In this document: positions 1 through 27,266 of the stretch, piece by piece
How the letters are laid out: every line of letters begins with the position of its first letter
How positions within the stretch are numbered: the first letter of the stretch is position 1
Source: an uncultured Bacillota bacterium
GTDB taxonomy: Bacteria > Bacillota > Clostridia > Peptostreptococcales > Anaerovoracaceae
Direction: 5' to 3'
NCBI GenBank assembly: GCA_946638265.1
Contig: CAMPBN010000001.1
Coordinates: 1 to 27,266, forward strand
DNA: 27,266 nucleotides
Position numbers and translations under genes: made by a program
The notes under the pieces: generated by a model
What the model was told of the DNA's origin: nothing
What the model saw: only the letters and a program-made list of their open reading frames with translations
The model's database searches: none

Positions 1-1408
1 CGGTGGAGTCTGACAGTCTGCGTATCCTGCCCACATGCTCCGCCATGTTGGAAGTCATGCGACATGTGGCCCGGAAAAGCTTTTCTATTTCATCACCTGT
101 GCGAATGTCCAAAGCACGGAGCTCCTTCACATTTTCATCCATTACATTTTGCGGCAGGATTTCATCGCCAAATCTGTCCATACATTCGCTCATGCTGCGG
201 ATAGGAAGTACATCAAAAATATCCGTCATGTACAGCGCATAGGATATGATCAGCAGGAATATTCCCAAAAGTATCAGCGCTGTACGCAGGATAAAAGACT
301 TGAGTACCGGAGTCTGATATGCCAGCGAAGCCTCCACTTCCACCACAGCCACGACATTGTCGCCGTCGCCCGAAATCGGGGTGTCAACCGTCGCACGCCA
401 ATCCGAAAGTAGCCCAAACTCCGTGGATTTCTCACTCTCCACCGCAAAAGCGGTCATTCCTTCGAATTCACCGACACCCTTTATGGTGATTCGCTCCACA
501 CCAGGCATGTTGTCACAGATGCCTTGTACCATTGCCTCCATCCGGCCATAGCCCTCCACTCTTGCTCCCTTGAGCATGAATTGTCCAAGCTGCGCCGGAT
601 TCATCGACTTGGCGCAGAAAAGTCCTGCGCTACCGGCATTCTCTTCCATATACTGTTTTTCGGTATCGATGTAGATACCGGCGCCAACCAGGCCCATGAC
701 CAGAACAAGGATCAGCGGGGCGGTCAGCACTGCCAACGATGTACGCGTTCTGAGCGACATTTTCACATCGCGGGCGTCTGCACGGAGGCGGAGCATTTCC
801 TCGCCTGAAAGCGGTCTCTGCTTCCAGCCGGCATTCCAAATGCCAAGGCGCGTTTCTTCCGGGACAAAATGCAACAAAACAAGGGCTATTCCCGCAGAAA
901 TACCCTTGTCTATAAGATTCAATATTGTATTCACTCCAACAAAAGCCACTGCCTCGACGGTATCAAGTGCAGTAGCCGCAGAGGCCGTCATCTCCGCAAT
1001 CTGCGGGTTTTGCGGCGCGCCCAGCAGAGCCAGCTGAATCAGTGCTCCCGTGATGCCCGAGATCAGGGCCGCGCACATGATAAAAAAAGCCACGTTTAAC
1101 GGTCTCGGTTTTTTGAATATAATCGCACAAAGTGTTGTCAATACCGCTACCATGGCATTGACGAATGCAAAGTACAGTGTGATACCACTAAAGATCGCGC
1201 AAAAGGCGTTGGTGATTACTGCCACCAGAATGCCCGGGAAAAGCCCCGCCAATACGGCAGCGATCATGGTTCCCACCGTGTCCAAAAATAGCACCGTCTC
1301 AAGCTTGTCAGTTATAAAAAAGAGCAGGATGTTCAAGGCGATGCACAGCACCACCGATATTCTCCTTAGTCTGACAAACCTGCTGCTTCGATTTGATTTC
1401 AGTCTCAC
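1..1408 (-). CDS. Partial multi-TM membrane sensor: ECF S-component-like N-terminus, extracytoplasmic region, HAMP-like segment; C-terminus beyond the left edge
   Basis: Not in the ORF track (no stop in window). Manual translation from GTG 1408 (AGGAGG upstream) is open to the edge: MRLKSN...LFLDTVGTMIAAVLAGLFPGILVAVITN...LDIRTGDEIEKLFRATCRMTSNMAEHVGRIRRLSDST. The + strand ORFs here are its shadows. Output domain not visible. Confidence 0.75.
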   Translation of the reverse strand, partial: MRLKSNRSSRFVRLRRISVVLCIALNILLFFITDKLETVLFLDTVGTMIAAVLAGLFPGILVAVITNAFCAIFSGITLYFAFVNAMVAVLTTLCAIIFKKPRPLNVAFFIMCAALISGITGALIQLALLGAPQNPQIAEMTASAATALDTVEAVAFVGVNTILNLIDKGISAGIALVLLHFVPEETRLGIWNAGWKQRPLSGEEMLRLRADARDVKMSLRTRTSLAVLTAPLILVLVMGLVGAGIYIDTEKQYMEENAGSAGLFCAKSMNPAQLGQFMLKGARVEGYGRMEAMVQGICDNMPGVERITIKGVGEFEGMTAFAVESEKSTEFGLLSDWRATVDTPISGDGDNVVAVVEVEASLAYQTPVLKSFILRTALILLGIFLLIISYALYMTDIFDVLPIRSMSECMDRFGDEILPQNVMDENVKELRALDIRTGDEIEKLFRATCRMTSNMAEHVGRIRRLSDST

Positions 1409-1494
1409 AACGCTTCCTCCTGCCGGAGCCGTTCGCCCCCGGCTCGCGCCGGCTGTTCTTACCGCTTTGATGCCGACGCCACTTCCCTAAGTAT

Positions 1495-1523
1495 ATTATA
1501 TAGCTGTCGCGAACGCTGTTCAA
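1495..1523 (-). promoter_or_regulatory. Sigma-A-like promoter for the membrane sensor gene
   Basis: Minus strand TTGAAC-17 bp-TATAAT. Confidence 0.6.
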
Positions 1524-1563
1524 CGAAAATTCAGAAAAATTTCCGACAGGCGGATTTTTCCCT

Positions 1564-2205
1564 CTACCTGCTGCTTAAACTTTTGCATTTGGCTGCGATG
1601 GCCTCTGCCAGAGTAGCGTGTGACTCCGGCGAAAGATGCAGGGAGTCTTCGACAGAAGGTGGCGCGATCGGGCCTGCGTCCAGGAAGGCGCAGCCTCTCT
1701 CGGCCGCCACATTGGAGTAGAGGCGGCCGAGCTTCCACGAGCGCCCCACTGCGTTCTCGCGGAAGGAGCCGTAGAACGGCGAGGCTGCGATCCCGTCTCC
1801 GATCCAGGGCGGCGCCACCAGCAGGATCTGCGGCACGAAGCCCTGCTTCTCCTTTGTAAACTCCTTGATAATATCCACGAGTGCCGCAGCACCGGCCGCG
1901 ATCTCTTCGGGCGTCGCGTGAAAAATCTCTTTCATGTCGTTGCTGCCCAGCATCATAATCACGATGTCCAGCGGTTTGTGCGAATTCAGGCACGGACGCA
2001 GATAATCGCGGCCGTTCTTCCAGCCCTCGAGCGGGTCGTCAAACACGGTGGTGCGCCCGTTGCAGCCTTCTTCTATTATCTTATATTCTCTCCCCAGCAG
2101 CCTCTGCAGCTGCCCGGTCCAGCGCACATCTTCCGAATAGCGCAGCCCGTTTCTGGGGTCATAACCATAGGTATTGGAATCGCCATAACAAAGTACGTTT
2201 TTCAT
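1564..2205 (-). CDS. SGNH/GDSL-family hydrolase (arylesterase-like)
   Basis: GDSNTYG block I, GRTT block II, LGSND block III, DSLH block V. Confidence 0.92.
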   Translation of the reverse strand: MKNVLCYGDSNTYGYDPRNGLRYSEDVRWTGQLQRLLGREYKIIEEGCNGRTTVFDDPLEGWKNGRDYLRPCLNSHKPLDIVIMMLGSNDMKEIFHATPEEIAAGAAALVDIIKEFTKEKQGFVPQILLVAPPWIGDGIAASPFYGSFRENAVGRSWKLGRLYSNVAAERGCAFLDAGPIAPPSVEDSLHLSPESHATLAEAIAAKCKSLSSR

Positions 2206-2285
2206 TTTACCTTCCTTTTCGAATCATCTCAATTGCTCCAGCCTTATTACGATATCCCCCGATTCTCATCGCCAACCCCTCAGCC

Positions 2286-2294
2286 ATTATACCA
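2286..2294 (-). promoter_or_regulatory. Extended -10 element upstream of the SGNH hydrolase
   Basis: Minus strand TGGTATAAT; no convincing -35. Confidence 0.4.
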
Positions 2295-2320
2295 CAAAAT
2301 TGTTTCACTTTGTATTTCCC

Positions 2321-2361
2321 AAAAAAGCGGCAGGCCCGGGCTTTCCCGGGCTGTCCTGCGC
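2321..2361 (-). terminator. Intrinsic terminator of the pyr operon
   Basis: Minus strand GCGCAGG..CCCGGG-AAAG-CCCGGG-CCTGCCGC followed by TTTTTT, downstream of pyrI. Confidence 0.7.
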
Positions 2362-2424
2362 TTTGTCTATTTATTCCCCCCGGCCCGGAATGGCACAACC
2401 AGGCCTGAAAGTCATATTGCAAAA

Positions 2425-2847
2425 CTATTTGATTCTGTGCTCTGCGTCGCAGTAGCAGCAGCGGTAGATCTTGCGTTCCTTGTCCACCAGTCTGAACTCG
2501 TGCACGATTTCCTGCTCCACGGATGTGATGCAGCGCGGATTCTTGCACTTTACCACGTTCACCAGCTTTTCAGGCAGCGCCATGTGGATCTTCTTCTCCA
2601 GTTTGCTGTCCTTGACGATGTTTACGGTGATGTTGGAATCCACATATCCCAGCACATCATAGTCCAGGTCCACTACTTCGTCGATCTTGATGATATCCTT
2701 TTTGCCATACTTTTCAGAGCTTGCATTCTGGATCATTGCCACTGTGTTGCTCAGCTTGTCAAGGCCCAGCATCTCATAAATCTCCATGCTCTTGCCTGCG
2801 CGAATGTGGTCCAGTACGATTCCGTTTCTAACTCCATCTATATTCAT
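2425..2847 (-). CDS. pyrI: Aspartate carbamoyltransferase regulatory subunit
   Basis: NGIVLDHI, KKDIIKI, zinc ligands CKNPRC and CCYC; follows pyrB. Confidence 0.95.
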   Translation of the reverse strand: MNIDGVRNGIVLDHIRAGKSMEIYEMLGLDKLSNTVAMIQNASSEKYGKKDIIKIDEVVDLDYDVLGYVDSNITVNIVKDSKLEKKIHMALPEKLVNVVKCKNPRCITSVEQEIVHEFRLVDKERKIYRCCYCDAEHRIK

Positions 2848-2880
2848 AGTATTTCCTCCTTGTATTTTACGATATATAAC

Positions 2881-3804
2881 TTATTTTACGATTCCCAGCA
2901 GGAACAGGATGAGCGCCATTCTGATGTGCTTGCCGCACAGTGCCTGGAAGAAGTAACATGCTCTCGGGTCATCGTCCACTTCCACGGAAATCTCGTTTAC
3001 TCTAGGCAGCGGGTGCATGATGGTCAGGTCTTTCTTGGCAGTCTCCAGCTTTTCCAGGTTGAGGATGTAGCTGTCCTTGAGTCTTACATAATCTTCTTCG
3101 TTGAAGAAACGTTCTCTCTGGATTCTGGTCATGTAGAGGATGTCCAGCTCCGGCATTGCATCTTCAAGAGACTCTGTTTCGCGCCATTCCACGCCCACTT
3201 CGTTCATCTTTTCCTTTACGTATTCAGGCACCTGCAGCTCTTCCGGTGAGATGAGCACAAACTTGATGTTCGGGTATCTGAGCATTGCCTCGATCAGGGA
3301 GTGCACTGTTCTGCCAAACTTCAGGTCACCGCAAAGGCCCACTGTCATGTTGTCCAGTCTGCCCTTCTTTCTCTTGATGGTGAGGAGGTCTGTCAGAGTC
3401 TGGGTCGGGTGGAAGTGGCCGCCGTCGCCTGCGTTGATGATAGGCACTGTGTTTCTCTTGGAAGCCACGATCGGTGCACCTTCCTTAGGGTGTCTCATGG
3501 CGATGATGTCCACATAGTTGCACACTGTCATGATAGTGTCGGATACGCTCTCGCCCTTGGCTGCAGAGCTGGAGTTGGCTGAGGAGAAGCCCAGCACGCT
3601 GCCGCCGAGTTCCAGCATGGCTGCTTCAAAGCTCAGTCTGGTACGCGTGGACGGCTCGAAGAACAGTGTTGCCAGTTTCTTGTGCTTGCAGATCTCATCG
3701 TACTTTTCGTGGTGCGCTACGATATCGTCTGCGATTTCGATCAGTTTGTTGATTTCTTCTACTGTGAAGTCTGTGATGTTGATAAGGTTTCTTACGTTCG
3801 ACAT
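2881..3804 (-). CDS. pyrB: Aspartate carbamoyltransferase catalytic subunit
   Basis: [38 protein letters not shown]. Confidence 0.97.
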
Positions 3805-3872
3805 TTGGTATTCCTTTCCCTTTTTATAAAATTCACGCCTCGGCGTTTCCGCCTCAGGCCACTTTTAACTAA

Positions 3873-4508
3873 TTAATGCATCCAGCTCTCGTCGCTTGGA
3901 TTGTCGCGGAATTTCAGGATTTTGGCCGCGTCCTCTTTTTTGATGTATTCGGTCTCGGCTGCGACCTGCACCAATGCATCCAGGTCGCACAGGCTGACGT
4001 TTTTCACGTGCGCTTCCGCCATGCGGTCCAGCCCCTTTTTCATCCCGTAAGTGAAGATGCTGACTATGCCCAGCACCTCAGCTCCGGCCTCGCGGAGTAC
4101 GTTCACGGTGTCGATGGCCGAGCCTGCCGTGGATATAAGGTCTTCCACAACTACCACTTTCTGGCCCTTTTCCAGCTTTCCTTCAATCTGGTTGGTGCGG
4201 CCGTGATCCTTGGCAGAGCCTCTGACGTATCCCATCGGAAGTCCCATCAGGTGTCCTGTGATGGCTGCGTGCGCAATGCCCGCCGTACTGGTGCCCATCA
4301 AAACCTCCGCATCCGGATAATTTTCTTCGATGGCAGCCTTCAGGCCTTCCTCCACCTTGGTGCGAACCTCCGGTGCCGTCAGCGTCAGGCGGTTGTCGCA
4401 ATAAATCGGGCTCTTGATGCCGCTGGCCCATGTGAACGGTTCCTCCGGCCTCAGGAATACTGCCTGAATCGACAGCAGCCCTTCTGCAATCTCTCTTTTT
4501 CTGTCCAT
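3873..4508 (-). CDS. pyrE: Orotate phosphoribosyltransferase
   Basis: FTWASGIKSPIYCDNR and PRPP motif VVVVEDLISTAGS; start set at ATG 4508 after GGAGGAG. Confidence 0.96.
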   Translation of the reverse strand: MDRKREIAEGLLSIQAVFLRPEEPFTWASGIKSPIYCDNRLTLTAPEVRTKVEEGLKAAIEENYPDAEVLMGTSTAGIAHAAITGHLMGLPMGYVRGSAKDHGRTNQIEGKLEKGQKVVVVEDLISTAGSAIDTVNVLREAGAEVLGIVSIFTYGMKKGLDRMAEAHVKNVSLCDLDALVQVAAETEYIKKEDAAKILKFRDNPSDESWMH

Positions 4509-4605
4509 TTTCTCCTCCTGTTTATCCATAGCTTTCTATCTGTATAAACGTATTCTTGTATTCAGGTATTATATGCATATCGGAATTCGGGTATTCTCGT
4601 AAACT

Positions 4606-5307
4606 TTAATCCACGAATTCACGTACGCAGCGTCGGTAGGCTTCCAGCGGATCGGCCGCCTGAGTGATCGGCCTGCCCACTACGATATAGTCAGAGCCCA
4701 GTTCCTTCGCTCTGGCCGGCGTAGTCACTCTGGACTGATCTCCTTTGTCGCTTTCTTCGAATCGCACGCCCGGTGTCACTGTCAGGAAACCTTTGTCCAC
4801 ACCTTCGTGCACCACCCCCGCCTCAAGCGGCGAGCACACCACTCCGTCCAGGCCGGCCGTCTTCGCGCTCTTTGCGTAGCTCATGACCACTTCGTTTATC
4901 GGCTTTTCAATGAGGATTTCCTTTTCCAGTCTCTCCTGGTCCGTGGAAGTCAGCTGCGTCACAGCGATGAGCAGCGGTCTGCTGCCATCCTCGCGAGTCA
5001 GTCCGCGAAGCGCCCCCTCCATCATCTTGACTGTCCCTGCCGCATGCAGGTTGGTCATATCCACATCCAGGCGCGAAAGCACTCTCATGGCCTTTTCCAC
5101 GGTGTTTGGAATATCGTGGAGCTTCAGGTCCAGGAAGATTTTGTGCCCTCTCTTTTTCAATTCTCTTACGATTTCCGGGCCTTCCGCATAAAAAAGTTCC
5201 ATACCGATCTTCACGAACGGCTTTTCACCTGCCGGGAAGCGGTCCAGAAATTTCAGGGTTTCTTCTTTGCTCGCAAAGTCGCAAGCCACGATCACGTCTT
5301 TTCCCAT
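4606..5307 (-). CDS. pyrF: Orotidine-5'-phosphate decarboxylase
   Basis: IFLDLKLHDIPNTV, VTQLTS, VTPGVR, VVGRPIT. Confidence 0.97.
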   Translation of the reverse strand: MGKDVIVACDFASKEETLKFLDRFPAGEKPFVKIGMELFYAEGPEIVRELKKRGHKIFLDLKLHDIPNTVEKAMRVLSRLDVDMTNLHAAGTVKMMEGALRGLTREDGSRPLLIAVTQLTSTDQERLEKEILIEKPINEVVMSYAKSAKTAGLDGVVCSPLEAGVVHEGVDKGFLTVTPGVRFEESDKGDQSRVTTPARAKELGSDYIVVGRPITQAADPLEAYRRCVREFVD

Positions 5308-5347
5308 ACTTTTCTCCTTTCGATATTTCTATTTCTCGCTTTTTCCG

Positions 5348-5434
5348 TATTTGCTCTGTATTTTTTATAATTACTCTATATTTCCTGTATTTTTTATATT
5401 TGCTCTAAATTTCCTATATTTTTTACATTTGCTT
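5348..5434. repeat. Degenerate AT-rich tandem repeat, about 29-bp period, in the pyrD-pyrF spacer
   Basis: 5368-5396 taattactctatatttcctgtatttttta and 5397-5425 tatttgctctaaatttcctatatttttta, with partial units on both sides. Confidence 0.6.
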
Positions 5435-5460
5435 CTTTTGAGTAATTTTCGTTTTTTCGC

Positions 5461-5480
5461 ATTAATGTGCATTAATGTGC
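5461..5480. repeat. Perfect 10-bp tandem duplication at the pyrD stop
   Basis: attaatgtgc attaatgtgc. Confidence 0.8.
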
Positions 5481-6415
5481 TAGTGCGCTGCGCCGATAAT
5501 TTCCTTTAGGCTGCTGATGCCGTATTTTTCCATAACTTCCGGCAGCTCTTCCACTATCTTTTTGGACACCCAAGGGTCTGTCAGGTTGGCGGCTCCCACG
5601 CCCACTGCAGTGGCTCCCGCCATCATCATTTCAATGGCGTCCTTGGCGCTGCTGACGCCGCCCATGCCCACAATCGGGATTTTCACGGCTTCATAGACCT
5701 GGTAGACCATGCGCAGCGCCACCGGGAAGATGGCCGAGCCGCTGAAACCGCCCATTTTGTTGGCGATGACCGGCTTTTTGGTTTTCAGGTCGATGCGCAT
5801 CCCCAGCAGGGTGTTGGTCAGGCTGATGCCGTCCGCCCCGCCTTCTTCGCAGGCTCTCGCGATGGCTACGATATCTGTCACATTTGGCGAAAGCTTCATG
5901 ATGACAGGTTTGTCTGCCACTTTTTTTACCGCTTCCGTGACTTTTTTCGCCATCTGCGGGTCCGTGCCGAAGGCCATGCCGCCGCCGTGCACGTTCGGGC
6001 AGCTGATGTTTACTTCAAACCAGCCGATCTGATCCTGCCCGCTCAGGATTTCCACCGTTTTGGCGTAGTCTTCCACGGAAAACCCGCTGATGTTGGCCAT
6101 CACAGGCTTGTGGAAAAATTTCTTCATATCCGGGAGTTCTTTGTCCCGTACGGCGATCACGCCCGGGTTTTGGAGTCCCACAGCGTTGATCATGCCGTTT
6201 GGCGTTTCCGCTATGCGCGGAGTGGGATTGCCGAATCTCGGCTCCAGTGTGGTGCCCTTGAAACTGAACGTTCCGAGGATATTGATATCATAGAGCTCGC
6301 TGAATTCTTTGCCGTAGCCGAAGGTGCCCGAGGCCGGGATAATCGGATTTTCCAGTTCGATGCCCAGGAGATCTACCCGTGTGTCGCGGCTCGCAGCTTT
6401 TGTTTCATTTACCAT
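5480..6415 (-). CDS. pyrD: Dihydroorotate dehydrogenase (family 1B) catalytic subunit
   Basis: PASGTFG, NAVGLQNPG, EVNISCPNV, KLSPN, GGFSG; start ATG 6415 overlaps the pyrK stop (ATGGTAA). Confidence 0.96.
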   Translation of the reverse strand: MVNETKAASRDTRVDLLGIELENPIIPASGTFGYGKEFSELYDINILGTFSFKGTTLEPRFGNPTPRIAETPNGMINAVGLQNPGVIAVRDKELPDMKKFFHKPVMANISGFSVEDYAKTVEILSGQDQIGWFEVNISCPNVHGGGMAFGTDPQMAKKVTEAVKKVADKPVIMKLSPNVTDIVAIARACEEGGADGISLTNTLLGMRIDLKTKKPVIANKMGGFSGSAIFPVALRMVYQVYEAVKIPIVGMGGVSSAKDAIEMMMAGATAVGVGAANLTDPWVSKKIVEELPEVMEKYGISSLKEIIGAAH

Positions 6416-7209
6416 GCGATCTCCTCCCTTCCGAAAACAGGACCTTCCTTGCATACTCTCTTGTAGCTGCCATCAGCCATTTTCATGCTGCATCCCATGC
6501 AGGCGCCGAAGCCGCAGCCCATGCGCTCTTCGAATGAATATTCGCCGTCCGACTTTGCGGTCTTTTCGATGGCTCGCAGCATCGGCAGCGGGCCGCATGC
6601 ATAAAAGTAGGTGTATTCCAGTTTGGCCAGCACATCGGTGACGAAGCCTTTTTCGCCCACGCTGCCGTCTGCTGTGGCCACATGCACTTCGGCGCCCAGC
6701 GCCTCAAATTTTTCTTGGTAAAAAATCTCGTCTTTGGTGTTAAAACCCAGGATTACCTGTACTTTTTTCCCGCCGCTCGCCATCAGGGCTTTGCAGAGGG
6801 CGTACATCGGCGGGATTCCCGCGCCGCCCCCTATCAGGACCGGCGCATCGCCGGCTTTTTCCTGTGCATAGCCGTTGCCCAGGCCTGTCAGGACGCTAAG
6901 CTGCGTGCCGGCGCCCAGGGCCGCCATCTTTTCGGTGCCCTCACCCACGGCTTTGTAGACCAGGGTGAGGCGGCCCTGCGCGGCGCTGCCGGCCGTGGCC
7001 TGTTCGGCAGCGCCGCGGCCATCTCGGTGGGCGCTCCCGGTTTCGTAGTCGCACACCGAGATGGGGCGCCGGAGGAAAAAGCCCTCCAGCTTCAGATTCA
7101 CAAACTGGCCCGGCTTTTCGATGGCAGTCGTATCGCCGGCCAGCACCATCTCATAGGTGTTTTTGGCTATTTTTTTATTCTCTCTGATTTCGAAAATTGC
7201 TTCTTTCAT
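6409..7209 (-). CDS. pyrK: Dihydroorotate dehydrogenase electron-transfer subunit
   Basis: RRPISV, GGGAGIPP, ACGPLPM, [2Fe-2S] motif CGFGACMGC...VCKEGPVF; extra Gly/Ala-rich segment of about 20 aa. Confidence 0.95.
   Translation of the reverse strand: MKEAIFEIRENKKIAKNTYEMVLAGDTTAIEKPGQFVNLKLEGFFLRRPISVCDYETGSAHRDGRGAAEQATAGSAAQGRLTLVYKAVGEGTEKMAALGAGTQLSVLTGLGNGYAQEKAGDAPVLIGGGAGIPPMYALCKALMASGGKKVQVILGFNTKDEIFYQEKFEALGAEVHVATADGSVGEKGFVTDVLAKLEYTYFYACGPLPMLRAIEKTAKSDGEYSFEERMGCGFGACMGCSMKMADGSYKRVCKEGPVFGREEIAW
6979..7017. repeat. Perfect 13-bp GC-rich inverted repeat inside the pyrK insertion
   Basis: cgcggcgctgccg (6979-6991), 13-nt loop, cggcagcgccgcg (7005-7017). Confidence 0.85.
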
Positions 7210-7292
7210 TTTGCTTCTTTACGATTCTTTTCTTTCTATATTTTCTTTGTTTTCAGCTCTCTCATCGTCTATTTGCGATAGACTTTGCCTCT

Positions 7293-8522
7293 TTATTTCA
7301 AACGCGTCTCGTCCTTCCAGGCCGCTTTGCCGCTTGCCACGTTCAGCAGGCATCTGCCTTTGACTTTCCTCCCTGCAAACGGCGTAGCCCTTCCTTTGGT
7401 CTGAAACTCTTCCGGATCTATCTCATATTCTTTGCCGATTTCCCAAACCGCGAAATCTCTGATATCTTCCGCATCTTCCAGCCCAAAACGTTTTCTTGGA
7501 TTGACGCACATCAGCTGCAGGAGCTTCTCCAAATCGATGACATCCTTTTCCACCAGCTCCGTGTAGAGCACCGGAAAAGCGGTTTCCAGTCCGACTACGC
7601 CCATAGCACTGCCTGCAAGCCCTTTGGACTTTTCCTCCGCACTGTGCGGCGCGTGGTCCGTAGCTATGCAATCTATGGTCCCGTCCTTCAGCCCTTCTAT
7701 GAGGGCCTTGCGATCTTCTTCACTTCTGATCGGCGGATTCATCTTAAACCTGCCGTCTTCCTCCAGCATGCTGTCGTTCAGCACCAGGTAGTGCGGCGCC
7801 GTCTCGCATGTCACTTTCACACCCTTTTTCTTGGCTTCGCGTATGAGCTGTACACTTTCTTTTGTGGAAATATGGCATACATGATAATTACAGTTCGTTT
7901 TTTCCGCCAATCTCAGGTCTCGCTCTATCGGCTTCCACTCCGATTCGGATGAAATTCCTTTGTGCCCGTGAGCCTTTGCATATTCACCCGCGTGGATGTA
8001 TCCGCCGGCTCTCAATTCCAAATCTTCGCAATGCGCTACGATGAGCTTTCCCAGTTTCTTCGCTCTCTCCATCGCCTCTATCATCAAGGCCTCGTCGTTC
8101 AGCCCCACGCCATCATCGGAAAAAGCGCACACATCCTTCGCCATGCCCTCCAGGTCCGCCAGTTTTTCGCCCTTCTCGACCACTGTGATGGCGCCGTAAG
8201 GGATAACCCTGATTTTCGCGCCGCGCTTTATTGCATCCAGTTCTTCTTGCAGATGCTCTCTATCGTCCGGCACCGGCGAAAGATTCGGCATTGTCATCAC
8301 TACGCTGTAGCCGCCCCTGGCTGCAGCCGCGGTACCCGTTTCCATCGTTTCCTTATAAAAAAATCCCGGCTCTCTGAAATGTACATGTACATCTGCAAAG
8401 GACGGGACGGTAATAATATTTCCGGCAGCGATGCCGCTTTCGATTTTTTCAAATTCGCCAGGGGAGACAAATTCCCTGATTCGCTCTATGTCGCGGACTC
8501 TGTTTTTCAAAACTTCGCTCAT
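7293..8522 (-). CDS. pyrC: Dihydroorotase
   Basis: DVHVHFREPG, MPN, HVCHIS, KMNPPIR, TDHAPH. Confidence 0.96.
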   Translation of the reverse strand: MSEVLKNRVRDIERIREFVSPGEFEKIESGIAAGNIITVPSFADVHVHFREPGFFYKETMETGTAAAARGGYSVVMTMPNLSPVPDDREHLQEELDAIKRGAKIRVIPYGAITVVEKGEKLADLEGMAKDVCAFSDDGVGLNDEALMIEAMERAKKLGKLIVAHCEDLELRAGGYIHAGEYAKAHGHKGISSESEWKPIERDLRLAEKTNCNYHVCHISTKESVQLIREAKKKGVKVTCETAPHYLVLNDSMLEEDGRFKMNPPIRSEEDRKALIEGLKDGTIDCIATDHAPHSAEEKSKGLAGSAMGVVGLETAFPVLYTELVEKDVIDLEKLLQLMCVNPRKRFGLEDAEDIRDFAVWEIGKEYEIDPEEFQTKGRATPFAGRKVKGRCLLNVASGKAAWKDETRLK

Positions 8523-8564
8523 CTGCTTACCTTTCCTTGATATTGATTTGGGCTTTTACCCATG

Positions 8565-8594
8565 AAAAAACGACTCTTCACATATGAAGAGCCG
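8565..8594 (-). terminator. Attenuator terminator in the pyr leader
   Basis: Minus strand CGGCTCTTCA-TATG-TGAAGAGTCG-TTTTTT; ends about 40 nt before the pyrC start. Confidence 0.85.
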
Positions 8595-8690
8595 TAAAAG
8601 TACGTTTTCCAGCACCTGCCATTCGCTGTCTGCCCGCTGAACCCCTTGTTCCAGCACATCTGCAGCCTTACGCCGGCGCTTTTTAATATT

Positions 8691-8725
8691 CCGTCCTTCA
8701 CGGCCTCTCCGGACCGTATTAAAGT
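8691..8725 (-). promoter_or_regulatory. PyrR-binding RNA element (pyr attenuation)
   Basis: Minus strand ACTTTAATACGGTCCGGAGAGGCCGTGAAGGACGG fits the CUUUAA...RUCCNGNGAGGYY motif; its 3' strand GAGGCCGTGAAG can pair with CTTTTACGGCTC at the terminator 5' side (antiterminator). Confidence 0.88.
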
Positions 8726-8734
8726 ACCGTGATT

Positions 8735-8763
8735 ATAATATACTACCTCCGAAAAAATAGCAA
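8735..8763 (-). promoter_or_regulatory. pyr operon promoter
   Basis: TTGCTA-17 bp-TATTAT (overlapping TATAAT) directly upstream of the PyrR element. Confidence 0.7.
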
Positions 8764-8798
8764 GCACTAGTTTGGGCTTTTTGAAAAATTTTTTTGCT

Positions 8799-8861
8799 GC
8801 GATACATTTCATCATCCAAAAGCCCGAAATACTCCAAATAGAAAACCTATCGCGCCCGCCT
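8799..8861 (-). pseudogene. Decayed fragment homologous to codons of the adjacent nuclease-like gene
   Basis: 52/63 nt identical to 8999-9061; reads RRAR*VFYLEYFGLLDDEMYR versus KRTREVLYLEHFGLLDDEMYR. Confidence 0.75.
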
Positions 8862-9652
8862 TAAAACACCGCGTCCAGCATCTCGCGGACTTGATTCGGG
8901 TTAAATGGATGCTCTGCGCTCTCATACGTGATAAGCAAATTCTTCCCTATAAAAATGCCGTTTCTCGCGTACTCATCCAGCTTATCCAGGCAGTCCCGGC
9001 GGTACATTTCGTCATCCAAAAGGCCGAAATGCTCCAAATAGAGCACTTCGCGCGTCCGCTTGTTCAGCAGTGTGAAATCAGGATATCTCGCCTTCCCATT
9101 CAGCAAAACCAACTCCTGCTCATAGTGGTAGGGTATGCCTTTTTCACAAAGAATATCCGCCAGCAAAGCCTCCGATTTTGATCTCACCATTTCGCCCCTA
9201 CGCGTAGCATACACCTTCTTTTCCGGCATGTACCCGCATTTTTTATATTCCTCGTCCTGCCATTTGCGCAGAAATAATTCGTCCGGCATTATGTACGGCT
9301 CCACGAGTTCCCGCCTCTTGGGCGACAAACCGCCAAAAGTCTTATCTTCATTCAAGCCGGAAAACCTCCCAGCCACCGCTTCCAAAGCGCACATTTCCTT
9401 GTCTGCTTCGCGTAAAAACTTCATATTGTAATCTTTCTGCGCCAGCGCTTTTACCAAAGTCTCCTTTGCCATAGGAATGTACTCGCCTGCCGAATTCCCT
9501 TTTTCCTTCGCCCAATAGTATCTCGTCTGCCTTTTCGTTGAAGAGATTCGCAGGCTCCCCTCCGGAAAATGCGCCATATCCCTTTTCGCCCGCGCCTTGG
9601 CCGCGGCTAAAATTTTTAATCTCTGCTCCAACAACTCTTTAATTTGGTTCAT
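8861..9652 (-). CDS. Hypothetical protein with C-terminal PD-(D/E)XK/Vsr-like nuclease-fold domain
   Basis: GEMVRSKSE...IPYHYEQ...YPDFTL...LEHFG pattern; N-terminal coiled-coil-like region; GGGGAG RBS. Confidence 0.65.
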   Translation of the reverse strand: MNQIKELLEQRLKILAAAKARAKRDMAHFPEGSLRISSTKRQTRYYWAKEKGNSAGEYIPMAKETLVKALAQKDYNMKFLREADKEMCALEAVAGRFSGLNEDKTFGGLSPKRRELVEPYIMPDELFLRKWQDEEYKKCGYMPEKKVYATRRGEMVRSKSEALLADILCEKGIPYHYEQELVLLNGKARYPDFTLLNKRTREVLYLEHFGLLDDEMYRRDCLDKLDEYARNGIFIGKNLLITYESAEHPFNPNQVREMLDAVF

Positions 9653-9722
9653 CTTCTCCCCCTTGCGGAATCTCCGATTCCGCCGCTTTTCGTCCTCTCT
9701 CTCGCATGATCTCCAGCCGCGG

Positions 9723-9875
9723 CGCTGCGGCGAACCGCATGTATGCCTTTTTTTGCCTCTCTGCGTGATTTAGGCATACATTCCTGCCGGCTGGCCCGCT
9801 TTTCGCCGCTGCGGCGAGCCGCATGTATGCCTTTTTTTGCCGCTCTGCGTGATTTAGGCATACATTCCCGCCGGC
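9723..9875. repeat. Two 69-bp direct repeats (84-bp period), each holding a perfect 10-bp inverted repeat
   Basis: 9723-9791 versus 9807-9875, 3 mismatches; arms ATGTATGCCT/AGGCATACAT at 9739-9748 and 9772-9781, repeated at +84. Confidence 0.92.
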
Positions 9876-9914
9876 CTGCCCTCCTTGCAACCTCTCGCGC
9901 AGTCCGGCATACAG

Positions 9915-9943
9915 ATTATACCAGATTATTACAGTATTTGCCA
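9915..9943 (-). promoter_or_regulatory. Promoter for the nuclease-like gene (repeats fall in its 5' UTR)
   Basis: TGGCAA-17 bp-TATAAT with extended -10 TG. Confidence 0.65.
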
Positions 9944-10026
9944 TAGGTATTTTGAAAATTTTTCCAAGAACAAGAAATAAATTATTTTTCGTAACCTTCC
10001 ACTGTCGCAAGCCGTCTTTATAGGTG

Positions 10027-10032
10027 TATAAT
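10027..10032 (+). promoter_or_regulatory. -10 element for the lipoprotein gene
   Basis: TATAAT about 180 nt upstream of ATG 10215; -35 weak. Confidence 0.4.
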
Positions 10033-10214
10033 GTTAGTGCCGCCGTGACGCGGAAGTGCCGTGGAGCAGATGCGCTGCGGCGCCAAGGCAAAGAGCCGCA
10101 AAGGCGTAAAAGCACCGAGACGCCATGATTCTAGGATTGCGGCGCCGAGACTCTAAGCGCTATGAATCTGCTAATCCAAAGCGCGGCGACGCCAAAATGA
10201 AAGGAATTTGAACA

Positions 10215-10898
10215 ATGAAAAAGATTTTAGCAATGATGATGGCCGGTATCATGATTTTCGCTTTTGCAGCATGTGGCCAGGAGGAAGAAGAAGCAGTTCT
10301 TTACAACGAAACTCAGGAGGACCCAAGCACAATCCGCATGGGCGGCTACAACGCGCCTGACACACCGGATGTGCCGGAAGAGTTAAAAACTGCGGTAGCG
10401 GAAGCAACAGCCGACATAAACGGCGACGTTACCTACGAGCCTGTGGCATTTCTCGAATCCCAGGTGGTGGCAGGCATGAACTACAGAGTACTCTGCAGAG
10501 AAATCCGCGCCATGGCCGCCGATGAAAAATACGCAATTCTCACCATTTACGAGGATCTGGATGGCGGCCACGCAGTGACTGAGATGCTGGAGTGCACCGA
10601 TGCAAATCTCCTGCTTTCAGACCTCGCAGGTGGCTGGGCTGCAGCTGGCCCGGCTGTGACCGACGAAGCCAAAGCTGCTCTCAACAAGGCTCTGGAGAAT
10701 CTGGACGGCGCAAACTACGAACCGATGGCCCTGGTTGCTACTCAGGTAGTGGCAGGCACCAACTACTGCATCCTTTGCCGCATCACTCCTGTAGTGCCGG
10801 ATCCGCAGCCGGGATACGCTCTGGTGCATGTATATGAAGCGCTCGACGGCAGCGCAGAAATCACCGACACTGTTGATTTCACAGGCATCGCGCAGTAA
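10215..10898 (+). CDS. Lipoprotein with two tandem cystatin-like (QVVAG) domains
   Basis: Signal peptide and lipobox FAAC (Cys20); repeats YEPVAFLESQVVAGMNYRVLCR and YEPMALVATQVVAGTNYCILCR, each preceded by a GG motif. Confidence 0.7.
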   Translation: MKKILAMMMAGIMIFAFAACGQEEEEAVLYNETQEDPSTIRMGGYNAPDTPDVPEELKTAVAEATADINGDVTYEPVAFLESQVVAGMNYRVLCREIRAMAADEKYAILTIYEDLDGGHAVTEMLECTDANLLLSDLAGGWAAAGPAVTDEAKAALNKALENLDGANYEPMALVATQVVAGTNYCILCRITPVVPDPQPGYALVHVYEALDGSAEITDTVDFTGIAQ

Positions 10899-10987
10899 AG
10901 ACACGCGAACGTCTATAAAAAGAGTGGGCATATGTAAAAGGCACGTGAGCAGAGATCTCGAGCATTTGCAAAATGCACAACATATGT

Positions 10988-11019
10988 AAAAAACTCTGAG
11001 GTCTCCCTCAGGGTTTTTT
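10988..11019. terminator. Probable bidirectional terminator between convergent genes
   Basis: AAAAAACTCTGAG-GTCTCC-CTCAGGGTTTTTT. Confidence 0.75.
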
Positions 11020-11083
11020 GATACCGAAAATTTTCAGATGAAAACCCGGAGCCGCAGCCCCGGGCACATGTATTATTAATACT

Positions 11084-11794
11084 TTATATGTTGCGGCTCC
11101 AGCGCGAAGAAATGCGGCTGGCCTGGCTGTAACGCCCTGCGCGATTGTAGGTGCCGTTAGAGAGCGACCTGTTTGCAATGCTCTCCAGCGAAGATGCGCG
11201 ACCGTTCACGCGCCCACCATAGGAGCTGCGGCCTGCAAACGCTGATCTGAAAGACGAAATATTGGAAGCAGTAAGCTTCGATTCGTCGAACGAAAGCTTG
11301 TTGTCCTTGCCGATAGTGATGCCGGCATTTTTCAGGACGTTCGCGTTTTTCTGCGTGTCAGTCACCATCCAGACGCCATTTCGCAAGGTGTCCATGGAAT
11401 CAGCTTTTTCAGTTTCGCTGACTGTCTTGTTGTAATTTTCCACGAAACTGTTTACTGCCTTTTTGATGTCTTCGAGCTTGTATTCGCCATCCTCGCCCTT
11501 TTGGTAAAGTGAGGAAGCATTCAGCACGGATGCACTGGCCTTGAGATTTGCCGCCACGTCCTTCAAAGATGCCATCTTGGTATCATCGGTGCTCTGAAGC
11601 TTGGAAGCCGTGCCGCTCTGCTTCTGGTAGTAAGCGCGAAGAGCTTTGTTATATGACGCCGTATTTACGGTATTGTACTGGAGCATGCCCATGCCGCCAT
11701 TGCTTCTGCGGCTCTTGCCCAGCGTGTCGAAAAGCGAAGTTGTGCCATTTCCCATCAGGCTGTGGATGTTAAAATTACTGATCTTCAGCGACAT
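11084..11794 (-). CDS. Ser/Asn-rich hypothetical protein with FliD C-terminal-like helical region
   Basis: Start ATG 11794 after AGGAGG; AVNSFVENYNKTV...GITIGKDNKLSFDESKL resembles FliD-type segments. Confidence 0.5.
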   Translation of the reverse strand: MSLKISNFNIHSLMGNGTTSLFDTLGKSRRSNGGMGMLQYNTVNTASYNKALRAYYQKQSGTASKLQSTDDTKMASLKDVAANLKASASVLNASSLYQKGEDGEYKLEDIKKAVNSFVENYNKTVSETEKADSMDTLRNGVWMVTDTQKNANVLKNAGITIGKDNKLSFDESKLTASNISSFRSAFAGRSSYGGRVNGRASSLESIANRSLSNGTYNRAGRYSQASRISSRWSRNI

Positions 11795-11869
11795 AATATC
11801 CCTCCTATGTCTGTTCCTTCTTTTGAAAAGCCCGCACGTCCTGTCGGGCACATGTTTAATCCTGCCTAA

Positions 11870-11897
11870 AGTATAGCACTTCGGCCCTCATTGTCAA
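11870..11897 (-). promoter_or_regulatory. Sigma-A-like promoter of the FliD-like gene
   Basis: TTGACA-16 bp-TATACT with extended -10 TGc. Confidence 0.65.
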
Positions 11898-12140
11898 CAG
11901 TTTAACAACATGAAGTCGGCAAAGAATAACGCATGAACCAGGCAAAGGATCCCGCCGCCGAGCAAGAATACCCCCACAAATCGAACAAACAATCCCCCCG
12001 GGGGGCTTTTCCGGCTCCGCTTTTATGATAAAATATGCTCGTATCGATGTGCGCTTGCGGCGGAAGTCGCATCATTCCGGCGCAATATCACGATATGATA
12101 TACAGATATCCAATTTCAATAAAATAAGGAGGACTTAAAA

Positions 12141-12539
12141 ATGGCTTGTTTTTTAGTACCTACAGGCGAGGCTCTCGTCGTTAAAGCTATCGAAAAGATT
12201 GAAGAAAAGAAAGAAGTGGCTGCTCCTGCAGAGCACACCACCGATTCCATCGTAAAAGTTCCGCTTTCGAAGAAGCTCAAGTGGCTCTCACATATGCTGT
12301 GGGGCGGCGCCGCTCTTCTGGCGTTCGAACACATTTGGCACGGCGAAGTGGTACCTTTCCCGCCATTCCTGACCGCCATGAACGATGCGGCAGACAAAGC
12401 TGAAATGCTGCACGAAATGAGCACCGTGGGCGTGACCATGGCTGCCATCATCACACTGGTATGGCTCGGAATGTGCGTTGCGGCAGATGTTATCGTAAAA
12501 AGACCTGAGACTTCTTCCGAAGCAACAGAGACTCTCTAA
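12141..12539 (+). CDS. Small membrane protein of unknown function
   Basis: AAGGAGG RBS; hydrophobic helices; MLWGGAALLAFEHIWHG. Confidence 0.8.
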   Translation: MACFLVPTGEALVVKAIEKIEEKKEVAAPAEHTTDSIVKVPLSKKLKWLSHMLWGGAALLAFEHIWHGEVVPFPPFLTAMNDAADKAEMLHEMSTVGVTMAAIITLVWLGMCVAADVIVKRPETSSEATETL

Positions 12540-12558
12540 TCGCGGGAGGTGGGCTGAA

Positions 12559-12864
12559 ATGACATTACTTATCACTGTTTTCGCAGCGATCATCACCACC
12601 ATTCTCTGGTACAACCGCAAGAATGACTATATGAAGCTGAACATCCTGATGGCCATGTTCTGGGGTGCTTCCCTGATGTGGCTTGGCGATGCCATCTTCG
12701 GCTATATGGAAGACGGAGCAGACTATTTCACACCTGCCACCGAAGAAATGATCAACGACGGATTCCTCGGATTTTCAGTAGTGGCACTGGCCATGATCAT
12801 CTGGCTGGTCATCCTGCTGATCAAGGACCCGAAAGGCGTAGTAAGAAAAAGCCTGAGTAAATAG
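12559..12864 (+). CDS. Small membrane protein, paralogous to the upstream one
   Basis: GGAGGT RBS; three hydrophobic helices; MFWGASLMWLGDAI. Confidence 0.8.
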   Translation: MTLLITVFAAIITTILWYNRKNDYMKLNILMAMFWGASLMWLGDAIFGYMEDGADYFTPATEEMINDGFLGFSVVALAMIIWLVILLIKDPKGVVRKSLSK

Positions 12865-12894
12865 TAATAAAAGTAAAACTTGTGTGCAGCTCGG

Positions 12895-13524
12895 CTACAC
12901 ACAAGTTTTTTCTTGCAAATTTTTGTTTTCTACCCAAACAGCAGATTTCTCGATTTTCTCGCAGATGCGTCTAAAGGTATCTTCCTCTTCGCTGCTGAGT
13001 ATTTCAGGTGGCAGTTTTTCAATCAAAAGCTCGTAATACCTGCCAATTCTGGCTGCCGCGTCGTTTTCCAGATTTTCAACTATGAGCATTAGTTTGGTTT
13101 TTTGCTTGTCTTCAAGCAAAACTTCATTTTCCACCAGATAGGCTTTCATGTTTTCAGGCTTTCTCAGAAACAAAAGCAAACTGTTGTGCGCTTTGTCGGG
13201 AATCGAGCCGCTTTCGTACCGGCGGATAGTCTTGTCGCCCCAGTTGAGCAGCTTTGCAAAACTCCGCTGACTCAAACCGTATTTTTCGCGAATCGCTTTG
13301 ATTTCTTCCGGGAAGAGCAATTTATGGCGCCTGCGATACTCTTCGTACGCATGATTCAGCGTCGCCGAATCCAGTTCTTCGCAGAAGATTTCTTCGCCGC
13401 AATCCGCGCATACCATCACCTGTGCCTCAACTTCGATGTCTTCCCCGCAAACCGCATACACTTCCCGTTGCTTCACAATCCGTGTTTTAACTTCTTTTCC
13501 GCACGCCTCACAATATTTCATCAT
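12895..13524 (-). CDS. MqsA-like antitoxin (zinc ribbon plus XRE HTH), short C-terminus
   Basis: CEAC...CADCGEE zinc ligands; EEIKAIREKYGLSQRSFAKLLNWGDKTIRRYESG HTH; directly downstream of the MqsR-like gene. Confidence 0.85.
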   Translation of the reverse strand: MMKYCEACGKEVKTRIVKQREVYAVCGEDIEVEAQVMVCADCGEEIFCEELDSATLNHAYEEYRRRHKLLFPEEIKAIREKYGLSQRSFAKLLNWGDKTIRRYESGSIPDKAHNSLLLFLRKPENMKAYLVENEVLLEDKQKTKLMLIVENLENDAAARIGRYYELLIEKLPPEILSSEEEDTFRRICEKIEKSAVWVENKNLQEKTCV

Positions 13525-13538
13525 ATTTTCACCCCCAC

Positions 13539-13883
13539 CTAAACATAGTCATCCTCATGAAAGCTCAGGCATTTGAGAACTTCCTTTCCGTTTCGCAATT
13601 GAATTTTCAATTTCACATAAAACGGCTTCCCATCTATATTCTTTTTAAACTCCCAGATTTCACCCGGTCGCTGCGGGTCAAAATCCTGTTTCGAGCCTTT
13701 GTAATAATCTTCTTCTTTCAGGCCCATTATCTCTTCTTTGGCATCCGCCACGGTAAACCCAATAGCCGCCAAAGCCTGTAAATTTCGACGCCGCGGCACA
13801 AAATCATACTCCCCCGCGACCATCAATCCTTTAGCTTTTGCAAGGAAATCAGCGAGTTCCACCCGCCCATACTCTTTTCCCAC
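13539..13883 (-). CDS. MqsR-family (RelE-like fold) toxin
   Basis: DYYKG...EIWEF...FYVKLKI...CLSFHE; GTG start after AGGAGGT; toxin-first order. Confidence 0.8.
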   Translation of the reverse strand: MGKEYGRVELADFLAKAKGLMVAGEYDFVPRRRNLQALAAIGFTVADAKEEIMGLKEEDYYKGSKQDFDPQRPGEIWEFKKNIDGKPFYVKLKIQLRNGKEVLKCLSFHEDDYV

Positions 13884-13906
13884 CCTACACCTCCTGTCTC
13901 ACTTAT

Positions 13907-13934
13907 ATTATACCCCACCCAAGCCCAAAGTCAA
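13907..13934 (-). promoter_or_regulatory. Promoter of the TA module
   Basis: TTGACT-16 bp-TATAAT. Confidence 0.75.
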
Positions 13935-13935
13935 T

Positions 13936-13963
13936 AAAAATGCGGTCATATGACCGCATTTTT
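13936..13963. terminator. Perfect 28-bp palindrome; terminator-like and abutting the TA -35
   Basis: AAAAATGCGGTCATATGACCGCATTTTT, 8 nt after the upstream stop codon. Confidence 0.7.
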
Positions 13964-13971
13964 TATTTGTC

Positions 13972-14562
13972 TTATTTCCGTGGCTCAATCGAAAAGAGAC
14001 CGTCGCGATTGCAGTAAAAGAAGATCTTTCTGACGCCCCGCATCTTAACCCGCGCTTCGGCGTTTCCTTCCGGATAAAGCTTCACCAGCTGCATATCATC
14101 GGGCGAAGCTGCCGCAATAAACGAAATGTAATGTTCCTTCGTCATGTCGTGGTCGATTCGCACATAATACTCGTCCTCAACACGCTCGATAACGACCATG
14201 TGCTGCTCATCCGCCGGCTCTGCCTCCAGCGGCACGAGCAGGATGCCGTGGCAATGGATAGCCGCTTCTCCCATGCTGTGTATCACGTTCCCACAAACCG
14301 GGCACACATAAAATTTGGACCTCAGCATGTTGGACGCCACGTTTTCGTTCTTCACCGTGGCTCCTGCAATCAGCTCTGTGACCGAAACGTGAAAAAGCTC
14401 CGCGATGGGCTCCAGCAGCGTGATATCCGGGTAGCCCCTGCCCGTCTCCCATTTGGAGATGGCCTTGTCACTGACACCCAGGGCTTCCGCCAAACGGCTT
14501 TGCGTCATTTTATTTTTCTCACGCAATTCTTTGATTACCGCCCCTGTGACGTATTGGTTCAT
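13972..14562 (-). CDS. XRE-family HTH regulator fused to a desulfoferrodoxin/superoxide-reductase-like domain
   Basis: MTQSRLAEALGVSDKAISKWETG HTH; CPVCGN...CHG; HDMTKEHYISFI...YCNRDG; start ATG 14562 after AGGAGGT. Confidence 0.85.
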   Translation of the reverse strand: MNQYVTGAVIKELREKNKMTQSRLAEALGVSDKAISKWETGRGYPDITLLEPIAELFHVSVTELIAGATVKNENVASNMLRSKFYVCPVCGNVIHSMGEAAIHCHGILLVPLEAEPADEQHMVVIERVEDEYYVRIDHDMTKEHYISFIAAASPDDMQLVKLYPEGNAEARVKMRGVRKIFFYCNRDGLFSIEPRK

Positions 14563-14582
14563 TTTTCTCACCTCCTGCCACT

Positions 14583-14625
14583 ATTCTAAGCCCCGCACGG
14601 TGCCCCCGCAACCTACGCAAAGTAG
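14583..14625 (-). promoter_or_regulatory. Promoter with adjacent candidate operator
   Basis: TTGCGG-17 bp-TAGAAT; CTAC-N5-GTAG dyad at 14613-14625 next to the -35. Confidence 0.5.
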
Positions 14626-14647
14626 AGAGCTCGGCCGGTTATGAATC

Positions 14648-15484
14648 TTATCCTAAAACGCGGCTGAAAACATCGTAGTTTTCGCTACCGGACGCAGGGC
14701 GATATACTGCAAAGACCACTTTCTTGAACACTTTCGGGAACTCCGCCAAAGCAGTCTTGTATGCCCGCGCCACCACTTTCGGATTGTTGTGGAACGCACC
14801 GCACCCGAAAGCCCCCAGCACCAAGGTGTCTGCGCCTTCCGCAGCCGCACAGGTCAGTATGTGCATCGCTCTTTTCACATGATATCCGAAAAGCTCGGCA
14901 TCGTTCATTTTAATGGGTCCGCCCACCAGCCCTGCGTGCATATTCGGGGTGTGTCTCAAATCCGGCGCCGCCACCGTGATAACATCCACTGTTACCCAAT
15001 CTTCCTGCGGCATGCGCTTTGGCAAATCTTCGTCCGTCTTGCAAATCACAACGCCCGGAGTATAAATAAGCGAATCTGTTGCCTTTTGCGACCCCAAATC
15101 GTGGTGATGCTTGTAAAAGCTGTCTCTCAGGCTTCTGCGGTAAATCAGCGGATACAGCGTGGATGTCCTGCACAAGCTCTCCTCCTGCGCGCTGCTACCC
15201 CGAGTCACGCCGCCACCTGCGTGAAAAGCATTCGCGAAATTCATTACCGCAATCTTGGCATCCGTGGCCTCCCGGTGCAGCCTCATGGCCGCCTCGAAAG
15301 AGCGCTCGCCCGTGACCGCAATCGTCTCAGTCACCGTTTTCGTCTCGTCGAATGTCGGATAATCGTCCTCGTAGTAAACTTTCGTCTTCGCCTTGCCCGC
15401 CTTCACCGAAGCCGCCAGCGCCGGCTCATCTTCAATCCACTTCATGGTGTCATTAAAAACTTCAATTCTATCTTTTTTGTCCAT
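14648..15484 (-). CDS. TIGR02452/DUF2263-family macrodomain protein (bacterial PARG-like)
   Basis: MNFANAFHAGGG...AQEESLCR and LVLGAFGCGAFHN; start ATG 15484 after GAGGTG. Confidence 0.88.
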   Translation of the reverse strand: MDKKDRIEVFNDTMKWIEDEPALAASVKAGKAKTKVYYEDDYPTFDETKTVTETIAVTGERSFEAAMRLHREATDAKIAVMNFANAFHAGGGVTRGSSAQEESLCRTSTLYPLIYRRSLRDSFYKHHHDLGSQKATDSLIYTPGVVICKTDEDLPKRMPQEDWVTVDVITVAAPDLRHTPNMHAGLVGGPIKMNDAELFGYHVKRAMHILTCAAAEGADTLVLGAFGCGAFHNNPKVVARAYKTALAEFPKVFKKVVFAVYRPASGSENYDVFSRVLG

Positions 15485-15511
15485 TTCACACCTCAATAAC
15501 ATTTTTATCGC

Positions 15512-15584
15512 TTTCGTCCAGCTACTCTATCTTTTCGTCCAAATTTGATCGATTTTGGACGAAAAATCAATCTGCTGGACGAAA
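15512..15584. repeat. Nested double inverted repeat (four TTTCGTCCA motifs), REP-like
   Basis: tttcgtccagc 15512, ttttcgtccaaa 15532, tttggacgaaaa 15554, gctggacgaaa 15574. Confidence 0.85.
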
Positions 15585-15586
15585 AA

Positions 15587-15799
15587 TTATCCGATGTATT
15601 CGAAACGCGGGCGCACCTGCCCGTCGCGCTCTACAGTCTCGTTCCACATGGATGCAGGCCGCACCCACACATCCCCGTCGCCGTACAGCGCCCGGTAGAC
15701 CACCATGTCCTCCAGCGTCTCCGAATGCCGCGCCACGCACAGCACCTCGTACTCGTTCCCTTTAAAATGCCGGTACTTGCCGACCTTGATCTCAGACAT
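15587..15799 (-). CDS. DUF1653-family protein
   Basis: GKYRHFKGNEYEV...HSETLEDMVVYRALYG...WVRP...RF. Confidence 0.9.
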   Translation of the reverse strand: MSEIKVGKYRHFKGNEYEVLCVARHSETLEDMVVYRALYGDGDVWVRPASMWNETVERDGQVRPRFEYIG

Positions 15800-15821
15800 T
15801 GCTATTCTCCTTCTCTGCTTT

Positions 15822-16754
15822 TTATATCGTTTTCAGCCGGTTCAACAGATCTTCCACAACACCCGAATCATCTATTAGAAAAATACCAAAGCATTTCTTT
15901 CCGGCATCCTTTATGGATGCCCCTATATGATACGCTGTCTTCCCATCCAGTATGATAAATCTATCATGGAACACCTGTGTCTTCTTCACTGTCAATGTCG
16001 GGTACTGTGTATTAAAATTATCCGCATCCCTATTCGTAAGCGGTGCGTTCGCATATGTATATATCTTCACATTGACCCCTGCATTCTTCTTTGCCAGGAT
16101 GTTCAATGTATCCACATCGACATATCCGTCAATCAGGATTATCTCCTTTTGCGCTTTCCGGATGATGGATGTAATTAAGCTGAACGCATCGTAAATCTGT
16201 CCATCAAAGAATATCTTCTGCTCCGATTCTGCATGTTCCTCGATATACTGAAACACCTTGTCAAACTTCTCATCCGTGCTTTTCTGGTATTCCAACTGTT
16301 TCAGTTCTATATCACTAACCTTTTCAAAGAGAAGTGCATTGCGGGCAACAAAGCGACGCATTTCAACAAAAGTGCGCATGATATTTATACTCACTTGAAC
16401 AGCAACCTTGCTATGCAAAACGCTTGCAAGCATACTTATTCCCTGCTCTGTATAGGCATAGGGATAATATCTGCGGCCACCGCGACCGCCTTGCTCTTCG
16501 TTTGAGGTTCCAGATTGGAACCTCAAACCATCAAATTCCTCTTTCGTAAGCTTAAAACGAAAATCCTCCGGAAACCGGTCAGCGTTACGCGTTGCTGCTT
16601 TGTTGAGATTCTTTGTCTCAACCTGATAAAGCATCGCCAAATCACTGTCTATCATGACCTGTTTTCCACGAATAACATAAACAAGGCTCCCAATATCCTT
16701 TATTTCGGTAATAACAGGCGCTATTTCATTAGCCGTTTGTTTTGTATTTACCAT
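15822..16754 (-). CDS. ORF6N-domain DNA-binding protein with C-terminal PLD-like domain
   Basis: IRGKQVMIDSDLAMLYQV...RFPEDFRFKLT...YAYTEQGISMLASVLHS; C-terminal FHDRFIILD...YHIGASIKD; start ATG 16754 after GGAG. Confidence 0.85.
   Translation of the reverse strand: MVNTKQTANEIAPVITEIKDIGSLVYVIRGKQVMIDSDLAMLYQVETKNLNKAATRNADRFPEDFRFKLTKEEFDGLRFQSGTSNEEQGGRGGRRYYPYAYTEQGISMLASVLHSKVAVQVSINIMRTFVEMRRFVARNALLFEKVSDIELKQLEYQKSTDEKFDKVFQYIEEHAESEQKIFFDGQIYDAFSLITSIIRKAQKEIILIDGYVDVDTLNILAKKNAGVNVKIYTYANAPLTNRDADNFNTQYPTLTVKKTQVFHDRFIILDGKTAYHIGASIKDAGKKCFGIFLIDDSGVVEDLLNRLKTI
16500..16528. repeat. 29-bp palindrome inside the ORF6N coding sequence
   Basis: GTTTGAGGTTCCA-GAT-TGGAACCTCAAAC; encodes LRFQSGTSN. 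Confidence 0.9.
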
Positions 16755-16765
16755 TTTCATCTCCA

Positions 16766-16796
16766 TGTTTGAGGTCACAAATTGTGACCTCAAACA
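16766..16796. repeat. 31-bp palindrome just upstream of the ORF6N RBS, same outer arms as the internal copy
   Basis: TGTTTGAGGTCACAA-A-TTGTGACCTCAAACA; reads LRSQFVTSN in the gene frame. Confidence 0.92.
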
Positions 16797-16839
16797 ATTT
16801 CATTTTTTATACTTTAGACGGAAATTACCCGATGTACTC

Positions 16840-17157
16840 TTATTCTCCCTTTTTCTTTTCTGTGGCGCCCGCCACGACTTTTGGATTCTTTTTCAACATT
16901 TCTTCGTAATACGCTTTGTACCGATATACGCTGCGTTTGCTGATGCCGTTTCGATCGGCAATCTCAATCAAGTCCATGCCCTTTTCGTAACAAATCACAA
17001 AATCGTTATATATGGCCGTCCACTTGGCATTGTGCGGCTGGCGCCCGCTGGCTTTGCGCTGCTTGTAATATTCAAGTTCCTTTCGCAAATCCGCGTTTTC
17101 ACGTTCCAATTCCTCTATTCGCGCCATGGCCTCTTCAAATGTTTTAATCTTTTTCAT
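16840..17157 (-). CDS. Small coiled-coil plus resolvase-type HTH protein
   Basis: GMDLIEIADRNGISKRSVYRY; GGAG RBS. Confidence 0.7.
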   Translation of the reverse strand: MKKIKTFEEAMARIEELERENADLRKELEYYKQRKASGRQPHNAKWTAIYNDFVICYEKGMDLIEIADRNGISKRSVYRYKAYYEEMLKKNPKVVAGATEKKKGE

Positions 17158-17185
17158 AACCGATTTCTCCGATAATCCTATTTTT

Positions 17186-17362
17186 TTATGCTATTTTTCG
17201 CCCGAGCAATTCTTTCCAATAGTTGCCGCCGTCGTTCCCTTTCAGACGTTCGTCATCCATTGCAAAGCCCTTGATGATATACTCCTTCAAAACAGAATTC
17301 GCCCATATTTGAACTGTTGCAAAAAATGCAACAACTGAATCCTTGTCCAGCTCCCCTTCCAC
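17186..17362 (-). pseudogene. RhuM-family relic with internal deletion and truncation
   Basis: Below the ORF-track cutoff; VEGELDKDSVVAFFAT-VQIWANSVLKEYIIKGFAMDDERLKGNDGGNYWKELL matches two normally separate RhuM segments (recalled). Confidence 0.7.
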
Positions 17363-17382
17363 GTCATTTCCACTCTGTCACA

Positions 17383-17411
17383 ATTATACTGCATTTAGGC
17401 CGGGTTGTCAA
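17383..17411 (-). promoter_or_regulatory. Perfect consensus sigma-A promoter
   Basis: TTGACA-17 bp-TATAAT. Confidence 0.85.
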
Positions 17412-17475
17412 TGTCATTTTGTCTTTCCGCGGCACAAAAATGGGTCGCTTCTCCCGCGACCCAAAACCAACGAAT

Positions 17476-17826
17476 CTACAGCAGCGCACGCCACTCGTCT
17501 TCTTTGAAGCCCACCAGCACGCAGTCCTTCGCCACCACCAGCGGCCTCTTCACCAGCATCCCGTCCGACGCCAAAAGCCGATACATCTCGTCCTCGCTCA
17601 TGCCCGGCAGCTTCTTCGACAGCTCCATCTCCCGGTACAGCTGCCCACTGGTATTGAAAAACTTTCGCAGCGGCAGCCCGCTCTTTTCGTGCAGCGCCCG
17701 CAGCTCCGCCTCGTCCGGATGCTCCGTCTTAATGTCCAAAAGCTCGTATTTCACGCCGCTCTCGTCCAGCCACTTCAACGCTTTCTTGCACGTCGTGCAC
17801 TTTGAATAGCAGTATACTTTTAACAT
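17476..17826 (-). CDS. ArsC/Spx-like (YffB-type) family protein
   Basis: YSKCTTCKKA, FNTSG..YRE, LVKRP. Confidence 0.9.
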   Translation of the reverse strand: MLKVYCYSKCTTCKKALKWLDESGVKYELLDIKTEHPDEAELRALHEKSGLPLRKFFNTSGQLYREMELSKKLPGMSEDEMYRLLASDGMLVKRPLVVAKDCVLVGFKEDEWRALL

Positions 17827-17847
17827 AGATACCTCCGATGGAAAATT

Positions 17848-18654
17848 CTATAAAACTATTGATTTTGCCCAATTTGAACAGGCTTCAGACTCAAATAACC
17901 CCAACTCCTGCCATATACCGGCATAGTATATTCCTGCACTCGGAGCTTTTGCGAGGTTTTTTCTTTTACTAAAAACATGTTCAACATCATAAACTGTATT
18001 CATTTTCCATGTGGCTTTAGTTGCATTCTCTAAGGTTAAGACTCGTTTTAAGTCATACTTTAATAGACCTGCTCCTGGCATATTGCTGTCAAAAGAAAGA
18101 TTCTTTGCTGCCTTAAACATCATATTTGTTTTCTTGACCACATGTTTTCCTTTAGCGTGAGGATGCCACCATAATTTTTTAATCTCTTCAGGATTATCAA
18201 CGACTTCACCAACCTGCAAATATCCCCATATTACCTGTAAATCATTGTCTTTATAAAAGTCACCTGTTTTTCGCACATATTGATAGTGCCCATTAGCTTT
18301 CTCAACGCGGTGAAAGTTTCCAAAGAACAGGAACAAATCGCCTTTATTTACCCCTATGTTCTTTAAGTAACCCGCTGAAGAATCAACTTGACCAAAAGCA
18401 GGCTCCCAGCCTTTTATCTTTTCAATCCTTCTGCTCTGGTCTAAATCAGGATCAACATGGCAAAATGAGGGGCCTTTATAATTCAAGTCTTTTAGAATCT
18501 CCGAATAGGGAATCCCCTTGTACTGTAATTCATCATATCTATCCCAATCATCCGATGGAATCGGAAAAGAAATCATAGTACCATCTTCAAATATAGGGCT
18601 AACGATCCCGCCATTCGCTGAATCAAAGCCTTTTCTGCTCAGAATAACTTTCAT
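17848..18654 (-). CDS. Nmad3 (nucleotide-modification-associated domain 3) protein
   Basis: MKVILSRKGFDS..GG..SPI, HVDPDL, AFGQ, GDLFLFFG, WHPH. Confidence 0.75.
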   Translation of the reverse strand: MKVILSRKGFDSANGGIVSPIFEDGTMISFPIPSDDWDRYDELQYKGIPYSEILKDLNYKGPSFCHVDPDLDQSRRIEKIKGWEPAFGQVDSSAGYLKNIGVNKGDLFLFFGNFHRVEKANGHYQYVRKTGDFYKDNDLQVIWGYLQVGEVVDNPEEIKKLWWHPHAKGKHVVKKTNMMFKAAKNLSFDSNMPGAGLLKYDLKRVLTLENATKATWKMNTVYDVEHVFSKRKNLAKAPSAGIYYAGIWQELGLFESEACSNWAKSIVL

Positions 18655-18756
18655 AGGCTACACCATTACCCATTGGGTATTATCATAAGTATAAATTATA
18701 TTCACTCTCTGACATATTCTCACCATGTTCTTAACCTATTAGCCTCCCTATATGCT

Positions 18757-19587
18757 CTATCGATTCTTATACCATACAAACCAATCAAATTTTCGCTTTC
18801 TAAAAGCTGTTGTAATGTTTAATTCATCAAGCTTCTTTGTAATGTAGTCGTTATATGCTGCATAGTTGTAAGAATTTTGCCATCTTTGTATCTGTCCTCT
18901 TGTAATATCGTCGAAATACTTTGGAAGGCTATCCTTTAATACCGAATCTAAGATAGAATAATCATCTCTTTCATAAAGGTTCTTATTGTGATAGCAGCAA
19001 TACTTTGTCGCAAAAGAAAAAAGATTAATCTTCCCATTACTACGCGCAATAGTATTTACCACCTCCGGATCACCAGCTTTTATTCGTTCATCAATATTGG
19101 GAATAGAAGCAATAATATCCGAAAGCTCTGCCATGCTTATTTTACTCTTGTGCTGCGAGAGATGAGTTGAATTCGTAATATCTATAAGTCCAACCTTCAT
19201 GGCTACAAGGTCTGAATCCGTATTGTATGGATACGTTTTAAGGCAACGGGTAATCATGTCCATTTCAGAGCCATAATTATCCGCACCCATCACATCCCTT
19301 TCTGCCTCGTTCAAAGTATCATCTGTTATTAAATCTTTATTAAAATTACATCCTAATTTTATCCGCTTTATGCTCTTTTCAAATATTATAGGTTTTACCC
19401 CAGATAAAGAATAATATGATGGATTACTGCCGGTTCTTATAACAATGCCATTAGTCACAAGCTTAGATAAGGCCGTATAAATATTGGGACTATGGTTCTT
19501 ATCACCGTAAATTGTTTCAGCCAACTGCCCTTGAGTCATAGTAGTATTCAATTTTAGTAAAGCGATAATTTTTTCTTTTTGTCCCAT
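18757..19587 (-). CDS. Winged-HTH plus helical domain protein (glycosylase-like helical motif, tentative)
   Basis: N-terminal MTQGQLAETIY...LSKLVTNGIVIRTG wHTH; C-terminal NLFSFATKYCCYHN...YSILDS. Confidence 0.5.
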   Translation of the reverse strand: MGQKEKIIALLKLNTTMTQGQLAETIYGDKNHSPNIYTALSKLVTNGIVIRTGSNPSYYSLSGVKPIIFEKSIKRIKLGCNFNKDLITDDTLNEAERDVMGADNYGSEMDMITRCLKTYPYNTDSDLVAMKVGLIDITNSTHLSQHKSKISMAELSDIIASIPNIDERIKAGDPEVVNTIARSNGKINLFSFATKYCCYHNKNLYERDDYSILDSVLKDSLPKYFDDITRGQIQRWQNSYNYAAYNDYITKKLDELNITTAFRKRKFDWFVWYKNR

Positions 19588-19670
19588 ACTGCTCCCTTCT
19601 TTCTTAATAGCTTACTTTCTCGTCATATTTCTGTCTGTGTTAATTAGAAATTCATAGCCCGCCTATATTG

Positions 19671-19982
19671 CTACATTCTATTTTGCTCACATTCAGTGTA
19701 CGGAACCCATGTGAACTTAGTAAAATCGATTTCAGTATCGACTTCACCCCCATATGGTGGATATCCGTTGTACTGCCCACCAAAGGCCAAACTCAGCACA
19801 TTCAAAGGTGTAATAGTCTTCTTTTCTCTGTTCAGAAAAACGTAGCCTGAATCAAGAACATTATGCCATCCTTTTCTGATTTCAGGAAACAGTGATTCCA
19901 GTTTGTCCATCTCGCCCTTATCAAGTTTTATGAACAAATCGGCCTCTGTTACATTTTTGTTCGTCCATTCAAGAATTAGCAC
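19671..19982 (-). CDS. Hypothetical protein
   Basis: Open frame in the island; GTG 19982 after GAGG preferred to TTG 20009; overlaps the upstream stop. Confidence 0.6.
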   Translation of the reverse strand: MLILEWTNKNVTEADLFIKLDKGEMDKLESLFPEIRKGWHNVLDSGYVFLNREKKTITPLNVLSLAFGGQYNGYPPYGGEVDTEIDFTKFTWVPYTECEQNRM

Positions 19983-20304
19983 TGCTTCGTTCCTCACCTT
20001 TCCAAACAATAGACAGTTTATATTCCTCTAAATTCGCCCTATTAATTACAATCGACGGATCATCATCACTATCTTTCATCACCCAGTACTGCCTGCCGTC
20101 CACAAAGATGTACTTGTTTGGATGATTCCAAAAATACATGGTAATCCCGTTCTCAGAGATATAATCCACCATCGCCATAAACTCTACATCATCGCCGGCG
20201 CATTTATGTCTGACAATGTATTCGTGCGGTGCCCTATCTGCGTAAGTCTTAGCAAAAGTCCACGTTTGATTTTCTATAAAAGACTTTAGTCCCTCTAAGT
20301 TCAT
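19969..20304 (-). CDS. Conserved-looking hypothetical protein
   Basis: WTFAKTY...PHEYIVR...DGRQYWVM...INRA; GAGGT RBS. Confidence 0.7.
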   Translation of the reverse strand: MNLEGLKSFIENQTWTFAKTYADRAPHEYIVRHKCAGDDVEFMAMVDYISENGITMYFWNHPNKYIFVDGRQYWVMKDSDDDPSIVINRANLEEYKLSIVWKGEERSSANS

Positions 20305-20325
20305 ACCTTACCTCAGCAGCATTTA

Positions 20326-22335
20326 TTATTTTTCAAATATAATTCTCAGCATTTTTTCTTGATGTTCTTTTATTTCTTCAAATTCCCATCTTCCCTTGTC
20401 TTTACAAATCTGCATCATTATCCTGAACTTTAATGAAGCGACGCTGACAGGATTTATTTTCTTAGATTTATCAAGATAATGGTCTAATTTCGCCTTAGGA
20501 GACCAATTAGAACCGGAACTGTTTGCTTCACTGCCAATCATGGCAAAGTTCCCCAAACAGTTAATTTGGGCCTCATTTAATCCACCCTCATCGGCTATTA
20601 CATTAGCTTGTGGATAGTAATGTTCCAAACTTGTCCTTGTTCTCGAGAAATAGAACCGATCGAATACTTTTAGTCCAAAATCCTCACAACCAAGCGTCGA
20701 GAAAAACGCTTTCCTCTTTGGGCTTTCTTTATCAAGATTCTTTGCATCAGTATCATATAATTTCCACAGTCTATAATCTATATAGTTAAAAACAAACAGC
20801 GGAATTCCTTTTGTAGCTTCGGTTCCATCTCCATACATATCAATAAAAGCAGCTTTTGTTTTTTCTGTTAATTTTGTACGATTGAGAGAATTCTTTGCCA
20901 GCATCACCTCATCAAAACTGCCTGGTTTCGGTCTATGATTAGCATTTAACTTATCCTCATCCATGTAGACACCAATAAAATATCTATCTGCAAGTTCTTT
21001 AACAAAAGCTAGGTAATCTACCGTATTTCCGTCATAATCGTTTAATAAATAGAAAAGGCAATAGAACAGGTAATTTTTCCTCTGGCGAGCTGTAAAAGCG
21101 ACTTCAAACATGGACAGCAGATGCACCAACTCATCCTGTGATGTTCCAACAGTATTTTTTAAATTCCCTTCTTTGTCTCGGGTCTGGATACTCCAAGGAT
21201 TATTATCCGGTGAGTCTTCTTCTTTGGAATGGTGAACCACATAATTATCTAGGAAAAACCTTGCTTTTAGGAGATTGTAGGCAAATTTTTTAATTTTATC
21301 TGAATCCATTTTTGCCTTGTCGAATTCATTTATTAATTCTTTATCATCCAAGATAAAACCATTTGCGTCAAAGCCCTGTTCATTCATTTGCGATATTTTC
21401 AAAACAATGAGCAAGAAATTTGGAAAATCAATAATAGGAATAAACGAATCTTTTGTCTCAATCTGCTTTTTTTCTTTTGCTTCGCCTTCCTCTCCCCATT
21501 TATTTATAATGTCTTTTAATGATATCTTTTGATATTCTTTGTCTTCGGCTGCTCCTATCGACTTGACAATCTGCTCAAAAGATTCCACTATAAAGCGATC
21601 ATGTTTTTCACCAAAAATATCTTCTTTATTGTTTTTGACGAATGATTGCTGAACATATATATTCATTTCAGCGCAGCTTTCCCAAATTATATTGAAAGCC
21701 TTTTTTTCGTCATCGGCAAGTTTTGACATAAGCTTTGCTTTAACTATTTCATGCTTTTCAAGTTGTTCGCCTCGTGAATTCATTATCTCAAAATAATGAT
21801 TCAAATCGATATCTTTCGGTACCTGATAATGAATTATTCTCACTTTATCTTCAAAAAATGCTACGAATTCTTTTTTCTCTTTTCCACCTTCTTGAAATCC
21901 CAAATTTTTTATCGCAGATTCAGCATACTTATATCCACTTATAATACCCTCATCCAGTTCTTCGTCATTTGAGAATTTTTTTCCGAGATTTTTTAATGTA
22001 TTATCTGATTTTCTTCTTGCCCTATAAGTTAATTTATTCTGAACTTCAAGCCCTAAAACATCTAGTAAAATTCGCAGTGTAGTAAGCCTCTGCTGCCCAT
22101 CAATAATTTCAAAAACATTATCACCTTTGTGAAAAGACACTAGAGTTCCAATATAATATGGCTTATTCGATTTTTTAGAATACGCATCATATATATCCTG
22201 AACCAGCGCCGAGATTTCATCTTTTCCCCAAGCATAGTTTCTTTGGTAAATTGGGATTTCATATACGCACTTTTCATATCCATTAAAAATTTCTTTGATT
22301 GAAGCTTCTTTTAATGCTAATTCTTCCCTCGCCAT
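20326..22335 (-). CDS. DUF262 plus DUF1524 (GmrSD-like, type IV restriction-type) protein
   Basis: IPIYQRNYAW, IDGQQR, FEIMNSRG; C-terminal EHYYPQ...LGNF...N...SN HNH-type motif. Confidence 0.88.
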   Translation of the reverse strand: MAREELALKEASIKEIFNGYEKCVYEIPIYQRNYAWGKDEISALVQDIYDAYSKKSNKPYYIGTLVSFHKGDNVFEIIDGQQRLTTLRILLDVLGLEVQNKLTYRARRKSDNTLKNLGKKFSNDEELDEGIISGYKYAESAIKNLGFQEGGKEKKEFVAFFEDKVRIIHYQVPKDIDLNHYFEIMNSRGEQLEKHEIVKAKLMSKLADDEKKAFNIIWESCAEMNIYVQQSFVKNNKEDIFGEKHDRFIVESFEQIVKSIGAAEDKEYQKISLKDIINKWGEEGEAKEKKQIETKDSFIPIIDFPNFLLIVLKISQMNEQGFDANGFILDDKELINEFDKAKMDSDKIKKFAYNLLKARFFLDNYVVHHSKEEDSPDNNPWSIQTRDKEGNLKNTVGTSQDELVHLLSMFEVAFTARQRKNYLFYCLFYLLNDYDGNTVDYLAFVKELADRYFIGVYMDEDKLNANHRPKPGSFDEVMLAKNSLNRTKLTEKTKAAFIDMYGDGTEATKGIPLFVFNYIDYRLWKLYDTDAKNLDKESPKRKAFFSTLGCEDFGLKVFDRFYFSRTRTSLEHYYPQANVIADEGGLNEAQINCLGNFAMIGSEANSSGSNWSPKAKLDHYLDKSKKINPVSVASLKFRIMMQICKDKGRWEFEEIKEHQEKMLRIIFEK

Positions 22336-22338
22336 TAA

Positions 22339-23814
22339 TTAACCCTCCAAAAATTTATGCTCCTTAAAGTAGTGTAGATAATTAGAATAGATTTTTTCTT
22401 CATCTGCACTATCTATATCTTCTATATTTTCTTTAAGCTCCGATTTCTGTAATGGAACTAAAATATCTGACATTCTGCTAAGCAATATGCTTGGCGAATC
22501 CGCTTCTGCTATAACTTTGTAAATATTAAACGCATTAACTATTTCTCTCTTTGGTGTGCCCATAATATAATTTTGAGCAACCCACCAGCCAACATTGACA
22601 TACTGTGCACGCATGGAATACGCCCATATAAATGCAAGTACTACAAACTGGTCGAGATAACCAAGGTCTTGTTTTGACGGTATTTGAGGGCAAAACCTGT
22701 CAACATAGAGCAATATTGCAGTGTCAAACATTTGCCGAGTAATTCGATTCCCCACCCCTTTCTTCCATTTTGGAAGATCAAGGGTTTTAACAATCGGATT
22801 ATCATTTATGAAATAACCCTCGTATTTATCGTTATTCTGTATATCGGCGAGTATTTCAAAATAATGCTTTGAATAATCAAAGAATGGCTTTCCTGCTATT
22901 ACCGGCGCATTCAACTGAAACGGATTCAGTAATTGCTTTCCCGTAACAAATGGCACATGTGAATGATTTAATTCGTCTGCGTACGCGAATGCCCCTTTAT
23001 AGTATTGAGCATACGGATGATTTTCCCGCATTGTAATCCCTTTAAACAGATCAATATTATGCTCTGTCAATTCATCAGCACGATTGCCTTTAACCCATTC
23101 TTTTAACTTGTAAAGATATTCGTTGAAAAGATTTGCTAAATCTCCTTGTTTTAGATCCTCCCACGTTTTTACTGTTTTTTCAGTTTCTTCGACACTAATG
23201 CCACCCATCTCACGGAGATGATATGCTTTAAGTAAGTCGTGTGGATACAGTGCCTTCCCTCTTGCATTTTGTGAATCAAAAAACTGAAAAGCTTCAGATA
23301 AATCGTTTGTAATTACTACAATTAATTCGCAATTATTAATAATATAATCGCTTAATAATTTCTTCCTTCTATCATCAGCTTGAAATTGATTTACTCTTCT
23401 TTCCAAAGCTCTATAGTTATTCTTTACATTACGAAGTGTAGATTTATTTGTAAAAACTAATTGCTCAAGAAAAGAAATCTTATGCTCACCAAACGCATGC
23501 AGCAATAACGAAAATGTAATTACCCTCTGCTGCCCGTCCACTATATTGTAGTAAATTTCACCATTTCCATCTTTCTCTTCTTTATGCAAAATTAACGTTC
23601 CGACGCGATACGCTTCCTTATTCGCACTCATTGCATCTTCAATGTCATCCAAGAGCTGATTCGCATTTTTAGCTGTCCACTTATATGGCCGTTGATACTC
23701 TGGAATGACCAACTTAATATCTGAAAACGAGCCAACGCCATCAAGATTTGTAATCTTATTATTCAAAAGCAAATCGCCTATTTTTGTAATTCCTAATTGT
23801 AAATGATTCCCCAT
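22339..23814 (-). CDS. DUF262 protein without a recognisable HNH domain
   Basis: IPEYQRPYKW, VDGQQR, FDSQNARG; 3 nt from the next gene; GGAAGG RBS. Confidence 0.85.
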   Translation of the reverse strand: MGNHLQLGITKIGDLLLNNKITNLDGVGSFSDIKLVIPEYQRPYKWTAKNANQLLDDIEDAMSANKEAYRVGTLILHKEEKDGNGEIYYNIVDGQQRVITFSLLLHAFGEHKISFLEQLVFTNKSTLRNVKNNYRALERRVNQFQADDRRKKLLSDYIINNCELIVVITNDLSEAFQFFDSQNARGKALYPHDLLKAYHLREMGGISVEETEKTVKTWEDLKQGDLANLFNEYLYKLKEWVKGNRADELTEHNIDLFKGITMRENHPYAQYYKGAFAYADELNHSHVPFVTGKQLLNPFQLNAPVIAGKPFFDYSKHYFEILADIQNNDKYEGYFINDNPIVKTLDLPKWKKGVGNRITRQMFDTAILLYVDRFCPQIPSKQDLGYLDQFVVLAFIWAYSMRAQYVNVGWWVAQNYIMGTPKREIVNAFNIYKVIAEADSPSILLSRMSDILVPLQKSELKENIEDIDSADEEKIYSNYLHYFKEHKFLEG

Positions 23815-23880
23815 AATAAAACCTTCCTTTGCTTTCTTACAGTCTTCCGCAGTAATAGTCTGCCAAATTTATTGTCCATT

Positions 23881-23940
23881 AAAAAGGCCCCCTTGTGGCG
23901 AGGAGTCCCACACAAAAAGAGACCACCCCTGTGATCTCTT
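23881..23940 (-). terminator. Two tandem terminator-like hairpins upstream of the DUF262 operon
   Basis: AAGAGATCA-CAGGGG-TGGTCTCTT-TTT (23914-23940) and GGACTCCT-CGCCACA-AGGGGGCC-TTTTT (23881-23908). Confidence 0.5.
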
Positions 23941-23955
23941 CTCTAACCCCGTCCC

Positions 23956-23964
23956 ATTATAGCA
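23956..23964 (-). promoter_or_regulatory. Extended -10 element facing the island
   Basis: TGCTATAAT; -35 weak. Confidence 0.45.
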
Positions 23965-24039
23965 TACCGCCGGGGTTTCGTGCCAGCCCGAGCAGGGATT
24001 TTCGCGCATTTTTGCATGAGCTGCAGCGTGATACGCTCC

Positions 24040-24291
24040 TTACTTTTCTGACGGCGGGTTTTCCGTATATCCCCATTCCCGCAATATTTCAAGAGCCTCC
24101 GCTTCGTCTATGCTACGCAAGCACTCCCAACAGCCCTGCCCCAAATATATTGCCCGACAGTATAATTCGTCCTTGTAATCAGGTCTTGGCGTAAGATGGC
24201 TCCAGCATTCATCACCTTTGTGCAAAATCTCCGGGCCCTCTCCGATATAGCGAATCAGCACATCTTTATCAAAATAGTCATACCAATACAT
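24040..24291 (-). CDS. Hypothetical 83-aa protein
   Basis: AAGGGGG RBS; aromatic-rich, RAIYLGQGCWE. Confidence 0.7.
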   Translation of the reverse strand: MYWYDYFDKDVLIRYIGEGPEILHKGDECWSHLTPRPDYKDELYCRAIYLGQGCWECLRSIDEAEALEILREWGYTENPPSEK

Positions 24292-24313
24292 CTGTCGTCC
24301 CCCTTCTTAATTC

Positions 24314-24397
24314 TCACCACTTTATCTTTAATAATTTGTAGATCGCAACTACACATACGAGCAAACACCATTCAAAAAACCTGAACATTCTAATCAT
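24314..24397 (-). CDS. 27-aa hydrophobic small protein MIRMFRFFEWCLLVCVVAIYKLLKIKW
   Basis: Not in the ORF track; AAAGGAGGT 6 nt before ATG; stop 22 nt before the next gene. Confidence 0.55.
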   Translation of the reverse strand: MIRMFRFFEWCLLVCVVAIYKLLKIKW

Positions 24398-24516
24398 CGG
24401 GCGACCTCCTTTGTTAACATAACCTCTTAAATACAACCTTTCTCTTCACTTTTTATTGTATTCAGGTCGTGTCCGTTAAAACGTACTTTCCGGAAGTTGC
24501 CCGCAGGATTCCATAC

Positions 24517-24543
24517 AAAAAAGAGACCCTGTGGTCTCTTTTC
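24517..24543. terminator. Intrinsic terminator after the flavin-enzyme genes
   Basis: AAAAAAGAGACC-CTGT-GGTCTCTTTT. Confidence 0.8.
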
Positions 24544-24551
24544 TAATTTCA

Positions 24552-25067
24552 TCACACCTCCAGGTGCTGGCGGATGGCGAAGCCTTCCTTTTTCAGCGCC
24601 GAGTCCAGGTAGTCATAAGCGGCCGGGGCCACCTTGATCAGGTGCATGGCGTGGGGCAGCTTCCGCATCGCATCTTCGGGGATTTTCTTGAATTCCAGCA
24701 CGCGCAGGTATTCCGCCGAAAACGGCTCCACCATCTCCGCAGTGCCGGTGACCTGAAGGCCTTTCAACTTACCAAATCCGCCGTAGGATTCGTATATGGC
24801 GATTCCCACATTTTCGTTTTCCTTCAGGGCGCGAAATTTCAGGCCGCCCTCGGAGAGGAAATAGAACCATCCGTCCAAAAAATTATATTCTATCGGCGTG
24901 TTGCGCACAAAATCCCCGTCCGCCGAGGCCGTAGCCAGGGCGCAGGTGTTGTTCGCCGTGATAAACTCTTCGATTCGCGCCTTCAGCGCCTGAGGTTCCA
25001 TATGCGCGCTGTCCCGGTCCTTTTCTTCCCAGTAACGCGCCGCTTCGTCATAATTCATCGTCCACAT
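24552..25067 (-). CDS. Pyridoxamine 5'-phosphate oxidase-like FMN-binding protein
   Basis: NTCALAT...RNTPIEY...FLSEGGLKF...GLQVTG; GGAGG RBS. Confidence 0.85.
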   Translation of the reverse strand: MWTMNYDEAARYWEEKDRDSAHMEPQALKARIEEFITANNTCALATASADGDFVRNTPIEYNFLDGWFYFLSEGGLKFRALKENENVGIAIYESYGGFGKLKGLQVTGTAEMVEPFSAEYLRVLEFKKIPEDAMRKLPHAMHLIKVAPAAYDYLDSALKKEGFAIRQHLEV

Positions 25068-25088
25068 ACTGTTCCTCCCGCGGAAAAT

Positions 25089-25634
25089 CTACCTGTACGT
25101 CAGCAGCTCTGCCACTTCTTTGCGCTTTGGCGCTTCCGGAGACTCGGCCGGGTAGCCGCAAGCGATGATGGCGCCCAGTGCCTGGTCTTCCGGCAGGTCG
25201 ATGACTTTTCGTACCGCCTCTTCATCGAAATACCCCAGGATGACCGTGCCGATGCCTTGGTCCTCTGCGGCCAGGCAGAAAGTCTGAGCTGCGATGCCGG
25301 CGTCAAAATTTTGCCAGCCGGAGCCGGTCGGTGTGCTGTAAGAGCCGTCCTTTTCAAAGCCGGAGCGGCCTTTCACATATGTCAGCAATACAATGGCGGT
25401 TGCGCCTTCCAGAGTGCGCAGATTGTATTTAAAATCAAAAACGCATTCCGGGGTCGCCAATGCACAGCGAAGCTCCGGATCTGCCACCACAATGTATCTC
25501 ACTATCTGGGTGTTCTTCCAGCTGGGTGCAAATCGTGCAACATCCACGATTTTTTCCATTGCCTCCCGCGGAATCTCCCTGTCTTCAAAGCGCCTGATGC
25601 TGCGCCTGCTTTTTACCACTGTCTCAAAATCCAT
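25089..25634 (-). CDS. Nitroreductase family protein
   Basis: RRSIRRF, APSWKNTQ, DAGIAAQTFCLAA, GYP. Confidence 0.92.
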   Translation of the reverse strand: MDFETVVKSRRSIRRFEDREIPREAMEKIVDVARFAPSWKNTQIVRYIVVADPELRCALATPECVFDFKYNLRTLEGATAIVLLTYVKGRSGFEKDGSYSTPTGSGWQNFDAGIAAQTFCLAAEDQGIGTVILGYFDEEAVRKVIDLPEDQALGAIIACGYPAESPEAPKRKEVAELLTYR

Positions 25635-25700
25635 TTTTTATTCCCTTTCTTTGCGCATATTTAAGGGAGCTCGCGCTCCCGTCGTCTGTTCCTGCGGACA

Positions 25701-25925
25701 TTATACCACTTTCCCCAGCGCGCTGACAACGGCGGCGATGACGGCCACTATGATGACCAGCGGCAGCGCCCCGTAGATGATCCCGGCGATGGCCAGAACG
25801 ATCAGAATGACCGGGCCCAAGACGCAGAATATGATTTTCATTAAGCCCCAGGTGGCCTGGAGAGCGAACAATACCAGCTTCCAGCCAATATAGAGCATCA
25901 AGATTGTAAATAAAAAAGTCAGCAT
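25701..25925 (-). CDS. Small membrane protein
   Basis: Almost wholly hydrophobic 74 aa; GGGGGAG RBS. Confidence 0.75.
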   Translation of the reverse strand: MLTFLFTILMLYIGWKLVLFALQATWGLMKIIFCVLGPVILIVLAIAGIIYGALPLVIIVAVIAAVVSALGKVV

Positions 25926-26213
25926 TTTCGCTCCCCCCTTCTAAAGATATATGTAAAACACTCCTCTTGAACAGTTTTGGTTAACTTTGATTTTCGCTGC
26001 AGTTCAGCGGAAACTCATTTGGACGCTCCGCTGAATGAACAACATATATAGTCCAAATGAGATATTCTATTTTCCGGAAAAACCGCTCTCCCAGAAGACG
26101 ATCATTTCATAGAGCGATTTTTTATTTCCTTTGATGGCTCTATTATATGATGTCCGGCCCGCCGAATATATATCTGCTATGGCGAATTAGGGGCCTTTAT
26201 TTTGCGGATTTTG

Positions 26214-26242
26214 TGGAAAAAGATTCTATATTTGGATATAAT
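26214..26242 (+). promoter_or_regulatory. Promoter for the XRE regulator
   Basis: TGGAAA-17 bp-TATAAT. Confidence 0.5.
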
Positions 26243-26285
26243 GCTAGCTAGTAGAATGCTTTTCGGTTCTCACGGAGGAAAAATT

Positions 26286-26756
26286 ATGGGCAAAAAATCG
26301 ACTAAAGAAAACAAAAACATCTACCAGCAGGCTCGCGAAGACGTTGGAATGACTCGCGCCGACGTGGAAGATGCCACCGGCGGTGTACTGTCCGCCAGCA
26401 TTGTTGAGAAAATTGAAAGCGGCAAGAAGGTCGCAGAGCCCGAGGACGTCATCCGGATGGCGGAAGTCTACCGCAAGCCCGAGCTTTGCAATTACTTCTG
26501 CACCAGGGAATGCCCCATCGGGCGGAAATATGTGCCGGAAGTGGAAACCATCCACGACCTGCCGCAAATCACCATGGAACTTCTGTCCAATTTGAACGCT
26601 CTGAATCGTGACAAGGACCGAATCATAGATATCGCTGCGGACGGGCAGATTACCGTCGACGAGCGCGAGGACTTTGAAGCCTTCCGCGCCCATCTTTCGG
26701 AAATGTCCCTTGCCATCGAGACTTTGAAACTCTGGGTGGACAGGGAACTTTCGTAA
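26286..26756 (+). CDS. XRE-family HTH transcriptional regulator with helical C-terminal domain
   Basis: Start ATG 26286 after GGAGG; AREDVGMTRA...SIVEKIESG HTH; CxxxC (CTREC). Confidence 0.8.
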   Translation: MGKKSTKENKNIYQQAREDVGMTRADVEDATGGVLSASIVEKIESGKKVAEPEDVIRMAEVYRKPELCNYFCTRECPIGRKYVPEVETIHDLPQITMELLSNLNALNRDKDRIIDIAADGQITVDEREDFEAFRAHLSEMSLAIETLKLWVDRELS

Positions 26757-26761
26757 TTCGC

Positions 26762-27266
26762 CTACTTTTCCAGCAGTGCCTCCAGAAAATCGAAAGCCTT
26801 TTGGTTGCGCGGGCGAGGGTATCTGGCGCGGGCCACGTCGATTTCTCTTTTCGCATCTTCCTCGCGCCCTTCATATATCATGGCAAAAATTCGCAAGCTC
26901 GCCACGGACGGCCCGAAATTTTCGCTGAGCCCGATGGCCAGGAACGCTTCTTTTCCCGCATTCCAGATCTCCATCGTCTTTTCCACTTCGCCCAGATGCA
27001 TGGATATAATGGCGTCGTTCAGCTCGTAGATCAGGCGGTAGCGGGCCCGGAGTTTTTGCGGGTCCAGGGCGTGCAGCTGCGATTTCGCAGTCTCGTAGTC
27101 GTCCATGTCGCAATACGCTACGGCGCTATTGATGCAGAATACTGTCCGGAGGGCCCGCGATTTCGCACCGCCCAGCAGTTCGGTCAGCTTCTCCAGATAT
27201 TTGCGCGGATCCTCTTCGTCATACAAAATCGGCAGCAACGCATTCACTTCTTCCGCCATCCGTTTC
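26762..27266 (-). CDS. C-terminal part of a TPR-like helical protein; probably extends beyond the right edge
   Basis: Frame is open to the window end (K-R-M...); INSAVAYCDMDDYETAKSQL TPR-like helices. Confidence 0.55.
   Translation of the reverse strand, partial: KRMAEEVNALLPILYDEEDPRKYLEKLTELLGGAKSRALRTVFCINSAVAYCDMDDYETAKSQLHALDPQKLRARYRLIYELNDAIISMHLGEVEKTMEIWNAGKEAFLAIGLSENFGPSVASLRIFAMIYEGREEDAKREIDVARARYPRPRNQKAFDFLEALLEK

What the first reader, a model, noticed from the sequence alone, without database searches (positions are those of the whole stretch)
16500..16796. Covarying 29-bp palindrome present both upstream of and inside the ORF6N gene, in frame, 267 nt apart
Seen: both sites are GTTTGAGGT-N11-ACCTCAAAC. 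The inner 11 nt differ (CACAAATTGTG versus TCCAGATTGGA) yet each stays self-complementary: two compensatory pair swaps (C-G to T-A, A-T to C-G) and one A-T to G-T change. The internal copy encodes LRFQSGTSN within the ORF6N domain; the upstream copy reads LRSQFVTSN in the same frame just before the RBS. Inference: a DNA-binding gene carries a structured site inside its own coding sequence. Options are an autoregulatory operator pair (looping), a recombination or hairpin site allowing in-frame exchange or deletion of the first 89 codons, or an ssDNA/RNA hairpin. I know of no description of this.
Basis: partly seen in the sequence, partly recalled or inferred. Interest (0 to 1): 0.82.

Follow-up and report, generated by a model that had tools for sequence, protein, structure and literature searches.

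The report
ORF6N gene carries its own operator
The two palindromes are real. They belong to a DNA element that nearly every gene of the very large ORF6N DNA-binding family carries inside its own coding sequence, and it is most likely the binding site of the protein that the gene encodes, a feature I could not find in the literature.

Summary
Observation confirmed. Window 16500-16528 and 16767-16795 are 29-bp palindromes with identical 9-bp outer arms and compensated inner changes.

- **Gene:** minus strand, 15822-16754. It has an ORF6N helix-turn-helix domain, a long helix and a PLD-fold domain, and it matches the PADLOC defence candidate PDC-S05.
- **Internal palindrome is family-wide:** 
  - It sits at the same codons (LRxQxxTS) in about 220 sampled homologues from genomes, viral contigs and metagenomes. 
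  - It keeps 11.9 of 14 pairs, against 5.4 under synonymous resampling. 
  - Eight of 13 pairs covary, at the cost of amino-acid changes.
- **Recognition helix predicts the bases:** 
  - Residue 52 predicts positions 10-11 (Q gives CA, E gives CG, R gives GC, K gives TC). 
  - Residue 48 predicts position 8 (K gives G). 
  - The rule held on a fresh metagenome set: 62 of 66 symmetric sites.
- **Best reading:** double-stranded binding sites of ORF6N dimers, probably for self-regulation.
- **This window:** 
  - The internal site is cognate (K48/K52, GG-T-TC). 
  - The upstream site is a Q52-type site brought in by recombination. 
  - Upstream copies are optional: about half of this subfamily and 13% of the wider family.
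- **Not supported:** 
  - The in-frame spacing is a coincidence. 
  - I found no support for exchange or deletion between the copies, or for an RNA-specific hairpin.
- **Prior art:** I found no published description. This scan has noted the same element many times on other DNA.

The parts
16500..16528 (.). Internal 29-bp palindrome (13 of 14 pairs) encoding residues 77-85 (LRFQSGTSN). Half-site TTGAGGTTCCAA. Predicted cognate site of the encoded protein (K48, K52).
   Evidence: Same position in homologues. Residue-to-base rule.
16767..16795 (.). Upstream 29-bp perfect palindrome in the leader, ending 3 nt before the ribosome-binding site. Half-site TTGAGGTCACAA. G8 fits K48, but CA at positions 10-11 is the Q52 type, so it is heterologous to this protein.
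   Evidence: The leader plus palindrome resembles that of L010, while the gene body resembles L003.
15822..16754 (-). Gene for a 310-aa protein: ORF6N domain, long helix, PLD-fold C-terminal domain. Full-length match to PADLOC candidate defence family PDC-S05.
   Evidence: Pfam PF10543 at 4e-31. PDC-S05 at 6e-126. AF2 model, pLDDT 81.8. C-terminal domain resembles Nuc, NucT and Zucchini; whole length resembles TrmBL2.
16757..16763 (-). Ribosome-binding site: GGAG at 16760-16763, with a 5-6 nt spacer to the ATG at 16754-16752.
   Evidence: Sequence. The palindrome-GGAGG-ATG layout is conserved in homologues.
16584..16649 (-). Codons for the predicted helix-turn-helix (helix 36-43, turn, recognition helix 47-57). 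Residues K48, N49 and K52 are the specificity positions.
   Evidence: Secondary structure of the AF2 model. Mutual information and contingency tables. Out-of-sample check.
15802..16839 (-). 1038-bp gene cassette (leader, both palindromes, gene, 20-nt tail). It is absent from a related contig in public run X9. It is bounded by the direct repeat GGAGAATA at 16841-16848 and 15803-15810 (the upper copy lies just outside the cassette; both on the minus strand).
   Evidence: Joint 15801|16840 in a 15.7-kb contig. Repeat read.

Best explanation
Both palindromes are double-stranded DNA binding sites of ORF6N-family helix-turn-helix dimers.

The internal one is the universal element of the family. Each ORF6N gene carries, at the codons for LRxQxxTS, the site that its own recognition helix reads. 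Invariant helix residues (T47, R56, N57, and R60 just after it) would face the invariant bases (TTGA, T9, CAA). Variable residues 48 and 52 would face the variable bases 8 and 10-11.

In this window the protein (K48, N49, K52) is predicted to bind its own coding sequence at 16500-16528. The most likely use is negative feedback that works wherever this mobile, often promoter-less cassette lands, with bound dimers blocking transcription through the gene.

The upstream copy next to the ribosome-binding site is an optional second family site. Here it is a Q52-type site acquired by recombination of the leader, so it is at best a weak site for the resident protein.

Shown: the palindromy, the covariation, the family-wide position, the residue-to-base rule and its validation, and the mosaic origin of the leader. 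Inferred: physical binding, a dimer, and repression.
For: 1. Selection acts on the DNA. 52 distinct internal 29-mers pair 11.9 of 14 positions, against 5.4 when codons are resampled synonymously; the highest null mean was 6.1.
2. Covariation is strong. 90.7% of cells are paired, 8 of 13 pairs change on both sides, and 0 of 500 shuffles reach this; slid controls give 26-42%. Wobble bases pair with second codon positions, so AGG/AGA at codon 78 goes with Thr/Ile at codon 83.
3. The element is family-wide. It occurs in viral ORF6N genes at 45-66% identity and in 79 of 82 metagenome domains. The family has 27,733 representatives at 50% identity.
4. There is a recognition rule. Residue 52 carries all 1.5 bits of position 11, more than any nearer column. 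Q goes with CA in 37 symmetric sites, plus 4 where only one arm is CA. E goes with CG in 17, plus 1 one-armed. K goes with TC in 11 of 11. R goes with GC in 24, CC in 2, and 9 mixed. K48 goes with G8 in 48 of 51. The pairs make chemical sense (Gln-A, Glu-C, Arg-G, Lys-G; my knowledge).
5. The rule held out of sample: 62 of 66 symmetric sites, and K48 with G8 in 49 of 51.
6. On a tree built without the trait columns, residue 52 changes at least 25 times. Every independent contrast goes the predicted way and none goes the other way.
7. Residues 48, 49 and 52 lie on predicted helix 47-56, which follows helix 36-43.
8. Non-coding copies keep the CAA-N-TTG core and the same four dinucleotide classes (53 of 56). 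They match the resident protein more often than chance: 13 of 31 against 7.8 (p 0.026), and 21 of 27 against 14.4 (p 0.009).
9. G-T and A-C mismatches are equally frequent, as expected for duplex DNA and not for RNA.
10. In whole genomes the motif occurs only at these genes.
11. Promoter-like pairs lie just 5' of the upstream copy in 11 of 41 loci, against 12 of 121 controls.
Against: No binding experiment exists, and the DNA-protein fold was not run.

The internal site encodes residues 79-83. The link between residue 52 and the bases could therefore in principle be protein-protein coevolution (52 with 82, 48 with 83) laid over a palindrome kept for another reason.

More than half of the upstream copies, including the one in this window, are not cognate at positions 10-11. 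They still stay palindromic, with compensated changes (L059 against L064). In 3 of 5 genomes checked no paralogue with the matching helix exists.

The tree is poorly resolved, so only 8 contrasts sit on well-supported branches.

Why a site inside the gene would be useful is inference. No promoter is evident in front of the gene in this window.
Confidence: 0.55

Rival explanations
1. The palindromes act as hairpins or cruciforms (in mRNA, in single-stranded DNA, or extruded from duplex DNA), independently of the ORF6N protein. Possible roles are mRNA stabilisation or processing, pausing of translation or transcription, or a structure read by some other enzyme.
For: Both would fold as stems of about -21 kcal/mol on either strand. 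Pairing is kept by compensatory changes, even in upstream copies that do not match the resident protein. The upstream copy sits at a fixed place just 5' of the ribosome-binding site and, in some loci, directly after the stop codon of an upstream gene, so it is transcribed.
Against: There is no excess of G-U over A-C mismatches on the mRNA strand (34 against 33 overall). The CAA-N-TTG core and T9 are conserved in sequence, not only in pairing, in non-coding copies too. Only four of sixteen possible dinucleotides are used at positions 10-11. A pure structure cannot explain why helix residues 48 and 52 predict the bases. There is no Rfam match and no T-run on the sense strand.
Confidence: 0.15
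2. The palindromes are recombination sites or hotspots at which N-terminal specificity modules or whole cassettes of ORF6N genes are exchanged, inverted or deleted.
For: The gene is a solitary mobile unit with no conserved neighbours. DNA homology between loci often starts at the upstream palindrome. This window is a mosaic whose crossover lies just 3' of the upstream palindrome. L004 and L005 diverge at the same place. Several MAG contigs end near the internal palindrome. A related genome lacks the whole 1038-bp cassette.
Against: The cassette ends (15801|16840, direct repeat GGAGAATA) are not at the palindromes. No contig joins the two copies as a deletion or inversion of the stretch between them. 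The one X9 joint between copies of the two sites carries 32 unrelated letters and lies elsewhere in that contig. Spacing is not in frame in most homologues. No recombinase travels with the gene. Most of the wider family has only the internal copy. Crossovers next to a conserved 29-mer and ribosome-binding site are what ordinary homologous recombination would give.
Confidence: 0.1
3. There is no function at the DNA level. A quasi-palindrome perpetuates itself by template-switch correction of its arms, and the helix-to-base correlation reflects contacts inside the protein between residues 48/52 and residues 82/83.
For: Template switching at quasi-palindromes is a known mutational route that makes arms match (my knowledge). 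The bases that correlate with residues 48 and 52 also determine residues 82 and 83.
Against: The palindromy is kept in 79 of 82 distant family members from many environments. A related palindrome sits in a Bro-N gene in another frame. Non-coding copies sit at a fixed place before the ribosome-binding site and associate with the helix above chance. Residues 82-92 form a low-confidence loop in the model, an unlikely partner for the exposed face of a recognition helix.
Confidence: 0.07

Closest known systems
parS inside the spo0J/parB gene, bound by ParB (my knowledge)
   Same: A palindromic site for a helix-turn-helix protein lies inside the coding sequence of the gene that encodes that protein, and is conserved across many bacteria.
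   Different: parS is one nearly invariant sequence, mostly found outside parB as well, and it serves chromosome segregation. Here the site is at one fixed codon position of the domain throughout a family of more than 27,000 clusters. Its sequence diversifies together with the recognition helix, and it drives amino-acid changes in the protein.
Phage lambda O protein and the ori-lambda iterons inside gene O
   Same: Binding sites of a DNA-binding protein are embedded in its own coding sequence.
   Different: Those are origin iterons of one phage lineage. ORF6N genes sit in chromosomes, defence islands and phages, and nothing here points to replication. Here there is one palindrome per domain, not an array.
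Auxiliary operators inside coding sequence (lacO2 in lacZ, galOI in galE) (my knowledge)
   Same: An operator inside a transcribed gene is paired with a promoter-proximal operator.
   Different: Those lie in a regulated gene, not in the regulator's own DNA-binding domain, and they need the promoter operator. Here the upstream partner is optional (13-50% of genes), the spacing is not phased, and the two sites often differ in type.
TrmB-family regulators such as TrmBL2 (PDB 5box)
   Same: The overall build is similar: an N-terminal DNA-binding domain, a long helix and a PLD-like C-terminal domain. The Foldseek match runs over about 240-310 alignment columns.
   Different: Sequence identity is 12-16% and the rmsd is high. 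The N-terminal domain here is ORF6N, not the TrmB winged helix. TrmB genes are not known to carry a self-encoded site.
PADLOC candidate defence family PDC-S05
   Same: Full-length HMM match at 6e-126. A PDC-S05 representative (annotated there with a RhuM domain) cut plating of T7 and T5 about 1000-fold in E. coli (bioRxiv 10.1101/2024.09.26.614923).
   Different: The tested gene is a different member. Nothing in that paper concerns a palindrome or DNA binding.

Membership tests
ORF6N domain (Pfam PF10543) | HMM match above the curated cut-off | tested here: met
   107.5 bits against a cut-off of 27.8, residues 24-112. 109.7 bits in the genome search.
PADLOC PDC-S05 candidate defence gene | Full-length match to the family model | tested here: met
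   PDLC04869 at 6.4e-126, residues 12-308 on profile positions 8-301 of 306.
PADLOC PDC-S05 candidate defence gene | Protects against phage | not testable with these tools
   Only another member was tested, in the literature.
PLD-superfamily nuclease (Nuc, NucT, Zucchini, BfiI type) | PLD fold of the C-terminal domain | tested here: met
   Foldseek hits: NucT 6ehi (E 3.5e-5), Nuc 1byr, Zucchini 4ggj; probability 1.00, TM on target about 0.5.
PLD-superfamily nuclease (Nuc, NucT, Zucchini, BfiI type) | Catalytic HxK(x)4D motif and a Pfam match above the cut-off | tested here: not met
   The motif reads H-D-R-F-I-I-L-D, with Arg in place of Lys. PLDc_2 scores 19.4 bits against a cut-off of 27. 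So I do not file it as an active nuclease.
Self-encoded cis site (parS-in-parB kind) | The protein binds the site that lies in its own gene | not testable with these tools
   Indirect support only: the helix-residue-to-base rule and its out-of-sample check. The complex prediction with DNA was not run by the tool.
Self-encoded cis site (parS-in-parB kind) | The site is conserved as DNA beyond what the protein sequence requires | tested here: met
   11.9 against 5.4 pairs under synonymous resampling. Covariation.
Operator pair acting by looping | Both sites are present, of one specificity, at a conserved or helically phased distance | tested here: not met
   The upstream copy is absent in about half of the subfamily and in 67 of 77 wider family loci. 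Spacing runs 254-298 nt without phasing. Types differ in 21 of 31 loci.
Intrinsic terminator or known RNA family | Hairpin followed by a U-run on the transcribed strand, or an Rfam match | tested here: not met
   The terminator-like call is on the antisense (+) strand only. No relevant Rfam match at E up to 1.
Integron-like cassette with attC | The palindromic site lies at the cassette boundary, and an integrase is present | tested here: not met
   The cassette ends at 15801|16840, which is 44 nt from the upstream palindrome. No conserved neighbouring recombinase.

The most novel reading that the evidence does not exclude
ORF6N domains are self-contained 'protein plus site' modules. Every copy of the domain carries its own operator inside the codons of the domain. 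Operator and recognition helix diversify together under a simple readable rule (residue 52: Q, E, R, K give CA, CG, GC, TC; residue 48: K gives G). The symmetry of the DNA site dictates amino acids of the supposed protein motif LRxQxxTS. This would give mobile, promoter-less defence and phage genes built-in feedback in any genomic context. Heterologous upstream sites, as in this window, would wire different family members (for example phage-borne ones) to each other.
Probability: 0.4. Interest if true: 0.88.

Novelty: new variant of a known kind. Interest (0 to 1): 0.78.

Why it matters
If the reading is right, a very large and almost unstudied family has a predictable DNA target and a natural one-residue-to-base recognition rule. 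The family has more than 27,000 clusters at 50% identity and is common in phages and defence islands, including a candidate defence system with reported activity.

- Regulons and cross-talk between phage and host copies become predictable from sequence.
- A conserved 'protein motif' turns out to be largely a translated DNA site.
- Recoding or codon-optimising these genes for expression would silently destroy a functional element.
- It would be a rare case in which a cis element and the trans factor that reads it are physically the same stretch of DNA and must evolve together.
- For this window, it explains why the two copies differ: one is the protein's own site, the other came in with a foreign leader.

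Tried and rejected
- **Rfam scan of 15500-17500:** only chance miRNA hits.
- **Sequence search of the PDB** with the protein and with a family profile: nothing.
- **Single-sequence AF2 model:** useless, pLDDT 37. The alignment-based model was used instead.
- **Complex prediction** of two ORF6N domains with the internal duplex: the tool did not fold it and gives no verdict. It counts neither for nor against binding.
- **G-U bias test for an RNA hairpin:** none.
- **Helical phasing of the two sites:** none (spacings).
- **In-frame exchange:** rejected, because the frame relation is not conserved.
- **Genome-wide repeat (REP-like):** rejected. The motif occurs only at ORF6N genes in 5 whole genomes and in the window's own genome.
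- **Conserved neighbours or a recombinase:** none.
- **Paralogues that would match the non-cognate upstream sites:** not found in 3 of 5 genomes; the other two have only K-R-E types.
- **Palindromes read in another frame within ORF6N genes of my sets:** none. One Bro-N example only.
- **Public runs:** contigs only, no raw reads, so rare junctions between the two copies could not be excluded.
- **Atlas look-up:** only confirmed the family.

Full report
**Observation**

The two sites exist exactly as described. Positions 16500-16528 and 16767-16795 both match GTTTGAGGT-N11-ACCTCAAAC, and none of 100 shuffles of the window gave two matches. They are the only copies in the 1.19-Mb, 68%-complete genome. 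The gene lies on the minus strand at 15822-16754, with GGAG followed by an ATG that opens MVNTKQ.

The internal copy encodes residues 77-85, LRFQSGTSN. The upstream copy lies in the leader and ends 3 nt before the ribosome-binding site. Its reading as LRSQFVTSN comes from a TTG-started frame that opens only three codons after a TGA.

**The gene**

The protein has an ORF6N domain (PF10543, 4e-31) and a weak PLD-like C-terminus. It matches the PADLOC candidate defence family PDC-S05 over its full length, at 6e-126. One PDC-S05 member was reported to reduce plating of T7 and T5 about 1000-fold (bioRxiv 10.1101/2024.09.26.614923).

An alignment-based AF2 model (pLDDT 81.8) gives these elements:
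- two short strands;
- helix 36-43, a three-residue turn, then helix 47-56, which together form a helix-turn-helix;
- helix 71-81;
- a low-confidence loop at 82-92;
- a long helix at 116-173;
- an alpha/beta domain at 180-309.

That last domain resembles the PLD-fold nucleases NucT, Nuc and Zucchini, and the whole chain resembles the regulator TrmBL2. The catalytic motif reads HDR...D instead of HxK...D, so I do not call the protein an active nuclease.

**The palindrome is a property of the family**

The protein has more than 8000 close relatives. Its N-terminal domain has 27,733 representatives at 50% identity.

In 80 genome loci from Lachnospiraceae, spirochaetes, Bifidobacteriaceae, Fusobacterium and others, at 60-94% identity, the same codons carry a 29-nt palindrome in almost every case.
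- The 52 distinct versions pair 11.9 of 14 positions. Synonymous resampling with the genes' own codon usage gives 5.4, and the best of 2000 null means was 6.1.
- Other 29-nt windows of the same genes average 3.6.
- On an alignment of 63 distinct sites, 90.7% of cells pair and 8 of 13 pairs change on both sides (143 cells). None of 500 shuffles reaches this, and slid controls give 26-42%.

Every wobble base of the nine codons pairs with a second codon position. Keeping the symmetry therefore forces amino-acid changes. AGG or AGA at codon 78 goes with Thr or Ile at codon 83. TCA, TCG, TGC or TTC at codon 79 goes with Val, Ala, Gly or Gly at codon 82.

The same holds in viral ORF6N genes with other domain architectures (45-66% identity, mean 11.2-11.7 pairs) and in 79 of 82 metagenome domains from soils, sediments and guts.

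A related palindrome with the same CAAATTG core sits in a Bro-N gene next to two ORF6N genes in L135. There it is read in another frame, as ETVTNCHGL.

In five whole genomes and in the window's own genome, the motif occurs only at these genes.

**What reads it**

I took a lead from earlier notes of this scan and computed mutual information between every column of the domain and the variable bases of the half-site.
- Residue 52 carries all 1.50 bits of position 11, and 1.21 of 1.32 bits of position 10.
- Residue 48 carries 0.83 of 0.98 bits of position 8.
- Residue 96 carries 0.99 of 1.26 bits of position 7.
- Columns that lie closer to the palindrome in the gene score far lower.

The contingency tables are nearly deterministic:

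| Residue | Bases | Count |
|---|---|---|
| Q52 | CA at 10-11 | 37 symmetric, plus 4 with one arm CA |
| E52 | CG at 10-11 | 17 symmetric, plus 1 one-armed |
| K52 | TC at 10-11 | 11 of 11 |
| R52 | GC at 10-11 | 24 GC, 2 CC, 9 mixed |
| K48 | G at 8 | 48 of 51 |

Residues 48, 49 and 52 sit at i, i+1 and i+4 on the predicted recognition helix. The pairs are the textbook ones: Gln with A, Glu with C, Arg and Lys with G (my knowledge).

The residues that never vary (T47, R56, N57, R60) would then face the bases that never vary (TTGA, T9, CAA).

On a tree built without the trait columns, residue 52 changes at least 25 times and the dinucleotide at least 23 times. All independent contrasts go the predicted way and none the other way, although only eight of them lie on well-supported branches.

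I then tested the rule on data not used to derive it. In the metagenome set it predicted 62 of 66 symmetric sites (E 12 of 12, K 18 of 19, Q 23 of 25, R 9 of 10), and K48 went with G8 in 49 of 51.

**Duplex or hairpin**

Each site would fold as a stem of about -21 kcal/mol in RNA of either strand. Three points favour duplex DNA read by a protein.
- Mismatches show no G-U preference: 34 G-T or T-G against 33 A-C or C-A over internal and upstream copies.
- Non-coding copies keep the core sequence.
- Non-coding copies use only the four dinucleotide classes that match Q, E, R and K, in 53 of 56 cases.

A structure alone would allow sixteen classes and would not track the helix.

**The upstream copy**

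In this subfamily about half of the loci have a copy that ends 1-36 nt (often only a few nt) before the ribosome-binding site or start codon. In some it comes directly after the stop codon of a small HTH gene, and in about ten loci there are two or three copies.
- Promoter-like hexamer pairs lie immediately 5' of it in 11 of 41 loci, against 12 of 121 control windows. L033 has TTGACA-18-TAGAAT followed by the palindrome.
- In the wider family only 10 of 77 loci have an upstream copy. The internal site is therefore the universal part and the upstream one is optional.
- Upstream copies match the resident protein more often than chance, but by no means always. At positions 10-11 the figures are 13 of 31 against 7.8 expected (p 0.026), and in the second set 5 of 10 against 2.3. 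At position 8 they are 21 of 27 against 14.4 (p 0.009).
- Non-matching copies remain palindromic with compensated changes. In 3 of 5 genomes no paralogue with the matching helix exists. This remains unexplained.

**This window**

The protein is K48/N49/K52, so its predicted site is GG-T-TC. That is the internal copy. The upstream copy is GG-T-CA, the Q52 type.

The closest relatives (L003, L004, L006; 87-94% identity) have a TC-type upstream copy. The leader of the window, from 13 nt before the palindrome to the ribosome-binding site, matches that of L010, which is only 75% identical as a protein. From the start codon onwards the window follows L003. The window's gene is therefore a recombinant, with a crossover in the conserved stretch between the palindrome and the start codon. 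That explains why the two copies share their outer arms but differ inside.

**Mobility**

No neighbouring gene is conserved among the 80 loci. DNA similarity between loci typically starts at the upstream palindrome, or at about codon 20, and ends at the stop codon.

A 15.7-kb contig in public run X9 joins 15801 directly to 16840. It therefore lacks a 1038-bp cassette comprising the leader, both palindromes, the gene and a 20-nt tail. In the window this cassette is bounded by the direct repeat GGAGAATA, which doubles as the ribosome-binding site of the downstream DUF1653 gene. The ends are not at the palindromes.

No contig joins the two palindromes as a deletion or inversion of the stretch between them. 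The one joint that links copies of the two sites, in the same X9 contig, carries 32 unrelated letters between them and lies beyond the DUF1653 gene, so it is a separate pair of sites. Only assembled contigs were available, so rare junctions cannot be excluded.

**Verdict**

The best explanation (0.55) is that these are binding sites of ORF6N helix-turn-helix dimers. The internal one is the protein's own site, written into its coding sequence and most plausibly used for context-independent negative feedback.

The rivals are:
- a protein-independent hairpin (0.15);
- a recombination site (0.10);
- a self-perpetuating quasi-palindrome combined with coevolution inside the protein (0.07).

I found no paper describing this, and no paper on PDC-S05 that mentions it. 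The same element has been noted by this scan many times on other DNA, and I re-derived and extended those claims independently here.

Noticed in passing
window 15802-16839: The whole ORF6N gene is a 1038-bp insertion/deletion polymorphism. A related contig (run X9) joins 15801 to 16840. The cassette is bounded by the 8-bp direct repeat GGAGAATA, which also serves as the ribosome-binding site of the next gene. Whether this is a target-site duplication or a deletion between repeats is open.
   Followed up: partly
window 17186-17362 (palindrome about 17310-17340): This is a 58-codon relic of a RhuM-family gene (PF13310, profile positions 45-83 only). A second palindrome family (TGAACAGTTCGGA...TCCGAACTGTTCA and relatives) turns up near ORF6N genes in L015:4824, L027:2918, L031:1140 and L033:1853. 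It may be the RhuM counterpart of the ORF6N element.
   Followed up: no
L135:855-2909: A viral contig has two tandem ORF6N genes, each with its own internal palindrome of a different type. They are followed by a Bro-N gene whose related palindrome (core GTGACAAATTGTCAC at 2243) is read in another frame.
   Followed up: partly
L058 (Clostridium vitabionis), about 430 bp between the upstream palindrome at 1246 and the gene start: Compared with L078 and L064, an extra stretch of about 431 bp separates the leader and palindrome from the gene, with the break close to the start codon. I did not examine what the insert is.
   Followed up: no
L063, L065, L075, L077, upstream regions (-343 and -262 from the internal site): The same two-site leader (one GG-CG site and one AA-CA site) precedes genes of either specificity. 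L063 is the K/E type and matches the distal site. L077 is the R/Q type and matches the proximal site. The leader looks built for two different family members.
   Followed up: partly
contigs of runs X1 and X9 laid on window 15700-17300: In two related genomes, copies of the leader plus palindrome, or two palindromes 32 nt apart, lie just beyond the DUF1653 gene. The window has instead an unrelated hairpin-repeat region (15523-15583, TTTTCGTCCA repeats). The spot looks like a hotspot for ORF6N cassettes.
   Followed up: no
L026, L074, L081 (MAG contig ends): Several assemblies break within about 30 nt of the internal palindrome. Many metagenome contigs holding this gene are only gene-sized. This suggests assembly-graph branching where variable N-terminal modules meet a conserved body.
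   Followed up: no
window 15822-16281 (residues 159-310): The C-terminal PLD-fold domain has HDR...D instead of the catalytic HxK...D. The whole protein aligns structurally with the TrmB-like regulator TrmBL2. The domain may therefore sense or bind something and not cut DNA.
   Followed up: partly

What the first reader, a model, noticed from the sequence alone, without database searches (positions are those of the whole stretch)
17848..23880. AT-rich six-gene island combining tandem DUF262 genes with Nmad3: candidate system against modified phage DNA
Seen: co-directional DUF262(491 aa), DUF262-HNH(669), 111 aa, about 103 aa, wHTH-helical(276), Nmad3(268), with a sharp GC drop and no methyltransferase. 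Established: GmrSD/BrxU-type DUF262-DUF1524 enzymes cut modified DNA; Nmad3 was defined by association with base-modification clusters. Inference: the co-occurrence suggests a locus sensing or attacking hypermodified DNA by several routes, either one system or a stack of independent modules.
Basis: partly seen in the sequence, partly recalled or inferred. Interest (0 to 1): 0.8.

Follow-up and report, generated by a model that had tools for sequence, protein, structure and literature searches.

The report
Mosaic defence islet: TgvAB-type pair plus orphans
The six genes are real and were acquired from elsewhere, but they are a stack of separately mobile cassettes at a variable hotspot, led by a copy of the known two-protein TgvAB-type enzyme against modified phage DNA, and not one new six-gene system.

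Summary
Observation confirmed. Six co-directional minus-strand genes (17848-23814) lie in a 34-40% GC block between core genes of 56-57% GC.

Interpretation: only the "stack of independent modules" branch survives.
- Genes 1-2 are a TgvAB-type two-protein GmrSD-family type IV restriction cassette. In 80 related loci from many phyla the pair always travels together, and no other gene does so consistently.
- The 111-aa gene is an occasional add-on, present in 7 of 80 loci.
- Neither the wHTH protein (Pfam HI_0787_N) nor Nmad3 accompanies the pair (0 of 80). They do not accompany each other either (0 of 91 and 0 of 14 loci).
- A close relative, L211, has the 111/112-aa pair directly abutting the ArsC-family gene. 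It carries CBASS-type genes and a different DUF262 gene where genes 1-2 sit here, so this is a hotspot with cassette turnover.

Nmad3 folds (pLDDT 97) as an EVE/YTH/ASCH-like PUA barrel. A role reading or processing modified bases is therefore plausible. It is an orphan single gene, seen on conjugative elements and in restriction-rich islands, and it lacks its usual Nmad2 partner.

The scan has already met TgvAB-type pairs (27 notes) and Nmad3 genes (76 notes) on other DNA. This is a sound but largely ordinary finding.

The parts
22339..23814 (-). g1, 491 aa: DUF262 (GmrSD_N) plus DUF7834, no nuclease domain. TgvA-type partner.
   Evidence: Pfam. Motifs YQR40, DGQQR93 and FDSQN179. 565 related loci found; in the best 80 it is always followed by a g2 homologue.
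20326..22335 (-). g2, 669 aa: DUF262, helical linker and DUF1524 His-Me nuclease. TgvB/GmrSD-type effector.
   Evidence: Pfam. Motifs YQR30, DGQQR79, FEIMN182, EHYYP571 and downstream Asn592/596/605. 29% full-length identity to the second gene of a Klebsiella IncFIB plasmid pair.
19969..20304 (-). g3, 111 aa: small conserved protein with no Pfam family. Occasional neighbour of TgvAB-type pairs.
   Evidence: 176 homologues, none with a family. A homologue lies upstream of g1 homologues in 7 of 80 loci, abutting the g1 homologue's start in L216-218. Invariant W15, F17-T20, P26, H27.
19671..20009 (-). g4, about 103-112 aa: small protein of unknown function that overlaps the end of g3.
   Evidence: Found elsewhere only next to g3 in L211, at 86% identity. 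No family or atlas lead.
18757..19587 (-). g5, 276 aa: HI_0787_N winged helix (residues 1-65), disordered linker (66-83) and conserved helical domain (89-275).
   Evidence: PF27257. AF2 pLDDT 84. wHTH Z about 10. The helical part gives only weak Ogg2/HhH-GPD matches and weak Fic matches.
17848..18654 (-). g6, 268 aa: orphan Nmad3 with an EVE/YTH/ASCH-like PUA fold and an invariant His/Asp/Glu cluster.
   Evidence: Pfam 1.7e-53. AF2 pLDDT 97.3. VIA-align top 19 rows are all PUA-like readers, PH1033 at Z 8.1. Atlas rows include EVE, ASCH and NucS_C/HNH proteins. Invariant residues listed.
17838..19663 (.). The block carrying g5 and Nmad3. It is present here and absent from the otherwise collinear relative L211.
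   Evidence: blastn: L211 6058-6698 matches window 20304-19664, and L211 6744-7090 matches window 17837-17491.
17476..17826 (-). ArsC/Spx-family gene. High-GC core flank and right edge of the island.
   Evidence: Pfam ArsC 4.3e-20. GC 57%. 87% identical in L211. Terminator-like hairpin at 17441-17463.
24552..25067 (-). PNPOx-family gene. High-GC core flank on the left side of the island.
   Evidence: Pfam PNPOx_N. GC 56%. A 68%-identical homologue lies two genes from an Nmad3 gene in L003.
18695..18723 (-). Promoter-like site in the 102-nt gap before Nmad3.
   Evidence: GTGAGA-17-TATAAT, 10 of 12. This is a consensus match only.

Best explanation
The AT-rich segment is a defence hotspot next to an ArsC-family gene. 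It has been filled by at least three unrelated, separately mobile cassettes.

(A) g1-g2 is a TgvAB-type two-protein type IV restriction enzyme. The two ParB-like DUF262 NTPase domains probably pair. Together they sense modified phage DNA, and NTP binding and hydrolysis would license the His-Me (DUF1524) nuclease of g2 to cut it. No methyltransferase is needed, because only foreign modified DNA is attacked.

(B) g3-g4 is a small two-gene unit of unknown role. g3 sometimes rides directly in front of TgvAB-type pairs.

(C) g5 is a stand-alone wHTH protein with a conserved helical domain.

(D) g6 is an orphan Nmad3 with the barrel fold of modified-base readers and an invariant His/Asp/Glu cluster. 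It most likely binds or hydrolyses a modified base or nucleotide on its own.

Shown here: domains, motifs, pair synteny, cassette turnover and folds. Inferred: substrates, complex formation and any anti-phage effect.
For: g1-g2 as a TgvAB-type pair:
- Domains and motifs.
- Published TgvAB has the same architecture and gene order, and needs both genes.
- g1 and g2 homologues are adjacent in all 78 of 80 loci where the contig continues; the other two loci (L050, L075) end at or near the g1 homologue. The loci span Bacillota, Bacteroidota, Spirochaetota and Pseudomonadota.
- The flanks of the pair vary. They include HsdR directly downstream (5 loci), HsdS directly upstream (3), WYL (7), HIRAN (5) and AbiEii (3).
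- A Klebsiella IncFIB plasmid carries a pair with an 8-bp overlap beside hsdR. It shows 30% and 29% full-length identity to g1 and g2, and its first gene has DUF7834.
- Complex test: 0.55 against a best control of 0.00, called 'weak support', with a DUF262-DUF262 interface that includes the QR and DGQQR motif regions of both chains. The mark was reached by 51 of 78 solved complexes and 2 of 108 mismatched pairs.

Independence of the other genes:
- g4, g5 and g6 occur in 0 of 80 g1 loci.
- None of the other five genes occurs in 91 g5 loci.
- Nmad3 sits in seven unlike contexts.
- L211 lacks the g5-Nmad3 block and has other defence genes in place of g1-g2.

Nmad3:
- Found in about 1-2% of genomes sampled: 6 of 301 in the order and 4 of 401 in the phylum, both counts including this genome.
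- No match in 50,697 phage records.
- PUA/EVE-like fold by two aligners and by the atlas.
Against: - No experiment exists on any of these genes.
- Sequences of V. cholerae VC1767 and VC1766 could not be fetched. Homology to TgvAB itself rests on architecture, on the Klebsiella pair as an intermediate, and on earlier notes.
- This copy is not embedded in a type I R-M locus.
- The complex score falls in the band the tool calls weak.
- One other Nmad3 locus (L228) does sit next to a DUF262-DUF1524 gene, and another (L209) sits next to a Dcm/LlaJI system. Some functional link between Nmad3 and restriction of modified DNA is therefore not excluded.
- g5 and g6 are absent together in L211, which is also compatible with their arrival as one piece.
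Confidence: 0.8

Rival explanations
1. All six genes form one integrated system that attacks hypermodified DNA by several cooperating routes.
For: The genes are co-directional with short gaps and share low GC. Nmad3 has a reader-like fold. One other Nmad3 locus neighbours a GmrSD gene.
Against: - Nmad3, g5 and g4 occur in 0 of 80 g1-g2 loci.
- No DUF262 gene or Nmad3 occurs in 91 g5 loci.
- L211 keeps g3-g4 next to ArsC without g1, g2, g5 or g6.
- A promoter-like site lies in the 102-nt gap before Nmad3.
Confidence: 0.04
2. g5 and Nmad3 are a two-gene module. A wHTH/glycosylase-like protein and a modified-base reader would act together, for example to excise a modified base.
For: The two are missing together in L211. 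The g5 helical domain has weak Ogg2/HhH-GPD matches: probability 0.94 and 0.90, E 0.06-0.15. One AlphaFold DB match to g5 residues 32-276 lies in the C-terminal part of an entry named as an endonuclease/exonuclease/phosphatase family protein.
Against: - No Nmad3 in 91 g5 loci.
- No g5 homologue in 14 Nmad3 loci.
- A 102-nt gap with its own promoter-like site separates them.
- The atlas shape search gives Fic, not HhH, for the helical domain, at TM 0.38.
- No sequence-level match to glycosylases.
Confidence: 0.07
3. Nmad3 here is not a defence gene. It is cargo of conjugative elements that protects or repairs incoming DNA, either as counter-defence or as nucleotide house-cleaning.
For: - Close homologues sit in conjugative-element regions beside ParB, RadC, RelA_SpoT, Toprim and relaxase genes.
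- Others sit beside MazG-like, HD, NUDIX, Macro and DNA-alkylation-repair genes.
- The family shows an invariant His/Asp cluster that looks enzymatic.
- It lies 21 nt from the ArsC-family gene, with no terminator-like site reported in that gap.
Against: It also sits in restriction-rich islands: this window, L209 and L228. It is not found in phage genomes. No assay exists either way.
Confidence: 0.2

Closest known systems
TgvAB (VC1767/VC1766) of Vibrio cholerae VPI-2, a two-protein GmrSD-like type IV restriction system (PMC11411939; bioRxiv 10.1101/2024.04.05.588314; PMC12409362)
   Same: - The first gene has DUF262 only; the second has DUF262 plus DUF1524.
- QR, DGQQR and FxxxN motifs are present in both proteins, and a His-Me motif in the second.
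- The ORFs are tightly coupled.
- Relatives of this pair are embedded between hsdS and hsdR.
- The g2 catalytic His (572) lies almost where TgvB H571 does.
   Different: - This copy is not inside a type I R-M locus.
- It has a 3-nt spacer instead of an 8-bp overlap.
- The host is a gut or rumen Bacillota-type MAG.
- Direct sequence comparison with VC1767/VC1766 was not possible.
- The target modification is unknown.
GrwAB of WASA-lineage V. cholerae (PMC12137116, as reviewed in PMC12409362)
   Same: A two-protein GmrSD-like system in which both DUF262 proteins are needed.
   Different: In GrwAB the nuclease-bearing protein is named first (GrwA), and the partner has a long multi-domain tail. 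Here the nuclease-less partner comes first and has a single DUF7834 domain.
Single-protein GmrSD-family enzymes: Eco94GmrSD, BrxU (HEC-05), SspE, HEC-06
   Same: g2 has their DUF262-linker-DUF1524 layout and motifs. PADLOC HEC-06, Orf5 and SspE models hit both proteins.
   Different: Those enzymes act alone. Here a second, nuclease-less DUF262 gene is conserved next to g2 in every related locus. In the PADLOC hits the best-scoring stretch of the top models covers only about the first 100 residues.
Nmad3-Nmad2 coupled gene pairs (Pfam PF18754 and PF18753), noted repeatedly in this scan
   Same: g6 is a clear Nmad3 family member, and its PUA-like fold agrees with the scan's earlier readings.
   Different: No Nmad2 was found next to g6 or anywhere in this 68%-complete genome, nor next to the close homologues examined. 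This subfamily occurs as a single gene.
EVE/YTH/ASCH (PUA-like) modified-base readers, such as PH1033, the McrB N-terminal domain, THYN1 and VcaM4I
   Same: Shared barrel fold: Z 8.1, 6.4, 6.2 and 6.2, with 125-144 residues aligned. Atlas neighbours include proteins that carry NucS_C or HNH nuclease families.
   Different: Nmad3 is about twice as long, has no detectable sequence similarity to them, has no nuclease domain, and carries its own invariant His/Asp/Glu cluster.

Membership tests
TgvAB-type two-protein GmrSD system | Adjacent co-directional genes: DUF262-only protein, then DUF262-DUF1524 protein | tested here: met
   Pfam. The order is conserved in all 78 of 80 related loci where the contig continues.
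TgvAB-type two-protein GmrSD system | QR, DGQQR and FxxxN motifs intact in both DUF262 domains | tested here: met
   g1: 40, 93, 179. g2: 30, 79, 182. The motifs are as defined in the papers.
TgvAB-type two-protein GmrSD system | His-Me finger (catalytic His plus Asn) in the second protein | tested here: met
   EHYYP at 571-575, with Asn592, 596 and 605 downstream. Which Asn binds the metal is inferred.
TgvAB-type two-protein GmrSD system | Sequence homology to VC1767/VC1766 along the full length | not testable with these tools
   The V. cholerae sequences could not be obtained. Indirect evidence: 30% and 29% full-length identity to a Klebsiella IncFIB pair with an 8-bp overlap beside hsdR. 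A preprint places TgvAB on IncFIB/IncFII-type plasmids of Klebsiella.
TgvAB-type two-protein GmrSD system | Embedded in a type I R-M operon | tested here: not met
   No hsd genes flank this copy. Among 80 related loci, HsdR lies directly downstream in 5 and HsdS directly upstream in 3. This is context rather than a mechanistic requirement.
TgvAB-type two-protein GmrSD system | Both proteins are required, and they restrict phages with glycosylated hmC | not testable with these tools
   Needs plaque assays. The complex prediction gave weak support: 0.55 against a best control of 0.00.
HEC-06 (PADLOC) | Single GmrSD-like protein matching the HEC-06 model along its length | tested here: inconclusive
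   Whole-protein E 1.7e-31 (g1) and 8e-30 (g2), but the best-scoring stretches cover only about the first 100 of about 560 model positions. The paired architecture differs.
Nmad3 (PF18754) | Match above the curated cut-off | tested here: met
   182 bits against a cut-off of 27. Atlas TM 0.96 to the Nmad3 cluster.
Nmad3-Nmad2 module | Adjacent or coupled Nmad2 (PF18753) partner | tested here: not met
   No Nmad2 in the genome at E up to 0.1, with the genome 68% complete. None next to close homologues.
PUA-like EVE/ASCH/YTH readers | Barrel fold with a pocket for a flipped or modified base | tested here: inconclusive
   Fold similarity is consistent: 18 rows at Z 5 or more, all in this superfamily. 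The pocket residues could not be mapped, because model coordinates were not readable.
HhH-GPD / Ogg2 DNA glycosylases (for g5) | HhH fold with a catalytic Lys/Asp pair | tested here: inconclusive
   Foldseek probability 0.94 and 0.90, but TM 0.30-0.39 and E 0.06-0.15. The atlas prefers Fic at TM 0.38. A profile search of PDB finds nothing relevant.

The most novel reading that the evidence does not exclude
The orphan Nmad3 may be a self-sufficient, single-gene enzyme built on an EVE-like reader barrel. It would recognise and hydrolyse a modified base or nucleotide through its invariant His66/Asp68/Asp70/His164/His166/Glu250 cluster. Its residence beside restriction systems, several of them modification-dependent, in 3 of 15 loci would then reflect a shared target, namely hypermodified phage DNA. 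The neighbouring g5 may be a second, glycosylase-like route.
Probability: 0.2. Interest if true: 0.6.

Novelty: new member of a known kind. Interest (0 to 1): 0.27.

Why it matters
Physical clustering of DUF262 genes with Nmad3 here comes from cassette stacking at a hotspot, not from a new composite system. The locus should therefore be annotated as a TgvAB-type restriction pair plus unrelated orphans.

Three by-products are useful:
- The TgvAB-type pair with a DUF7834 partner spreads as a self-contained two-gene unit across at least four phyla and about a thousand plasmids.
- An unnamed 111-aa family is its most frequent add-on.
- A single-gene Nmad3 subfamily offers a simpler handle than the Nmad3-Nmad2 pairs for finding out what this uncharacterised reader-fold family does.

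Tried and rejected
- NCBIfam gave nothing for any of the six genes.
- PHROGs gave only marginal hits.
- Pfam at E up to 10 gave nothing for g3 or g4.
- Atlas feature searches for g3 and g4 returned noise-level rows at 0.79-0.81.
- g3 is not DUF6508. hhalign gave probability 0.9% against the DUF6508 gene that precedes Nmad3 in L001, and 0.1% against the 143-aa gene in L207.
- PDB sequence and profile searches gave nothing meaningful for g5 or Nmad3.
- The Iyer et al. 2013 paper that defined the Nmad domains is not held. A literature search for Nmad3 and DUF7834 found nothing relevant, so the statement about how Nmad3 was defined rests on the Pfam name only.
- DefensePredictor (PMC13092281) labels an 'NMAD' in validated and predicted systems. 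The text read does not say which Nmad family it is.
- Synteny with a same-genus genome (G002) is rearranged and uninformative.
- No flanking direct repeats, integrase or tRNA mark the island edges.
- V. cholerae is not named among the control genomes that matched GmrSD_N, so TgvA and TgvB could not be fetched.
The whole-model VIA search was filled by winged-helix hits.
Full report
**What is there.** Six ORFs lie head to tail on the minus strand:

| gene | coordinates | length |
|---|---|---|
| g1 | 22339-23814 | 491 aa |
| g2 | 20326-22335 | 669 aa |
| g3 | 19969-20304 | 111 aa |
| g4 | 19671-20009 | 112 aa from TTG, about 103 aa from an internal GTG |
| g5 | 18757-19587 | 276 aa |
| g6 | 17848-18654 | 268 aa |

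Pfam assigns the following:
- g1: GmrSD_N (DUF262) plus DUF7834.
- g2: GmrSD_N plus GmrSD_C (DUF1524).
- g6: Nmad3 at 1.7e-53.
- g3 and g4: no hit.

g5 is absent from the local Pfam copy, but every homologue carries the newer PF27257 HI_0787_N.

The six genes have 34-40% GC (GC3 30-45%). The flanking ArsC-family gene (17476-17826) has 57% GC and GC3 83%. The flanking PNPOx gene (24552-25067) has 56% GC and GC3 73%. None of the six is a methyltransferase.

**Genes 1 and 2.** Both proteins keep the three DUF262 motifs. In g1 these are YQR40, DGQQR93 and FDSQN179. In g2 they are YQR30, DGQQR79 and FEIMN182. g2 also carries a His-Me motif, EHYYP at 571, followed by Asn592, Asn596 and Asn605. g1 ends with TAA, and g2 starts 3 nt later behind a GGAGGG that lies inside the end of g1. 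The two proteins resemble each other only over the DUF262 domain, at 26% identity.

Two papers describe this same architecture as TgvAB of V. cholerae VPI-2:
- TgvA has DUF262 only, and TgvB has DUF262 plus DUF1524.
- Both are required for protection.
- Mutants in DGQQR, in TgvB His571 and in TgvB Asn602 are dead.
- The targets are T-even phages with glycosylated hydroxymethylcytosine.

A review adds a second two-protein system of this kind, GrwAB.

**Synteny of the pair.** A scan of one genome per species found 565 loci encoding a g1 relative. The best 80 have 56-70% identity and come from Lachnospiraceae, Treponema, Prevotella, Flavobacteriia, Gammaproteobacteria and others. In all 78 loci where the contig continues, a g2 homologue (45-67% identity) follows within a few bases. 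The other two loci (L050, L075) end at or near the g1 homologue.

I clustered 729 flanking ORFs from these loci and annotated representatives of the recurrent clusters. No other fixed partner emerged. The recurrent neighbours are:
- a g3-like gene: 7 loci, always upstream;
- WYL regulators: 7 loci;
- HsdR directly downstream: 5 loci;
- HIRAN: 5 loci;
- HsdS directly upstream: 3 loci;
- AbiEii: 3 loci.

The pair is therefore a self-contained mobile cassette that is sometimes embedded in type I R-M operons, as tgvAB is.

Full-length relatives also sit on 1018 plasmid records, 907 of them from Klebsiella. On the IncFIB plasmid NZ_CP054968 the two genes overlap by 8 bp and lie beside hsdR. The first gene has DUF7834. 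They are 30% and 29% identical to g1 and g2 over the whole length. A preprint places TgvAB on IncFIB/IncFII-type plasmids in Klebsiella.

I could not fetch VC1767 and VC1766 themselves, so direct homology to them remains untested.

A complex prediction of g1 with g2 residues 1-500 scored 0.55 against a best control of 0.00. The tool calls this weak support. Its mark was reached by 51 of 78 solved complexes and 2 of 108 mismatched pairs. The interface joins the two DUF262 domains and includes the QR and DGQQR motif regions of both chains.

**The other four genes do not belong to the pair.** None of the 80 loci carries a relative of g4, g5 or g6 within 10 kb.

g5:
- It has 684 detectable relatives.
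- I examined 91 loci containing them. None carries Nmad3, g1, g2, g3 or g4. A DUF262 profile built from 153 domains also finds nothing there, although it does find both window genes.
- Its neighbours are varied: Macro and ADP-ribosylglycohydrolase; a PLD-helicase/NUDIX/HNH_4 cluster; and TraG and NlpC/P60 genes of conjugative elements.

g6 (Nmad3):
- Close relatives at 61-76% identity sit in seven unlike settings:
  - two conjugative elements, one with an overlapping DUF6508 gene and one between RelA_SpoT and Toprim/relaxase genes;
  - PNPOx, then a MazG-like gene, then Nmad3, beside a Dnd cluster;
  - HD, Nmad3, MerR;
  - NERD, a 143-aa gene, Nmad3, YbaK;
  - beside Vsr, Dcm and LlaJI;
  - this window.
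- The family is rare. It was found in 6 of 301 genomes of the order and 4 of 401 genomes of the phylum, both counts including this genome.
- It has no match in 50,697 phage records and matches only 6 plasmids.
- Among 14 other Nmad3 loci, one (L228) has a DUF262-DUF1524 neighbour. That gene is a single-protein GmrSD. It sits beside a truncated Nmad3, an Mrr gene and an AAA_5 gene.

**Direct evidence for cassette turnover.** The closest g3 homologue lies on a contig, L211, where g3 (84% identity), g4 (86%) and the ArsC-family gene (87%) are contiguous.

At the DNA level, L211 6058-6698 matches window 20304-19664, and L211 6744-7090 matches window 17837-17491. The 1.8-kb block holding g5 and Nmad3 is therefore an exact presence/absence difference.

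Upstream of g3, L211 carries a 602-aa DUF262 protein and SMODS/Sa_NUDIX (CBASS-type) genes where g1-g2 sit here.

Elsewhere g3 relatives occur alone next to a MazG-like gene (L212-215), or abutting the start of a g1 homologue (L216-218).

g3 belongs to a small family of 176 proteins with no Pfam model and an invariant W-x-FAKT...PH core. It is not DUF6508.

**Folds.**

Nmad3 was modelled from 63 sequences at pLDDT 97.3.
- Foldseek found no significant PDB match. Its weak rows are rich in EVE, ASCH and PUA proteins.
- The independent VIA-align search puts PH1033 (an EVE protein) first, at Z 8.1 with 138 residues aligned. The next 18 rows are all YTH, EVE, ASCH or McrB-N-terminal readers, or proteins with a comparable N-terminal module (VcaM4I, DrmA).
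- The atlas shape search returns EVE and ASCH clusters, Nmad2, and clusters that carry NucS_C or HNH nuclease families.
- A Z of about 8 alone is not decisive. The agreement of three searches makes a PUA-like barrel likely.
- Invariant residues are R7, K8, G9, D11, P33, H66, D68, P69, D70, G88, F108, H164, H166, L206, W216, Q249 and E250, and C65 is nearly invariant. The His/Asp/Glu members suggest a metal or catalytic site. This is inference.
- No Nmad2 partner was found in this 68%-complete genome.

g5 was modelled at pLDDT 84.
- Residues 1-65 form a winged helix, at Z about 10 to Z-alpha and MarR-type domains.
- Residues 66-83 form a disordered linker.
- Residues 89-275 form a helical domain with only weak and conflicting matches: Ogg2-type glycosylases 3knt and 3n0u at probability 0.94 and 0.90 with TM 0.30-0.39, an HhH-GPD entry at E 0.06, and Fic at TM 0.38.
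- The first-stage guess of a glycosylase remains a lead, not a finding.

**Verdict.** The locus is a hotspot stacked with independent cassettes. Its largest component belongs to a published kind of system, TgvAB-type type IV restriction. The scan has already recorded that kind 27 times, and Nmad3 genes 76 times, on other DNA.

The proposal of a composite system combining DUF262 genes and Nmad3 is not supported. What remains open and mildly interesting is:
- the biochemistry of the single-gene Nmad3 subfamily;
- the role of the g3 add-on;
- the function of the g5 helical domain.

Noticed in passing
L211:400-6706 (Logan SRR7267929 contig): In a close relative, the same hotspot beside the ArsC-family gene holds a 602-aa DUF262 protein, Sa_NUDIX plus SMODS (CBASS-type) genes and two unknown genes, then g3-g4. 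This is a natural comparison set for cassette turnover.
   Followed up: partly
window 14648-16793: Just past the ArsC-family gene lie a microbial PARG gene (14648-15502) and an ORF6N-domain gene with a weak PLD-like tail (15822-16793). The two closest g5 loci (L111, L112, 83-84% identity) also carry an ORF6N homologue. The variable region may therefore extend to about 14.6 kb.
   Followed up: partly
L001:7574-8807; L003:7658-8810; L005:7366-8807; L207:4555-5807: The single-gene Nmad3 subfamily is usually preceded by a small, changeable gene: DUF6508 (overlapping it), MazG-like, HD, or an unassigned 143-aa ORF. This may be a variable partner slot.
   Followed up: no
L228:8283-14946: An N-terminally truncated or frameshifted Nmad3 sits between an hsdR-containing stretch and a run of type IV-style genes: a 689-aa GmrSD, Mrr_cat and AAA_5.
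   Followed up: partly
L221 (NZ_CP054968.1 197718-201204) and 1018 plasmid records: A DUF262-DUF7834 / DUF262-DUF1524 pair with an 8-bp overlap is very common on conjugative Klebsiella plasmids (907 records). It lies beside hsdR and a SprT-like gene.
   Followed up: partly
AlphaFold DB entry A0A0U3EKA9: The g5 model (residues 32-276) matches the C-terminal part (149-429) of an entry named as an endonuclease/exonuclease/phosphatase family protein (E 2.7e-6). The name may describe another part of that entry and does not by itself show a fusion.
   Followed up: no
window 23901-23924 and 24505-24528: A 24-nt direct repeat (75% identity) brackets the 83-aa gene region between g1 and PNPOx. On the minus strand each copy reads as a T-rich, terminator-like tail.
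   Followed up: no
window 16800-25700 versus G002:C54: In a same-genus genome (GC about 38%), the ArsC-family and nitroreductase genes are 4.7 kb apart, in rearranged order, with unrelated genes between them. The genus varies widely in GC.
   Followed up: partly
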